Positions 1 to 64,000 are shown, counted from the stretch's first letter. The stretch: DNA of 64,000 nt from Candidatus Lustribacter sp. (GCA_965277805.1 OZ255842.1:384001-448000); one strand, 5' to 3'. Notes: generated from the sequence alone by a model not told the origin. A program made the numbers and translations.

Positions 1-309
1 TTACCGTGGCGCACCTACGGCGATCTCGAACGACCCGCGTCTGGCGCGTTCTGGCAAACGCAGCAGCACATCTACCGCTCGCCGTTCTACTACATCGACT
101 ACACGCTCGCGCTTTGCTGCGCGCTGCAGATGTGGGCGTCATCCTACGACGATCCGGCCGGCACGCTCGAACGCTACGTCGCGCTCTGCGCGCGCGGTGG
201 CGAAGCAGCATTCCGCAACCTCGTCAGTGGCGCAGGCCTGACGAGCCCGTTCGAACCGGGCGCCCTCGCTCGCGTCGTTGCCCGCGCAAAAGACGTGCTT
301 GCTATTTAG
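1..309 (+). CDS. M3 family oligoendopeptidase, C-terminal fragment (runs off window start)
   Basis: Frame 1 reads LPWRTYGDL...FWQTQQHIYRSPFYYIDYTLALCCALQMW...KDVLAI* (TAG 307-309). H-x-Y-x2-PFYYIDY is typical of M3B peptidases. Not in the ORF track. Confidence 0.8.
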   Translation, partial: LPWRTYGDLERPASGAFWQTQQHIYRSPFYYIDYTLALCCALQMWASSYDDPAGTLERYVALCARGGEAAFRNLVSGAGLTSPFEPGALARVVARAKDVLAI

Positions 310-365
310 CATGGTCCGGGTATCGCCCGTCGGGCCAGCGAAGGTTTGTGTATCGGAGGTGCCCC

Positions 366-1562
366 GTGACGAAAGTTGACAGCCGAACCGTGCGCCAAGC
401 GCGCTTGACCTATGTCGACCGCGGGACGCCGATGGGCGAGTACCAGCGCCGCTTTTGGCAGCCGGTCGCGGCAACGATCGAGTTCGAGAAATGGCCCGTC
501 AAGAAAGTCCGTCTGCTGGGCGAAGACCTGGCATTGTTCCGGACGGAGAACGGCACGCTTGGGCTCGTCGGCGATCGGTGCCCGCACCGCGGCGCATCGC
601 TTTCGTGCGCGATGACCGACGGCGACGGTATCCGCTGCGCTTATCACGGCTGGCTCTATGACACGACCGGCGCCTGCGTAGACATGCCGACCGAACCCGC
701 GACGAGCCGGCTCAAGAATCGTGTCAAGGTCGACGGTTATCCGGTTGAAGAGATGGGCGGACTCGTGTGGGCATATCTCGGCCCGCAACCGGCGCCGCTC
801 TTACCGCGCTTCGAACATCTGGTTGCCGACGGCTGGAACCGCAGTACCGGCTTCACGTCGATCCCGTGCAACTGGCTGCAGATCGCCGAGAATACGCTCG
901 ACCCGTTGCACGTCGAACAGCTGCACATGAAGTACACGAATTGGGTGCGAGCGCGCGCGGGAGAAGCGCCGGTCAAGGTGCGGCATCATGCGAAAGTCGA
1001 CTACCAGCTCTTCGAGTACGGGATTCTCAAGAAGCGGCTCTGGGAGGGCGATCCTAAAGACTCCGACGAGTGGCAGGTCGGCCACCCGCTGATCTTTCCG
1101 GGCACGCTGCTCTTTCCATACAACGCCGACTACGTGCAATACCAGTTTCGCGTGCCGGTCGATAATGAGAACACGATCGTCTACTGGTATCACGCGAAGC
1201 GCCCGCCTGCCGGCGAAGCGCCGACCGGCACTGTGCCCGTCTGGGACAATCCGTTCGCGTCACCCGACGGCGAGTTTCTGCGCGGGAACATCAACGCGCA
1301 AGACATGATGGTGTGGATCACGCAAGGCCCCATCACCGATCATTCCCGCGAACATCTGGGCGAGAACGACCGTGGCGTTGCGCTGTATCGGAAAACACTC
1401 CTCGAGCAGGTGGCGTGCGTCGAACGCGGCGAGGATCCGCTGGGCGTCATTCGCGATCCGGCCAAAAACACGCCGTACGTTCGGATGCCGATCGAACGGC
1501 ACGTCGGCTACGACCTTAGCGCAGCGAATATGCGCAAGCACGCATTCAGCGAATCACGGTGA
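366..1562 (+). CDS. Rieske 2Fe-2S aromatic ring-hydroxylating oxygenase alpha subunit (phthalate dioxygenase/LigX-like)
   Basis: Rieske motif CPHRG...CAYHGW and mononuclear Fe motif ENTLDPLHVEQLH. GTG start at 366 follows a GGAGGT RBS. Confidence 0.88.
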   Translation: MTKVDSRTVRQARLTYVDRGTPMGEYQRRFWQPVAATIEFEKWPVKKVRLLGEDLALFRTENGTLGLVGDRCPHRGASLSCAMTDGDGIRCAYHGWLYDTTGACVDMPTEPATSRLKNRVKVDGYPVEEMGGLVWAYLGPQPAPLLPRFEHLVADGWNRSTGFTSIPCNWLQIAENTLDPLHVEQLHMKYTNWVRARAGEAPVKVRHHAKVDYQLFEYGILKKRLWEGDPKDSDEWQVGHPLIFPGTLLFPYNADYVQYQFRVPVDNENTIVYWYHAKRPPAGEAPTGTVPVWDNPFASPDGEFLRGNINAQDMMVWITQGPITDHSREHLGENDRGVALYRKTLLEQVACVERGEDPLGVIRDPAKNTPYVRMPIERHVGYDLSAANMRKHAFSESR

Positions 1563-2502
1563 CGATCTCGGCGGCTTTGATCGGCCGCTTGATTAGACCG
1601 TAGGTTGCTGCAACGTCGAGCAAGGGCTGGATGTCGCGCAGGTCGAGCGATGTCGCGTAAGCGGTTCGGGTCATCGCCCGCGCGGTCGCGTCATCGAGTT
1701 TCGCGTATTTTGCGATGATCGGTCCGGATTCGTTGTGGTGGGTGTTCGCCCAGCGGGCAATGGTGTACGCGACGTCGACGAGCCGCCGGGCGGTATCGGG
1801 ATTAGCGCTGAGAAAATCGGGCGATGCGATCCAGCCGGTCTGGTAGAACGCCGGCGCGATCGCATCGAACACGTTCCCGACGGCAAGCTCGCCCGCGAGT
1901 TTTGCCGCGGTAAAGAAGGGCTCCGCGATTACTGCGCCGTCGATCGTCCCGCGTTCGAGTGAGATCGCCATTTGGGCGAACGGGATCTCGACGATCTTGA
2001 TGTTGGCGATGCTCACGCCCGAACGCGTGAGCCAGGCGCGCGTCGCCGCGTCACTGAGGCCATGCAGCGTCGAGACGGCGATCGTCTTCCCGGCAAAGTC
2101 GCGCGGCGCGCGCAGCGGCGACGCCTTTGCCACGCAGAGCATTGCCGTGGGCGTTGCGGTGGCGAAGAGCGAACCGGCAGCGAACATCGTGATCGGGACA
2201 CCCTCTTCGACCGCCGCGCCGGTTCCGACGACGTCGTAGATGCCCACGTCTACTGCGTGGGCGGCAACGGCTGTGCCCACGGCGCCGGAGTTCGTAAAGA
2301 CCGACAGTTCGACGTTCAAGCCGGCTCGTCTGAACAGTCCCGCCTCTTGCCCGTAGAACGGCTCGCCGAAGATATCGCTCGAAATCGTTGCGATTCGCAC
2401 GGTCGGCGCCGGCGTCTGCGCGGTGGCCGGCCGCGTCATCGCACCTAGCGCGAGCATCCCAACGGTTGCCTTGATGCCGGCGCGGCGAGAGATGTTGTTC
2501 AT
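1546..2502 (-). CDS. ABC transporter substrate-binding protein, SsuA/NMT1 type
   Basis: N-terminal SRR signal, then DFAGKTIAV and ERGTIDGAVIAEPF motifs. Confidence 0.85.
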   Translation of the reverse strand: MNNISRRAGIKATVGMLALGAMTRPATAQTPAPTVRIATISSDIFGEPFYGQEAGLFRRAGLNVELSVFTNSGAVGTAVAAHAVDVGIYDVVGTGAAVEEGVPITMFAAGSLFATATPTAMLCVAKASPLRAPRDFAGKTIAVSTLHGLSDAATRAWLTRSGVSIANIKIVEIPFAQMAISLERGTIDGAVIAEPFFTAAKLAGELAVGNVFDAIAPAFYQTGWIASPDFLSANPDTARRLVDVAYTIARWANTHHNESGPIIAKYAKLDDATARAMTRTAYATSLDLRDIQPLLDVAATYGLIKRPIKAAEIVTVIR

Positions 2503-2540
2503 GGTCTCATCACGCTCCGTTAAAACGTTACGAGTAAAAC

Positions 2541-2557
2541 GCTCAGGGTTTTCTCAG
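2541..2557 (+). promoter_or_regulatory. Candidate OmpR/MprA-type tandem hexamer box
   Basis: GCTCAG-N5-TCTCAG upstream of the YceI-family gene. Confidence 0.4.
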
Positions 2558-2593
2558 AGAAGGGCCGGCCAAAAATCCGAGAAACCTCGACGC

Positions 2594-3163
2594 ATGATTC
2601 GTTTGACGCTCACTGTCGCGGCCTTGCTTCTGTCGCTAAGCGTGCCAGTGTCGGCAGCTGATTTCGTGCTCGACAAGCCGCATACGCAGGCAGAATTCGT
2701 CGCCGTTCACTTGGCGGTAAGCCAGGTTCACGGTCAAATTCCGCTGGTATCGGGCACGGCGACGATCGGTCCGAACGATCTGCCGACAGCCCTCAACGCG
2801 ACGTTCGACGTCACGGCGGTCGCAACGAACGATGCTAACCGCGACAAATCGCTGCGCGACAGCTACTTCGAAGCGACGAAGTATCCGACGATCACATTCG
2901 TCGAAACGCAAGCCAAAGGAACGCCGGCGGCTTTCACGCTGACCGGCAATTTGACGATCCACGGCGTCACGAAGCCGGTCACGCTGAAATCTTCGATGGT
3001 CGGCAGTGCCGTAATCAAGGGGAAGAAGCAGATCGGCTACACCGGCACGACGACGATCGACCGCCGCGATTTCGGCATGACCTTCGGCCCGCTGCTCGAC
3101 GGCTCGCTGATCGTCGGCTACCCGGTCACGATCAACATCGAAACCGACGCGATCGAAGAGTAG
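2594..3163 (+). CDS. YceI family periplasmic protein
   Basis: Signal peptide, then TNDANRDKSLR, YPTITF, GNLTIHGVTKPV and IDRRDFGM motifs. Confidence 0.9.
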   Translation: MIRLTLTVAALLLSLSVPVSAADFVLDKPHTQAEFVAVHLAVSQVHGQIPLVSGTATIGPNDLPTALNATFDVTAVATNDANRDKSLRDSYFEATKYPTITFVETQAKGTPAAFTLTGNLTIHGVTKPVTLKSSMVGSAVIKGKKQIGYTGTTTIDRRDFGMTFGPLLDGSLIVGYPVTINIETDAIEE

Positions 3164-3166
3164 AGT

Positions 3167-3673
3167 TCACGGCGGGGAGAGATTCTGTAAGTCCACCGCG
3201 CTCACGTTGCGGATCCAGCGTGCTTGGCGCTTCTCAAAGGGAACGATCAGGCGATAGGGACCGGCGTCCTTGAACGGTGCGCCATCGACTTGATCCGCGA
3301 TCACCGCCACGTGATCGGTGTACGACGGATCGAGTTCGGCCAGCGTGAAGAGCACGTGGTAGCCGTCGGATGCGCTGATCAGGATGTAGCTGAGCATCGC
3401 GAGCGCGCGCACGTTCTCGCCGGTCGGCGCGCCTTGCTTAACCAACAGATCGTGAAGCGAGACGCCCGTGTACTTGTTCGTGTGGCCGGCTTCGTCGGTG
3501 GCGGGAATCGTGATGCGCGGTAAACCGGCCAACGTCGTCGCGTTGATGAGCACGTGGAACGGCGCGGGGGACGGGGCCGGAGTCCGCTTTGGCGGCGCAG
3601 ATGTCTGCGCCGCGGCGGCGGACCAACTCGCGAACGCGAGTGCGAGGGCGAGGACCGCGGCCTTGCGTGTCAC
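3167..3673 (-). CDS. Exported molybdopterin-oxidoreductase-domain-like protein
   Basis: Signal peptide; YTGVSLHDLL, ASDGYHVLFTLAELD and GPYRLIVP..ARWIRNV motifs. Coupled to modA. Confidence 0.7.
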   Translation of the reverse strand: MTRKAAVLALALAFASWSAAAAQTSAPPKRTPAPSPAPFHVLINATTLAGLPRITIPATDEAGHTNKYTGVSLHDLLVKQGAPTGENVRALAMLSYILISASDGYHVLFTLAELDPSYTDHVAVIADQVDGAPFKDAGPYRLIVPFEKRQARWIRNVSAVDLQNLSPP

Positions 3674-4464
3674 GAGGGTGAGATGAAGCCCTGCGCTTTG
3701 AGAAATGCTTGCCCGTCGGGCGAGAGGATGTAGTCGACGAACGCTTGCGCGCCCTTAGCATCCGGTGCGTTTTTCAGCGTCGCGATCGGGTACTCGATGT
3801 CGGGTGCAAACGACGACGGGAACGGCAGCACGTTGAGCTTCGGCGCGACGGATGACGTCACGTCGGTGCTGTACACGACGCCGGCATCGCCCTCGCCGAG
3901 CGCGATCTTCGTGACGACCGCTTTCACGTCGAGTTCGTTCGAGACGACGTTCTTCTCAACCGAGGCCGGGAAGTCGGCCGGATATCCCGGCGTGTTGCTC
4001 ATCTTGCCGAACGTCGCGCGCGCGTAGCCGCCGACCGGAACGGTTGCCGCAGCCAGCACGACCTTGGTGCCCGGTTTCGCTAAATCGGCCGGGCTCGTAA
4101 ACTTCATCGAACCGCTTTTGGGCGAAATCAGCACGAGGCGGTTCTTGGCGAACGTCTTTTGCGCGCCGCCGAGGAGGCCCGCGTCGCTGACGACTTTCAT
4201 TTGCGCGAGGTTCGCGGACGCGAATAAGTCGGCCGGTGCGCCTTGTTTGATCTGCGTCGCCAGCGTGTCCGAACCGCCGAAGTTGAACGTCACCGCGATA
4301 CCGGTTTTCTTGGTGAAGGCGGAGCCCGCGGCGTTGTAGGCTTCGGTCAACGATGCCGCGGCGAACACGATGATTTTCTCTTGGCTCTGCGCCTGTGCAG
4401 ATGATGAGAGGGCTGCGCCCGACAAAATCGCGGCGAGCGCGAGGCAAAATAGCGAACGTATCAT
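3670..4464 (-). CDS. modA: Molybdate ABC transporter substrate-binding protein
   Basis: FAAASL, FGGSDTL, APADLFASAN, VPVGGYA and GEGDAGVVYSTD motifs. Confidence 0.92.
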   Translation of the reverse strand: MIRSLFCLALAAILSGAALSSSAQAQSQEKIIVFAAASLTEAYNAAGSAFTKKTGIAVTFNFGGSDTLATQIKQGAPADLFASANLAQMKVVSDAGLLGGAQKTFAKNRLVLISPKSGSMKFTSPADLAKPGTKVVLAAATVPVGGYARATFGKMSNTPGYPADFPASVEKNVVSNELDVKAVVTKIALGEGDAGVVYSTDVTSSVAPKLNVLPFPSSFAPDIEYPIATLKNAPDAKGAQAFVDYILSPDGQAFLKAQGFISPS

Positions 4465-4488
4465 GCCCAGCCATTCCGGGAGGCATTG

Positions 4489-4512
4489 CGCTATATCCTA
4501 CTAAACCGAACG
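4489..4512. promoter_or_regulatory. Weak ModE box between modA and modE
   Basis: CGCTATAT-N8-ACCGAACG. The left half matches the ModE consensus and the right half is degenerate. Confidence 0.45.
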
Positions 4513-4570
4513 GTTCAAGGGGACACAACGCCGGGGGCCGGTCGGGCCTCCTGGCGTATCTAGGCGGGCG

Positions 4571-4942
4571 ATGGCACGCATATCGTTGCGTCTGGGTTTT
4601 GCCGGCGATCACGCGCTCGGGCCCGGCAAGATCCGGCTTCTGGAACTCATCGGTGAGACCGGTTCAATTTCGGCGGCCGGCCGCGCAATGAAGATGTCGT
4701 ACCGCCGGGCCTGGATGCTGGTGGACGAGCTCAACCACATGTTCCGCGAGGTGCTGGTGGAGGCGCGACCGGGCGGTGCCCGCGGGGGCGGTGCACGCCT
4801 GACCGAAATCGGCACCGATGTCGTGCGGCGCTACCGCGCGATCGAGTCGAACATCGAGAGCGACTCGAACGCGAACATCGCCGCGCTCGAGCAGCTGATC
4901 ACGACGAAACCGCGCGTCAAGCCGGACGCTAAAGGGAACTGA
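4571..4942 (+). CDS. modE: ModE-family winged-helix regulator (DNA-binding domain only)
   Basis: LGPGKIRLLELIGETGSISAAGRAMKMSYRRAW...GGGARLT; no Mop domains. Confidence 0.9.
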   Translation: MARISLRLGFAGDHALGPGKIRLLELIGETGSISAAGRAMKMSYRRAWMLVDELNHMFREVLVEARPGGARGGGARLTEIGTDVVRRYRAIESNIESDSNANIAALEQLITTKPRVKPDAKGN

Positions 4943-5759
4943 AACCGTACCGCTGCAGAATCGACTGCCCGGCCGGTGAGAGAATGAACGCGCGCAACGT
5001 TGCGGCCGCCGGCGGAGCGCCGGTGCGCACGGTGAGCCCGTAATTCGCGCTGACCGCGAGATCGGCGGGCATGTCGAGCGAACGCAACGCGCCCGCGCTC
5101 TGGGCGATCGTGGCGACGAATCCCGAACAGTACGCGAGAAACGCATCGCCGCGGTTTACCGTCAGCAGCAGATAGACGCCGATGTCTGCGCCGGCCGGAA
5201 TCCTTACCGCGTCGGTGCCGCCGATCAAGCGTAGCGCTTTCGCATCGAGCACGGCCAAACTGCCCGGCCGTTGCGCGTCGACCTTGCCGAAGATCGTTTC
5301 GGCGTAGTCGCCGGCCGGATCGGCTTTCGGCGTCGAGGTGATGAGCCGCACCGCCGGATCGAGCATGATCGCGGCCGGGGCGCGTGTTCCGGCCACAGCC
5401 GTTTTCACGGCCAGACACATCCGGTTGCGCGTGAACACCGTCACCGGACCGCCTTTGCCTTCACGCGCCAACCGTTCCGGACTCGATGTGTCGGCGGATG
5501 CAAACACATCGGCGACTTCGCCGTTCTCGATGCGTTGCCGCAGCAAGCCCGACGAGCCGTACGTTTGATCAACCACGATCCCCGTTGACGCGGTGAACGC
5601 TTTCGCGATGTCGGCCATCGCCTCGTGCAAACTGCCGGCCGCATAGAGCGAGACGTGCTGCGGAGTCTGCGCCGCCGCCGGTGCCATCGCACCGATCACA
5701 AAGGCAAGTACCACTGTCACCGCCGGGAGGCGGTCATGACGTCGAGCAGGGTTGCGCAT
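4929..5759 (-). CDS. Second ModA-like oxyanion-binding protein
   Basis: YAAGSL, YGSSGLLR, ADVFASAD and DPAGDYA motifs; signal peptide. Start is uncertain. Confidence 0.8.
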   Translation of the reverse strand: MRNPARRHDRLPAVTVVLAFVIGAMAPAAAQTPQHVSLYAAGSLHEAMADIAKAFTASTGIVVDQTYGSSGLLRQRIENGEVADVFASADTSSPERLAREGKGGPVTVFTRNRMCLAVKTAVAGTRAPAAIMLDPAVRLITSTPKADPAGDYAETIFGKVDAQRPGSLAVLDAKALRLIGGTDAVRIPAGADIGVYLLLTVNRGDAFLAYCSGFVATIAQSAGALRSLDMPADLAVSANYGLTVRTGAPPAAATLRAFILSPAGQSILQRYGFSSL

Positions 5760-5789
5760 CCGGTGGGTGGGCCTCGCAGTTCGGCAGAT

Positions 5790-5813
5790 CGTTATGTTTA
5801 ATTAGATATAACG
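5790..5813. promoter_or_regulatory. ModE box
   Basis: CGTTAT-N12-ATAACG inverted repeat in an AT-rich island upstream of the second modA. Confidence 0.75.
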
Positions 5814-5851
5814 TGGCGACTGCGCCGGCTCCTCCGCGCCGGCAGGTTGTA

Positions 5852-5894
5852 TTGACATCGAACGATACAGCCGCTAATATCGAAAAATGTCGAT
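5852..5894 (+). promoter_or_regulatory. Sigma70 promoter of the ars operon with overlapping ArsR operator
   Basis: TTGACA(5852)-17 bp-TAATAT(5875). An ATCGA-N6-TCGAT palindrome at 5879-5894 covers the start codon. Confidence 0.75.
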
Positions 5895-6219
5895 GCAGAG
5901 ATGTTGCCCTCCGGCTCAAATAGAGACGACGGATCGCAGCGAGCAAGCCGTGCTCTTCAAGGCCTTGGGCGATCCGCACCGGCTCACGATGCTCGCCACC
6001 CTCGCGCGCGCCGACGATGAGGTTTGCGTTTGCGACTTCACGTCGGCGTTGCCGCTCAATCAGCCGACCGTTTCGCACCATTTAAAGATTCTCCGAGATG
6101 CGGAGCTTGTGACGTGGGAGCGTCGCGGGACCTGGGTCTACTACCGGCTCGCGCCCCGTACACAAGATCGCCTCGCGGCGGCGTTGACCTCGTTGATTCC
6201 GGAACCGGCGCTCGCATGA
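5887..6219 (+). CDS. arsR: ArsR/SmtB arsenic-responsive repressor
   Basis: FKALGDPHRL, EVCVCD, QPTVSHHLKIL and RRGTWVYY motifs; N-terminal CC. Confidence 0.92.
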   Translation: MSMQRCCPPAQIETTDRSEQAVLFKALGDPHRLTMLATLARADDEVCVCDFTSALPLNQPTVSHHLKILRDAELVTWERRGTWVYYRLAPRTQDRLAAALTSLIPEPALA

Positions 6220-6235
6220 ACCTGCATCCGAAGTG

Positions 6236-6916
6236 ATGCGGAGCGCGGCCGTTGCGGAATTCGTCGGCACGGCCTTTCTGTTGCTCGCGGTTGCCGGTTC
6301 GGGCATCATGGCACAGCGAATCTGCGGCGGAAATACCGGTCTTGCACTGCTCGCGAATGCGCTCGCGACGGGCGGCGCACTTATCGCGCTCATCCTCGCA
6401 TTCGGATCCGTTTCCGGTGCCCACTTCAACCCGGTCGTCACGCTCGCATCGGCCGTCCGCGAAAAGACGTGGGGCAGAGTGGGGCCGTACATCTGCGCCC
6501 AGCTGCTCGGTGGGTTCGCCGGCGTCGCGCTGGCAAACGTGATGTTCGGCCTGCCCGTGTTCACCCCGTCGCATCACGAGCGCAGCGGCGCTGCGATGAT
6601 CGCTTCCGAATTCGTCGCGACTTTCGGGCTGCTCGCCGTCATTTGGGGATGCGCTCGTTCGCGACCCGCTGCTGCGCCGTACGCGGTCGCGGCGTACATC
6701 GTGGGCGCCTATTGGTTCACGCCCTCGACATCATTTGCGAATCCGGCCGTCACGGCCGCGCGCTCCCTCACCGACACGTTCTCCGGAATCCGTCCGCTCG
6801 ACGTGCCGGCGTTTGTCGTAGTGCAAATCCTGGCAGGCCTCGCCGCGACGCTGCTCTTCGCGTGGTTCGAACGTTCCGCCGCGGAGAACCTCGCCGTTGC
6901 CTCCGAAGCGGCATGA
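6236..6916 (+). CDS. MIP family aquaglyceroporin (AqpS-like arsenite channel)
   Basis: SGAHFNPV and SFANPAVT motifs, hydrophobic helices, ars operon context. Confidence 0.88.
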   Translation: MRSAAVAEFVGTAFLLLAVAGSGIMAQRICGGNTGLALLANALATGGALIALILAFGSVSGAHFNPVVTLASAVREKTWGRVGPYICAQLLGGFAGVALANVMFGLPVFTPSHHERSGAAMIASEFVATFGLLAVIWGCARSRPAAAPYAVAAYIVGAYWFTPSTSFANPAVTAARSLTDTFSGIRPLDVPAFVVVQILAGLAATLLFAWFERSAAENLAVASEAA

Positions 6917-7323
6917 AGGAAGCAGTGAAGGCATCAGTCCTGTTCGTTTGCCGGCATAACACCGGCCGCTCGCAAATGGCCGAAGCCTACTTGCGGTATT
7001 TCGCCGCCGACACCGTCGACGTCGCCTCAGCGGGCACGATCGCGGCGGATGTGCCCGATCCCGGCGTCGTTGCCGTCATGGCGGAAGACGGGATCGACAT
7101 CAGCGCGGCTCGCCCGAAATTACTCGATCCGATACGCGCGCAGCGGGCGGATCGAATCATTACGATGGGATGCGATGTCGAGGGCTTGCAGCGCATTGAC
7201 GCCGATTGGGGACTGCCCGATCCAAAGGGTCAGCCGCCGGAGCGAGTTCGTGAAATTCGCGACGAGGTCAAGGCCAAGGCGAAAGCGCTGGCGGAAGAGA
7301 TCGCTCTCACGATCGTTACGTAA
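6913..7323 (+). CDS. arsC: Arsenate reductase, LMW-PTP fold
   Basis: FVCRHNTGRSQMAE (CX5R), ITMGC and DWGLPDP motifs. ATGA overlap with the aquaporin stop. Confidence 0.88.
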   Translation: MKEAVKASVLFVCRHNTGRSQMAEAYLRYFAADTVDVASAGTIAADVPDPGVVAVMAEDGIDISAARPKLLDPIRAQRADRIITMGCDVEGLQRIDADWGLPDPKGQPPERVREIRDEVKAKAKALAEEIALTIVT

Positions 7324-7332
7324 GGAGCTTAC

Positions 7333-7669
7333 GTGAACCCGGGAATGACCGCTCTGCTCCTACTTGCCGCCGCGATTCTCGAGGTTGGCGGCGACGCGAT
7401 CGTACGGTTCGGCCTTCGCGCGCCGGGCCTCGGCAGCAAGGTTCTGCTGTTTGTAGGCGGGGCGGTCGTGCTCTTCGCCTACGGCATTTTCGTCAACACC
7501 GCACCGGCTTGATTTCGGGCGGCTGCTCGGCATCTACGTCGTCCTGTTCTTCATCGTTGCCCAGATCGTGAATCGCCTCGCATTCGGGATCGTCCCGAGC
7601 ATGCCGATCATCGTCGGCGGCGCGTTCATCGTGATCGGCGGCTCGATCATGACGCTCTGGAAGGTTTAG
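7333..7669 (+). pseudogene. SMR/YnfA-like small membrane protein, frameshifted
   Basis: AAGGAG RBS and GTG at 7333. AAILEVGGDA...VNTAPA* stops at 7512, and the next frame continues LDFGRLLGIYVVLFF...TLWKV* (7669). There is one extra G at about 7506. Confidence 0.75.
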
Positions 7670-7677
7670 CTTTGGCT

Positions 7678-8136
7678 TTAATCCGTTAGCTTGAGCGTCA
7701 TCTCGTCGGCGGCTTCGAATCCAAGGGCGGCATAGAGCGGGCGCGCCGGATCCGACGGATGCAGCGAAAGCGAGATCAAGTTCGACTCGCGCGCAAAGGC
7801 GAGGATCCGTTCCATGATCGCGCGGGCCACGCCGCTGTGGCGCTCCGCCGGCTCGACGTAGACCGACTGCACCCGCCCGGCCCGGTCGGAACGCAAGCCG
7901 GGCCGCGGGATGCTCAGGTGCACGAGCACCGCGCCGCTGCCGGCGATACGGGCCTCCCGTTCGGCGATGAATGCAACGTACGTACCGGCTGCGACGGCGG
8001 CCCGAAAGAATTCCGTCCAAACGGGAATCTGCGGGCCGACGTCTTCGAGGCTCCAGTCCCCGACTTCATGCCAGACGGCGGCGCGATGAGTTGCGAGCAA
8101 CTCCGCGTCAGCCGGTTCGGCCGGCCGGATCCTCAC
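7678..8136 (-). CDS. GNAT family N-acetyltransferase
   Basis: VYVEPAERHSGVAR and LYAALGF motifs. GTGA overlap with the aldolase stop. Confidence 0.85.
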   Translation of the reverse strand: MRIRPAEPADAELLATHRAAVWHEVGDWSLEDVGPQIPVWTEFFRAAVAAGTYVAFIAEREARIAGSGAVLVHLSIPRPGLRSDRAGRVQSVYVEPAERHSGVARAIMERILAFARESNLISLSLHPSDPARPLYAALGFEAADEMTLKLTD

Positions 8137-8846
8137 TCGTCCAGCAGGCTGACGTAATAGCGCCAGCGGCCTTCCATGCCGAAACCGTCGGCGGCCTGGG
8201 CCTGCAGATCGTCGTTGCTCATCCCGCGCGGCGTGCCGATCATCGATGCTTGCCAGGTGAGCTTCGCCTGATGTTCGAGCCAGATCGCGTTGACCACGAC
8301 TTCTTGCACGGTTTGCCCGGCGATGGTGACGCCGTGGTTCTGCAAGTGAACGATCTCTTTCTCGCCGAGCACTTTCGCGACTTCGGCGCCTTGTTCGGTC
8401 GTCGTGACCTTGCGCGCCGAGCGGTAGATCGGAATCGCGCCTTGCTTGACGACTTGCGCCATCACGCCTTGCATCGGTAAGATCGGCCGTTCGAGATCGC
8501 CGAAGATCGTCGCCAGCGGCTGATGCGTGTGCACGACCGCTTGCACGTCGGGCCGCGCACGATAGATTTCGGTGTGCAGTTTCGTTTCGTCGGGCACCGG
8601 ATAGTCGCCGCCGATCTTGACCGCATCGATGTTCACGAGCGAGACCTGTTTGTAGGTCATGTGCAGCTGGTTGCCCTGTTCGGATCCGCGGGCACGGATC
8701 AGCACGTTGTCGGTGCCGGGCACGCGCGCGCTCACGTGGCCGAGATAATCGACGAGCTCGAGCTTCGCCAAAATGCGGCAGCCGAGGGCGATCAGTTCGC
8801 GCAGCGCGCGGATGTCGGGTGATTCGAGGTCGATGGGCGCGGTCAT
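8133..8846 (-). CDS. Class II aldolase/adducin family protein
   Basis: GHVSAR, ETKLHTEIY, VVHTH and NHG motifs. Confidence 0.9.
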   Translation of the reverse strand: MTAPIDLESPDIRALRELIALGCRILAKLELVDYLGHVSARVPGTDNVLIRARGSEQGNQLHMTYKQVSLVNIDAVKIGGDYPVPDETKLHTEIYRARPDVQAVVHTHQPLATIFGDLERPILPMQGVMAQVVKQGAIPIYRSARKVTTTEQGAEVAKVLGEKEIVHLQNHGVTIAGQTVQEVVVNAIWLEHQAKLTWQASMIGTPRGMSNDDLQAQAADGFGMEGRWRYYVSLLDE

Positions 8847-8914
8847 GAGTCCTCCAGCGGGATCGTCGTTGCTTTGCAGTGATGCTCACTGCCCGGCAAG
8901 AAAACTCCTGGCCT

Positions 8915-9826
8915 ATGGCATTATCTTGTAGTTTGATCGACTCTGCATTGACGCGGCCAATCCTCGACGGCGCCGTTCCGGTCAAAGGCCTCGATCTGGC
9001 CATCTCCACCGCGACCGTCGACGAGAACAGCCGGGCCATGATCGCTGGCAAACTCGACATCGCCGAGATGTCGATGGCGACCTTCGTTCAAGGTCTCGCG
9101 CACGGGAAACAATGGCTCGCCATCCCCGTGTTCATGGGCCGGCGCTTTCTGCAACCGTGCGTCGCGTTCGCCAAGGGTTCGACCATCGCATCGCCCAGTG
9201 ATCTGCGCGGGAAACGTATCGGATTGCCGCAGTTCTGGATGACGTCGAGCATGTGGCATCGCGGTTTGCTCGAACACGAGTACGGCGTGCCGGCCACGCA
9301 AGTTGCATGGGTCACCAACCAGCCCGAACGGCTCGACGCGGGATTCACCCCCGGCGCGCAAGTGACCAACGTCGGCGATCAGCCGCTCTCGGCACTGCCG
9401 AAATTGCTCGGCGACGGCATCGTCGACGTGCTGTTCGCGCCGCGGCCGCTGGAGCGGGACGGCTCGCTCGGTTTTCTCTTCGACGATCCGGTAGGCACGG
9501 CGCTCGAGTATCGCGCGCGGACAGGAATCTACCCGTTGCTGCACACGATCGTGCTCAAGGCCGAGCACAAGGATCTCGCGCCGGCGCTCTACGAGCTCTT
9601 CACCCGCTCCAAAGAGTACGCATACGAGCATCCGGGCAAGGTCGAGATCGAGTCGCCGATCGCCGGGCTCTCGTTCGAAGAAGCGCGCGAACGCCTGGGG
9701 GAACCCTACCCGTACGGCGTACGTGCCAATTCCGCGGCGATCGACGCGTTCATGACGTATTCGCTGGAACAGGCCCTGACCGCCAAGCGCGTCAGCGCCG
9801 CGGAGGCATTCCTCGCTCTGGACTGA
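8915..9826 (+). CDS. 4,5-dihydroxyphthalate decarboxylase-like protein (PBP2 fold)
   Basis: DIAEMSMA, SDLRGKRIG, TGIYPLLH and PYPYGVRAN motifs; no signal peptide. Confidence 0.65.
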   Translation: MALSCSLIDSALTRPILDGAVPVKGLDLAISTATVDENSRAMIAGKLDIAEMSMATFVQGLAHGKQWLAIPVFMGRRFLQPCVAFAKGSTIASPSDLRGKRIGLPQFWMTSSMWHRGLLEHEYGVPATQVAWVTNQPERLDAGFTPGAQVTNVGDQPLSALPKLLGDGIVDVLFAPRPLERDGSLGFLFDDPVGTALEYRARTGIYPLLHTIVLKAEHKDLAPALYELFTRSKEYAYEHPGKVEIESPIAGLSFEEARERLGEPYPYGVRANSAAIDAFMTYSLEQALTAKRVSAAEAFLALD

Positions 9827-9841
9827 TCGCGGGAGACATCG

Positions 9842-10666
9842 ATGATCGCTGCGCAAGCGGCACCGGCCAAAATCCGCTTCGAGGACGTCGGCAAGACGTT
9901 CGAGATCCGCACGGGCCCGCTCGTTGCGCTCGAGCAGATCAATCTCGATATCCCGGCCGGTTCGTTCTTCGTGATCGTGGGTCCGAGCGGTTGCGGTAAG
10001 ACGACGTTACTGCGTATGGCCGCCGGCCTCGAGACGCCGACGTCGGGCACGATCACGATCGGCCGCGAACGCGTCGACCGGCCCGCCAACTCGATGATCT
10101 TTCAGGGCGAGTCGATCTTTCCGTGGATGACCGTGTTCGACAACGCCGCCTACGGTTTGCGCATGCGCAACGCGCCGAAGCGCGAGATCGGCGATGTGGT
10201 CGGTCACTACCTCGACCGCACCGGACTGACGAAGTTCGCCAAGGCCTATCCGCACCAGCTCTCGGGCGGCATGAAGCAGCGCGTTTCGATCGCGCGCGCG
10301 TTCGCTAACGATCCCGAAGTGTTGCTGATGGACGAACCGTTCTCGGCGCTCGACGAACAGAACAAAACGCTGCTGCAAGAAGAACTCTTGCGCATTTGGG
10401 AAGAGACGAAGAAGACCGTGCTCTTCATCACGCACAGCGTCGATGAAGCCGTGACGCTTGGCGATCAGATCATGGTGATGACCGCGCAGCCCGGCCGTGC
10501 AAAGGCGATCATCGACGTGCCGTTTCCGCGCCCGCGCAAAGTGCTGGAATTGCGTGCGGAGCCGGCCTACGGCGAGCTGGTCTACCACATTTGGGGCCAG
10601 CTGCGCGACGAGGTGCTCGCGGCCAAAGCCGGTGAAGCGGCCGAAGTTGCGGGAGCGCTGCGATGA
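9842..10666 (+). CDS. NitT/TauT family ABC ATP-binding protein
   Basis: GPSGCGKT, LSGGMKQR and LLMDEPF motifs. Confidence 0.93.
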   Translation: MIAAQAAPAKIRFEDVGKTFEIRTGPLVALEQINLDIPAGSFFVIVGPSGCGKTTLLRMAAGLETPTSGTITIGRERVDRPANSMIFQGESIFPWMTVFDNAAYGLRMRNAPKREIGDVVGHYLDRTGLTKFAKAYPHQLSGGMKQRVSIARAFANDPEVLLMDEPFSALDEQNKTLLQEELLRIWEETKKTVLFITHSVDEAVTLGDQIMVMTAQPGRAKAIIDVPFPRPRKVLELRAEPAYGELVYHIWGQLRDEVLAAKAGEAAEVAGALR

Positions 10667-11508
10667 TTGCAACGTCGACGGATCCGGCACCGGCGAACGA
10701 ACCGAACGCAATCGTCATTCGCGGAAGTTCGTCGGCGAAGCGCGGGTTCTCGCGCGACACCTCCGATCGCCTGATGGGGCTGATCGCGCCGGTCGGGCTG
10801 TTCGTGTTGTGGGAACTCCTGGCCGACATCCACGTGATCGATACGCGTTTTTTCCCCGCGCCATCGAGTATCGCGGGCACGTTCGGCGTGCTGATCAAGA
10901 ACGGTCAACTGCTCGCCAACACGACGATCAGCCTCGAGCGGCTGTTCTTCGGCTTCTTGCTGGGCGCGATTCCGGCGCTGATCATCGGCCTCACGATGGG
11001 ACTCTACCGGCCCATCCGCGCGCTCGTCGAGCCGCTGATTCAAGGCACGTATCCGATCCCGAAAAGCGCGATTTTGCCGTTGATTTTGCTGATTTTCGGC
11101 CTCGGCGAACCATCGAAGATCGTAATGGTCGCGATCGGCGTCTTCTATCCGGTCGTCATCAACACGGTCTCGGGCGTGATGCAGATCCCCAAGATCTATC
11201 TCGACGTCGGCCACAACTTCGGCGCCAACCGCTGGAACATGTTCACCACGATCGCGCTGCCCGGCGCGCTGCCGTTCATCATGACCGGGATCAAGCTGGG
11301 AGCCGGTCTCGGACTGATCCTGATCGCGATCGCCGAGATGATCGGCGCGCAGAGCGGCCTGGGCTACATGATCTGGAACGCGTGGCAGATTCTCTCGGTC
11401 AACACGATGTACGTCGGCCTGATCATGATCGCACTGGTCGGCTTCGCCCTCACGGCAATCCTCAACGAAGTCGAGCGCTTGCTCATCCCCGCCAGGCAAG
11501 ACCGCTAA
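10663..11508 (+). CDS. NitT/TauT family ABC permease
   Basis: Multiple TM helices; PIPKSA and AEMIGAQSGLG motifs. Confidence 0.92.
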   Translation: MIATSTDPAPANEPNAIVIRGSSSAKRGFSRDTSDRLMGLIAPVGLFVLWELLADIHVIDTRFFPAPSSIAGTFGVLIKNGQLLANTTISLERLFFGFLLGAIPALIIGLTMGLYRPIRALVEPLIQGTYPIPKSAILPLILLIFGLGEPSKIVMVAIGVFYPVVINTVSGVMQIPKIYLDVGHNFGANRWNMFTTIALPGALPFIMTGIKLGAGLGLILIAIAEMIGAQSGLGYMIWNAWQILSVNTMYVGLIMIALVGFALTAILNEVERLLIPARQDR

Positions 11509-11509
11509 C

Positions 11510-11586
11510 TGTCATCCCGAGCTTGTCGAGGGACCGCCTCAATCGACTTCTCTGAGCGGCGGCCCCTCGACAAGCTCGGGGTGGCA
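11510..11586. repeat. REP-like palindromic element
   Basis: 23-nt arms TGTCATCCCGAGCTTGTCGAGGG and CCCTCGACAAGCTCGGGGTGGCA are complementary with two G-U positions. Confidence 0.75.
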
Positions 11587-11601
11587 TGATATTGTCGGCC
11601 C

Positions 11602-11685
11602 ATGTCCGCAGTTCGCGCGATTATGACCACGACGATTATGACCATTCCCCTCGGCGAGGGCGAGTGTCGGTCGGTGCTGGTCTAG
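11602..11685 (+). CDS. Ile/Met/Thr-rich attenuator leader peptide MSAVRAIMTTTIMTIPLGEGECRSVLV
   Basis: 27-codon ORF with an IMTTTIMTI run, upstream of hom. Preceded by TG-a-TATTGT 6 nt before the ATG. Confidence 0.85.
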   Translation: MSAVRAIMTTTIMTIPLGEGECRSVLV

Positions 11686-11709
11686 ACGCGAACCACGGCA
11701 CCAGATGAC

Positions 11710-11741
11710 ACGGCCCTCGCCAGTAGGCGGGGGCCGTTTTT
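11710..11741 (+). terminator. hom attenuator intrinsic terminator
   Basis: ACGGCCCTCGCC-agta-GGCGGGGGCCGT followed by a T run, located before the hom RBS. Confidence 0.85.
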
Positions 11742-11754
11742 ATTGGAGGATCCC

Positions 11755-12915
11755 ATGGCTGCCCTCTCTCTCCACGAACTCCAAGAACGCTCGAGCGTGC
11801 CGGCTCCCGCGCGTCCCGGCGTCGGCCTGCTCGGCTGCGGGGTCGTGGGCGCCGCGGTGGCGCGCCGCCTGCTGCTGGCCCACCCCGGCCTCTTGCGGGC
11901 CGTGGCCGTGCGCGATCCGCACAAGGCGCGCGACGTCGATTGGGAAGCGTGGGACGGCGATCCGTTTGCGGTGGTCGACGATCCGAACGTGAGCGTCGTC
12001 GTGGAGTGCATCGGCGGCGTGCGGCTGGCGCGCGAACTCGTGCTGCGCGCGATCGCACACGGCAAGGACGTCGTCACCGCCAACAAGGAGCTCATCGCGC
12101 AAGACGGTCCGTGGCTGCGCGCGTTCGCCGCTCGCACCGGCGCGACGCTGCACTACGAGGCGTCGGTGGGCGGCGCGATCCCGATCTTACGCGCGTTGGA
12201 AACCTCGCTCGCCGACGAGCCGATTCTCGAAGTCGGCGGCGTGGTCAACGGCACGACGAACTTCGTGCTCTCGCAGATGGAGAACGGCGCGAGTTACGCG
12301 GCGGCACTGGCACAAGCGCAGCAGCGCGGCTTCGCCGAAGCGGATCCGCGCAACGATGTCGACGGCATCGATGCCGCGCACAAACTCGCGATCCTCGCGA
12401 CGCTGGCGTTTCATCGCCCGGTCGCCTCGGCCGAACTCTCGCGTTGCGGCATCACTGCGATCCTGCCCGAGGACGTTGCGCTTGCGGCCGAACGCGGCTG
12501 GCGCCTCAAGCTCGTCGCGTTGGCGCGGCGCGCGAACGACGGCATCGAAGCGGGCGTCACGCCGGCGTTCGTCGCCCGCAGCCATGCCTTCGCCCGGCCC
12601 AACGATGCCGAGAACGTCGTGCGCGTGGTCGGTGTAGATTCGGGCGCGCTCGAATTCTTCGGCCTCGGCGCAGGCGGCGCGGCATCGGCGTCTAGCGTCG
12701 TCGGCGACATCCTCAGCGCGATCGACCTGCGCGCGCGCGGCATCACCGCTCACCGCGGCGTGGTCGGCGATCCGCAACGCGCCGGTGCGCTGCGTTTGCC
12801 GGTCGTGTTGCGCTCGGCGGACAGCGTGCGCATCAGCGAACCGCACGCGCTCGACGATCTCGCAACCCTCGCGGCGCAACCCGGCGTGCTCGCCGCGATC
12901 CCGCTGCTCGTTTAG
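11755..12915 (+). CDS. hom: Homoserine dehydrogenase
   Basis: GCGVVG, VVTANK, YEASVGGAIP, NGTTNF and GFAEADP..DVDGIDAAHK motifs. GGAGG RBS. Confidence 0.93.
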   Translation: MAALSLHELQERSSVPAPARPGVGLLGCGVVGAAVARRLLLAHPGLLRAVAVRDPHKARDVDWEAWDGDPFAVVDDPNVSVVVECIGGVRLARELVLRAIAHGKDVVTANKELIAQDGPWLRAFAARTGATLHYEASVGGAIPILRALETSLADEPILEVGGVVNGTTNFVLSQMENGASYAAALAQAQQRGFAEADPRNDVDGIDAAHKLAILATLAFHRPVASAELSRCGITAILPEDVALAAERGWRLKLVALARRANDGIEAGVTPAFVARSHAFARPNDAENVVRVVGVDSGALEFFGLGAGGAASASSVVGDILSAIDLRARGITAHRGVVGDPQRAGALRLPVVLRSADSVRISEPHALDDLATLAAQPGVLAAIPLLV

Positions 12916-13147
12916 GATTTCCTCAGCCGGCGGCTTCCTCGAGCGTGTCGAACTGAGCGCGCGCCTGCAGCACCGCGGGGTGGCTGCGCTCCGTCCACTC
13001 CACGAGGGAGCTCATCGATTCGAGGGTCGACGAACCATGGGCGCGACGCCTCGCCTCTGCGGACCCGCAGAATCTACCACTCGTCCGCAACGCCTTTGGC
13101 TCTCCATTGTCTGGCTCATGATTACCAAGCCATCCCTGTGATGGGAA

Positions 13148-14488
13148 TTATTGCGAGGCGGACGCGCTCTCTTTGGTGGAGAGGGTGTGGCCTTGGCCGG
13201 GCTGGTTGCCGCCGCCGTCGACGAGCAGCGAGAGGTTGGCGAGGCGCTCGATGATCTCGGCCTCGTTTTCGTTGCGCGGTTCCATCGGCTGCAGGCCGCG
13301 GTCTTCGCGCAGCGCTGCGCGGTGCTGGCCGTAGAGTTCTTCGGCCTTGTCTTGATTGCGCCAGCAGGCTTTGAAGTGATCCGCCACGCGGAAGGCGGTG
13401 CCGTTGTCGTTGCGTTTGAGTTTCGCCGCGACCGCGCCGGCCACCGAATAAACATCGAAGACGCAGTTGCGCAGTGGATCGAGCCGCGGGTCGTAGCTGA
13501 GCAGCGATTCTTTCTTTTCCAGATCGCGCAGCTGGAAGTACGAGAGCTTGCCGAAGCGCGCGACCTTCCCGATGATCGCGCCCATGATCGGCAGTTCGGT
13601 CGGCGAGAGGTTTTGTTCGCCCATCGCGCGATCGCGCTGTTCTTCGTCGGAGACGACGCCGCGTTCCAAACGTTTGGCGTAGTCGGCGCGTTCTTTCTTG
13701 ATCTTTTCGATGCGCTTGAAGACGGGCTTGATCTCGGGCCGCTCGTGGAACTCGTTAAGGCCGGCGTCGCTCTCCATCGCCTTCTTGATCGACTCTTCTT
13801 TGAGGTAGATCGCGCGCTTCATCTGCTCGTCCAGCGCGCCGAGTTGTTCCTCACGCTTGCGCATCGCCGCGCGTAATTCGCTCAGCGATTCGGCCGCGAC
13901 GTAGGCCGCGCGGTAGAGTTTGCCGGCCCGACCGAAAGAGAAGACGTTCTCCCAGAACGTCGGCGGGTTGACGCCCTTCTTGTCGACGTGCATCGGATAG
14001 GCCGACGCGTATTGGCGCGTCGTGACCATGGCGGTTGCCCGGCGTTCGTCCTCGAACGTGCGGCCGTTCTTGATCTCGCGCAACAGCCCCTCACGTTTCT
14101 GCGCGAACGAGGTCTGGATTGCGGTCTCGGCCGACGCCATCTGCTGCCGCTGGTAGCGGCGCTTCGCGTCCTCGTAGGTCTCGAGGTCTCTCGCGTCTTG
14201 CGCGAAGTCCGGAATATTGTAGGGCGAGGCCTCGATGCCGCCCGGCGGGAGATTCGTGTCCTCGTCGTCGTGCAAGCTCAGCGCGCGCGGGCGTTCGAGC
14301 GGCGCTAGCGCCGGCGGTTCTTCGCGTTGCTCTTCCTCAACGCCGAGTGCCGCGTAGAGCTCCGAGGCGACGTCGGGTTCACCGAACGCATCGCCTGCGT
14401 CGGTTTCGGGTTCGCCGGTGAGTGGCGACCCAATGGGGGATTCCGCCTCGTCGGCGCCATCGCCGAAGCTTTCAAAGAGACGGGACAA
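13148..14488 (-). CDS. Hypothetical protein (acidic N-terminus, coiled-coil core)
   Basis: 446-aa ORF with native codon bias and no recognisable motif. Confidence 0.75.
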   Translation of the reverse strand: MSRLFESFGDGADEAESPIGSPLTGEPETDAGDAFGEPDVASELYAALGVEEEQREEPPALAPLERPRALSLHDDEDTNLPPGGIEASPYNIPDFAQDARDLETYEDAKRRYQRQQMASAETAIQTSFAQKREGLLREIKNGRTFEDERRATAMVTTRQYASAYPMHVDKKGVNPPTFWENVFSFGRAGKLYRAAYVAAESLSELRAAMRKREEQLGALDEQMKRAIYLKEESIKKAMESDAGLNEFHERPEIKPVFKRIEKIKKERADYAKRLERGVVSDEEQRDRAMGEQNLSPTELPIMGAIIGKVARFGKLSYFQLRDLEKKESLLSYDPRLDPLRNCVFDVYSVAGAVAAKLKRNDNGTAFRVADHFKACWRNQDKAEELYGQHRAALREDRGLQPMEPRNENEAEIIERLANLSLLVDGGGNQPGQGHTLSTKESASASQ

Positions 14489-14634
14489 GCCGCTACCGAA
14501 ACGCCTCGGCGCGGCCGTCGGATCGGCGCACCCAGCTTACCACGGCAGGAAACTCGTTCCTTAAGAGCACGCTTGACGCCTTTCTTTACGGCGGAGTAGA
14601 GACTCAGTGGTACGTCGAATACGGTATTCCCAAC

Positions 14635-15132
14635 ATGCGAGCCACGCGCGCCGTCGCCTTGGTCCTGTTGTTGGTCGCCGTCGCCGCCGCCTCATGGTGG
14701 TTCTTCGGCCGGCACACAAACGAGCCGTCTTCCATTGCCGTCTACTATACCAAGTCGGACGGCACCACGCTCGTGCCATGGACGGTTTCGCTCGGTCCCG
14801 CGCGCGACCGGGGTTCGGTAGCCTTCTATGCGGCCGTACAAGCGGTCGCCGGGCCACCGGCCGGGGTCGACGCGGTACGCTTTCCGCCCGGAACTACCGT
14901 CCTTTCAGCCCACGTTGACGGGTCGACGGCCGACGTCGATCTGTCCAAAGACGTGGGCGTTGCCGTTGAGGGCAGCTTCAACGAGGCGGCAGAGTTTAAG
15001 GCGCTGGTGTACACGCTGACCGCCCTCCCCGGCATCTCGTCCGTGCGCGTGAGCGTTGCGGGCCAGACGCTCGCGACGCTTCCCGGAGGTCACCTCGAAC
15101 TCGATGAACCGCTTTCGCGTCAGAGTTTTTAG
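14635..15132 (+). CDS. GerMN domain protein
   Basis: N-terminal TM helix; AVAGP, PPGTTVL, VDLS and LVYTLTALPGISSV motifs. Confidence 0.85.
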   Translation: MRATRAVALVLLLVAVAAASWWFFGRHTNEPSSIAVYYTKSDGTTLVPWTVSLGPARDRGSVAFYAAVQAVAGPPAGVDAVRFPPGTTVLSAHVDGSTADVDLSKDVGVAVEGSFNEAAEFKALVYTLTALPGISSVRVSVAGQTLATLPGGHLELDEPLSRQSF

Positions 15133-17146
15133 CGCGCTCGCGACGCTCGCCGTCGCGCTTGCCGTTCTGGTCCCGGCCGGCGCTCAGTCGACCGATACGT
15201 CGAACTTCTGGTTTGCCGGCACCCGGCTGATCTTCGAGCGGGCAGTGCCGCTCGACGGCGACGTCGCGGTGTCGATCAAAGATACCGGCCTGCAGCGCTT
15301 TCTCGCCAAACTCGGCGCAACGGTCGCGTTCCAGCCGCAGCAACGCTACATCGTGATTACGGCGGCCGATCACCGCACGATCACCTTCACGATCGGGTCG
15401 GCGCAGTATCTGGCCGGCGGCGTCGCCGCGCGTGCAACCTTCGCCCCGTTCATCGACGGCTCGGAACCGATTTTGCCGCTGTTCGCACTCGCGCACGCGC
15501 TCTATGTCGAGCCGGTCGCGGGCGCCGGCGAAACGATCTTGCAGCCGCAGATCGGCGCGCTCGACATCCGCACGCAGGGCACGAAAACGACGGTCGTCAT
15601 CCGCGGAGCGACCGCGCTCGCGTACGTCAAGCGCGTCGATACGCCGACCCACGTCGAGTTCGCGTTCGCCGGCGTCGCCTCGCCGTTGAGCGGCACGCGC
15701 AAGGTCGGAGCAAACGTGACGGCGACGATTTCGAGCGGCGGCGTGCCGCGCAATCCCTCGACGATCGTGGCCCTCGACGGTCCGCGCGGCTTTACGTACG
15801 ACCTCACTCCGGCCGCGTCGCCGTTCGAACTCGGGCTGACGGTGACCGAGGCGCCGGCCGGATCCCCGGTGGCGGCCAATCCGCCCGCGGCGGCGTTGCC
15901 GAATCCGCCCGCCACGCCGCCGGCTCCGCTGCCGCCGGTTGCCCAGTCGACACCCGGGGCCTACGCGATGCCCTCGCCGCCGGCGCTGGGGGCAGCACCG
16001 CCCGCCGGCGCGTCGCAAACGCCCGAACAGAGCGCGCCGCTGGCCCAGTCGACCACGCCCGCGGTGATCGGTGCGATCACGATGCAGCCGCTCAACGACG
16101 GGCTCACGATCCACGTCGCGATCACCGGCGCGTCGGCGTACGATTGGCACCGCTTGGCCGATCAGCGCTGGTACGTCGATCTGCACAACGCAACGTTGAC
16201 CGACGCCGGGCGCGACGAGCGGCCGGGCGTGGCCGCGGTCGACAGCGTGCGCGTGCGCCAAATCGGGACGCCCGATGCGCCGGTGGTGCGCATCGCGCTG
16301 ACGTTGCGCGGTGAAAAGGAAGTCGACATCACGCCGGTGGCCGACGGGCTTTCGATCGCCGCGACCAACGTCGATGCGATCGCGGCGGTGAAAACCGGCA
16401 GCGGCCGCTTCGGTTCGGCGGCGATCGGCGATGCCGGCGCGCTCGCCGCGGCTCCGCTCCCGGCCGCAATGCCGTTCGGTCTCGCAACGCCGAGCATTCC
16501 GGCCGCGCCGTGGAAGTTCGGCGGAGGTCGCACGATCGTGCTCGATCCGGGCCACGGTGGTGATGACTTCGGCACCGCGCACAACGGGCTCATCGAAAAA
16601 AATCTGACGATCGACATCGCACGCCGGCTGCGGATCTTGCTCACCGCGGCCGGCTGGAACGTGCGGATGACGCGCGATAGCGATATCGATCCGGTCTCGC
16701 AAGCGAACCTCGCGGCGATGCGCGCCGACGGCAAGCCGAATCCCGACGATCGCGCCTACCTGCAGACGCGCTGCGACGTCGCCAACTCGATCAACGCGAA
16801 GTTGTTCATCAGCATTCACGTGAACTATTCCGACAGCCCGAGCATCAACGGCACGACGTTCTACTGGTACAAGCCCGACTCCGAACAATTCGCCGCGGCG
16901 CTGGAAAAGGCCGTGATTCCGGTCGCCGGCACGAGCGACGTCGGTCCGCGGCACGAAAACTTCTACGTGATTCGCCACACCACGATGCCGTCGGTGCTGA
17001 TCGAAACGGCGTTCATCTCAAACCCGCACGACGCAGCCTTGCTGCGCACGCCGGAGTTCTTGCAGAACATGGCCCAGGGAATCGCCAACGGCGTGAAAGC
17101 CTACGCCGGCATTCCGCCCGCGCAAGCGTCGAAAGCCGATCAGTGA
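15104..17146 (+). CDS. N-acetylmuramoyl-L-alanine amidase (Amidase_3) with AMIN-like domain and Pro-rich linker
   Basis: Signal peptide; LDPGHGG, EKNLT, FISIHVN and SVLIETAFISN motifs. Confidence 0.9.
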   Translation: MNRFRVRVFSALATLAVALAVLVPAGAQSTDTSNFWFAGTRLIFERAVPLDGDVAVSIKDTGLQRFLAKLGATVAFQPQQRYIVITAADHRTITFTIGSAQYLAGGVAARATFAPFIDGSEPILPLFALAHALYVEPVAGAGETILQPQIGALDIRTQGTKTTVVIRGATALAYVKRVDTPTHVEFAFAGVASPLSGTRKVGANVTATISSGGVPRNPSTIVALDGPRGFTYDLTPAASPFELGLTVTEAPAGSPVAANPPAAALPNPPATPPAPLPPVAQSTPGAYAMPSPPALGAAPPAGASQTPEQSAPLAQSTTPAVIGAITMQPLNDGLTIHVAITGASAYDWHRLADQRWYVDLHNATLTDAGRDERPGVAAVDSVRVRQIGTPDAPVVRIALTLRGEKEVDITPVADGLSIAATNVDAIAAVKTGSGRFGSAAIGDAGALAAAPLPAAMPFGLATPSIPAAPWKFGGGRTIVLDPGHGGDDFGTAHNGLIEKNLTIDIARRLRILLTAAGWNVRMTRDSDIDPVSQANLAAMRADGKPNPDDRAYLQTRCDVANSINAKLFISIHVNYSDSPSINGTTFYWYKPDSEQFAAALEKAVIPVAGTSDVGPRHENFYVIRHTTMPSVLIETAFISNPHDAALLRTPEFLQNMAQGIANGVKAYAGIPPAQASKADQ

Positions 17147-17907
17147 TCGGCGTTTACGACTCGGGACTCGGCGGCCTGACCGTGCTCGCTGCGCTGCGCG
17201 CGGCCGGCATCGGTGACGACGTCGTCTACTTCGCCGATCAAGCCCACGTGCCGTACGGCGAACGCACCGATGCCGATCTGCACGGCTTGCTCACCGCGAA
17301 CCTCGCGTGGCTCGCGGAACACGGCGTCGATCTGGTCGTGATGGGCTGCAACACGTCGTGCGCGGTCGCGGCGAAACTCGGCTGGCCCGCGCAGCGTTTC
17401 GTGCTGCCGATCCAAGACCTGATCGTCAACGGCGCGCGCGCCTTCGCGAGTGCGCCGTATCGCCGCGTGGCAGTCGTCGCTACGCCGGCCACGGTGCGCA
17501 GTCACGCGTACGCCCACGCGATCGCGGCGCAAGCTCCGCACATCGAGGTGGTCGAGATCGCCGCGCCCGCGCTCGTGCCGCTGGTCGAAGCCGGTGCGAG
17601 CGAAAGCGCCGAAGGGCTTGCCGCCGTGCGGGAAGTCGTGGCCGAGTTTCCGGCCGGCGTCGATGCGCTCGTGTACGGCTGCACGCATTATCCGCTGCTC
17701 GACGCGCACTTCGCCGCGCTCGCGCCGAACGTGGCCCGCATCGATCCGGCGGCCGAACAAGCGCGCGCCGTGCTTGCACTGAAGCTGCCTGCTGCATCGG
17801 GATCGACAACGTACGTCACCAACGGTGACGTGGCGAAGTTCGAACGCAACGTGCGCCATTGGACGAACGACCACGCCGGCCGCGTGATGGGCTTGGCGGC
17901 TCGCTAG
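17143..17907 (+). CDS. murI: Glutamate racemase
   Basis: DSGLGG, PYGER, GCNT and GCTHYP motifs. Confidence 0.95.
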   Translation: MIGVYDSGLGGLTVLAALRAAGIGDDVVYFADQAHVPYGERTDADLHGLLTANLAWLAEHGVDLVVMGCNTSCAVAAKLGWPAQRFVLPIQDLIVNGARAFASAPYRRVAVVATPATVRSHAYAHAIAAQAPHIEVVEIAAPALVPLVEAGASESAEGLAAVREVVAEFPAGVDALVYGCTHYPLLDAHFAALAPNVARIDPAAEQARAVLALKLPAASGSTTYVTNGDVAKFERNVRHWTNDHAGRVMGLAAR

Positions 17908-17939
17908 CGGACGCAGCGACTGTGAGCTGACGCAGGGCT

Positions 17940-18578
17940 TCAGATCACGTGAAAGAGCCGGAAAACGGTAAGCGTTGAGACGGTTGCGAGTCCGACGCCG
18001 GCAATGACTTGCAGCACGGTGTGCGCGCGCAAGTAGACACGGGCCCAGCATACGATCGGGATCAGAATCAAGAACGGCAGCGGGCGCGGTCCGTAGATCA
18101 CGCACAGGGCGATGAGCGGTGCGGTGATGCCGAGCGCGTGGGTGGAAATCTTCCAATAACGCGTGATCCACTGCACGACCATCGATGAGACGGCATAGCC
18201 GGCCATTGAGGCGGTGACGATCGCCGGCGCGCCGATGAGCCACAGATCGATCGTGCCGAGCACGAAGAAGATCACGAACACCACGAATACGTGCTCGCGT
18301 TCTTCGCGCTTGGACATATCGAGGTCGGAGATGCGGTCGGTGGCGTAGAGCCAGAAGACGTAGAGCATCGGCCCGATCGAGGTGAAGAACGCGCTGTTAC
18401 CCAGCAGCACCCAGAACTCGGCGTTGGTCCGCGACCGGGCGCCCGCCAAAATCACGAACAGGAGCAAGGCCGTCAGGAACGGGTTGCAGACCGTCGAGAA
18501 GATCCGAGCGACGTCGGTCCAGACCCGGGGCCGGACGCGCAGCGGGATCGGCGGCGGGAGGCCCTGCGGAGCTTGCAC
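17940..18578 (-). CDS. PAP2-like integral membrane protein
   Basis: Hydrophobic; WKISTH and WARVYLRAHT motifs. Start is approximate (GTG 18578). Confidence 0.7.
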   Translation of the reverse strand: MQAPQGLPPPIPLRVRPRVWTDVARIFSTVCNPFLTALLLFVILAGARSRTNAEFWVLLGNSAFFTSIGPMLYVFWLYATDRISDLDMSKREEREHVFVVFVIFFVLGTIDLWLIGAPAIVTASMAGYAVSSMVVQWITRYWKISTHALGITAPLIALCVIYGPRPLPFLILIPIVCWARVYLRAHTVLQVIAGVGLATVSTLTVFRLFHVI

Positions 18579-18611
18579 GGGCTTCGCGTTCGCGGCGTCG
18601 AAAAGCGGGAC

Positions 18612-20504
18612 ATGCTCGAACGACTGGGGACGCCGGCCGATCTGAGCGGCCTGAGCCGCACCGAGATCGACAGCCTCGCCAAAGAAATCCGCAACGTCCT
18701 CATCCAGGTCTGTGCCGTCAACGGCGGCCACCTCGCGCCGAATCTCGGCGTCGTGGAACTGACGCTGGCCCTGCACCGCGTGCTCGACATGCGCAGCGAC
18801 AAGGTCGTGTGGGACGTCAGCCATCAGTCCTACGTCCACAAGCTGCTCACCGGCCGCGCCCAGCAGATCGAAACGCTGCGCCAAGGCGGCGGCGTGTCGG
18901 GCTTCGCGATGCGCAGCGAATCGGAATACGATCCGTTCGGTGCCGGCCATGCCTCGACGTCGATCTCGGCCGCACTCGGCATGGCGACGGCGCGCGATCT
19001 GCAGGGCGGCAAAGAAACGGTCGTGGCGGTCATCGGCGACGGCGCGCTGACCGGTGGCCTCGCATACGAAGCGATCAACAACGCCGGACCGATGAAGACC
19101 AACTTCATCGTGATCCTCAACGACAACGAGATGTCGATCGCGCCCAACGTCGGCTCGATCGCGTCGTATCTCTCGGTGCTGCGTTCGAAGCCGTGGTCGA
19201 ACAGCGCGCGCACGCTGACCAAGGACGTCCTCGGTCACGTGCCGTTCGGAACGACCGCGCGCCGCGCGCTGTCGACGGCGGAAACCGCGGCGATGAAGTT
19301 CGTTTCGCCCGAGGGCAAGACGGCCGTGATCTTCGAGGAGATGGGCTTCCGCTACATCGGCCCGATCGACGGCCACGACTACGATGCGCTATGCGACATC
19401 CTCTCGAACGCGCGCCGCATTCCGGGCCCCGTGCTGCTGCACGTGCGCACGGTCAAGGGCAAGGGCTTCGAGCCAGCCGAGACCGACGCGCGCACGTTCC
19501 ACGGCGTGGGCCCGAACGTCTATTCACCCGATGAAGGAAAGCTCGAGAAGAAGAGTGGCCGGCCGACGTTCGCGCAGGCGTTCGCCGATGCGCTGATCGC
19601 GGTTGCCGCGCGCGACGAGCGCGTCATCGGCATCACCGCGGCGATGCCCGACGGCACGGGTCTGGCGAAATTCGCCAAGGCCTTCCCGGCGCGCTATTTC
19701 GACGTCGGGATCGCCGAAGCGCACGCGGTGTGTTTCGCCGCCGGCGCATCGACCAGCAACATCAAACCGGTGTGCGCGATCTACTCGACGTTCTTGCAAC
19801 GCGCCTACGATCAGATCGTCCACGACGTGGCGGTGCAGAACTTGCCGGTCGTGTTCGCGCTCGATCGCGCCGGATTCGTCGGTGACGACGGCCCGACGCA
19901 CATGGGCCTTTACGATATCGCCTACCTGCGCACGCTTCCGAACATGGTGCTGATGGCGCCGCGCAACGAAGCCGAGATCACGCCGATGCTCGACGTGGCC
20001 TTGGCCATCGACGGGCCGGCCGCGATGCGCTATCCGCGCGGCAGCTCGAGCGGCAAATGGGACGAACCGCTGGCGCCCGTCGTCGTCGGTCGCGCGGAGG
20101 TCTTACGCCGCGGTCACGGCATCGCGATTCTGGCGCTCGGCATCACGGTCGACGCCGCGCTCGACGCCTATGCGCTGCTCGATGACGACGCTAAACCGAC
20201 CGTCGTCAACATGCGCTTCGTCAAGCCGCTCGATGAAAACCTGATCCTCGAATTGGCCGAAACGCACACCCGTTTCATCACGCTGGAAGAGCATTCGCTG
20301 GCCGGCGGCTTCGGCTCGGCGGTGGTGGAATTCATCAACGACCGGGGACTGTCGGTTCGGGTCGAGCGCATCGGCGTGCCCAACGTCCTCGTCCACCATG
20401 CCAAGCCCGAGGCCCAGCGCGCTCAGTTCGGCCTGACCGGCGAACACGTTGCGGCCCGGGTAAACGCCCTGCGCGACAAGGTTCGTTCGGTCCCCGGGGC
20501 GTAG
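18612..20504 (+). CDS. dxs: 1-deoxy-D-xylulose-5-phosphate synthase
   Basis: GGHLAPNLG, WDVSHQ, GDGALTGG, GIAEAH and DRAG..GDDGPTH motifs. Confidence 0.97.
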   Translation: MLERLGTPADLSGLSRTEIDSLAKEIRNVLIQVCAVNGGHLAPNLGVVELTLALHRVLDMRSDKVVWDVSHQSYVHKLLTGRAQQIETLRQGGGVSGFAMRSESEYDPFGAGHASTSISAALGMATARDLQGGKETVVAVIGDGALTGGLAYEAINNAGPMKTNFIVILNDNEMSIAPNVGSIASYLSVLRSKPWSNSARTLTKDVLGHVPFGTTARRALSTAETAAMKFVSPEGKTAVIFEEMGFRYIGPIDGHDYDALCDILSNARRIPGPVLLHVRTVKGKGFEPAETDARTFHGVGPNVYSPDEGKLEKKSGRPTFAQAFADALIAVAARDERVIGITAAMPDGTGLAKFAKAFPARYFDVGIAEAHAVCFAAGASTSNIKPVCAIYSTFLQRAYDQIVHDVAVQNLPVVFALDRAGFVGDDGPTHMGLYDIAYLRTLPNMVLMAPRNEAEITPMLDVALAIDGPAAMRYPRGSSSGKWDEPLAPVVVGRAEVLRRGHGIAILALGITVDAALDAYALLDDDAKPTVVNMRFVKPLDENLILELAETHTRFITLEEHSLAGGFGSAVVEFINDRGLSVRVERIGVPNVLVHHAKPEAQRAQFGLTGEHVAARVNALRDKVRSVPGA

Positions 20505-20547
20505 TCGACGGGTTGATTTTGCCGCTTTCCGAGGAGTCTGAATTCAC

Positions 20548-20928
20548 GTGTTAACCGTTCTGCTTGCGGCGACGACGCCGGTCGCCAAGGCGACCGCCGC
20601 GGCCATCAAGCTGACCCCCCAGCAACTCCAGCAGATGCTGCAAAATCAGCCCGCCCTCAACTACCAGCACCAGACAGCACTGCAGCAGCACGCGGGCTGG
20701 CTCACCCATACGCTGGCCGGTTTCTTCGTCGTCGCGGCGATCTCGTTGATCGGTTTGCTCGCTGTGCAGACCACGAAGCAAGAGGGCCTCTCGGGCACGA
20801 TCGGAGGCCGCGTCGATTCGGCCTACCGCGGGCGGCTCGGCTTCGAGGGCCAGATCGCGCGGGTCACCGGAGTCGTCGCGGTCACGTTCGTCGTCGTCGC
20901 GACGCTCGTCTCGCTCTCGGGAATCTAG
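20548..20928 (+). CDS. secG: Preprotein translocase SecG with N-terminal extension
   Basis: Two TM helices flanking Q..K.EGLSG.IGG. Confidence 0.75.
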
Positions 20929-20930
20929 AC

Positions 20931-21964
<1,034 letters not shown>

Positions 21965-21965
<1 letters not shown>

Positions 21966-22990
21966 TGGCGGAAGACCTGGTCGTCGTCCGCGACCTCAAG
22001 AAGTACTTCCCGATCACGGCAGGCCTCTTGCAGAACAAGGTCGGCGACGTCAAAGCCGTCGACGGCATCGACTTCGACATCCGCCGCGGCGAGACGCTGG
22101 GGCTCGTCGGCGAATCCGGTTCCGGCAAGACGACGGCAGGCCGCGTGATTTTGCGCTTGACCGACGCCACCGCCGGGAGCATCACGTTCGACGGCCGCGA
22201 TATCACGAATCTCAGCCGGTCCGAATTGCGCCCGCTGCGCAAAGAGATGCAGATCATCTTTCAGGATCCCTACGCCTCGCTCAATCCGCGCATGACGGTC
22301 GGCGACATCATCCGCGAGCCGCTGCAGATCCACAACCTGGCGTCCGGTAAAGCGGCCGAGAAGCGGGTGCAAGAGCTCCTCTCGATGGTCGGTTTACAGC
22401 CCTACCACGCGAACCGCTACCCGCATGAATTCTCCGGTGGGCAGCGCCAGCGCGTCGGCATCGCGCGCGCCTTGGCGGTCAATCCGAAGTTCATCGTCGC
22501 GGACGAGCCGGTCTCCGCACTCGACGTCTCGATTCAGGCTCAGGTCATCAACCTGCTCCAGGATCTGCAGAAGCAGCTCGGGCTCACCTTCCTATTCATC
22601 GCGCACGATCTGTCGGTCGTGCGCCACATTTCCAACCGCGTGGCGGTGATGTACGTCGGCAAGATCATCGAGATCGCCGATCGCGACCGGCTCTACGCAA
22701 ATCCGCTCCACCCCTACACCCAGGCGCTGCTCTCGGCGATCCCGATCCCCGATCCCGATGTCGAGCGCCGCCGCAAACGCATCGTCCTCACCGGCGACAT
22801 TCCCTCGCCGGTGAATCCGCCGGCAGGCTGCCGCTTTCACACCCGCTGCCCGATCGCGTTCGAGCGCTGCAAGGTCGAGGTGCCGGCCTTCAACCTCTAC
22901 GAAGACGGCCATCGCGCGGCATGCCATTGGGTCGAAGAGCACAACGGCCAAGCCCCCGATCTCGCCAACGGCCCGGCCGTCATAGCATAA
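21965..22990 (+). CDS. oppF: Oligopeptide/dipeptide ABC ATP-binding protein
   Basis: [22 protein letters not shown] and GCRFHTRC motifs. Confidence 0.9.
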
Positions 22991-23019
22991 AAAAAGAGCG
23001 GCCCGAGGGTCGCTCTTTT
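22991..23019. terminator. Bidirectional intrinsic terminator
   Basis: AAAAAGAGCGGCC-cgag-GGTCGCTCTTTT between convergent genes. Confidence 0.85.
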
Positions 23020-23038
23020 CGAAGTCCAGGCGCTGGAG

Positions 23039-23395
23039 TTACTTCTTTTTCTTGCGGCTGGATTTCTTTTTGGCGGTCTTTTTAGCGGTTTTCTTGGACT
23101 TTTTGGCTCCGCTCTTCTTGGCTTTCTTCTTAGAAGACTTCTTCGCGGTTTTCTTGCGACTGGTCTTCTTCGCCGTTTTCTTTTTGGCGGTCTTTTTGGC
23201 AGATTTCTTAGCAGTCGACTTTTTCGCTGCCTTCTTACGGGTGGTCTTTTTGGCCGTCTTCTTGGCGGTTTTCTTCTTCGCTACCGACTTTTTGGCGGCA
23301 GACTTTTTCGCGCCGGCCTTCTTTTTACGGGCCTTTTTGCGGGCCTTCTTCGGCGCCGGTGCTGCGGGCATGATGCCCATGGTTTCCGGGTCCAT
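23039..23395 (-). CDS. Histone H1-like Lys-rich protein
   Basis: About 45% Lys in (T/S)AKK repeats; GGAGG RBS; followed by a terminator. Confidence 0.85.
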   Translation of the reverse strand: MDPETMGIMPAAPAPKKARKKARKKKAGAKKSAAKKSVAKKKTAKKTAKKTTRKKAAKKSTAKKSAKKTAKKKTAKKTSRKKTAKKSSKKKAKKSGAKKSKKTAKKTAKKKSSRKKKK

Positions 23396-23604
23396 TCAAC
23401 CTCCTCGTCCGCGCGGACGATTGTTGCGGATGTGCGTCGCGCGGATGGCGACGCATCGTTGAGAGCATCGTACAAGGAATTCGCATTTTGCGCAACTCGG
23501 CTGACCGGCCGAGCGGTTAAATCGCAGGCCCGCGAGACCCAACTTTGGCCTAGGGCTTGACGAGCCGTACTATACTGAAGGCGTTTACTCTCCGAAGGAC
23601 CAGC

Positions 23605-25758
23605 GTGGCTAACAAACCGCTCATCATCGTCGAATCGCCGACGAAAGCCAAAACCATCAAGAAATTCTTGCCGCCGCGCTACGTTGTTAAGGCGTCGGTC
23701 GGGCACGTCCGCGACCTGCCCAAATCGACGCTCGGAGTGGACGTCGATCACGATTTCACGCCCAAATATCTGACGATCAAGGGCAAGGGCGACATCATCA
23801 AGGAGCTCAAGGCAGCGGCGAAATCGGCCAGCGAAGTCTACCTCGCGACCGACCCTGATCGCGAAGGCGAAGCGATCGCCTGGCATTTGGCCGAGATCCT
23901 GAAGCTGGAAAATCCGAAGCGGATCGAGCTGCACGAAATCACCAAAGACGCAGCGCTGGCGGCAATCGCCGATCCGCACGCGATCGATATGCCGCGCGTC
24001 AACGCCCAGCAAGCGCGGCGCATTCTCGACCGCCTGGTGGGCTATAAGATCTCCCCGCTGCTATGGGCGAAGGTCCGCGGCGGCCTCTCGGCCGGCCGTG
24101 TGCAATCGGTCGCAGTCCGGATGATCGTCGACCGCGAACGCGAGATCAACGCGTTCGTTCCGCGCGAATACTGGTCGATCACGGCACGGCTCGCAAAGCA
24201 GCACGTCAACGGCACGCCGCCGGTGATCTTCCCGGCGGAGCTCTACCAAATCGATGGCGCCAAGGCCGAAGTGGCCGACGGCAAGACCGCGGCCGAAGTG
24301 GTTGATGCCGTCAAGGATGCGCCGTGGCGCGTGTCTTCGGTCAAAGAACGCGAGACGCGGCGCAATGCGGCCGCCCCGTTCACAACCTCGACGATTCAGC
24401 AAGAAGCTTCGCGCAAGCTGAAGTTCCGCGTTCGCAAGACGATGCAACTGGCGCAGGCGCTCTACGAGGGCGTCGATCTTGGCGCCGAGGGCACCCAAGG
24501 TCTGATCACCTACATGCGCACCGACTCGACCCGCGTCGCCGACTCGGCGCGCGAGGCAGCGCGCGAGTTCATCGAGACGACCTACGGCAAAGAGTTTGCC
24601 GGCAGCGGGCGGCAGTTCAAGATGCGCGAGGGCGCGCAAGATGCGCACGAAGCGATCCGGCCGACGTCGGTGTTCCGCACCCCGGATTCCGTGGCCGGCG
24701 TGCTCAAGCGCGACGAGCTGCGGCTCTATCGCCTGATCTGGGAGCGCTTCGTCGCTTCGCAGATGGCGCCGGCGATCTTCGATCAGACGACGGTCGACTT
24801 CGTCATCGGCCGCTACACGTTCCGTTCCACCGGCTCGGTGCTGAAATTCGCCGGCTTCACCCGGGTGTATGAAGAAGGTCGCGACGACGCGCAGGCGGCG
24901 CCCGCCGAGGAACTTACCGACGGCAAGAAACCTCTGCTGCCGAAGCTGATCGTCGATGAGCCGCTCGACCTCAAGGGCATCGATCCCAAGCAGCACTTCA
25001 CCGAGCCGCCGCCGCGCTTCACCGAAGCCTCGCTCGTGCGCGTGCTCGAAGAGAACGGGATCGGCCGGCCCTCGACCTACAGCTCGATCGTCGAGACGAT
25101 TCAGGCGCGCGGGTACGTCGAGCAAATCGAACGCCGCTTCCATCCGACCGACATCGGGATTCAGGTCAACGACCTGCTGGCCGAGCACTTCAAGGACGTG
25201 GTCGATCCGGGCTTCACCGCGCAGATGGAGCGCGATCTCGACGGCGTTGCCGATTCGGGCGGCGACTGGGTTGGCGTGCTGCGCACGTTCTACGACAAGT
25301 TTTCGCTCGAGCTCACCGCGGCCGAAGAGAAGCTGCCGAAGTTCGAACAGCGCGACGAGCCGACCGACGACATCTGCCCGACCTGCGGCAAGCCGATGGT
25401 CATCAAGACCGGCCGCTTCGGAAAGTTCATCTCGTGCACCGGCTATCCGGAGTGCAAGACGACGCGCCCGATCCTCAAAGACACCGGCGCCATCTGTCCC
25501 AAAGACGGCGGCATGGTCGTCGAGCGCAAATCGCGCAAGGGCCGCACGTTCTTCGGCTGCGCCAACTACCCGAAGTGCGACTTCGTCTCGTGGGACCGCG
25601 TCGTGCCCGAACCGTGCCCCGTCTGCGGCGACTACGTGGTCGTAAAGACGAAACGCGGCGGCGTGTCCTCGTTCGAGTGCCACACCGACAAGACGCACGA
25701 TACCTCCAAAATGGGCGGGGCGCCGCAGGCCGAAGAAGAGGAGCTTGAGCCAGTCTGA
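23605..25758 (+). CDS. topA: DNA topoisomerase I
   Basis: IVESPTK, DPDREGE, ITYMRTD and GRPSTY motifs; C-terminal Zn ribbons. Confidence 0.97.
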   Translation: MANKPLIIVESPTKAKTIKKFLPPRYVVKASVGHVRDLPKSTLGVDVDHDFTPKYLTIKGKGDIIKELKAAAKSASEVYLATDPDREGEAIAWHLAEILKLENPKRIELHEITKDAALAAIADPHAIDMPRVNAQQARRILDRLVGYKISPLLWAKVRGGLSAGRVQSVAVRMIVDREREINAFVPREYWSITARLAKQHVNGTPPVIFPAELYQIDGAKAEVADGKTAAEVVDAVKDAPWRVSSVKERETRRNAAAPFTTSTIQQEASRKLKFRVRKTMQLAQALYEGVDLGAEGTQGLITYMRTDSTRVADSAREAAREFIETTYGKEFAGSGRQFKMREGAQDAHEAIRPTSVFRTPDSVAGVLKRDELRLYRLIWERFVASQMAPAIFDQTTVDFVIGRYTFRSTGSVLKFAGFTRVYEEGRDDAQAAPAEELTDGKKPLLPKLIVDEPLDLKGIDPKQHFTEPPPRFTEASLVRVLEENGIGRPSTYSSIVETIQARGYVEQIERRFHPTDIGIQVNDLLAEHFKDVVDPGFTAQMERDLDGVADSGGDWVGVLRTFYDKFSLELTAAEEKLPKFEQRDEPTDDICPTCGKPMVIKTGRFGKFISCTGYPECKTTRPILKDTGAICPKDGGMVVERKSRKGRTFFGCANYPKCDFVSWDRVVPEPCPVCGDYVVVKTKRGGVSSFECHTDKTHDTSKMGGAPQAEEEELEPV

Positions 25759-27139
25759 CGCGACGGTAACGGTTATTGGCGGTGGTCTCGCCGGTTGCGA
25801 GGCTGCGTGGCAGCTCGCACGGCGCGGCGTGCGCGTGCGATTGTACGAACGCCGGCCGCATTCCAGCGGTCCGGCGCACCACACCGACATGCTGGCCGAA
25901 CTCGTTTGCAGCAATTCGCTGCGCGGCGTTGCGCTCGAGAACTGCGTCGGCTTGCTCAAGGAAGAACTGGCGCGGCTCGATTCGCTGATCGTCACGTCGG
26001 CGCGTGAAGCGGCGGTGCCGGCCGGAGGGGCGCTCGCCGTCGACCGCGAGCACTTCAGCGCGATCGTCGAGTCGCGGCTGCTCGGGCTGCCGAATCTCGA
26101 GATCGAGCGCGAAGAAGTGCCGGCAATCCCCGCCACGGGGATCGTGATCGTCGCCTGCGGCCCGCTGCCTTCGCCGGCGCTGGCCGCGCAAATCGACGCG
26201 CTCGTCGGCGGCGGACGCCTGCACTACTACGACGCCGCGGCGCCGATCGTCGCGACCGATTCGATCGATATGGCGGCCACGTACCGCAAGTCGCGCTACG
26301 ATAAGGGCGACGGCGATGACTATCTCAATATTCCGCTGGAGAAAGAGCAGTACCAGCAATTCATCGCCGACCTGCGCGATCTGCCGCGGCACGATCCGAA
26401 AGATTTCGAACTCGATGCCGCCGCCGGCAAGGTGCCGTACTTCGAGGGCTGTCTGCCGATCGAAGAGATGGCAGCACGCGGCGAGGATACGCTGCGCTAT
26501 GGTCCGCTCAAACCGGTCGGGCTGCGCGATCCGCGTACCGGCAAGACGCCGTACGCGGTCGTGCAGCTGCGCAACGAAGATGCGGACGGCAAATCGCTCA
26601 ACCTGGTCGGCTTCCAAACGCGGTTGACGTGGCCGGCGCAAAAAGAAGCGTTCGGCAAATTGCCGGGCCTCGCGAACGCGGAGTGGCTGCGCCTGGGCGT
26701 GATGCACCGCAATACGTTCATCGATTCGCCGCGCTTGCTCGACGCGCAACTCCAGCTGCGCGCGCGCCCGGGACTCTTCTTCGCAGGCCAAATCACCGGC
26801 GCCGAAGGCTACGTGGAAGCGGCCGCGTGCGGAGCGATGGCGGGCATCGCTGCCGCCTATGCCGCGATCGGCAACGTCGCGCCGGCCATTCCGTCCGACA
26901 CCGCGCTCGGCGCCGTAGTCGCGCACTTGCAGAATGCCGCGTCGCCGGATTTTCAGCCGGCCAACGTGACGTGGACGTGGTTCTCGCCGTTGCCGGGCAA
27001 GCCGATCCGGGAAAAGCGACTGCGCCGCGCGGCCCTCGCAGCCCGCGCGCTCGAACGCATCGACGCATTTGCCAGGGCCGTGGCCGTAACGCCCGGCAGA
27101 GAAAGCGCGCTTGCAACTGCGGGTGCTCTCCCGGAGTAA
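25745..27139 (+). CDS. trmFO: tRNA (uracil-54) methyltransferase, FAD/folate-dependent
   Basis: GGGLAG, ELVCSNS, DAAAP, GVMHRNTF and GQITGAEGY motifs. Confidence 0.96.
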   Translation: MSQSDATVTVIGGGLAGCEAAWQLARRGVRVRLYERRPHSSGPAHHTDMLAELVCSNSLRGVALENCVGLLKEELARLDSLIVTSAREAAVPAGGALAVDREHFSAIVESRLLGLPNLEIEREEVPAIPATGIVIVACGPLPSPALAAQIDALVGGGRLHYYDAAAPIVATDSIDMAATYRKSRYDKGDGDDYLNIPLEKEQYQQFIADLRDLPRHDPKDFELDAAAGKVPYFEGCLPIEEMAARGEDTLRYGPLKPVGLRDPRTGKTPYAVVQLRNEDADGKSLNLVGFQTRLTWPAQKEAFGKLPGLANAEWLRLGVMHRNTFIDSPRLLDAQLQLRARPGLFFAGQITGAEGYVEAAACGAMAGIAAAYAAIGNVAPAIPSDTALGAVVAHLQNAASPDFQPANVTWTWFSPLPGKPIREKRLRRAALAARALERIDAFARAVAVTPGRESALATAGALPE

Positions 27140-27148
27140 AGGGTTCGG

Positions 27149-27679
27149 ATGCGCATTCGATCGACCACGATCGTCGCGGTCCTTCGCGACGGTAAGATCG
27201 CGATGGCCGGCGACGGACAAGTCACCCTCGACAAGACCGTCATGAAACACGGCGCCCGCAAGGTGCGCCGGATCGCCGGGGGTGCCGTGATTGCGGGCTT
27301 CGCCGGCAGCGCTGCCGACGGCATCACGCTGCTCGAGAAATTCGAGGGCAAGCTCAACGCGTCGGGCAGCAACCTGATGCGCGCCGCCGTCGAGCTTGCC
27401 AAGGACTGGCGCCAAGATCGCGCGCTGCGCCGGCTCGAAGCGCTGCTGCTGGTCGGCAACCCGGAACATCTGCTGGTGCTCAGCGGCACGGGCGACGTGA
27501 TCGAACCCGACGAGGGCATCGCGGCGATCGGCAGCGGCGGACCGTATGCGCAAGCGGCAGCGATGGCGCTGCTTTCGAACTCCACGCTCGATGCCGAGGC
27601 GATCGCGCGCGAGGCGTTGCGCATCGCTTCGAAAATCTGCATTTACACCAACGACGACATTACCGTCGAGACCGCCTGA
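27149..27679 (+). CDS. hslV: ATP-dependent protease subunit HslV
   Basis: TTIVAV, GDGQVT, GFAG and GSGG motifs. Confidence 0.97.
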
Positions 27680-29121
27680 TGCCCGAACTGCAAGATCTCA
27701 CCCCGCGCCAGATCGTCGCGGAACTCGATAAGTACATCGTCGGACAGGCGAAGGCCAAGCGCGCCGTAGCGATCGCGCTGCGCAACCGCTTCCGGCGCGA
27801 ACAACTGCCCGAAGAACTGCGCCGCGAAGTGATTCCGAAGAACATCCTGATGATCGGGCCGACCGGCGTCGGCAAGACCGAGATCGCCCGCCGGCTGGCA
27901 TCGCTCGCCGGCGCGCCGTTCGTCAAGGTCGAGGCGACGAAGTACACCGAGGTCGGCTACGTCGGCCGCGACGTCGAGTCGATGGTGCGCGACCTGGCCG
28001 AAGCCGCGATCCGGATGGTGAAAGAAGAACGCCGCGGCGACGTCAAGGAAGCGGCCGAACATGCCGCGATCGAACGGATCATCGACGTGCTGCATCCGGA
28101 GACGCGCGCGCCGCAAGCATCGCAGAACAACCCGTTTGCCGCGACGCTCGGATCCATCTTCGGCAACTCGTTCGGCCAACAGGCGAACCAGCCGCAGCAA
28201 ACGCCGCAGCCGGCGGCGCAGCCGGCGCCGCCACACGAATCGGAACGCATCCGCACCGAAGCGCGGGCCGACATCGAGCGCGGCTTCTACGACGTGCGCT
28301 TGATCGAGATCGAGGTCGAAGAGACGCCGAATCTGCCGATGGGCATGATGGGCGGCGGCGACGGCGCGGGCATGGGCGGCGCCGGCGACATGAGCGAGAT
28401 GCTCTCCGGCCTCTTACCGAAGAAGAAAGCGCAGAAGCGCGTCACGGTGGCCGATGCGCGCCGCGTCTTCGCGCAAGAAGAAGAAGCGAAGCTGATCGAC
28501 ATGGACGCCGTCAAGCGCGAGGCGCTGCGGCGGGCCGGTGAACGCGGGATCATCTTCATCGACGAGATCGACAAGATCGCCACGCGCGAAGGCCGCGGCG
28601 TCGACGTCTCACGCGAAGGCGTGCAGCGCGACATCCTCCCGATCGTCGAAGGCAGCACCGTCAACACGAAGTACGGGCCGCTGGCGACCGACCACGTGCT
28701 ATTCGTCGCGGCCGGCGCGTTCCACATGAGCAAGCCGTCCGATCTGATTCCGGAACTTCAGGGACGCTTCCCGATTCGCGTCGAGCTCGACAGCCTGACC
28801 GCGGCCGATTTCGAAACGATCCTCACCCAACCGAAGAACGCGTTGATGACGCAGTACACTGCGCTGCTCGCGGCCGACGGCGTGAAGCTCGACATTCGTC
28901 CCGAGGGCATCGCGGCAATCGCGCGCATCGCGACCGAAGTGAACGAACGCGACGAAAACATCGGCGCGCGCCGTTTGCACACGGTGCTCGAACGCGTCTT
29001 CGAAGAGATCGGTTATGCCGCACCGGAAGTCGCGGAAACCGTCGTCATCGATGCTGCGTACGTGTCCGATCGTCTGGGCGAAATCGCCGCCAGCGCCGAT
29101 CTCTCGAACTTCATCCTGTAG
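27679..29121 (+). CDS. hslU: ATP-dependent protease ATPase HslU
   Basis: GPTGVGKT, GYVG, DEIDK and NIGARRL motifs. Confidence 0.97.
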   Translation: MPELQDLTPRQIVAELDKYIVGQAKAKRAVAIALRNRFRREQLPEELRREVIPKNILMIGPTGVGKTEIARRLASLAGAPFVKVEATKYTEVGYVGRDVESMVRDLAEAAIRMVKEERRGDVKEAAEHAAIERIIDVLHPETRAPQASQNNPFAATLGSIFGNSFGQQANQPQQTPQPAAQPAPPHESERIRTEARADIERGFYDVRLIEIEVEETPNLPMGMMGGGDGAGMGGAGDMSEMLSGLLPKKKAQKRVTVADARRVFAQEEEAKLIDMDAVKREALRRAGERGIIFIDEIDKIATREGRGVDVSREGVQRDILPIVEGSTVNTKYGPLATDHVLFVAAGAFHMSKPSDLIPELQGRFPIRVELDSLTAADFETILTQPKNALMTQYTALLAADGVKLDIRPEGIAAIARIATEVNERDENIGARRLHTVLERVFEEIGYAAPEVAETVVIDAAYVSDRLGEIAASADLSNFIL

Positions 29122-29229
29122 CGGTCATCGTAAGGCGTCCCTAAGCGCGGGGTTCGTGTTGCCTCATCGAGTTCGCAAGTGCATCATGCGGGGAATAGCC
29201 AGGCACTACGTCCATCTGGAGGATTCATC

Positions 29230-29493
29230 ATGGCTGACCGCATCTCGCGCGGCGAGATCATCTCGCTGCTCGCCGGCATTCCCGCCGCCGTAGCCGTAAC
29301 CACGACCATCGCTTCCGCCGCCGACGATTCGAGCGGCACCAAGGCTCAGTACAAGTACCAGAGCAAGCCCGGACCCAAGGGTCAGGTCTGTGGCGGCTGC
29401 GCCCTCTTCAAGGCTCCCGCAGCGTGCCAACTCGTCAAGGGCAAGATCAGCCCCAAAGGCTACTGCATCGCCTACGCCCCCAAAGCGCACTAG
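29230..29493 (+). CDS. High-potential iron-sulfur protein (HiPIP, Iro-like)
   Basis: Signal region, then YQ...C-x2-C-x2-F-x5-C-x2-V.G.I...GYC (four Cys). GGAGG RBS. Confidence 0.85.
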   Translation: MADRISRGEIISLLAGIPAAVAVTTTIASAADDSSGTKAQYKYQSKPGPKGQVCGGCALFKAPAACQLVKGKISPKGYCIAYAPKAH

Positions 29494-29507
29494 GATTCAC
29501 GGTCCAA

Positions 29508-29537
29508 TTGACAGCCCTAGGGGCGGCGTGATACAAC
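29508..29537 (+). promoter_or_regulatory. Sigma70 promoter of the aro operon leader
   Basis: TTGACA(29508), then TG-a-TACAAC(29532), 8 nt before the leader ATG. Confidence 0.6.
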
Positions 29538-29545
29538 CCAACCTG

Positions 29546-29623
29546 ATGCTCGTGAACGGTTTTGGGTATTTTGGCTTTTTTAGCTGGGCGATTTCGCGCC
29601 GGCGAGCCGACTCTTTGCCGTAA
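29546..29623 (+). CDS. Aromatic attenuator leader peptide MLVNGFGYFGFFSWAISRRRADSLP
   Basis: Four Phe (all TTT), one Tyr and one Trp within nine codons, upstream of the aro operon. Confidence 0.85.
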   Translation: MLVNGFGYFGFFSWAISRRRADSLP

Positions 29624-29651
29624 CGTCCACGACCAGGACGACAACTGCAAG

Positions 29652-29681
29652 AGCCCCTCGCCGGCGCGAGGGGCTTTTCTT
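29652..29681 (+). terminator. aro attenuator intrinsic terminator
   Basis: AGCCCCTCGC-cggc-GCGAGGGGCT followed by TTTCTT. Confidence 0.88.
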
Positions 29682-29717
29682 ATTCCGGTCACGCTTGACC
29701 GATGTGATGGAGACGCG

Positions 29718-31505
29718 ATGACGACCGCCCAGACGCAAGCCCCGACTCCCGCTACCCCTGCCCTGACCATGACCGCTGCCTTCGAGGGAATCGAGGGCGC
29801 GTACTCACACGTGGTGCTCGAAGCCTATGCGGGCCGGCGCGGCGTGACGTTCCAGCCGTTGGGCTGCCCGACGTTCCGCGCGGTCGCCCACGCCGTGCTC
29901 GGCGGCCGGGCCGACGTCGGTTTGCTGCCGATCGACAACGCGATCGCCGGTACGATCCGCGAAGGCTACGACATCCTGGCCGAATACGAGCTCGACCCGC
30001 TGGCGGAAATCACGCTGCGGCTCGAGCATCGCCTCGTCGGCCTGCCGGGTGCCACGCTCGAGGGCGTGCGCGAGATCGAGTCGCACGCGATCGTCCTGGC
30101 CGAGTGCGGCCGTTTTCTCGCCTCGCTGCCCGACGTGAAACGCGTTCCTGTCGGCGATACCGCGATCGCGGCCCGCAATGTGGCCGCGGCCAAGGATCCG
30201 ACGCACGCGGCGATCTGCTCCAAAGAAGCCGCGGAGCGCTACGGCCTCGTCGAACTGGCCGGTTCGATCGCCGATCATCCCGATAACACCACACGCTTCT
30301 TGCTCTTCCGCGCCCCGGTTGCGGCCGGGGTGGCCGCCGAGTTCGAACCGGCTGCGGCGGGTACCGACCGCAAGACCTCGCTCGTCTTCTCCGTCGCCGA
30401 CAAACCCGGCGCGCTCGCGCGTTCGCTCGATGCGTTCGGCAAGCACGGCCTCAACGTCTCGAAGCTCGACTCGAAGTCGCGGCTGGGCACGAGCGAGTTC
30501 GCGTTCTATGCCGACATCGACGGCGACGTGCGCGAAGAGCGTTTCGCCGACGCGCTCCACGATCTCAAGGAATACACCTCGTCGCTGCACATCATCGGTT
30601 CCTACGATGCCGGCACGGCGCCGGCACGCGTGCGCCGGCCCATCGACGTGGTGATCGACAACGCGCCGGCCGTCGTGCCGAGCGTGAGCAAGCAGAAGCA
30701 GAACTTCCCGAAGGTCACCCGCGAACCGGGCCAGCCGCGCTCCAAAGTGCGCGTCGGCAACGTCGTGCTCGAAGACGGGACGTTCATCATCGCCGCCGGA
30801 CCGTGCAGCGTCGAATCGCGCGAGCAGCTCTTCGCGGTCGCGCACGAGATCAAAGATCACGGCGCGGTCATGATGCGCGGCGGCGCGTTCAAGCCTCGCA
30901 CCTCGCCATACGCCTTCCAAGGCATGGGCTGGGAAGGCTTGGCACTGCTGGCCGAAGCCGGCCGCGAAACCGGCATGCCGATCGTCAGCGAAGTGATGAG
31001 CATCGACCAAGTCGAGCGCATGGGCCAGTCGGTCGATATGTATCAGATCGGCGCGCGCAACATGCAGAACTTCGATTTGCTCAAGGCCGTCGGCAAGACG
31101 CAGATTCCGGTGCTGCTCAAACGCGGGATGTCGGCGAGCCTCGACGAGCTGCTCAGCGCAGCCGAATACATCCTCTCCGAAGGCAACCCGGACGTCGTGC
31201 TCTGCGAGCGCGGCATCCGCACGTTCGAAACGGCGACGCGCAACACGCTCGATCTCTCGGCGGTCGCGGTGCTGCGCGAGAAGACGCATCTGCCGATCAT
31301 GGTCGATCCGTCGCACGGCGTCGGCGTGCGGCGCTGGATCCGCCCGCTGTGCCGCGCGGCCAAGGCCGTCGGCGCGAACGGCATCCTGATCGAAGTGCAT
31401 CCGAATCCGGCCGTCGCGAAGAGCGACGCGGAACAGGCGCTCACGTTCCAGGATTACGAAGACATCGTCAACGATCTGGCGCAGATCCCGTTCATTCAGG
31501 ACTAG
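29718..31505 (+). CDS. pheA-aroF: Fusion: prephenate dehydratase + ACT + type I-beta DAHP synthase
   Basis: GAYSH, PIDN, DNTTRF and KPGAL motifs, then AGPCSVE, KPRTSPY, IGARNMQN, CERGIRTF and DPSHG. Confidence 0.92.
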   Translation: MTTAQTQAPTPATPALTMTAAFEGIEGAYSHVVLEAYAGRRGVTFQPLGCPTFRAVAHAVLGGRADVGLLPIDNAIAGTIREGYDILAEYELDPLAEITLRLEHRLVGLPGATLEGVREIESHAIVLAECGRFLASLPDVKRVPVGDTAIAARNVAAAKDPTHAAICSKEAAERYGLVELAGSIADHPDNTTRFLLFRAPVAAGVAAEFEPAAAGTDRKTSLVFSVADKPGALARSLDAFGKHGLNVSKLDSKSRLGTSEFAFYADIDGDVREERFADALHDLKEYTSSLHIIGSYDAGTAPARVRRPIDVVIDNAPAVVPSVSKQKQNFPKVTREPGQPRSKVRVGNVVLEDGTFIIAAGPCSVESREQLFAVAHEIKDHGAVMMRGGAFKPRTSPYAFQGMGWEGLALLAEAGRETGMPIVSEVMSIDQVERMGQSVDMYQIGARNMQNFDLLKAVGKTQIPVLLKRGMSASLDELLSAAEYILSEGNPDVVLCERGIRTFETATRNTLDLSAVAVLREKTHLPIMVDPSHGVGVRRWIRPLCRAAKAVGANGILIEVHPNPAVAKSDAEQALTFQDYEDIVNDLAQIPFIQD

Positions 31506-31515
31506 CGCTTCCGCG

Positions 31516-32811
31516 ATGATGAACACGCAAGCCCGGAGCGAGACGGTCGCTCCGGCGCGCGTACTCGGGCACCAAGCGCCGCACATTCCGGGCGACAAAT
31601 CGATCTCGCACCGGGCGGTGATTTTCGCCGCGATGGCCGAGGGCGAATCGCACATCACCAACGTCGCTCCGGGCGAAGATGTCGCATCGTCGATGCGCTG
31701 CGTCGCCGCGCTCGGTGCGAGCGTGCAGCGCGACGGCCTCAACGTGCGCATTCGCGGTGGCGCGTGGCGCGATCCGGCAGAGCCGCTCGACTGCGGCAAT
31801 TCCGGGACGACGATGCGCTTCCTGATCGGTGCGCTCGCGGGCCGCGGGATTGCCGCGACCCTGATCGGCGATGAATCGCTCAGCCGCCGGCCGATGCTGC
31901 GGGTGGCCGAACCGATGCGCGAACTCGGCGCGGTCGTCGATACTGCCGCGGGCGGCACCGCGCCAGTGCACGCGCGCGGCGGTCATCCGCTGCACGGCGG
32001 GCATATCGCGATGAAGGTTGCGAGCGCACAGCTCGCGAGTTCGCTGATGCTGGCGGCCACCGGCGCGCACGGGCGCGTGACGATTTCCGGCGCGGGCACG
32101 GCGCGCGATCACACAGCGAAGATGCTGCCGCACTTCGGCGTTGCGGTACAGCGCGACGGTGACGACATCGTCGTCGAGGGCCCGCAGCGCTTCCGCGCGG
32201 CGGATTTCCACGTGCCCGGCGATCCGTCGGCAGCCGCGTTTTGGCTCGCGGCGGCAGCCATCGTGCCCGGCGCGCGCATCGTCGTGGAGAACGTCAACCT
32301 CAATCCGACGCGCCTGGGCTTCGTCGACGCGCTCGAACGGATGGGCGCCGGCGTCACGATCACCGTGACCGCGGAAGAACCCGAACCGATGGGCCATATC
32401 GAGGTGAGCGCGCGCCCGCTGCGCGCGATCGCGATCGAGGAGCCCGAAGTTCCGGCGATTCTCGACGAGTTGCCGCTGCTCGGCATCGTGGCCGCCTACG
32501 CGACCGGCACGACGACCGTGCGCGGCGCGCGCGAGCTGCGCGTGAAGGAGAGCGATCGCATCGCAGTGCTCGTCAAGGGCCTGCGTGCGCTCGGCGGTTC
32601 GATCGCCGAACTCGACGACGGCTTCGATGTGACCGGTGGGGCGCCGCTGCACGGCGCGACGGTCGAGAGCGGTGGCGATCATCGTTTGGCGATGGCCTTC
32701 GCGATCGCGGCCCTAGGCGCGAACGCGCCGGTAACGATTGAGGATTCCGGCTGCGTCGCGATCTCGCATCCGTCGTTCTTCGCAGATTTGGCGGCAGTAT
32801 GTCGGGGCTAG
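31516..32811 (+). CDS. aroA: EPSP synthase
   Basis: PGDKSISHR, DCGNSGTT, ASAQ, RVKESDR and DHR motifs. Confidence 0.96.
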   Translation: MMNTQARSETVAPARVLGHQAPHIPGDKSISHRAVIFAAMAEGESHITNVAPGEDVASSMRCVAALGASVQRDGLNVRIRGGAWRDPAEPLDCGNSGTTMRFLIGALAGRGIAATLIGDESLSRRPMLRVAEPMRELGAVVDTAAGGTAPVHARGGHPLHGGHIAMKVASAQLASSLMLAATGAHGRVTISGAGTARDHTAKMLPHFGVAVQRDGDDIVVEGPQRFRAADFHVPGDPSAAAFWLAAAAIVPGARIVVENVNLNPTRLGFVDALERMGAGVTITVTAEEPEPMGHIEVSARPLRAIAIEEPEVPAILDELPLLGIVAAYATGTTTVRGARELRVKESDRIAVLVKGLRALGGSIAELDDGFDVTGGAPLHGATVESGGDHRLAMAFAIAALGANAPVTIEDSGCVAISHPSFFADLAAVCRG

Positions 32812-33641
32812 TGCCGGCCGTTTCCGCGGGTCCGTGGACGAAACGCTTCGCCGTAGTCGGTCAGCCGATCGCACACTCGCGCTCGCCCGAAATTTTCGCC
32901 GCGCTCTCGCGCCAGTCGGGTATCCCGCTCTCGTACGAGCGCCTCGAACTGACGCCGGACGATTTCGCCTTCGCGTTTTCGGAAGCGCGCGAAAACTTCG
33001 ACGGCTGGAACGTTACGGCGCCGCACAAAGAACGCGTGCTGGCCAAGGCCGACGTTGTGAGCGATGACGCGCGCTTGGTTGGTGCAGCGAACGTGGTCAC
33101 CTTTCGCGATGGCGAGGCCTACGCGGCGAACACCGACGTCGGCGGCGTCATCTCGCTCTTGCGCAAGAGCAACATCGATCCGGCCGGTAGCGTCGTGACG
33201 CTGCTCGGCGCCGGCGGCGCAGCGCGCGCGACGATCGTTGCGCTCGTGCAGATGGGCGCGAAACGGATCGTGGTCTCGAATCGCACGCTCGAACGCGTCC
33301 GGGCGCTGGTCGACGATTTGCGCGTCGCTGCCGGAACGACCGAACTCGCGATCGGCGACCCGGTAGCATCGCAGCTCGTGATCAACGCGACCAGCAACGG
33401 CGCGGCCGTCGCCGATGCCGTAAGTGCGTGCGTGCCCGGCGGCTGGTGCGTGGATCTGCAGTACCGTCCCGCCGATACGCCGTTCGTGCTGGCCGCGCGC
33501 GCTGCCGGCCGCAACGCTGTCAGCGGCGCGCACATGCTGGTCGCGCAAGCGATCGCGACGTTCTATCTCTGGTACGGCGACGACGTGCGTTTCGGACGCG
33601 CCGCCGAGGCCGAACTCACTGCTCTCGTGGAGGCTCCCTAG
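32799..33641 (+). CDS. aroE: Shikimate dehydrogenase
   Basis: HSRSP, NVTAPHK, NTD and GAGGAA motifs. Confidence 0.93.
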   Translation: MSGLVPAVSAGPWTKRFAVVGQPIAHSRSPEIFAALSRQSGIPLSYERLELTPDDFAFAFSEARENFDGWNVTAPHKERVLAKADVVSDDARLVGAANVVTFRDGEAYAANTDVGGVISLLRKSNIDPAGSVVTLLGAGGAARATIVALVQMGAKRIVVSNRTLERVRALVDDLRVAAGTTELAIGDPVASQLVINATSNGAAVADAVSACVPGGWCVDLQYRPADTPFVLAARAAGRNAVSGAHMLVAQAIATFYLWYGDDVRFGRAAEAELTALVEAP

Positions 33642-33644
33642 ATC

Positions 33645-34817
33645 ATGTCGCGGTTGCGATATCTCACCGCCGGTGAATCCCACGGTCCCGCGCTGACCGG
33701 GATCATGGAAGGGTTGCCCGCCGGTTTGCCGATCACGGTCGAAGAGATCCATACCGACGGCCGGCGGCGCATGATGGGCTACGGCCGCGGCAACCGCATG
33801 AAGATCGAGACCGACGAGGTGAAGATTCTCGCCGGCGTGCGCCGCGGCGAAACGCTGGGCAGCCCGGTCTCGCTCTACATCGAGAACCGCGATCACCAGA
33901 AGTGGCTCGAGATCATGACCGCGGAACCGCGCGAGGGCGAGGCGGCGCGCGCGGTCTACATTCCGCGGCCGGGTCATACCGACCGCGTCGGCGGTTTGAA
34001 GTACGACCGCGCCGACATGCGCGACATCCTCGAGCGCGCCAGCGCGCGCGAAACGGCGATGCGCGTGGCGCTCGGCGCGCTGGCGCGCAAGTTGCTGAGC
34101 GAACTCGGCGTCTCGATCGCGAGCCGCGTCGTGCGCATCGGCGAGGTGGTCGACGAAACGCCGCTCGACGCCGACATCGCGACGCTCAACGCCCGCGTCG
34201 ACCAATCACCCGTGCGCGTGCTCGATAGCGGCGCGGCGGAACGTATCATGAAAAACATCGATGCATCGAAGGAAGCCGGCGACACGCTCGGCGGCGTGTT
34301 CGAAGTCGTGGCCGGCGGCGTGCCGATCGGCCTTGGGTCGCACGCTCAATGGGATCGCCGTCTCGACGGCCGCGTCGGCGAAGCGTTCCTCGCGCTCAAC
34401 GCGATGAAGGGCGTCGAATTGGGCCTCGGTTTCCGCGGTTCCGCGCTGCCCGGTTCGGCCGTGCACGATTCGTATTTTCCCGGCGAGAACGGGACGCTCA
34501 CGCGTTACGGCAGCAACCGCGCAGGCGGGATCGAGGGCGGCATCAGCACCGGTCAGCCGATCGTCGTGCGCGTCGCAATGAAGCCGATCTCGACGCTGAT
34601 GAAACCGTTGCCGTCGGTCGATCTGCGCACGGGCGAAGCGACCAATGCCTACATCGAGCGTAGCGACGTGTGCGCCGTGCCGGCCGCGGCAGTGATCGGC
34701 GAATCGCTGCTCGCGCTCGTACTGGCCGACGCCCTGCTCGAGACCTTTCCCGGCGACACAATGAATTTGCTGCGTGACTATGTCGGCGCGTGGCGGGAGC
34801 GCATTCATGCCCGTTGA
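33645..34817 (+). CDS. aroC: Chorismate synthase
   Basis: TAGESHG, PRPGH, ERASARET and RSDVCAVP motifs. Confidence 0.97.
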   Translation: MSRLRYLTAGESHGPALTGIMEGLPAGLPITVEEIHTDGRRRMMGYGRGNRMKIETDEVKILAGVRRGETLGSPVSLYIENRDHQKWLEIMTAEPREGEAARAVYIPRPGHTDRVGGLKYDRADMRDILERASARETAMRVALGALARKLLSELGVSIASRVVRIGEVVDETPLDADIATLNARVDQSPVRVLDSGAAERIMKNIDASKEAGDTLGGVFEVVAGGVPIGLGSHAQWDRRLDGRVGEAFLALNAMKGVELGLGFRGSALPGSAVHDSYFPGENGTLTRYGSNRAGGIEGGISTGQPIVVRVAMKPISTLMKPLPSVDLRTGEATNAYIERSDVCAVPAAAVIGESLLALVLADALLETFPGDTMNLLRDYVGAWRERIHAR

Positions 34818-35343
34818 TCCCAACCAGCACATCCTATTCTGCGGCACCGCCGGTTCGGGGAAGACGACGGTCGGCGCGCTCGTCGCGCGCGCGCTCGGGC
34901 GTGAGTTCGTCGACATCGATCGGATGGTCGAGCGCGCGACCGGCCGCAGCGTGCAAGCGATCTTCGCCAAAGAGGGTGAAGCGGCGTTCCGCGCGCACGA
35001 GCGGGCGGCGGTCGTCCGCGCGCTCGGAGCCGCCAAACCGGGTGTGATCTCTCTCGGCGGCGGCGCGCTCGAAAACGATGAAACGTTCGCCGACGCGCGG
35101 CGCCACACGCTGGTCTGGCTCAAGGCGACGGTTACGACGCTCGCCTCGCGCCTCTCGGGCAACGGCGAGCGTCCGCTCTTGGCCGGCGATCCGCTGGCGA
35201 AGCTGCACGAACTTGCGGCCGCGCGCGAGCCGCGCTATCGTCAAGCGCACGTGATCGTCGATGCGTCGCTCGCGCCCAAGGGCGTTGCGGCCTCGGTACT
35301 GGAAGCGCTGCGCGCGAACGAACTCGTCGGTGACCGCGCGTGA
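34807..35343 (+). CDS. aroK: Shikimate kinase
   Basis: GTAGSGKTT, GEAAFR, GGG and RPL motifs. Confidence 0.93.
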   Translation: MPVDPNQHILFCGTAGSGKTTVGALVARALGREFVDIDRMVERATGRSVQAIFAKEGEAAFRAHERAAVVRALGAAKPGVISLGGGALENDETFADARRHTLVWLKATVTTLASRLSGNGERPLLAGDPLAKLHELAAAREPRYRQAHVIVDASLAPKGVAASVLEALRANELVGDRA

Positions 35344-36422
35344 TCTCAAACGAAGTGCAGCGCATCCGCGTCGAGCTCGGCGACGAGCGTTCGTACGACG
35401 TCGTCATCGGCGCAGGCGCGATCGACGAAATCACCGCGATTGACGCCCGCACCGTGGTCGTGCTCTACGACATCGCGGTGGAACCGCTGGCGCAACAAGT
35501 GCTCACGGCCTTCGGCTCGCGCGTGCTGCTGACGCGCGGTTTGGTCGGCGGCGAAGACGTGAAAACACTGGAAATGGCGGGCGAACTCTACGACTGGCTC
35601 GCTGAAGTTCACGTCGATCGTGAGACCGTGCTGATCGCCATCGGCGGCGGTACCGTCACCGATCTCGGCGGATTCATCGCCGCGACGTACTTACGCGGCC
35701 TGCGCTGGTGCGCCGTACCGACCACGCTATTGGCCGCGGTCGATGCGGCCGTGGGCGGCAAGACCGCGATCAACCTCGGCGCGGGGAAGAACCTCGTCGG
35801 CGTGTTCCATCATCCCTCGCTCGTCGCGATCGAACCGGAGGCGTTCACCACGCTCGATCCGCGCGATATCGCGGCCGGCATGGGCGAAGCGCTGAAGACC
35901 GCGCTCGTCGCCGATCCCGAACTGTTTGAGTTCCTCGAACGCGAGATGCCGCGCGCGCTGGCCGCAGATCCCGCCGTGCTCGCAACGACGGTCGCGCACT
36001 GCGTCGCGGCGAAGGCGCGCGTCGTTGCCGGTGACGAGCGCGAGACCGACGATAGCGGCGCCGGCGGCCGGGCGATCCTGAACTTCGGCCACACGGTCGG
36101 GCACGCGCTCGAGAAGACGTGCGGCTACGGCGCGCTACGTCACGGCGAAGCGATCGTGCTCGGCATGCGCGCCGCACTCGCGCTCTCGCGCGAACGCGGT
36201 CTCGCACCGGCGCAAGCCGAACGCATCACGGCCCTGGTCAACGCAATCCCGGCGCCGCATCCGGATGCCGCGCCGGATGCGATCATCAAGGCGACCGCGT
36301 CGGACAAGAAACGCAAGGCGGGCAAGGTTCGCTTCATCCTGATCCGCGACGTCGCCGATCCCTACATCGTCGACGACGTGACCGAGGAGTCGGTGCGCGC
36401 GGCGTTGACCGCGATCGCATGA
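35340..36422 (+). CDS. aroB: 3-dehydroquinate synthase
   Basis: GGGTVTD, PTTLLA, GGKT, LNFGHT and HGEA motifs. Confidence 0.96.
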   Translation: MISNEVQRIRVELGDERSYDVVIGAGAIDEITAIDARTVVVLYDIAVEPLAQQVLTAFGSRVLLTRGLVGGEDVKTLEMAGELYDWLAEVHVDRETVLIAIGGGTVTDLGGFIAATYLRGLRWCAVPTTLLAAVDAAVGGKTAINLGAGKNLVGVFHHPSLVAIEPEAFTTLDPRDIAAGMGEALKTALVADPELFEFLEREMPRALAADPAVLATTVAHCVAAKARVVAGDERETDDSGAGGRAILNFGHTVGHALEKTCGYGALRHGEAIVLGMRAALALSRERGLAPAQAERITALVNAIPAPHPDAAPDAIIKATASDKKRKAGKVRFILIRDVADPYIVDDVTEESVRAALTAIA

Positions 36423-36847
36423 CGATCCTCGTCGTTCACGGGCCGAACCTCAACTTGCTCGGCGAACGCGAACCCGGCGTCTACGGCACGCTCACGCTCG
36501 ACGAACTGAACGCGAAGATTCGCGAACACGGCCGCGCCAAAGGCTGCGAGATCCGCACGTACCAGTCCAACCACGAAGGACGCCTGCTCGACGCACTCCA
36601 GCGCGCGCGCCGCTGGGCGAGCGGCATCGTCATCAACCCCGGCGCATACGGCCACACGTCGTACGCGTTGCGCGACTGCATCGCCGGCATCAACACCCCT
36701 ACGGTCGAAGTCCACCTCAGCGACGTCGAAGCCCGCGAACCGTTCCGCAAAATCTCCACCATCGCCGACGTCTGCATCGCCAAAATCAGCGGCCTCGGCC
36801 CCCAATCCTACCTAAATGCCATCGACCTACTACTATCGCGTTTATAA
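36419..36847 (+). CDS. aroQ: Type II 3-dehydroquinate dehydratase
   Basis: GPNLNLLGEREP..YG, QSNHEG, INPG and EVHLS motifs. Confidence 0.96.
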   Translation: MTILVVHGPNLNLLGEREPGVYGTLTLDELNAKIREHGRAKGCEIRTYQSNHEGRLLDALQRARRWASGIVINPGAYGHTSYALRDCIAGINTPTVEVHLSDVEAREPFRKISTIADVCIAKISGLGPQSYLNAIDLLLSRL

Positions 36848-37177
36848 TTTGAGACGCGTCGTAATCACGAGCTCGAGCAGCTCCTTCGAGATCGGGCGAT
36901 CGAGGGGCACTTGGATCGCTCCTTTCGAGACGGTATAATCGCTGAGCTCGTCTTTCAACTGCGGTATAACCTTGCCGCTGTAGGGATACAGGCCGATGTG
37001 ATTCGCGTGCGCGTCGAAGCCGAGAAACGCTTTGCCCTCGTATGTGAGCGTCGGCATCTTGTACGAGATCGTCTCTTCGGCTTCGGGCACGATCTCTTTG
37101 GCAAGCGCGCGAATGCGCTCCAGCTCTTTTCGCTTTGACGGTTCGACGTTCTTGAGATAGTCGTCAATCAGGCTCAT
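36842..37177 (-). CDS. DUF1801/YdhG-like protein
   Basis: IDDYL, EETISYKMP, HIGLYP and SKGAIQ motifs. Confidence 0.82.
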   Translation of the reverse strand: MSLIDDYLKNVEPSKRKELERIRALAKEIVPEAEETISYKMPTLTYEGKAFLGFDAHANHIGLYPYSGKVIPQLKDELSDYTVSKGAIQVPLDRPISKELLELVITTRLKL

Positions 37178-37236
37178 CGCGAACCTCCCGCCTCGACGTC
37201 TTATCCGAGCGCCTGCGCGTTCCCGCCGAGCGCCAG

Positions 37237-38007
37237 CTACGACGTGATGGGAAGATCGACCGTGAACGTGGCGGCATAGCCGCTCATGGAGCCCGTTAGC
37301 GTGAGGAGGGTCGCGCCTTTGGTTTGCCGGCTGTAGACGCGATCGAGGGCGTTGGTCGTCGAGTTTATGCCCTCGTCATCGTAGGGGCTCACCGACGTGC
37401 TCAGCGTGTCGATCACGGTTTGCGAGAAGAAGAGCTGCGTCGTGTTCGTGTCGTCCGATGTGGACGACGCCTCGCTGTATGACGAGCGCACGCGGAGGTG
37501 GATGTGGGTCGTACGTCCGGAGTACCAGCCCGGAAGGATCGTCGTGAACGTAACGCTGCCTGCGGCGTTCGTGATCTGATACCCGCGTAGCCATTGCTGA
37601 CCGGTCGTTGCTTCGACCGATTCGTTGGAGTAGACGCCCGCGGCGTTGCAGTGCCAGATGTCGAGCTGTGCCCCGGCCAGCGCCGCACAACCGTTTTCGC
37701 CGTCCCGCACGATTACGGTGAGCGTGAGCGGGATGCCCGATTGGGCTTGCGACCCGTCGAGGTTCGCCAGGATGTTGCTGCGGTTGTAGCCCGTCGCGGA
37801 ATCGTCGGTGAAGTAGGGACCGATCTCACCTTCCGGCGTCACCGCGCAGGTTGTGCTCGTGGTCGTGGTCGTCGATGTCGCGGCCGCGGTTGCCGCTGCC
37901 GTTGCCGTGGATGGCGTGGCGGCACTCCCGCCGCCGCCGCAACGGGCGGCCAGAACGCCGCCACCGGCAACGCTCAAATACTTCAACATCGTCTTGCGGC
38001 TGATCAT
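37237..38007 (-). CDS. Exported intradiol ring-cleavage dioxygenase-like protein
   Basis: Signal/lipobox-like N-terminus, Thr-rich linker; GPYF, DIWHC, LRG.Q and PGWYSGRTTHIH motifs. Confidence 0.85.
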   Translation of the reverse strand: MISRKTMLKYLSVAGGGVLAARCGGGGSAATPSTATAAATAAATSTTTTTSTTCAVTPEGEIGPYFTDDSATGYNRSNILANLDGSQAQSGIPLTLTVIVRDGENGCAALAGAQLDIWHCNAAGVYSNESVEATTGQQWLRGYQITNAAGSVTFTTILPGWYSGRTTHIHLRVRSSYSEASSTSDDTNTTQLFFSQTVIDTLSTSVSPYDDEGINSTTNALDRVYSRQTKGATLLTLTGSMSGYAATFTVDLPITS

Positions 38008-38040
38008 GAAGTCAGCTTGCGTCTTCTAGCTGAACGAAAT

Positions 38041-38118
38041 CTGGAGCGCGATTGAGATGCGCTTGGGAAACATCCGTCTCGGGATGACAGGGGCGGGGAA
38101 TCTTGGAGGCGATTGAGA
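38041..38118. promoter_or_regulatory. Duplicated candidate response-regulator boxes
   Basis: CTGGAGCGCGATTGAGA (38041) and CTTGGAGGCGATTGAGA (38102) in the divergent promoter region. Confidence 0.5.
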
Positions 38119-38163
38119 GTTTCTCGAAGCGGTCTCTCAGGCGGGAAAGCGAAAATAGGGGTC

Positions 38164-38856
38164 GTGGCAGAGCAGCAGCGGCCTCGCGTTGCGGTGGTCG
38201 ACGACGAAGCGCATTTGCGCGAAGTGCTCGAGATCGGTCTCGCGCAAGAGGGCTTCGAGGTTCGGTCGGCTCCCGACGGTGCGGCGGGCTTGACGCTCGT
38301 CCGCGACTGGGAGCCGGAGTGCATCGTGCTCGACGTCATGATGCCGAAGATCGACGGCCTTGCGGTGATCCCGATGATCCGGCGGCTGACGCAAGTGCCG
38401 ATCATCATGCTGACCGCGCGCGGCGACGTGCGCGATCGCATCGACGGCTTGCAGGCCGGCGCCGATGACTACGTGAGCAAGCCGTTCGACCTCGGCGAAC
38501 TTGCGGCGCGGCTGAAGAGCGCGCTGCGCCGGCCGATGCTCAAGCGCGTCAACAACCTGCGGTATGCGGATCTCGAACTCGATCTCGACGCGCGCAGCGC
38601 CAAGCGCGGCGAACGCTGGATCTCGTTCTCGACGCGCGAGTTCGATCTGGTCGCGACGCTGCTGCGCTACCCGCAGCGCGTGTTCACGCGCGAGGAACTG
38701 CTCGATCTCGTCTGGGGCATCGACCGCGACGTCACGCGCAACACGGTCGAAACCTATATCTCGTACGTGCGCGCGAAAGTCGACACCGAGAACGAACCCC
38801 GGCTTCTGCATACGATTCGCGGCGTGGGGTATTCGATTCGTAGCGAAACGCATTGA
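38164..38856 (+). CDS. OmpR family response regulator (MprA-like)
   Basis: VVDDE, LDVMMP, GADDYVSKPF and TIRGVGY motifs. Confidence 0.93.
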   Translation: MAEQQRPRVAVVDDEAHLREVLEIGLAQEGFEVRSAPDGAAGLTLVRDWEPECIVLDVMMPKIDGLAVIPMIRRLTQVPIIMLTARGDVRDRIDGLQAGADDYVSKPFDLGELAARLKSALRRPMLKRVNNLRYADLELDLDARSAKRGERWISFSTREFDLVATLLRYPQRVFTREELLDLVWGIDRDVTRNTVETYISYVRAKVDTENEPRLLHTIRGVGYSIRSETH

Positions 38857-40271
38857 CCGCGCTGCGGCGGCGCCTGACGTTCTCGTACACCGTGCTCGTC
38901 GGGGGCATCATCGCAATCGTCGCGATCGCGCTGGCCGTCTTCGCCGCCGATCGCGTCACGCGCTCGGCCGGCGATGCCATCATGGCTGCGGCGAGTGAAG
39001 CGCGCGAGATCGTCGCCAACGAGCCGTCGATCGCGCCGGCGGCATTGGCCTCACGCGTGCGAGCACTCGTCAATCGCAGCGACATCGAGGTCTTCGTTCT
39101 GCGACCGCGCAGCCGCGGAGCGCGTTTCGACGGCGGCCCGCCCGGCGGCATCGGCGGTCCCGGTCCTGGTCCCGGCTTCGGCGCAGGCCCGCCGCCGGGA
39201 AACGGGGCGCCGCCCGGCTTCGGCGGCCTTCCCTATCGCTCGCCATGGTGGCCGTCAAACGTGCGGCCGGAATTCGTGCCGGCGGGCGGCGCGCAACTCG
39301 CGATCCGTCCCAACGGCCCGCTGCTCGACGCGCGGGTCCGCGAAATCTTCGGCCTGCTCGCGCTCGTGCTCGTGGCGGCCTTCGTGCTCGCCTGGCTCAT
39401 CGCGCGCTGGATCGCGGGCCAAGCCGTCGCGCCGCTCGTCGCGGTCACGGCGGAGCTGCGCCGCTTCGCCTCGGGCGATTTCACGCCGAACGCCGTTCCG
39501 TTCGGGCGTTTCTCCGACGTCGGCGAACTGATCACCGCGTACAACGGCGCGGGTGCACAAGTTGCCGCGGCGTTCGCCGCAGCAGAGCGCGGTGAAGCGA
39601 GTATGCGGCGCTTTCTCGCGGATGCCGGACACGAATTGCGCACGCCGCTGTCGGTCGTGACCGCGTATATCGACATCTTGCGTAAAGGCGGCGCCGACGA
39701 TCCGGACATGCGCGCGCAAGCGTTCAGCACGCTCGCGAGCGAGACGCTGCGCATGCGCCGGCTCGTCGACCGGCTTGTCGCGCTCGCGCGGCTCGAACAG
39801 CCGGAGACGACGCAGCCGGTAGTGCTCGACCTTGGTGCGCTCGCCCGCGATGCGGTCGAGGCGATCGTGGCCGCGCGTGGCGGCGACGTTTCGTGCGAGG
39901 TGGAGTCCGGCACGTACGTGCGCGCCGATCCGGCCGACTTGCACGAAGCGATCGCCAACCTCGTCGACAACGCGCTCAAATACGGCGTCGGGTCGCTCGT
40001 GCGCGTGATGGTCGAGCACGAGCGCGACACGGTCGTCGTGCGCGTGAGCGACTGCGGCCCCGGCATCGAGCCGCCCGATCGCGAGAAGATCTTCGAGCGC
40101 TTCTATCGCGCCGCGGGCCACGCGGACATCTCCGGCTCGGGTCTGGGCCTCGCGATCGCGGCGCGCGCGGCCAAGCGAGCCGGCGGCGACCTGACGCTCG
40201 AACGCTCGGAACCCGGCGAAACGGTCTTCGCCGTGCGCCTGCCCCTGCACGTCGTCGCAAGCGTCAGCTGA
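38853..40271 (+). CDS. HAMP sensor histidine kinase
   Basis: Two TM helices, Gly/Pro-rich sensor loop; HELRTP, NALKY, D.GPG and GSGLGL motifs. Confidence 0.93.
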   Translation: MTALRRRLTFSYTVLVGGIIAIVAIALAVFAADRVTRSAGDAIMAAASEAREIVANEPSIAPAALASRVRALVNRSDIEVFVLRPRSRGARFDGGPPGGIGGPGPGPGFGAGPPPGNGAPPGFGGLPYRSPWWPSNVRPEFVPAGGAQLAIRPNGPLLDARVREIFGLLALVLVAAFVLAWLIARWIAGQAVAPLVAVTAELRRFASGDFTPNAVPFGRFSDVGELITAYNGAGAQVAAAFAAAERGEASMRRFLADAGHELRTPLSVVTAYIDILRKGGADDPDMRAQAFSTLASETLRMRRLVDRLVALARLEQPETTQPVVLDLGALARDAVEAIVAARGGDVSCEVESGTYVRADPADLHEAIANLVDNALKYGVGSLVRVMVEHERDTVVVRVSDCGPGIEPPDREKIFERFYRAAGHADISGSGLGLAIAARAAKRAGGDLTLERSEPGETVFAVRLPLHVVASVS

Positions 40272-40314
40272 GGCCGCAAATCCCAGGCGCGGAAATGCGT
40301 TATACTAGGTGACC

Positions 40315-40839
40315 ATGGCCTATCTCCGCGAGATCGTCACCGAGGGTCACCCGACCTTGCGCAAGGTTGCAAAGCGGGTGAACGTGGGTGAGATTGCCGA
40401 CCCGATCTTCCAACAGCTCATCGACGACATGTTCGAGACGATGTATGCTGCCCCGGGGATCGGCTTGGCTGCGCCGCAAGTTAATGTAAGCAAGCGTATT
40501 TTCACCGTCGACCTTCAGGACGACGACCCGGAACACGGGCCGCTGGTGCTTATCAATCCGAAGTTCACGCTGACCGAAGGCGAGATCGAGGCGACCGAAG
40601 GCTGCCTCTCCGTGCCCGGAATGGTCGGCGAGATGACCCGCTTCGAGCACGTCGTCTGTCACGCGCTCGACCGGCACGGGAAGAAGATCGAACTCGACGC
40701 CGTGGGCTGGTTTGCGCGTTGCCTGCAGCACGAGATGGACCATCTCGACGGTGTGCTCTACATCGACAAGGCGCAGAACCTTCGTCCCGCCGTGACGGAC
40801 GAGGAGCAAGCGGAAGCCGAAGCGGCGTTAACGCGCTGA
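40315..40839 (+). CDS. def: Peptide deformylase
   Basis: GIGLAAPQ, EGCLS and HEMDH motifs. TATACT at 40301-40306. Confidence 0.97.
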   Translation: MAYLREIVTEGHPTLRKVAKRVNVGEIADPIFQQLIDDMFETMYAAPGIGLAAPQVNVSKRIFTVDLQDDDPEHGPLVLINPKFTLTEGEIEATEGCLSVPGMVGEMTRFEHVVCHALDRHGKKIELDAVGWFARCLQHEMDHLDGVLYIDKAQNLRPAVTDEEQAEAEAALTR

Positions 40840-41894
40840 AGGCTGTATTTTTCGGAACCAGCACGTTTGCGGTTCCGGCACTCCAGCGACTGGCCGCGCT
40901 CGCCGATGTGGTCGCGGTCGTCACGCAGCCCGATCGTCCGGCCGGGCGCGGTCAGCAACTCACGCCCACGCCGGTGAAGGTCGCGGCGCAAGCGCTCGGC
41001 CTCACCGTGCTGACGCCCGAAAAGCTGCGCCCGTTCGCGACCGAACTCGCCCGGCTCGCGCCCGACCGCTGCGTCGTCGCGTCGTACGGGCGCATCGTGC
41101 CGCAGGCCTTGCTTGACGTCGTGCCGTTGTGGCTGAACATTCATCCCTCGATGCTTCCGCTCTACCGCGGCGCAACGCCGATTCAATCGGCAATTCGCGA
41201 CGGACGGAGCGTGACCGCGGTATCGATCATCGCGATGGATGCCGGTATGGATACGGGCGACTTGCTCGCGCAGACGGAGCCGCTCGCGATCGGCGCCGAC
41301 GAAACGTACGGCGAACTGCACGACCGGCTGGCCGATATCGGCGCCGAACTGCTCGCCGACGTGCTCGCGGCCGATGCGCGCGGCGAACTCTATCCAAACC
41401 GCCAGTCGCAGCGGGCGGGCGACCTCGGCCTCAGCGATGAGGAAATCGCGAGCACGGCGACGCGGCCGTTCGGCAAAGAAGATCGCGTGCTGCCGCCGTA
41501 TGCGACGGCGCGTGAGGCGATCGATCGCATCCGCTCGCTGGCACCGAGTCCGGGCGCGCAACTGATCGGCGGCCTGCGTCCGTCGATCGGCGAAACGCCG
41601 CTGCCGGCTTTCAAGATTTTGCGCGCGCACAAGAGCACGAAATCGCCGCTCGCCGATGGCCGCGACGTGCCGGCCGGGACGGTCGTTGCGCATCGCGGGT
41701 TTCTCTACGTGCGCGCCAACGACGCGTGGATCGTCGTCGACGAAGTCCTGCCGGCCGGCAAGAGCGCGATGCCGATCGAAGCGTTCGCCAACGGACGGCG
41801 TATCGATAACGTGTACGTGCCCGAAGACGACGTGGTCGACGGTCTCGGTGCGTTGCGCTTCCGCGAACGTACCGGCGAGCTGCTCGCGCGATGA
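40836..41894 (+). CDS. fmt: Methionyl-tRNA formyltransferase (probable CTG start)
   Basis: FFGTS.FA, TQPDRPAGRG, NIHPSMLP.YRG and MDTGD motifs. Confidence 0.92.
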   Translation: MKAVFFGTSTFAVPALQRLAALADVVAVVTQPDRPAGRGQQLTPTPVKVAAQALGLTVLTPEKLRPFATELARLAPDRCVVASYGRIVPQALLDVVPLWLNIHPSMLPLYRGATPIQSAIRDGRSVTAVSIIAMDAGMDTGDLLAQTEPLAIGADETYGELHDRLADIGAELLADVLAADARGELYPNRQSQRAGDLGLSDEEIASTATRPFGKEDRVLPPYATAREAIDRIRSLAPSPGAQLIGGLRPSIGETPLPAFKILRAHKSTKSPLADGRDVPAGTVVAHRGFLYVRANDAWIVVDEVLPAGKSAMPIEAFANGRRIDNVYVPEDDVVDGLGALRFRERTGELLAR

Positions 41895-43237
41895 CGACCG
41901 CGTTACGTCCGGCGCCGAGCGCGCGCAACGTTGCCTTCGCCGTCATTCGCGACGTCTTCGGGCCCGACGCGCGTGGTGCGGCCGAATCGCTCGACCGGCA
42001 TCTGCGCAAGTCGTCGCTCGATCCGCGCGATCGCGCGTTCGTGACCGAACTCGCCTATGGCACGATCGAGCGCCGGCGCTGGCTCGATTGGCAACTCGAA
42101 CCCTACCTCGGCGCACGCGCGGCGAAGCTGCCGCAGATGATCGCCGAGATCTTGCGGCTGGGCACCTACCAGCTGCGCGCGATGCGCGTACACGAATACG
42201 CCGCGGTGTCGGAGAGCGTGCAGCTTGCGCGGCGCTTCGGCCATCCCGGCACGGCCGGCCTGGTGAATGCGGTGCTGCGCCGCGTGTCGACCGATCCCGA
42301 GCGCGAAGTCACCGAAGCGGACGTAGCCTCACACGACGATTTGCTCGGCACGCGCGTCTCGCTGCCGACCTGGATCGTGCGGATGTGGCGCGAACGTTTC
42401 GGCGAGGCACAGCTGCAAGCGATCCTCGACGGCGTAAACGGTCCGGCTGCGACCGGCCTATCGATCGACCGCCGCAAAACCACGCGCGATGAAACGATCG
42501 CGCGCCTAGCCGAATACGGCATCGTCGCGCGGCCGTCCGCGTTCGCGGCGGATGCGATCGTGCTTGCTGCCGCGGTGCCGACGCCGGCACTGCGCGAGGC
42601 GCTCGGCGACCGCGCCGAACTGCACTCCGAAGTCGCGTGCTTTCCGGTCGACTTGCTCGATCCGCAGCCGGGCGAACGCATCCTCGAAGCGTGCAGCGGG
42701 CGTGGGAACAAGACGCTGCAACTCGCGAGCGCGATCGGCGATCGGGGCACGATCGTCGCGATCGATACCGATGCGCGCAAGATCGCGCGCGCGCAAGCGC
42801 GTTTGGCCGAGGCCGGCGTTACGTCGGTCACGCTGCGCACCGGCGATGCGGGCGCGCTCGACGGCAGCGAAACGTTCGACGCGATCCTCGTCGATGCGCC
42901 CTGTTCCGGCTTGGGCATCATCGGACGCCAGCCGGAAGCGCGCTGGCGCAAGTCGCCCGAGGACGGCGCGCGCCTCGCGCCGCAACAGCGCGCGCTCATC
43001 GATGCCGCCGCGCGAGCGCTCGCACCCGGCGGCCGGCTCGTGTACGCGGTCTGTTCGACCGATGCACGCGAAGGCGAAGGCGTGATCGACCCGTTTCTCG
43101 CCGCGCATCCCGAACTCGAACGCGCCGCGCTGCCGGAGCGCTACGCAGCGCTTGCGACGCCGGCCGGCGACGTGCTCGTCGCGCCGGGCATCGAAGGCCG
43201 GGACGGCTTCTACATCGGGGTGATGCGCCGGCGGTGA
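41891..43237 (+). CDS. rsmB: 16S rRNA m5C967 methyltransferase (NusB-like + SAM domains)
   Basis: NAVLR, DAPCSGLG, VYAVCS and DGFY motifs. Confidence 0.9.
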   Translation: MTTALRPAPSARNVAFAVIRDVFGPDARGAAESLDRHLRKSSLDPRDRAFVTELAYGTIERRRWLDWQLEPYLGARAAKLPQMIAEILRLGTYQLRAMRVHEYAAVSESVQLARRFGHPGTAGLVNAVLRRVSTDPEREVTEADVASHDDLLGTRVSLPTWIVRMWRERFGEAQLQAILDGVNGPAATGLSIDRRKTTRDETIARLAEYGIVARPSAFAADAIVLAAAVPTPALREALGDRAELHSEVACFPVDLLDPQPGERILEACSGRGNKTLQLASAIGDRGTIVAIDTDARKIARAQARLAEAGVTSVTLRTGDAGALDGSETFDAILVDAPCSGLGIIGRQPEARWRKSPEDGARLAPQQRALIDAAARALAPGGRLVYAVCSTDAREGEGVIDPFLAAHPELERAALPERYAALATPAGDVLVAPGIEGRDGFYIGVMRRR

Positions 43238-43833
43238 ACGCGATCGCGCGTTTCGAGGCGCTCTGTGCGCGCGTCGTCGAAGGCACGTTTGCCCGCATCT
43301 TTCCCAGTGCGCTCGAGCCGGCGCAAGTCGGGCGCAAGCTCATCGCGGCGCAGGCCGCGACCCCGACCGACACCTATCTCGTGCGCGTGCACCCGGTCGA
43401 CTACGCGCGCTTCGCGAGCGATCGCGCGTTTCTCGAAGCGCGCTGGAGCGCGATGTTGCGCGAAGGCGCGGCCGAGCGCGATTCGCCGCAAGCGATCTTA
43501 CACGAAGATCCGGAAATCGTGGCCGGTTCGGTGACGGTGGAAGCACTGGTCGATGATCGGCCCGTCGTGCTCACACTGGTGCGTCCGGGCGAGACGATCG
43601 CGCTCTTCGACGGCTTGCGCATCGGCCGTCACGAGGACAACGACGTCACGATCCCCGACGGCCGTGTGTCGCGTCATCACGCGCGCATTGTTGCCGACGG
43701 CGACGGGTTCGCGATCGAAGACCTGCAATCATCGAACGGCACGTTCGTCGACGGCGCGCAAGTGCAGCGCGCGCGATTGCATCCCGGCGCGTCGATCGTG
43801 GTCGGCGAGACGGTGCTCGAGATCCGTGGCTGA
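43234..43833 (+). CDS. fhaA: FhaA-like protein (DUF3662 + FHA)
   Basis: FARIF...LEP N-terminal domain; IGR, VSRHHA and DLQSSNGT motifs. Confidence 0.8.
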   Translation: MNAIARFEALCARVVEGTFARIFPSALEPAQVGRKLIAAQAATPTDTYLVRVHPVDYARFASDRAFLEARWSAMLREGAAERDSPQAILHEDPEIVAGSVTVEALVDDRPVVLTLVRPGETIALFDGLRIGRHEDNDVTIPDGRVSRHHARIVADGDGFAIEDLQSSNGTFVDGAQVQRARLHPGASIVVGETVLEIRG

Positions 43834-44242
43834 CCCGCGATACGCCACCCTGGCGGTCACCGCCGGCCTCGCGCTTTTCGTGGTGCTGGTTCGCGACCGG
43901 CGCGGTGCCCCGCCCCGGCCCGCGCTCGAGGCGACGATCCCGGCCGGCATCGAGCTGGTCGTCGACGACGGCGCCACGATCACGACCCGGCGCCTGGGAC
44001 GCCGCATTCTGGTCGGCCGCGCACCCAGCGCCGACGTACGAATCGACGATCCCAGGGTGAGCCGCTTGCACGCGCGCATTGAAATGCGGGATGATGGTGT
44101 GTACGTGGAAGATCTCGGGAGTCGGAACGGCACCCTTGTCGACGGGGTACCGGTGGTGAGCAGTCGCCAGCTTGCTCATGGAGCCGAACTCACGATCGGA
44201 ACCGCGTCCATCATTTTCCGAGGGGTCGGCTCATGGAAATAG
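43826..44242 (+). CDS. Membrane-anchored FHA domain protein (FhaB-like)
   Basis: N-terminal TM helix; VGR, VSRLHA and DLGSRNGT motifs. Confidence 0.85.
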   Translation: MADPRYATLAVTAGLALFVVLVRDRRGAPPRPALEATIPAGIELVVDDGATITTRRLGRRILVGRAPSADVRIDDPRVSRLHARIEMRDDGVYVEDLGSRNGTLVDGVPVVSSRQLAHGAELTIGTASIIFRGVGSWK

Positions 44243-45078
44243 CGGTCGGTTCGAAGCCTGGAGCCCGCTCGCGCGGGAACGTCGACGCCCACGTGGCGGA
44301 AGTGATCGCTCCGGGTGTCGTGCTGCTCGCCGTCGCCGAGGGCTTCGGCTCCGTCCGCGGTCAGGCCGCGCCGCTGGTCGCGGCGCTCGCCGTTCGCGAT
44401 GCCTTGCGCCACCGCGTCCGTCCGGACGGCCGCGATGCGCGCGCCGCCCTGCTCTCCGCCTTTGCCAGCGCCAACGCGCGCGTCTTCGCGCACTCGGGCA
44501 GCCACGACGACTTCGTCGCGTCCGGTTCGTCAATTTCCGCCGCGCTGATCGTCGGCGATCGCGCGCACATCGCCCACGTCGGCGGCACGCGCGCCTACCT
44601 CAGCCGTGACGGTTCGCTGATGGCGCTCACCACCGACGACGAGCTCGGCGGTGAAGATTGGCTGTCGGCGTGGACGAGCGTGCCGACCGAAGCGCTGACG
44701 GGGCCCGTGCTCACGCGCACGCTCGGCACGCAGGCGACGCTCGATGCGACGGTGACCAACGTGCGTTTGATGCACGGCGACGCGCTCGTGCTCGCGACCG
44801 GCGGCTTCCACAAAGCGATTAGCGACGATGAGATCTCGTACGCGCTGCGCACGACCGACTCATCGGAGTCGGTCACGCAGCGGTTGCTTGAAACCGGCAG
44901 CATGCGCGGCAGCGCGTTCGGCGGCACCGTCATCGTCGGCCGAGCGCTCACCGACGCCGCCCCGCCGATCGACGCCGGCCCGTCGTTTCACATCCGTACG
45001 GCGGCGCTCGCGCTGACGATGCTCATCATCGCATCGCTCATCGCCGCCGCCGTCTTCCACATCTTCCTACAGCCTTAG
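44233..45078 (+). CDS. PP2C/PstP-fold protein with C-terminal TM helix, catalytic Asp residues substituted
   Basis: Fold motifs read VAEGFG, HVGGTRAY, LTRTLG and LATGGF. Occupies the PstP position in the fha cluster. Confidence 0.82.
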   Translation: MEIAVGSKPGARSRGNVDAHVAEVIAPGVVLLAVAEGFGSVRGQAAPLVAALAVRDALRHRVRPDGRDARAALLSAFASANARVFAHSGSHDDFVASGSSISAALIVGDRAHIAHVGGTRAYLSRDGSLMALTTDDELGGEDWLSAWTSVPTEALTGPVLTRTLGTQATLDATVTNVRLMHGDALVLATGGFHKAISDDEISYALRTTDSSESVTQRLLETGSMRGSAFGGTVIVGRALTDAAPPIDAGPSFHIRTAALALTMLIIASLIAAAVFHIFLQP

Positions 45079-46196
45079 AGATTTCCGCGCTTCGCTTGTT
45101 CCTTTTCGATCGAGACGAAGAGCGCTTTGAAGTTGCCTTTGCCGAACGACTCGGCGCCGTGGCGCTGGATGATTTCGAAGAACAGCGTCGGACGGTCTTG
45201 CAGCGGTTTGGTGAAGATCTGCAGCATGTAGCCCTGATCGTCGCGGTCGACGAGAATGTTCAGTTCGCGCAGCGTTGCAACGTCTTCGTCGATCGCGCCG
45301 ACGCGCGCCGAGAGGTCGTCGTAATAGGACGCCGGCGTGGTGAGCAGCTCGACGCCGTTGGCTTGTAGCGCGCGCACCGTTGCGACGATGTCGTCGGTGG
45401 CGATCGCAACGTGCTGCACGCCCGCGCCGCCGTAGGACTCGAGGTATTCCTCGATCTGCGAGCGTTTACGGCCGTGCGCAGGTTCGTTGATCGGCAGCTT
45501 CACGGTGCCGGTGGCGTTGCGCATCACTTTCGAACGCAGTGCGGTGTATTCGGTCGAGATGTCGCGATCGTCGAAGCTGATCAGTTCCTGAAAGTCGAAC
45601 GCGTCGGCGTAGAACCGGCACCAGGTTTCCATCTCGTTCCAGCCGACGTTGCCGACGCAGTGGTCGATCGCGCGCAAACCCACCGGCGTGCCCGCATGCG
45701 CGGTACTCTGCCAAGCGATGAAACCGGGCAGCCAGATCGCGCTCGCACCCGAGCGCTCGACCAGCGTGTGAATCGTATCACCGTAGGTTCCGACCGCCGC
45801 CAGCACCGCGCGCGCGCCGGTTTCTTCGACGACGGCCGGCCCGAACACGGGCTTTGCGCCGTGCGCGACGAGATGCCGAAACGCCGCAGTTGCGTCGGGC
45901 GTCGAGAACGCGACGCCGCGTACGCCGTCGCCGTGCCGCGCAACGTGATCGTTGATCGGACCGCCCGGCCGCAATGCCGACGTCAGCACGAGGCGGATGT
46001 CGCCCTGCGCGACCACGTAGGAGGCGCGGTCGGCGAGCCCGGTTTCGGGGCCGGCGTAGGCCAGGGGCCGGAAGCCGAGGGCGGTGATGTAGTACTCTGC
46101 GGCCTGCTTCGCATTGCCGACCCACAGCTCGAGGTGGTCGAAGCGCAGGGCGCCGCCGTCATAGCGGCCGACGGGGAGCGGAGCAGTCATCGTCAT
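45075..46196 (-). CDS. hppD: 4-hydroxyphenylpyruvate dioxygenase
   Basis: HGDGV, IDHCVGN, GVQHVA, LQIFT and FFEIIQR.G..FGKGNF motifs. Confidence 0.96.
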   Translation of the reverse strand: MTMTAPLPVGRYDGGALRFDHLELWVGNAKQAAEYYITALGFRPLAYAGPETGLADRASYVVAQGDIRLVLTSALRPGGPINDHVARHGDGVRGVAFSTPDATAAFRHLVAHGAKPVFGPAVVEETGARAVLAAVGTYGDTIHTLVERSGASAIWLPGFIAWQSTAHAGTPVGLRAIDHCVGNVGWNEMETWCRFYADAFDFQELISFDDRDISTEYTALRSKVMRNATGTVKLPINEPAHGRKRSQIEEYLESYGGAGVQHVAIATDDIVATVRALQANGVELLTTPASYYDDLSARVGAIDEDVATLRELNILVDRDDQGYMLQIFTKPLQDRPTLFFEIIQRHGAESFGKGNFKALFVSIEKEQAKRGNL

Positions 46197-46280
46197 ACTA
46201 CCAAGATACCGCGCAGCAGGCGCGAACGGGGCGGCCGAGCCGCAATAATCCGCTAAAGAATAGGGCCGCCGGGGCAAAAG

Positions 46281-46772
46281 ATGGCGCAAATCGCGTTAGA
46301 CGCAATCGACCGTGAAATCCTGATCGCGCTTCAGGCCAATGCCCGCCTGCCCAACAACGATCTGGCGGCCGCCGTCGGCCTCTCGCCCTCGCCGTGCCTG
46401 CGGCGCGTGCGGCGGCTGGAGAAGCTGGGCGTGATCACCGGTTACAGCGCGCTGCTGAACCGCGCGGGGGTCGGGATCGGGCTGACCGCGTTCGTCAGCG
46501 TCGACATCGAGCGCAATCGCAAGGCCGAGACCGATCTCTTGCGCGCGCAGATCCAAGCCTTGCCCGAAGTCGTCGCCGCGCACATCGTCACCGGCGATTC
46601 CGATTTTCTGCTCGAGGTCGCAACCGCAAACCTCGAGACGTTTTCGCAGTTCGTGCTCGGCGTGCTCAACAAACTCCCCGGCGTCAAGGGCGTTCGCTCG
46701 AACATCTCGCTCGACGTCGTCAAACACGCGGCAGCGCTGCCGATTCCGCCGGTCGAACGCAGCGCATCGTGA
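46281..46772 (+). CDS. Lrp/AsnC family regulator
   Basis: LDAIDREIL and GLSPSPCLRRVRRLE motifs; divergent from hppD. Confidence 0.93.
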   Translation: MAQIALDAIDREILIALQANARLPNNDLAAAVGLSPSPCLRRVRRLEKLGVITGYSALLNRAGVGIGLTAFVSVDIERNRKAETDLLRAQIQALPEVVAAHIVTGDSDFLLEVATANLETFSQFVLGVLNKLPGVKGVRSNISLDVVKHAAALPIPPVERSAS

Positions 46773-48010
46773 TACTCGAGCGCGTGCGCGAACTTTGGCC
46801 GATGGCGACGGCTCTCGTGTTTGCCGCGGCCATGTTCACGCTGGCCGCGCCGCATTCGCTCGGTCCGCCGTGGATCGCCGGCTTGTTGGCCGTGCTCGCG
46901 ATCGTGTGGGTTGCAGTGCAACCGTCCTCGACGACGCGCGACGATACGCTGCCGGCGCTCGCAATCGTGATCGCCGCGCTCGGCGTGATCCTGGTTGCGC
47001 GTCTGTCGCCCGATCTCGCGGCCAAGCAAATGCTCTGGCTTGCGTTTTCGCTCGTGCTCGTGCTGATCGCGGGTCCGGCGTTCACGCGCTTTCGCGTGCT
47101 TTCGGCGTACACGTACGTGTGGATCGTTGTCGCGATCGTGCTCTTTGTTGCTCTCGCGCTATTCGGGCAAGAAGTCAACGGCGCGAAGCTGTGGATTCGC
47201 ATCGGCGGCGTGCAGTTCGAACCGGTGGAAGTCATCAAACTGCTCGTCGTGCTTTTTATGGCCTCCTATCTGGCCGCAACGGCCGATGTGATCGAGCGCA
47301 CGAAGCCCTGGTCGTTGCGCGCCAACGCGAAATATCTCGGGCCGCTCTTCATCGGCTGGGGCGCATCGATGGCGATTCTCGTGCTTGAACGCGACTTGGG
47401 GATGGCGGTGCTGCTGCTCTCCACGTTTGCGGCGATGCTGTACGTTGCGACCCGGCGCGTCGATCTGATCGTCGGCTGCACCGCGATCTTCGCCGCGGCG
47501 ATCTGGTTTGCGGCGACGCACTTTCACTACGTGCAAGCGCGCATCGCGGTGTGGCACGATCCGTTCCGCGATCCCTACGGTGCCGGCTATCAAGCGATGC
47601 AGTCGCTGTTCTCGCTCGCGGCCGGCGGCCTGTTCGGCACCGGCTATCACGCCGGACGGCCGGACTTCATTCCCGACGTTGCGACCGACTACGTCTACGC
47701 CGCCTATACCGAAGAGTGGGGCGCCGTCGGCGCGATCGTGTTGTGCGCGGCGTTTCTTGCGCTGATCCTGCGCATGCTCGTCGTCGCGCAGCGTCAGCCC
47801 GATCTGTATTCGAAGCTGCTCGCCACCGGTCTGGCGGCGACGCTCGGGTTTCAGGTTGTGATCATCGTCGGCGGCGTGTTGCGGCTCTTCCCCCTCACCG
47901 GGATAACGCTGCCGTTCGTTTCGTACGGCGGGAGTTCGCTCGTGACGAACTTTTTGCTCGTCGCACTCGTATGGGCAATTTCGGGCGAACGTCGAAGAGT
48001 GCCTGAGTGA
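46769..48010 (+). CDS. FtsW/RodA/SpoVE (SEDS) family protein
   Basis: NGAKLWI, P.E..K, DLG, GYQ and PLTGITLPFVSYGGSS motifs. Confidence 0.93.
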   Translation: MILERVRELWPMATALVFAAAMFTLAAPHSLGPPWIAGLLAVLAIVWVAVQPSSTTRDDTLPALAIVIAALGVILVARLSPDLAAKQMLWLAFSLVLVLIAGPAFTRFRVLSAYTYVWIVVAIVLFVALALFGQEVNGAKLWIRIGGVQFEPVEVIKLLVVLFMASYLAATADVIERTKPWSLRANAKYLGPLFIGWGASMAILVLERDLGMAVLLLSTFAAMLYVATRRVDLIVGCTAIFAAAIWFAATHFHYVQARIAVWHDPFRDPYGAGYQAMQSLFSLAAGGLFGTGYHAGRPDFIPDVATDYVYAAYTEEWGAVGAIVLCAAFLALILRMLVVAQRQPDLYSKLLATGLAATLGFQVVIIVGGVLRLFPLTGITLPFVSYGGSSLVTNFLLVALVWAISGERRRVPE

Positions 48011-48870
48011 GGGGTGTATCGACGGCTATTTGGTCGGTCGTACTTGCTGGTTCGATCATTTCGATCGGAGCCGGTTTCGTCGGCGGCCGTTCGATTGGGT
48101 CGGCGGGCAGCCTACCAGTCGCGAACGCCAAGAAGACTGACGACGAGCTCCCCGCGCCGATCCGCCAGCGCCTCATGCGGCGCTCCCTCTTCGGCGCCCA
48201 TTCGCTCGACGCGGCCGAGTCGTACGACCCCTACGGTGACCCCGAGCTCGGCGTGACCGACCGCTCGCGCGCAGCTGCCGGCTACGATCCGCGCACCGAC
48301 CGGGCGAAGATCGCCGTGATCGTGATCGACGCGGGCAGTGCCGGACCCGGCCTTGATATGTTCACCCGTTCGCCGTTGCCGCTCACCTTGGCGGTGGCGC
48401 CGGCCGACGACAACGCGGGTTCGGCCGTGCAATCGATCGAGGCCGCCGGCAAGACCGCCGTCGTCGACGGCACTCAGGGCTCGCCGGCGCGGATCGCGGC
48501 CTTGATTCACGACGGCGCACGCGGCGTGATCGCCTCGCTCGACGAACAGCGTGCGGGCGCACTGCTGCGCGGCATCGATCGCAACGCTCTGGTCGTGGAC
48601 GCGGCGCTGTCGGAAGACGACGCCATCGCGTCGGCCGCACGCGCGTTGCACCGTCCGCTCTACACGCGCGACGTGATCGCCGATGCGCGCGACGACGGTG
48701 CGTACGTCGATTTTATGCTGCGCAATGCTCTGGCGATCGCCCAGCGCACCGGCACGGCGATCGTCGCGGTCCACGCGCGTGCGCAGAGCTTCGATGCGAT
48801 TACGCGTTTCGCCGATCGGGCGAGCCGTGATGGCGCCGATATCGTCGCGTTGACCGACCTCACTCATTGA
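48007..48870 (+). CDS. Divergent polysaccharide deacetylase family (YibQ-like), degenerate
   Basis: N-terminal TM helix; IAVIVID.G, PLTLAV.P, RDVIAD and GTAIVAVH motifs. Confidence 0.65.
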   Translation: MRGVSTAIWSVVLAGSIISIGAGFVGGRSIGSAGSLPVANAKKTDDELPAPIRQRLMRRSLFGAHSLDAAESYDPYGDPELGVTDRSRAAAGYDPRTDRAKIAVIVIDAGSAGPGLDMFTRSPLPLTLAVAPADDNAGSAVQSIEAAGKTAVVDGTQGSPARIAALIHDGARGVIASLDEQRAGALLRGIDRNALVVDAALSEDDAIASAARALHRPLYTRDVIADARDDGAYVDFMLRNALAIAQRTGTAIVAVHARAQSFDAITRFADRASRDGADIVALTDLTH

Positions 48871-49703
48871 CGACGCGCGATTACCTGACGCGCACCCCCG
48901 CCGCCGGTATCCGCATCGCGTACGCGAGCGAAGCGCCGGAACAGTTCGGCGATCTGCGCGTTCCCGCCGGCGATGGCCCGTTTCCCGTTGCCGTGGTCGT
49001 GCACGGCGGCTGGTGGCGCTCGACCTACGGTCTCACCTATGCCGGGCATCTGGCCGAAGCGCTGACGTCGGACGGTTTTGCCACCTGGAACATCGAGTAC
49101 CGGCGCGTCGGAAATCCGGGCGGCGGCTATCCGAACACGCTCTTCGACGTGACGGCGGCGCTCGGCGCGTTGCGTGAGATCGCGGGCGAGTACCCGCTCG
49201 ATCTCGCGCGCATCGTCGTGACTGGACACTCGGCCGGCGGACACATCGCGGCGTGGCTTGCCTCAAAGCAGGCGCATCGCGAACTCGACGTCTTCGGCGA
49301 GCCGCTGCCGCTGATCGGCGCGGTGCCGGTTGCCGGCGCGCTCGACCTGGTGCACTGCTCCGCGATGCGGGTGAGCGATTCCGCCGGCATTCCCGTGCAC
49401 GATTTTCTCGGCGGCACGCCGGGTGACGTGCCCGAATACTACGCGATGGCATCGCCGACCGCGTGGCTGCCGACCGGCATTCCGGTGATCGCCGTGCACG
49501 GCACGGAGGACGACGTCGTCCCGATCGAGATCTCGCGCCGCTACGTGCAGCGCGCGCAAGCCGCCGGCGATCGCGCCAAACTGATCGTGCTCGACGGCAT
49601 TGACCACTTCGCGCCGTTCGACCCGTCGACCAAGGCCGGCGCGATCGTCTGGGACACCGTTTCCGAACTCCTCACGAGGGACTTTGGGAGGGGAGCGTCG
49701 TAA
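48867..49703 (+). CDS. Alpha/beta hydrolase (esterase)
   Basis: HGGWW, GHSAGG and HGTEDDVVP motifs. Confidence 0.9.
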   Translation: MTTRDYLTRTPAAGIRIAYASEAPEQFGDLRVPAGDGPFPVAVVVHGGWWRSTYGLTYAGHLAEALTSDGFATWNIEYRRVGNPGGGYPNTLFDVTAALGALREIAGEYPLDLARIVVTGHSAGGHIAAWLASKQAHRELDVFGEPLPLIGAVPVAGALDLVHCSAMRVSDSAGIPVHDFLGGTPGDVPEYYAMASPTAWLPTGIPVIAVHGTEDDVVPIEISRRYVQRAQAAGDRAKLIVLDGIDHFAPFDPSTKAGAIVWDTVSELLTRDFGRGAS

Positions 49704-49714
49704 AGGTGCCCTTG

Positions 49715-49768
49715 ATGACCACCTTGGCCGCGCTGTTCCTCCTCCTTCTTAGCGATACGACTCCGTAG
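49715..49768 (+). CDS. Leu-rich attenuator leader peptide MTTLAALFLLLLSDTTP
   Basis: Six Leu codons, including the run CTC CTC CTT CTT, upstream of leuA. AAAGGT SD-like site. Confidence 0.78.
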   Translation: MTTLAALFLLLLSDTTP

Positions 49769-51549
<1,781 letters not shown>

Positions 51550-51550
<1 letters not shown>

Positions 51551-52482
51551 TGCTCTCGCGCCGGCTCGCGCTTACGCTAACGGCGGCCGCGCCGTTTGCG
51601 TTAGGCGCGCCGCGCCCGGCCGCCGCAGCCGATGCGGTGACGCTGAAGGCCGGCACGTCGCCGACCGATGCCTACGCCGAGCCGCTGTATTTCGCGCCGG
51701 CCGGGATGGCCGCCAAGTCAGGCATCACGCTCGACGTTAGCCTCTACTCGAGCAGCACCGTAACGGCGGCGGGTTGCGCATCGGGCGCGCTCGACGTCGG
51801 CGTCGCCGATCCGATCGCGATCGCCAACGGCGTCGTACAGGGCATTCCATTTCGCATTCTTGCGCCGGGTTCGGTATACACCGGCGTGACGACGTCGTAC
51901 ATCTGCGTTGCCAAATCATCGCCGATCACGAGCGCAAAAGATTTGAACGGCGCGACGATGGGTTCGGTCACGCTGGCGTCGTCGGTCGCCTTCGTTGCAA
52001 CGAAGTCGTGGCTTGCCGCCGGCGGCGCGGATCTTTCGACGGTCAAGTTCGTGGAGATGCCGTACGCTTCGATGGCTGCTGCGATCGAACGCGGCACGAT
52101 CGCCGGCGCATCGATCGCCGAGCCGTTCATCTCGCAGCTGCCGCCGACGGTGCGCATCCTCGCGAACCCGAACGATGCGATCGGCGGTCACTATGCCACG
52201 AGTGCCTGGTTCACCACCAAAACGTGGCTCGATAAGAATCCCGCGCTCGCGCGCCAGCTCACGACGGCCATCTACGACGTGGCGCGCTGGTCGAACGAGC
52301 ATCAGGCCGATACGGCCGCCGTGCTGGCCGGCGCAACGCACGTTGATGTCGAGCGCGCACGCTCGATGAAGCGCGCGTCGTTCGTCACCTCACGCGACCT
52401 TCAGCCGATCGCCGTGAGCCTCGCCGCCGCCGTGAAAGTCGGCGTGCTCAGCCGCCCCGTGACGATCGCGGAATTGACGTAG
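51550..52482 (+). CDS. ABC substrate-binding protein, SsuA/NMT1 type
   Basis: SRR signal; KDLNG and ERGTIAGASIAEPF motifs. Paralog of 1546..2502. Confidence 0.85.
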
Positions 52483-52930
52483 GAAACGGGCAACTGCGTC
52501 CGGAGCGGTAAGGCGAATTGTTTGGACAATGCCCGACCGGCCCAGCAGCCGAGCGAGACACGGGTAACGTCGCCGACACTCTCATTCCACCAAATTCCCC
52601 TCGCTCGGCTGAGACGCTGCGCGAAAGGGCCAGCACCAAATTCAAACCTCGCCCGGTCTCGTCGCCGTCCGCCGGCTGGTCCTCGAAGCTCCGGTCAAAT
52701 CCTGGCCCACTGTCATGGACGACGAGTGTCGGTTCGCTTGCGCGCCAATCAAGCTCGACGCACATCGGCCCGGGCGCATGGCGAGCAACGTTGGAGAGCA
52801 CTTCGCCGACGATCAGTTCTGCGCCGGCAATGTCGTCGTCCGGTTGCGCATACTGGCGGATGAGATGACAGATTTCCCGCCGCAGCGGCCCTGCGTCTTG
52901 ATGACCCATTCTCTCGCGCGTCCAGCACAC
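52448..52930 (-). CDS. RsbW-like HATPase_c (anti-sigma factor type) protein
   Basis: EVLSNVARHA, D.GPGF and GRGL motifs. Confidence 0.8.
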   Translation of the reverse strand: MCWTRERMGHQDAGPLRREICHLIRQYAQPDDDIAGAELIVGEVLSNVARHAPGPMCVELDWRASEPTLVVHDSGPGFDRSFEDQPADGDETGRGLNLVLALSRSVSAERGEFGGMRVSATLPVSRSAAGPVGHCPNNSPYRSGRSCPFPTSIPRSSRGG

Positions 52931-52940
52931 ACGCTCGTCA

Positions 52941-52965
52941 ATACCCCATCAACGGGAAGAGAAAC
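52941..52965 (-). promoter_or_regulatory. SigB/SigF-type promoter
   Basis: Minus strand reads GTTT-N15-GGGTAT, 10 nt before the RsbW-like start. Confidence 0.55.
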
Positions 52966-53117
52966 GCACACCCCTCCCCTCGGTGCGCGAGCGTACTGTG
53001 CGGGGCTCGCGGCCTCCGGCCTCTACACCCCGGCCTTTTGTGCTAAACCGCGACTTATGTAAACGGATCGTGAAGGGTCTGAGAAGACTCTGTATTCGGC
53101 CTAGCGCCCGTAAATGG

Positions 53118-53345
53118 GTGGCCGAACCTATAGACATCATGCATCCTTTCCGAGTCCAGCCCGAAGCCATCGACCGGGTCATCTGCGGTAACTGCGGTCA
53201 CCCCGCGTGGGACCACTGTGTGAGCGAGGGCGCCGAATACGACGCTCACGAGAGCAACGGCGCTTGCCGCCACTTTGCGCTCACCGGCTTCCTCGTCTCG
53301 CCGCAGGTGCTAGTCGATAACCTTCGCGTCTCGCAACTCGCGTAA
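53118..53345 (+). CDS. Small Cys/His-rich putative zinc-binding protein
   Basis: CGNCGHPAWDHC...H...CRHF. Start is uncertain. Confidence 0.5.
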   Translation: MAEPIDIMHPFRVQPEAIDRVICGNCGHPAWDHCVSEGAEYDAHESNGACRHFALTGFLVSPQVLVDNLRVSQLA

Positions 53346-54491
53346 ACGCGCCTCGCTGTAACCGAGGACGTCTCGCAAAATAGCATCGCTATGCTCGCCG
53401 AGAGCCGGCGGTGCACTTGGCGTCCGCACCGGCGTCGCGGAGAAGTGCATCGGCGAACCAGTCGTGCGGACGCCGCCGGTCTCGTAGATCATCCCGCGTT
53501 CGGCGACTTCCGGCGCTGCCAGCACTTCCTCAACCGTGCGCACGCGACCGGCGGGAATATTCACCGCGGCACACGCGGCGAGCACGTCGTCGCAGGTCCG
53601 TTGCGCGAAGTCTTCGCCGAGGATCGCGATCAGCGTCTCCCGGTTCGCGACGCGCTGCGCGTTGGTCGCGAACCGCTCGTCGCCGGCGAGGTCGGGACGT
53701 TCGACGACGGATTCGCACAGGTCGCGGAACTGCCGGTTGTTCGCGCAGGCCAGCACGAACGGCGCATCGGCCGCCTCGAACGTCTGGTAGGGAACGATGC
53801 TTGCGTGCGCGTTGCCGTAGCGCTTCGCGTTTACGCCGCCGTTGAGCGACGCGCTCGCCACGTTGATCAGTGCCGCGACCGACGCATCGTGCAGCGCGAT
53901 ATCGAGCAGCTGCCCCGTGCCGGTGCGTTCGCGGGCATAGAGCGCCGCGAGGATCGCTTGCGTCGCCGCGTTGCCGGCCAGCAGATCGGAAATCGCAACG
54001 CCGAACTTGTGCGGCGTTCCGTCGACCTCGCCGTTGATCGACATCAAGCCGCTCTCGGCCTGGATCACGAAGTCGTAACCGGCGCGTTCGGCTAAGGCGC
54101 CCGTACGTCCGTAGCCCGAGAGCGAACAGTAGATCAGCCGCGGGTTCAACGCGGCGAGCGAGAGGTAGTCGAGGCCGTAACGCGCCAGGGTTCCGGTGAG
54201 ATAGTTCTCGACCAGGATGTCGGCGCGTTGCGCGAGTTCGCGCACGATCGTTTGTCCGTCTCGGGTGCGGAAGTCGACGGCGAGGCTCGACTTGTTGCGG
54301 TTGACGGCGAGATAATACGTCGCGGTGCCGTGGAAGGCCGGCGGCGTCCAGCTGCGCGTTTCATCGCCGCCGGCGGGATTTTCGATCTTCCAAATCTCGG
54401 CACCCAAATCGCCGAGCGCCATCGTGGACCAGGGGCCCGCGAGAACGCGCGACAGATCGAGCACCCGAATTCCGTCGAGCGGCGGGGCCAT
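53310..54491 (-). CDS. CaiB/BaiF family III CoA-transferase
   Basis: VLDLSRVLAGP, NRNK, GYD and PALGEH motifs. Confidence 0.93.
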   Translation of the reverse strand: MAPPLDGIRVLDLSRVLAGPWSTMALGDLGAEIWKIENPAGGDETRSWTPPAFHGTATYYLAVNRNKSSLAVDFRTRDGQTIVRELAQRADILVENYLTGTLARYGLDYLSLAALNPRLIYCSLSGYGRTGALAERAGYDFVIQAESGLMSINGEVDGTPHKFGVAISDLLAGNAATQAILAALYARERTGTGQLLDIALHDASVAALINVASASLNGGVNAKRYGNAHASIVPYQTFEAADAPFVLACANNRQFRDLCESVVERPDLAGDERFATNAQRVANRETLIAILGEDFAQRTCDDVLAACAAVNIPAGRVRTVEEVLAAPEVAERGMIYETGGVRTTGSPMHFSATPVRTPSAPPALGEHSDAILRDVLGYSEARLRELRDAKVID

Positions 54492-54502
54492 GGCGCTGTG
54501 CG

Positions 54503-55501
54503 CTACGCCGTGCCGGCGACGTGCGCGGCGAGTTTGCGGAACGTGCCCGCGCGAATTGCATCGAGCGCCGGCCCGTCGAACGAGACGTCCTTGAGCACTT
54601 CGCCCGGCGGATCTTCCATCACGCCGAAGGGATAATCGCTGCCGACCATCAGATGATCGAGCCCGATGCGCTTGGCGATCAGCTCGAGGTTCGTCGCATC
54701 GAACGTCAGCGTGTCGGCGTAGAACTTCTGCGCTTCGACCGACGGCCGCGTCGGCAACATCGCTTGCCACGCTTTCTGCGTGCTCCAGAAGCGGTCGAGC
54801 CGTGGCAGCATCCACATCAGCGTGCCTCCGCCGTGGGCCAGCACGATCTTCATGTCGGGAAAGCGCGTGAGGTAACCGCCGAGCAGCAGCTTCGCCGAGA
54901 TCACGCCGGTTTCGGTCGGGTAGGCGCCGGCGGCGCTGAAGCCGAGGATGTTGCGGTGGCGCTCGAAGCCCGGCGCCGTTTCCGGATGGATGAAGATCAG
55001 TGCGCGCAACGCGTTGCACTGCTCCCAGAACGGGACCAGCGCGGGATCGTCGAGTTCGCGGCCGGCCGCGGTCGTGCCGATCTCGACGCCGAGCAAGCCG
55101 AGGTCGTTGCGTAAGTAGCTCAGCTCGGCGCACGCCGCGTCGACGTCTTGCAACGGAATGGCGCCGAGGCCCGAAAAGCGGTCGGGGCGTTTGCGCACGA
55201 CTTCGGCGATACCGTCATTGTGCAGACGTGCCCATGCGCGTCCGTCTTCAGATGAGGACGCGTACGAGTTCGTGACCGGAATCGGCGAGATGACTTGGCG
55301 CGCGATGTTGCGCTCGTCCATATCGTTGATGCGGCGTTGCGCGTCCCAGCAGCGTTCGTCGATCGTCCGGTAGTGCTTGCCGTTTTCGTAGAGCTGCCCG
55401 CAGGTCGGCGTTTCGATTTCGAGTTTGGTCGTGCCGGCCGCGCGATACGTTGCGGCGCTATCCGGAATGTAGTGCGTGTGGAAGTCGACGATTTGTTCCA
55501 T
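54503..55501 (-). CDS. Amidohydrolase family decarboxylase (ACMSD-like)
   Basis: DFHTH, FIHP, AHGGG and GSDYPF motifs. Confidence 0.88.
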   Translation of the reverse strand: MEQIVDFHTHYIPDSAATYRAAGTTKLEIETPTCGQLYENGKHYRTIDERCWDAQRRINDMDERNIARQVISPIPVTNSYASSSEDGRAWARLHNDGIAEVVRKRPDRFSGLGAIPLQDVDAACAELSYLRNDLGLLGVEIGTTAAGRELDDPALVPFWEQCNALRALIFIHPETAPGFERHRNILGFSAAGAYPTETGVISAKLLLGGYLTRFPDMKIVLAHGGGTLMWMLPRLDRFWSTQKAWQAMLPTRPSVEAQKFYADTLTFDATNLELIAKRIGLDHLMVGSDYPFGVMEDPPGEVLKDVSFDGPALDAIRAGTFRKLAAHVAGTA

Positions 55502-55560
55502 CTCGGTCAGCCTTCGACGGGACCGGAAGGTTGCGCCTCCAGCGGACAGAAGCGCTCCGC

Positions 55561-56505
55561 ATGATACGACGTTCTTCTGCGTTAACGCTCATCGCCGGCG
55601 GCATTCTCGCCGGCATTCGTCCGGCGAGCGCGCAGACGGCGCCGGCGCCGGTGCGAATCGGCGCGATGGCGATCGACGCGTTTGGTGAAGCGTACTTCGG
55701 CAACGATGCCGGAATTTTCGTCAGCAACGGCATCGCGCCGCAGATCACGACGCTCACCAACGGCGCCGCGATCATGTCGGCCGTGATCGGCGGCGATCTC
55801 GACGTCGGCATGGCCAACACGGTCAACGTCGCCGGCGCGATCGCGCGCGGCATTCCCGTCCAGATGATCGCGCCCGCTTCGCTGTATTCGAAAAAGGACG
55901 CGAATCCGAACCTGATGATCGCGAAGACGTCGCCGATCAAGTCGCCGAAGGATCTGACCGGCGCAACGATCGCCGTCTCGGCACTCGGCGACTTCAACCA
56001 GTTGAGCCTCTTGGCATGGCTAGATACGAACAAAGTGCCGCGCGATAGCGTGCACTTCGTCGAGATGAAGTTCGGCGAGATGGGAGCCGCGGTAGCGCGT
56101 GGGACGGTGCAAGCCGCGATCATCACCGAACCCGCCAAGACCGATGCGATCCTGGCCGGCCAAGTGCGCGACTTCGCCGACACGTACATCGCGGTCGCGC
56201 CGGAGTTCGCGACGATCGTGTGGTTCACGACGAAGGGCTGGCTGCAGAAGAACCCCGACACGGCGAAAAAGCTCGTTGCCGGGATTTACGCGACAGCGCG
56301 CTGGGCGAACGCCCACACCGATCTATCGGCGCCGATGCTGGCGAAAGCCGCGAAGATGGACCCGGCCGTCGTTGCGGGCATGCGCCGCTTGTACTTCGCG
56401 ACCGCCAACGATCCGAAATATATCGAAGGCACGCTCGCGCTCGGATCGCGCTACGGCATGTTGCCGCGTCCGGTCACGGTTGCGGAATACACCGCCGGAA
56501 TATGA
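55561..56505 (+). CDS. ABC substrate-binding protein, SsuA/NMT1 type
   Basis: RR signal; KDLTGATIAV and RGTVQAAIITEP motifs. Confidence 0.85.
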   Translation: MIRRSSALTLIAGGILAGIRPASAQTAPAPVRIGAMAIDAFGEAYFGNDAGIFVSNGIAPQITTLTNGAAIMSAVIGGDLDVGMANTVNVAGAIARGIPVQMIAPASLYSKKDANPNLMIAKTSPIKSPKDLTGATIAVSALGDFNQLSLLAWLDTNKVPRDSVHFVEMKFGEMGAAVARGTVQAAIITEPAKTDAILAGQVRDFADTYIAVAPEFATIVWFTTKGWLQKNPDTAKKLVAGIYATARWANAHTDLSAPMLAKAAKMDPAVVAGMRRLYFATANDPKYIEGTLALGSRYGMLPRPVTVAEYTAGI

Positions 56506-57662
56506 GATCGATTCGCGCCCTGACGCTGCTCGCCGCCGTTTCGCTGCTGGGCGCTTCCCCGGCTAGCGGAACGCCGATCACCATCGACGTGATCCTGCCG
56601 CTGACCGGCGGACAGGCGTTCTCGGGCGCGATCCACGCGCAGACGATCGGCGTGTACGAACGCTACGTCAACGCGAACGGCGGGATCAACGGCCGCCCGG
56701 TACACTTCGACATTCACGACGACAAGTCGAGTCCGCTCGTCGACGTCCAACTGACGAACGCGATCGTCGCAAACAAGACGCCCGTGATGCTGGGCTCATC
56801 GTATCAGGCGGGGTGTCTCGCGGAGTTGCCGATCCTCGGAACGAGCACGGTCGCCTATTGTCTCTCGCCCGGCCTCAACCCGAAACAGCCGAACATGTTC
56901 TCGGCAGCCGTCTCGACGAATTACATCGTGCCGGCAATCTACAAATTCATGCGCGATCGCGGCTACAAGAAGATCGCGGTCATCACCTCGATCGACGCCA
57001 CCGGCCAGAGCCACGACGTGCTCAGCCAAGTCACGATGGACCGCCCCGACTTCAAGAACATGAGCATCGTCGACTACGAGCATTTCTCGCCGGCCGATCT
57101 GAGCGTTAGCGCCCAGATCGCGCGCATGAAGAGCGCGAATCCGCAGGGTGTCGTCGTCGTGGCCACCGGGAACGCGTTCGCCACCGTGCTGCGCAGCATG
57201 CACGATGCGGGCCTCGACATCCCCGTGATCACGAGCGCGGTCAACATGAACGAGGACGAGCTCAAGCAGTACCAGCCGTTCTTGCCCAAAGAGATCGTCT
57301 TCAATAGCACGCTCTTCTACGCGCGCCCGCAGGACCGCAAAGGCTCCGTCCGTGCCGCCGTTGATGAGTTCTACAGCGCGTATAAAACCGCCGGCATCAA
57401 CCCATCACCCGAAGCAACCTCATGGGACCCCGCCAAAATCGTCGTCGCCGCGCTAAAAGCGCTCGGACCAAATACGACCGGCGAACAAGTCGCCGCGTAC
57501 ATCGCGAACCTGCACGACTTCGCCGGCTCGAGCGGCCTCTACGATTTCCGCACCGGCGACCACCACGGCCTCAGCGACGCCGACATCGTGTGGGTCAAAT
57601 ACCAACCCGACACCCCAACCAAGTACGCCCCCGTCTCCAAACCGGGCGGCGCCCCGCTCTAG
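56502..57662 (+). CDS. Branched-chain amino acid (Liv-type) ABC substrate-binding protein
   Basis: Signal peptide; PLTG, NANGGINGRPV and DDKSSP motifs. Confidence 0.85.
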   Translation: MRSIRALTLLAAVSLLGASPASGTPITIDVILPLTGGQAFSGAIHAQTIGVYERYVNANGGINGRPVHFDIHDDKSSPLVDVQLTNAIVANKTPVMLGSSYQAGCLAELPILGTSTVAYCLSPGLNPKQPNMFSAAVSTNYIVPAIYKFMRDRGYKKIAVITSIDATGQSHDVLSQVTMDRPDFKNMSIVDYEHFSPADLSVSAQIARMKSANPQGVVVVATGNAFATVLRSMHDAGLDIPVITSAVNMNEDELKQYQPFLPKEIVFNSTLFYARPQDRKGSVRAAVDEFYSAYKTAGINPSPEATSWDPAKIVVAALKALGPNTTGEQVAAYIANLHDFAGSSGLYDFRTGDHHGLSDADIVWVKYQPDTPTKYAPVSKPGGAPL

Positions 57663-57676
57663 TCATCGGCAGCACA

Positions 57677-58456
57677 TTGTTGCCACTTCGTCGCATCGAC
57701 CTCGACCGGCGTTCCGTTGAGAATTGGAACGAATATCCGTTCGCGGTTCCGGCGATTTCGGCGTTTACGCCAATCGACGTCCGCAGCCCGGTATTATGCT
57801 TCGTGGGAGAAAATGGGAGCGGCAAGTCGACGTTGCTCGAAGCCATCGCGCTGTCTTGCGGGTTCGGCCGGGAAGGCGGAACGAAGAACTTCAGCTTCTC
57901 GACCCAAAACGAGCAATCGACGGACGTCAACCCCGACGAGGCCGCGATCGATCGGCTGGCAGACGCGCTAGCCTTATCGTGGCGAAAACGCCAACGCGAT
58001 GGGTTCTTTTTGCGAGCTGAGAGTTTTTATAACGTCGTATCCTACCTCAATCGAGATCCGGCCAATCTGAGAAATTACGGTTGGAAGTCGCTTCACGCTC
58101 GCTCGCACGGTGAATCATTCCTGACCCTCATGCTCGAGCGGTTCTCGCCAAACGGCTTGTTCTTGCTCGACGAGCCGGAAGCGGCGGTGTCGCCGGCCCG
58201 GCAGCTCGCGCTCCTGCGCCGAATGCACGATTTGCTGCACGCGGGTCGCGACACGCAGTTCATCGTCGCCACCCACTCCCCGATTATCTTGGCATATCCC
58301 GGTGCTCAGATTTGCGAATTCTCAAGCGCCGGCATTAAAGAAGTTTCGTATCGCGACACGGATGCGTATATCATAACGCGCCGCTTTCTCGAAAATCCCG
58401 ATCGCGGTCTCGCGGAGGTCCTTAGCGACTTAACTGATGAGGTCGATTTCGAATAG
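57677..58456 (+). CDS. Stand-alone ABC-like ATPase (AAA_21, predicted ATPase)
   Basis: GENGSGKST, FLRAES, SHGE, LLDEPE and ATHSP motifs. Start is approximate. Confidence 0.85.
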   Translation: MLPLRRIDLDRRSVENWNEYPFAVPAISAFTPIDVRSPVLCFVGENGSGKSTLLEAIALSCGFGREGGTKNFSFSTQNEQSTDVNPDEAAIDRLADALALSWRKRQRDGFFLRAESFYNVVSYLNRDPANLRNYGWKSLHARSHGESFLTLMLERFSPNGLFLLDEPEAAVSPARQLALLRRMHDLLHAGRDTQFIVATHSPIILAYPGAQICEFSSAGIKEVSYRDTDAYIITRRFLENPDRGLAEVLSDLTDEVDFE

Positions 58457-58485
58457 TGACGCGGAGGCCACAATTGCTGGAGTCA

Positions 58486-58980
58486 TTAGTGTATAAAGCG
58501 GACGATCGTGTCGCGCCGCGCCGGGCCGGTACGCAGCCATGGGAGATCTTTGCCGATCGCAATCAGCGCTTGGGCGAAGCCCGGGAGATCTGCTAGCCCG
58601 ACGTCGTTGAACGTTTTCACCTGATCGCCGCAGCGCACACGCACAAGGACCCTCGGAGCGGTCATGTGGAGGCTCGATGCAGCCGGTATGATGAGCGGAA
58701 TACCGCTGCGTTCGCATAGCTTCGCGTGCTCGACTTCAGCCTCGACCGCGACGAAGTCGGCCTTTGCCACGTAGTGGCCGTCGTATCCCCGCAGCCGGCC
58801 GTCGTACGCGGCGCCCCCGTCACGGGTGAACCTGAGCGTATAGCCCGGGGAATTCGCGCCGATCACCATTCGAGCGGTCGTGACCACCACATCGTCTGCC
58901 TGCGGCACCGTAGCCGTAGCGGGAGCTGCGATCAGGGCGAATGCGATGACCAGCGCGGAAGCCAAGCGAGCACTGTGCAT
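58486..58980 (-). CDS. Secreted hypothetical protein
   Basis: Signal peptide; PGYTLRFTRDGGAAYDG. Leaderless-type TG-a-TATTAT 7 nt upstream. Confidence 0.6.
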   Translation of the reverse strand: MHSARLASALVIAFALIAAPATATVPQADDVVVTTARMVIGANSPGYTLRFTRDGGAAYDGRLRGYDGHYVAKADFVAVEAEVEHAKLCERSGIPLIIPAASSLHMTAPRVLVRVRCGDQVKTFNDVGLADLPGFAQALIAIGKDLPWLRTGPARRDTIVRFIH

Positions 58981-59072
58981 GGCCAGGATAATATCATGCC
59001 GCCTCAGGCACTTCATAAAAATTCGATGAGACCGCTGCCGGAGGCGGCTGATTTTCTGCCGGGGGCCTCGCT

Positions 59073-59279
59073 CTAGCCCTTGGTCGCCGGCACCATCGTT
59101 TTGCACTTGGTGAATTTGCCCTTGGCATCGCGGCAGCGCTTCGGCGCCGGCGTGACGACGGCGGTCGGGCACTTGATGAATTTGCCCTTCGCATCGCGGC
59201 ACGTCTTGGCCGAAGCGATCCCCGAGCACAGGGTTACCGCGAAAAGAAACCCGAGCACCGACGTAAGTAAACGCGCCAT
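59073..59279 (-). CDS. Small secreted protein with two CRDAKGKFxKC repeats
   Basis: GGAGG RBS, signal peptide ending ASA, duplicated 11-aa Cys-flanked motif. Confidence 0.8.
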   Translation of the reverse strand: MARLLTSVLGFLFAVTLCSGIASAKTCRDAKGKFIKCPTAVVTPAPKRCRDAKGKFTKCKTMVPATKG

Positions 59280-59456
59280 ACAAGACCTCCATCGAAAAAA
59301 AACGTGGGAGCGAGCGCTTCTCCGGTCGGCTTTAGCTTGCCTAGCGGATGCCGAACGCGGCCGCGAAGGATTGCGTGAGGTCGCCGGATGCGCGTGTAAC
59401 GCGAATGTAATTTTGCTGAGCCGCGGCTGTAAGGCGCAATTCGCTACGGTCGTAGC

Positions 59457-59861
59457 ATGAAAAACATCACAACGTCCACCCACCTCGCCGCAGCCGCCCT
59501 CATCGCCGGCTCCGCCCTGCTAGCAACGAGCGCGCCGGCCGACGCTCAGACTCCTGGGGTCCCATCCGGCGTGGCCTGCTCCGCGCAAAACAGGAACGCC
59601 CAACCGACGTATCTCGAAACACCCGAATGGCCGGCAGTCGCTCAGTTAATGAATCTTACCGGTACGACGTACGTGCGCGTGCAGATCGACCCAACCGGCT
59701 CACCCTCGCAACCAGAGGTTGCGCGAACGTCCGGCGCGGGAGTACTCGACCGGGCAGCGATCGATGCGGTCTTGAAGAGCACCTTTAGGCCGGAAGTCGA
59801 CGATTGCGTTCCCGTCAGCGGCAAGTACATAATCATCGTAGACTTTCCGTCGACCCAATGA
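59457..59861 (+). CDS. Exported TonB C-terminal domain protein
   Basis: Signal peptide; P.WP..A...G...V.V.I...G and TSG..LDRAA....F.P patterns. Confidence 0.8.
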   Translation: MKNITTSTHLAAAALIAGSALLATSAPADAQTPGVPSGVACSAQNRNAQPTYLETPEWPAVAQLMNLTGTTYVRVQIDPTGSPSQPEVARTSGAGVLDRAAIDAVLKSTFRPEVDDCVPVSGKYIIIVDFPSTQ

Positions 59862-59942
59862 GCGCTCGACAGTATACCGAGCAATCAATGGGATGCCCGT
59901 CGTTGTTAAAACATAAGCCGACGCTCGCGAGAACTATTTAGC

Positions 59943-62450
59943 ATGCATGTCTGGCCGCGCGCTCGAGTCAGGTTCGTTACGCTCGTGATCGCGTTGACGG
60001 TCGTTGCGATCGCCATCAACGTTCCGGGCTTCGTCATGCACGCACGGCACGTCTATGGAATCAACGGAATAGTTCTGAGCGGTAATCGGGTCGTCGGCCT
60101 CTTGAAGCGCGGCGGAGCGCCGAACCAATTCAGGGTCGGGGACGTCGTCCTGCTGGACCAGGTGCCGATCGGCGATCGCTATGAAATGGGCCAGTTCTCG
60201 CGCCTGGGTCCAATCGCGAAGACGGTACGCATACCGGTGTTGAGAAACGGCAGGCCGGTAACCGTTCTTGAAAACTTCGTCTATGAACCGCGGCTCCTTG
60301 GCGATGCGCCCCTTGACGTTACGATCGACCTGATCGAGAAAACGTCCATTCTGTTGCTGGCATTGGTGGGCGCCGCACTCCTGCTGTTGTGCCCGTCACC
60401 CGTTTCGTGGACGTTTTTCTTCTACACCGCCGGCCTAGCCGTCTGGGACGGGCCGATGTTCTGGACGTTTCTGCCGGCGATTCCGTACATGATCGTCAGC
60501 TGGGTCGCCATCATCTACGCGTCCCTTGCGCCGATCATGTTCGCCCTCTTCGCACTGCGCCTGACAGATATCCTCAAGCCGGCCGTGCGCCTCCTGGCAG
60601 AGCGTATCGTCGTCGTGGCCGGGCTCGCATACCTGATCTTTCCAGCGATCGAAACGGTGCTGGTCTTTACGAAGCCGGTCGGCGAATTCTACTATACCGT
60701 TTCATTTGCGTTTGTAATTGCGCTGCTGGCCGGTGCCACAGCAGTCTTTATCGTGGCGGCGTTTCGCACCGCACGCACCGGCACAGGCGTGCCCGTAGCA
60801 GCATCGCTCTGCTTCGCCGGCGCGGGCCTGACGCTACTCCTGCACCTCTTCACGGGACTTTTTCTCAACTTCGATAGTGCGCTGCTCAATACGATGCTGC
60901 CGGTATTCGAGGCATCGTTGTACTTCCCACTCTCACTAGCGGGAATATTCATTATCGTCCGTTCCCGAACGATCGACATCAAGCTCACGATTTCGCGAAC
61001 CGCAGCGTTTGCATTTCTCAGCTACGCGGTCATCGCAGTCATTGTCGCGGCGAACTGGACATTTGCTCGGCACCTCGCCGACTATTCGTTCTTGATCCCG
61101 CTGCAGCTCATTTTTGCCGTGTGGCTCGGTTACCGGTTGAGCGGCTTGGGGGACTTGTCGCGTACGTTCGCGCTGGCAACATCGGAAGCGACCGCGGCAC
61201 GTTTAAGCGGTGACCTCACCGCCGAGCAGCAGCTTCTCACCAAAGGATTAGCCGCGGCCGAACTCACTCGCAAGGCAACTCTCGTCGCGGAAGTGCATGC
61301 TCGCATGGCCTTCAGCGCTTGGCTCGACGGCGACGAGAACCGGCGCGATACCCATCTGCAGGCGCTTGAAGCGGCAATCGGCGAGACTCGCTCCCGCGGA
61401 TTGCGCTTCTACTTGGCTGCGGCACGCAACCAACTGGATGAGATCGAACCATCCGATTCAGATCTGGCGGAATGGATTGCCCGCGGTTACCTCATCGCAA
61501 GTGCCAAAGCGAAGGACGCCGCCGAGTCCTTGCTGCTGGCACGCGAAGCGAAGCATGCTGCAGAACAAAGCGGTCAGCATTTCTTGACGGCTCTCGCACT
61601 CATCGCCAACGCCGAACTAAATCCCTCGGCGAGCGTCGAAAAGATGCGCGAACGCGCAGAAGAACTCGCGCGCGAGTTGGCATCCGAACCATTCCGAAAC
61701 CTCGTCCGAGCGTACTTCGATGGATCGGACAACCTCGGCATGCTGGAACCGTTCGTCCGCAGGTTCAAACCATCGGTCCACGCGCCGCCTGTGCTCGAAG
61801 TAGCATTTTCTCGCGCGGAGGTTCGCGTCTCGGACGTACCAGTCGCGTTACGCGAAGCGGAGCGCGCTCTGCTGTTCGCGATCGCGTACCGGCCCGGGCC
61901 GGTTTCGAGCGACGCACTCGCCGATGAGCTTTGGCCGGACCGGGACGGCGACGTAGCGAAAAATGCACTGCGCGTGTGCATGCACCGCCTACGGCGTGCC
62001 CTCGGGCCGGAAGAATGTGTTTTGCGCAGGGATAACGGATACGCGTTGCGCACCGACGCGTCCGTCGATCTTCATGAGATGCCGAAAGTACAGCGTTCCA
62101 TCACCTTCCCCCTAACACCGAGCCAGCGATCCCGCATGGCTGCCGTATTCGAAACGCTCCAAGCAACGGAAGATCTTCGTGCTGCGGCAGGCAGCTGGTT
62201 TTCCCGCTACGCCTCCGACATTCTGACACGTTACAACGCCTATGCGCTCACGCTCTGCCGGGACGCTTTGCGTCGCGGTGCACCTGATGAAGCGCTCGGA
62301 TTCGTGCGGTCCGTCCTTAAAAGCGACCCGAGCGATGCCGAGGCCTGCGAGCTCCGAAATACCGCGAATGATATGATCCGGCAACGCGGCGCTTCGAGGC
62401 GCGGCGACCCGGTCACCCGACCAAGTCGAATTCGAACAATGATGCGATGA
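59943..62450 (+). CDS. Multi-TM membrane protein fused to a SARP-like wHTH/BTAD output domain
   Basis: N-terminal TM helix, PDZ-like loop, several TM helices; LADELWPD...NALRVCMHRLRRALG; TPR-like tail. Confidence 0.75.
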   Translation: MHVWPRARVRFVTLVIALTVVAIAINVPGFVMHARHVYGINGIVLSGNRVVGLLKRGGAPNQFRVGDVVLLDQVPIGDRYEMGQFSRLGPIAKTVRIPVLRNGRPVTVLENFVYEPRLLGDAPLDVTIDLIEKTSILLLALVGAALLLLCPSPVSWTFFFYTAGLAVWDGPMFWTFLPAIPYMIVSWVAIIYASLAPIMFALFALRLTDILKPAVRLLAERIVVVAGLAYLIFPAIETVLVFTKPVGEFYYTVSFAFVIALLAGATAVFIVAAFRTARTGTGVPVAASLCFAGAGLTLLLHLFTGLFLNFDSALLNTMLPVFEASLYFPLSLAGIFIIVRSRTIDIKLTISRTAAFAFLSYAVIAVIVAANWTFARHLADYSFLIPLQLIFAVWLGYRLSGLGDLSRTFALATSEATAARLSGDLTAEQQLLTKGLAAAELTRKATLVAEVHARMAFSAWLDGDENRRDTHLQALEAAIGETRSRGLRFYLAAARNQLDEIEPSDSDLAEWIARGYLIASAKAKDAAESLLLAREAKHAAEQSGQHFLTALALIANAELNPSASVEKMRERAEELARELASEPFRNLVRAYFDGSDNLGMLEPFVRRFKPSVHAPPVLEVAFSRAEVRVSDVPVALREAERALLFAIAYRPGPVSSDALADELWPDRDGDVAKNALRVCMHRLRRALGPEECVLRRDNGYALRTDASVDLHEMPKVQRSITFPLTPSQRSRMAAVFETLQATEDLRAAAGSWFSRYASDILTRYNAYALTLCRDALRRGAPDEALGFVRSVLKSDPSDAEACELRNTANDMIRQRGASRRGDPVTRPSRIRTMMR

Positions 62451-62952
62451 TGGCGGCCATTCGCGGGTCGACCGACCACAGGCGAGAGCGCGTGGCGCGC
62501 GGCCAAAGCGAGTGCGGATCGTTGACCTCGACGAACGCGCGGACGCACTCGGCGAAGTATTCATCGCACGCGCTGGCAGCATAGGGCGTAACGAATGCGG
62601 TGGCTCCCGCGAAGGCGCGGCGGATGCGCGGGTCGACCCCGCTGAGATACACGCCGCCGCCCAACGCGCAGTCGAGCGCGTGTGCGAACTCGTGCGCAAT
62701 CGTCATTGGGCTCAAGCTGCGCAGGTAGATCGTCCGTTCCTCGACCACGAACAAGCCCGCCGGTGGGATCGGCCAGCCGTCAACGCCCGCAACGATGCGT
62801 CGTAAGACCGGAGAGCGATCGCCGAAGCGTTCGCCTTCACCGAGTACGGTAATGCGGATGCCGGCGCGTTCGGCAACGGCGATCGCGCCCGGGCCGAACC
62901 GCTGGAGTACTGCCTCGACGGCGGCGGCATGCGGGGGCGCGGCTTCGATCAT
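62413..62952 (-). CDS. Zinc metallopeptidase of the anthrax lethal factor-like (ATLF) fold
   Basis: HEFAHALD, PYA...EYFAE and DP motifs. Confidence 0.72.
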   Translation of the reverse strand: MIEAAPPHAAAVEAVLQRFGPGAIAVAERAGIRITVLGEGERFGDRSPVLRRIVAGVDGWPIPPAGLFVVEERTIYLRSLSPMTIAHEFAHALDCALGGGVYLSGVDPRIRRAFAGATAFVTPYAASACDEYFAECVRAFVEVNDPHSLWPRATRSRLWSVDPRMAAIIASLFEFDLVG

Positions 62953-63086
62953 CCGGCCTACGATACGCGCCTGCCATTACGCTACGATGTCCGAACTATT
63001 GCCTAGTCACCCGTCAGTTGCGAGCGTATTGCGCTCCCGCGTGCGCGATGATCGACGTACTAGGTCCGCGGCGGAGGCGCACGTTG

Positions 63087-63845
63087 TCAGCGTACCGTCA
63101 TTCCGCCATCGACACGATAGTTTGCGCCGGTTATGAACTTGCCGCGATCCGACGCGAGTAACGCAACGACTTCAGCGACGTCCTCGGTGCCGCCGAGACG
63201 GGCCAGCGGAATATTGCGAACCCAGTCATCGGAAGAAAATCCTGGAGTCGTCTTGGCAAACTCGGCGGACCCCGGCGTCGCGATGACGCCGGGCGACACG
63301 ACGTTCACACGGATCCCGCTCGGCGCAAGTTCCGTCGCGAGTGTGCGGGAGTAGTACTCGAGCGCAGCCTTTGCGGCGCCATAGTGCACAGAGGGCGCAA
63401 ACGGGATCGTCGCTGCCGCCGAAGAGATGTTTACGACGGCTGCAGCCTTCGACGCACGAAGCGCCGGGAGAAGGGCGTTCGTAAGGCGGATTGCGGCGAA
63501 AAGGTTGAGCGCGAAGCTCTCATTCCAGGCCGTCTCGGGTATCGTCCACGATCCACCGAGGAACGCGCCTCCACCGCCCGCATTGTTCACGAGAATGTCG
63601 AGACCGCCAACCGCCGCAAGCGCCTGCTTCGCGATTGCGTCCACGCCCTCGATCGTCGTGACATCGCCGGAAACGAACGTCGCCCCCGCGGGTGTTTCGT
63701 CGTTACGCGAACGCGCGGCGACGACGACTTTTGCGCCGGCATCAAGCAGGCGCTGCGTGATGGCGGCGCCGATGCCTTTGGTGCCGCCGGTGACGAGTGC
63801 GCGGCGACCGATGAGTTCTTTCGAGAGATCAAGTTTATTTGCCAT
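63087..63845 (-). CDS. SDR family oxidoreductase
   Basis: TGGTKGIG, NNAG, YGAAK and VDGG motifs. Confidence 0.95.
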   Translation of the reverse strand: MANKLDLSKELIGRRALVTGGTKGIGAAITQRLLDAGAKVVVAARSRNDETPAGATFVSGDVTTIEGVDAIAKQALAAVGGLDILVNNAGGGGAFLGGSWTIPETAWNESFALNLFAAIRLTNALLPALRASKAAAVVNISSAAATIPFAPSVHYGAAKAALEYYSRTLATELAPSGIRVNVVSPGVIATPGSAEFAKTTPGFSSDDWVRNIPLARLGGTEDVAEVVALLASDRGKFITGANYRVDGGMTVR

Positions 63846-63880
63846 GGGATATTCCTACGAAGATGCGTCCACCTAGACGA

Positions 63881-63909
63881 TTGTAGATTCACGACACGCG
63901 TCGTATAAT
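63881..63909 (+). promoter_or_regulatory. Sigma70 promoter divergent from the SDR gene
   Basis: TTGTAG-17 bp-TATAAT, 6 nt before the ATG at 63916. Confidence 0.65.
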
Positions 63910-63915
63910 CGAGCT

Positions 63916-64000
63916 ATGTCGCATATGATACGGCCGTCCGAACCGCCGGTCAACCAACAAACTGGCACGAATGTTGCTTATCTGGCGAAACTGAGAGATT
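63916..64000 (+). CDS. N-terminus of an unknown gene (possibly a regulator), runs off the window
   Basis: Open frame MSHMIRPSEPPVNQQTG... after a strong promoter. Confidence 0.4.
   Translation, partial: MSHMIRPSEPPVNQQTGTNVAYLAKLRD

Follow-up and report, generated by a model that had tools for sequence, protein, structure and literature searches.

A putative leader-peptide attenuator with aromatic control codons upstream of the complete shikimate operon in Candidatus Lustribacter sp.

We analysed a window, i.e. a stretch of 64,000 nt, of a Candidatus Lustribacter genome that consists of a single contig of 5.53 Mb with 64% G+C and belongs to the uncultured phylum Eremiobacterota/WPS-2. In this window, a compact element consisting of a promoter, a short ORF and a terminator lies directly 5' of a seven-gene operon, the genes of which are close-packed or overlapping and end at 36847 (Table 1). 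Pfam assignments show that the operon encodes every step from DAHP to chorismate, covering all seven shikimate steps, together with prephenate dehydratase (PDT), and thus bear out the original prediction that the leader stands in front of the entire shikimate pathway. The first gene, with a Shine-Dalgarno sequence GGAG at 29709-12, encodes a protein of 595 residues in which PDT, an ACT domain and DAHP synthase are fused. It is the sole DAHP_synth_1 match in the genome, which is 95% complete, and no DAHP_synth_2 match was found in the same genome. The Phe-binding ACT domain of the fused protein might also feed back on the pathway entry enzyme.

The T tract of the terminator and the start of the fused gene are separated by 34 nt, a gap too short for another promoter. 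Within this gap, a 17-nt stretch (29686-29702) holds the word TTGACC; this stretch is absent from L004, which belongs to the same genus, as well as from metatranscriptome contigs of relatives and is, therefore, dispensable and does not represent a conserved internal promoter. On the other side, the gene upstream of the element (29179-29493) has a sub-threshold match to high-potential iron-sulfur protein, HiPIP (20.6 bits, cut-off 22).

Table 1. Coordinates of the leader element, the operon downstream of it and further leaders in the same genome
Feature	Coordinates	Strand	Remarks
Promoter	29508..29537	+	-35 TTGACA 29508-13; 18-nt spacer; extended -10 TG 29529-30; TACAAC 29532-37
Leader ORF, 25 codons + TAA (29621-23)	29546..29623	+	ATG at 29546; peptide MLVNGFGYFGFFSWAISRRRADSLP
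Control codons F6, Y8, F9, F11, F12, W14	29561..29587	+	Read from the leader ORF
Segment 1 (anti-antiterminator strand)	29571..29590	+	Overlaps the control codons; pairs with segment 2 in the minimum-free-energy structure of the free RNA
Segment 2, antiterminator 5' strand (P1)	29594..29606	+	Perfect 13-nt complement of 29657-29669
Central hairpin P2/P3	29615..29650	+	Base CUCUUUGC / GCAAGAG; stacks under P1 in the antiterminator form
Intrinsic terminator	29649..29684	+	Stem 29649-61/29666-78; loop CGGC; T tract 29675-84
Fused prephenate dehydratase + ACT domain + DAHP synthase (type I family)	29718..31505	+	Pfam PDT, ACT, DAHP_synth_1
aroA (EPSP synthase)	31516..32811	+	Pfam
aroE (shikimate dehydrogenase)	32799..33641	+	Pfam
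aroC (chorismate synthase)	33645..34817	+	Pfam
aroK (shikimate kinase)	34774..35343	+	Pfam; true start may be further into the ORF
aroB (3-dehydroquinate synthase)	35340..36422	+	Pfam
aroQ (type II dehydroquinase)	36419..36847	+	ATG overlaps the aroB stop codon
Leader MSAVRAIMTTTIMTI…	11567-11743	+	In the window, before homoserine dehydrogenase (hom); TCGACA and extended -10 box
Leader ORF of this element	11602-11685	+	MSAVRAIMTTTIMTIPLGEGECRSVLV; Thr/Ile/Met-rich
Terminator of this element	11712-11743	+	Directly before the homoserine dehydrogenase gene
Homoserine dehydrogenase gene	11755-12915	+	Pfam Homoserine_dh
Cys-rich leader MSFVNRCCCAE…	Outside the window		Before FAD-binding flavoprotein
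Leader MSARRFVCTCPCCL…	Outside the window		Before NMT1-like substrate-binding protein
Leader MRCPCCCPVFEPTCC…	Outside the window		Before PAPS-reductase-like ORF (named by eye)
Leader VLNPVRLGLVVIVLVAL…	Outside the window		Before ketol-acid reductoisomerase (ilvC)
The four leaders outside the window (three poly-Cys, one Ile/Leu/Val)	G000:C1 2212365-2212530; 2212537-2212702; about 335364; 476715-476886	-; +; +; +

The promoter and the aromatic 25-codon ORF are both present where the original prediction had placed them. Reading of the sequence shows that the -10 box ends 8 nt before the ATG of the leader ORF and that this ORF has no Shine-Dalgarno sequence; the promoter geometry suggests that the transcript is probably leaderless or nearly so. 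Six aromatic codons fall within nine codons of the leader ORF, and the rarer synonymous codons are used throughout, with TTT for all four Phe residues and TAT for the single Tyr. As claimed beforehand, these codons are rare in the neighbourhood: ten neighbouring genes contain TTT 10 times versus TTC 81 times, and TAT 13 times versus TAC 47 times. The promoter and the terminator both went unlisted in a simple consensus scan; the -10 box ends in C, and the T tract is partly counted into the terminator stem. In the whole genome, 38 stop-free segments reach six aromatic residues in nine among 9.43 million 9-residue windows. Among the other aromatic-rich segments shorter than 100 codons, 5 of 13 were inspected; none of the five has a promoter/terminator context, and they lie within or antisense to coding sequence.

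A repeat search recovered the predicted antiterminator as two arms of 13 nt (29594-29606 and 29657-29669) that are 100% complementary, and a perfect inverted repeat of at least 13 nt did not arise in any of 1000 dinucleotide shuffles of the leader. The predicted terminator with its U tract is also present, and the sequence 3' of its arms is TTTTCTTATT. The leader folds with a z-score of -3.41, and none of 200 shuffles folds as well. In the minimum-free-energy fold, segment 1 pairs with segment 2 (GGCU/AGCC, GCUGG/CCGGC) while the terminator is formed at the same time; because these pairings appear together in this fold, the base-pairing statements of the original prediction, including the pairing of the control codons with segment 2, were correct. 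For the free RNA, the structure with segment 1:2 and the terminator has a predicted energy of -62.4 kcal/mol versus -57.0 kcal/mol for the forced antiterminator. The 5' strand of the central hairpin contains the stop codon of the leader. Folding of the alternative structures supports the proposed four-segment attenuator geometry.

To model a ribosome on the leader, all bases up to 11, 13 or 15 nt past the first base of the A-site codon were masked. In this model, the antiterminator is the minimum-free-energy fold for stalls at codons 5/6-13 only, while the terminator form is favoured for stalls at earlier codons, at W14, at later codons and at the stop codon. All Phe codons and the single Tyr codon lie inside the effective stall range; W14 lies one position past it because the start of segment 2 is masked by a ribosome stalled at this codon.

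To search for related elements, a covariance model was built from 13 leader regions upstream of homologues of the fused gene. The model matches 104 of 151 genomes sampled from the Eremiobacterota family, a tally that includes six unpublished genomes. In a sample of the phylum, at E <= 1e-6, it matches 37 of 71 genomes of the family and 0 of 79 genomes from 20 other families. The best 48 published matches comprise 42 aromatic leaders, five leaders of the Ile/Leu/Val type before acetolactate synthase and one Cys leader. Within the family, the fused gene is present both in the genus and in further genera (55-59% identity), each time preceded by an element of the same build but with a different aromatic-rich peptide; the PDT-ACT-DAHP synthase fusion occurs in many genera of this family. 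No leader was found upstream of the distant homologues outside the family in L041, L042 and L043; in the metagenome-assembled genomes L041 and L042, the fused gene carries a chorismate-mutase-like N-terminal extension.

The 42 aromatic leaders, one from each of 42 genomes of the one Eremiobacterota family, were aligned; since the relatives are kin, counts across them overstate independence. All 42 have the promoter (-35 TTGACA in 30, TTGACG in 7 and TTGACT in 5) with a spacer of 17-18 nt and a TG before the -10 box. The -10 box and the start codon are separated by 7-10 nt in 41 leaders and by 12 nt in one, and a Shine-Dalgarno-like word precedes the ORF in 1/42 only. The ORFs span 18-29 codons and start with ATG in 40 cases and with GTG in one; in the remaining leader (L091; G166:C62, element 1301-1484), a doubtful ATC stands in place of ATG/GTG. 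This copy may be dead, use a non-canonical leaderless start or contain a sequencing error. Over the first 20 codons, aromatic codons average 5.95 in frame versus 1.31 and 1.62 out of frame. Each leader has 4-8 of them, usually including Trp (in total TAT 74, TAC 62, TTT 55, TTC 19 and TGG 40); 26/42 leaders combine Phe, Tyr and Trp, 9/42 have Phe and Tyr only and 7/42 Tyr and Trp only.

The downstream gene is a PDT homologue in 38/42, at least 35 of which continue into a DAHP-synthase domain, and DAHP synthase alone in 2/42; in 1/42 another ORF precedes PDT, and in 1/42 the context is ambiguous. The box TTTGC(G/C)…(T)AA of the central hairpin is also conserved in the relatives. Because the element begins just 15 nt after the upstream gene, one could argue that the hairpin is the terminator of the HiPIP-like gene and that the ORF is spurious or an independent micropeptide. 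However, a conserved promoter lies between the upstream gene and the leader ORF, the genera differ in the gene upstream whereas the element is always found with an aro/pheA gene, and the peptide is conserved in aromatic composition only. Such a coincidence is, therefore, hardly credible. Three counts exclude a chance origin: those from the shuffled leaders, the scarcity of comparably aromatic segments in the genome and the conservation of the element in 42 related genomes.

Metatranscriptome contigs from four sets (at least 88% likeness) cover the leader region of close relatives, and one of them continues into the promoter sequence. Contigs of this kind are uninformative on starts, ends, strand and level and are thus neutral on the model; the 18 RNA-labelled runs hold just 5-8% of the sampled words.

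The original prediction had itself named conserved aromatic codons and stem covariation in relatives as a test, and both were observed. In the 32 more distant leaders, 93.2% of the terminator cells are paired and 32 cells are changed on both sides; none of 500 shuffles reaches the observed pairing, the double-change count or the covariation score. For the antiterminator, columns fixed from one reference gave 75.9% pairing in the 32 relatives versus 75.0% in shuffles (54/500 as high) and 19 double-change cells versus 9.8 (18/500 as high), in an alignment that is unable to hold the two registers and variable loops of this structure. We therefore used an alignment-free test in which the 40 nt after the aromatic cluster were folded against the terminator 5' arm and loop of either the cognate or a swapped leader. 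In 38 distinct leaders, the cognate duplex averaged -19.0 kcal/mol versus -16.6 kcal/mol for swapped pairs, and in 23 representatives less than 70% identical -19.65 versus -17.03 kcal/mol; the cognate mean was reached in 0/20000 permutations in either set, figures that kinship inflates. In the control region, i.e. the first 40 nt of the ORF, the 23 representatives gave -9.15 kcal/mol for cognate and -9.03 kcal/mol for swapped pairs. Thus, segment 2 matches the terminator of its own leader in a cognate-specific way. The duplex tests as well as the folding of 39 leaders described below omit L080 and L081, which have mismatched stems, and L091 with its doubtful start.

These observations also bear on the idea that the main effect of the leader is on translation of the first gene rather than on termination. 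Such an output would be in keeping with the likeness of the leaderless short-ORF architecture to the mycobacterial leaderless poly-Cys short ORFs, as these are described by Canestrari et al. (bioRxiv 10.1101/834739). By contrast, the covarying GC-rich hairpin and the T tract are kept in all relatives examined, and the GGAG sequence of the fused gene lies about 25 nt past the T tract and takes part in neither alternative fold. We consider an effect mainly on translation to be very improbable, and attenuation by termination remains our preferred reading.

In the equilibrium model, 35 of 39 leaders adopt the terminator form as free RNA, and the other four prefer the antiterminator even without a ribosome. 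A range of stall positions favouring the antiterminator exists in 27/39, and in 12/39 the antiterminator is never favoured over the full terminator in this ribosome-mask model. Antitermination only on stalls at control codons, as seen for the leader in the window, therefore holds in part of the relatives.

Which amino acids are sensed was then considered codon by codon. Sensing of Phe and Tyr is well supported by the model, in which the codons for both fall within the effective stall range, and this part of the predicted triple sensing stands. The Trp part fared less well and is doubtful in this genome: W14 lies outside the range, a genome of the same genus (L007/L048) has Arg at this position, and codons for Phe or Trp are missing in 16/42 leaders. 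Accordingly, the attenuator could be real and yet sense Phe only, or Phe and Tyr, with the Trp codon being incidental in this genome. A W14 stall masks the first bases of segment 2 such that the terminator is favoured at all three mask lengths, a Trp codon is absent from 9/42 relatives, and in the 39 leaders Trp codons are barely enriched at the stall positions favouring the antiterminator (21% of Trp codons versus 47% for Phe, 46% for Tyr and 16% for non-aromatic codons). A precedent for a silent codon comes from aroR of Corynebacterium glutamicum, which, according to a review, has a Tyr codon without a Tyr response (PMC11802643). On the other hand, at least one Trp codon is kept in 33/42 leaders. 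In a kinetic view, moreover, if the RNA is cut before the terminator 3' arm, a W14 stall leaves 9 bp of P1 together with P2/P3 at -34.4 kcal/mol; because this arrangement is allowed, Trp sensing is possible even though it is the weakest part of the reading.

Within this genome, no leader was seen before trpE, a chorismate-mutase-like ORF or tyrA. The trpE gene lies about 38 nt after rplQ (G000:C1 about 1285050-1285094), and the gap contains a GC-rich hairpin but no leader ORF. Anthranilate synthase thus seems to be without its own attenuator, and because trpE has no leader, a Trp input at the shikimate leader would make regulatory sense. Weighing both sides, we regard sensing of Phe, or of Phe and Tyr, without Trp as a serious contender with a chance somewhat below even. 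W14 sits at the 3' edge of the modelled stall range, and its contribution here is uncertain.

The covariance model and a pattern scan showed that the same scaffold is used repeatedly in this genome, with three Cys-rich leaders, one Ile/Leu/Val leader and one Thr/Ile/Met leader, the last of which lies within the window (Table 1). Two of the three poly-Cys leaders are divergent and stand back to back. The terminator pattern CCCTC(G)GC…GCG(A/G)GGG+TTT occurs at five sites in the genome, all five of which are putative leader-peptide attenuators. The parts that recur are the same -35/extended -10 promoter, a predicted leaderless start, an antiterminator strand of the GGCGAGGG type and a CCCTCGCC…GGCG(A/G)GGG terminator. 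In the complete relative G047, the scaffold occurs six more times: the leader is Ile-rich in one case, Leu/Val-rich in another and contains Cys codons in three, and the sixth is a second aromatic leader (MLSGAYFYRWYPRC…) that lies directly before aroA. In this relative (L102; G047:C1:3082527-3083921), the shikimate genes are arranged in two units, each with its own aromatic leader. This match between codon content and operon function on one scaffold is hard to explain except by ribosome sensing.

These leaders, therefore, have to be set against the notion that the leader works independently of translation, as a riboswitch, as a T-box or through the binding of a protein such as a TRAP-like factor, with the small ORF remaining unread. 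It is true that translation and the 5' end are deduced from the sequence and that a Shine-Dalgarno sequence is lacking. However, the aromatic enrichment is specific to the reading frame, the start and length of the ORF are kept in the 42 relatives while the nucleotides vary, and the same scaffold carries runs of Cys, Ile/Leu/Val and Thr/Ile/Met codons before matching operons. Similarly, a scan of 28500-30500 against Rfam at E up to 10 gave four weak unrelated matches and no leader or T-box family, the best one scoring 19.2 bits versus a gathering score of 50 and lying on the opposite strand. A translation-independent leader is therefore very unlikely, and we return to the ribosome-read attenuator.

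Classical attenuators of the four-segment type include pheL-pheA, trpL-trpEDCBA and the multivalent thr/ilv leaders of E. coli. In these leaders, the control codons lie in segment 1, segments 2:3 form the antiterminator and segments 3:4 the terminator, and the stop codon lets the terminating ribosome block segment 2; initiation is led by a Shine-Dalgarno sequence, and terminal branches are controlled. The element described here appears to follow the same logic as the enterobacterial trp, phe, thr and ilv leaders and to share their four-segment geometry; it differs in that the ORF appears leaderless, that segments 2 and 3 are separated by the P2/P3 hairpin and that the common pathway rather than a terminal branch would be controlled. 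The same scan of 28500-30500 gave no match of the element to the Rfam families Phe_leader and Trp_leader. The pheL and trpL leaders are summarised in the review PMC11802643.

The closest published relative is aroR-aroF of C. glutamicum, in which a leader with Phe-Tyr-Phe precedes aroF, encoding DAHP synthase, according to Mentz et al. 2013 (PMC4046766). The original prediction that an arrangement of this kind is undescribed was thus overstated. According to a review that cites Neshat et al. 2014 (J Biotechnol 190:55), the aroR leader reacts when Phe is limiting but does not respond to the availability of Tyr (PMC11802643); another article describes negative control by Phe and Tyr (PMC7356990). 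As far as these sources describe aroR, both systems have a short mixed-aromatic leader ORF before the shikimate entry enzyme, and stalling raises, or here would raise, transcription of the operon. In contrast to aroR, the leaders of the family studied here have 4-8 aromatic codons that usually include Trp, the operon comprises pheA and all seven steps of the shikimate pathway along with the only DAHP synthase detectable in the genome, and the phylum is Eremiobacterota; the resemblance noted here between the leader and aroR is one of function.

A second comparison is with the mycobacterial leaderless sensory short ORFs, which, according to Canestrari et al. (bioRxiv 10.1101/834739), act on translation by sequestering the ribosome-binding site downstream. 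As in that class, predicted leaderless sensory ORFs head biosynthetic operons, and several loci share one amino-acid signal, a 'ribulon' in the terms of that source; the genome studied here has three poly-Cys leaders of the same build. In contrast to the mycobacterial class as described there, the output element is an intrinsic terminator. A literature search for leader-peptide attenuation in Eremiobacterota found no mention of this phylum among the matches listed.

Taken together, we propose that the element is a ribosome-mediated, leader-peptide transcription attenuator that responds to starvation for aromatic amino acids, a reading to which we assign a probability of roughly 0.8 and in which the starvation response is deduced from the anatomy. 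RNA polymerase would start at, or within about 3 nt of, the leader AUG, as judged from the promoter geometry, and a ribosome would translate the 25-codon leader while the next 100 nt are transcribed. With ample charged Phe- and Tyr-tRNA, the ribosome would reach the stop codon and cover the antiterminator 5' strand together with the base of the central hairpin; once it is released, segment 1 would pair with segment 2, the terminator would form, and transcription would stop 34 nt before the first gene. A ribosome stalled at the Phe or Tyr codons (codons 6-12) would instead cover segment 1, and the freed segment 2 would pair with the terminator 5' arm and loop. The terminator would then be blocked, and the polymerase would read into pheA-aroF-aroA-aroE-aroC-aroK-aroB-aroQ. 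Because it would control readthrough into the operon, the switch would gate the only detectable DAHP synthase of the genome together with the whole common pathway.

Very probably, the element is an amino-acid sensor of the classical type that is read by the ribosome; this kind of switch is known and is found here in a little-studied phylum. It would provide a clean natural example of a whole seven-step pathway placed, along with its only entry enzyme, under a single switch, and the 42 natural variants with their differing mixtures of Phe, Tyr and Trp codons offer material for studying how a multivalent attenuator derives its specificity from codon identity and position. Ordinary gene calls miss the leader ORFs, which deserve annotation. 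Of greatest interest as an extension is the scaffold that these leaders share in re-coded form. We suggest tentatively, and at slightly less than an even chance, that one family-specific modular cassette has been copied and re-coded for at least four classes (aromatic, Cys, Ile/Leu/Val and Thr/Ile/Met), giving a network read by the ribosome in which the aromatic copy integrates the charging of Phe, Tyr and, in most genera, Trp tRNAs and gates the sole entry into the shikimate pathway. The finding as a whole points to classical ribosome-read attenuation as a main route by which amino-acid synthesis is controlled in Candidatus Eremiobacterota (WPS-2), an uncultured phylum of soil and peat.
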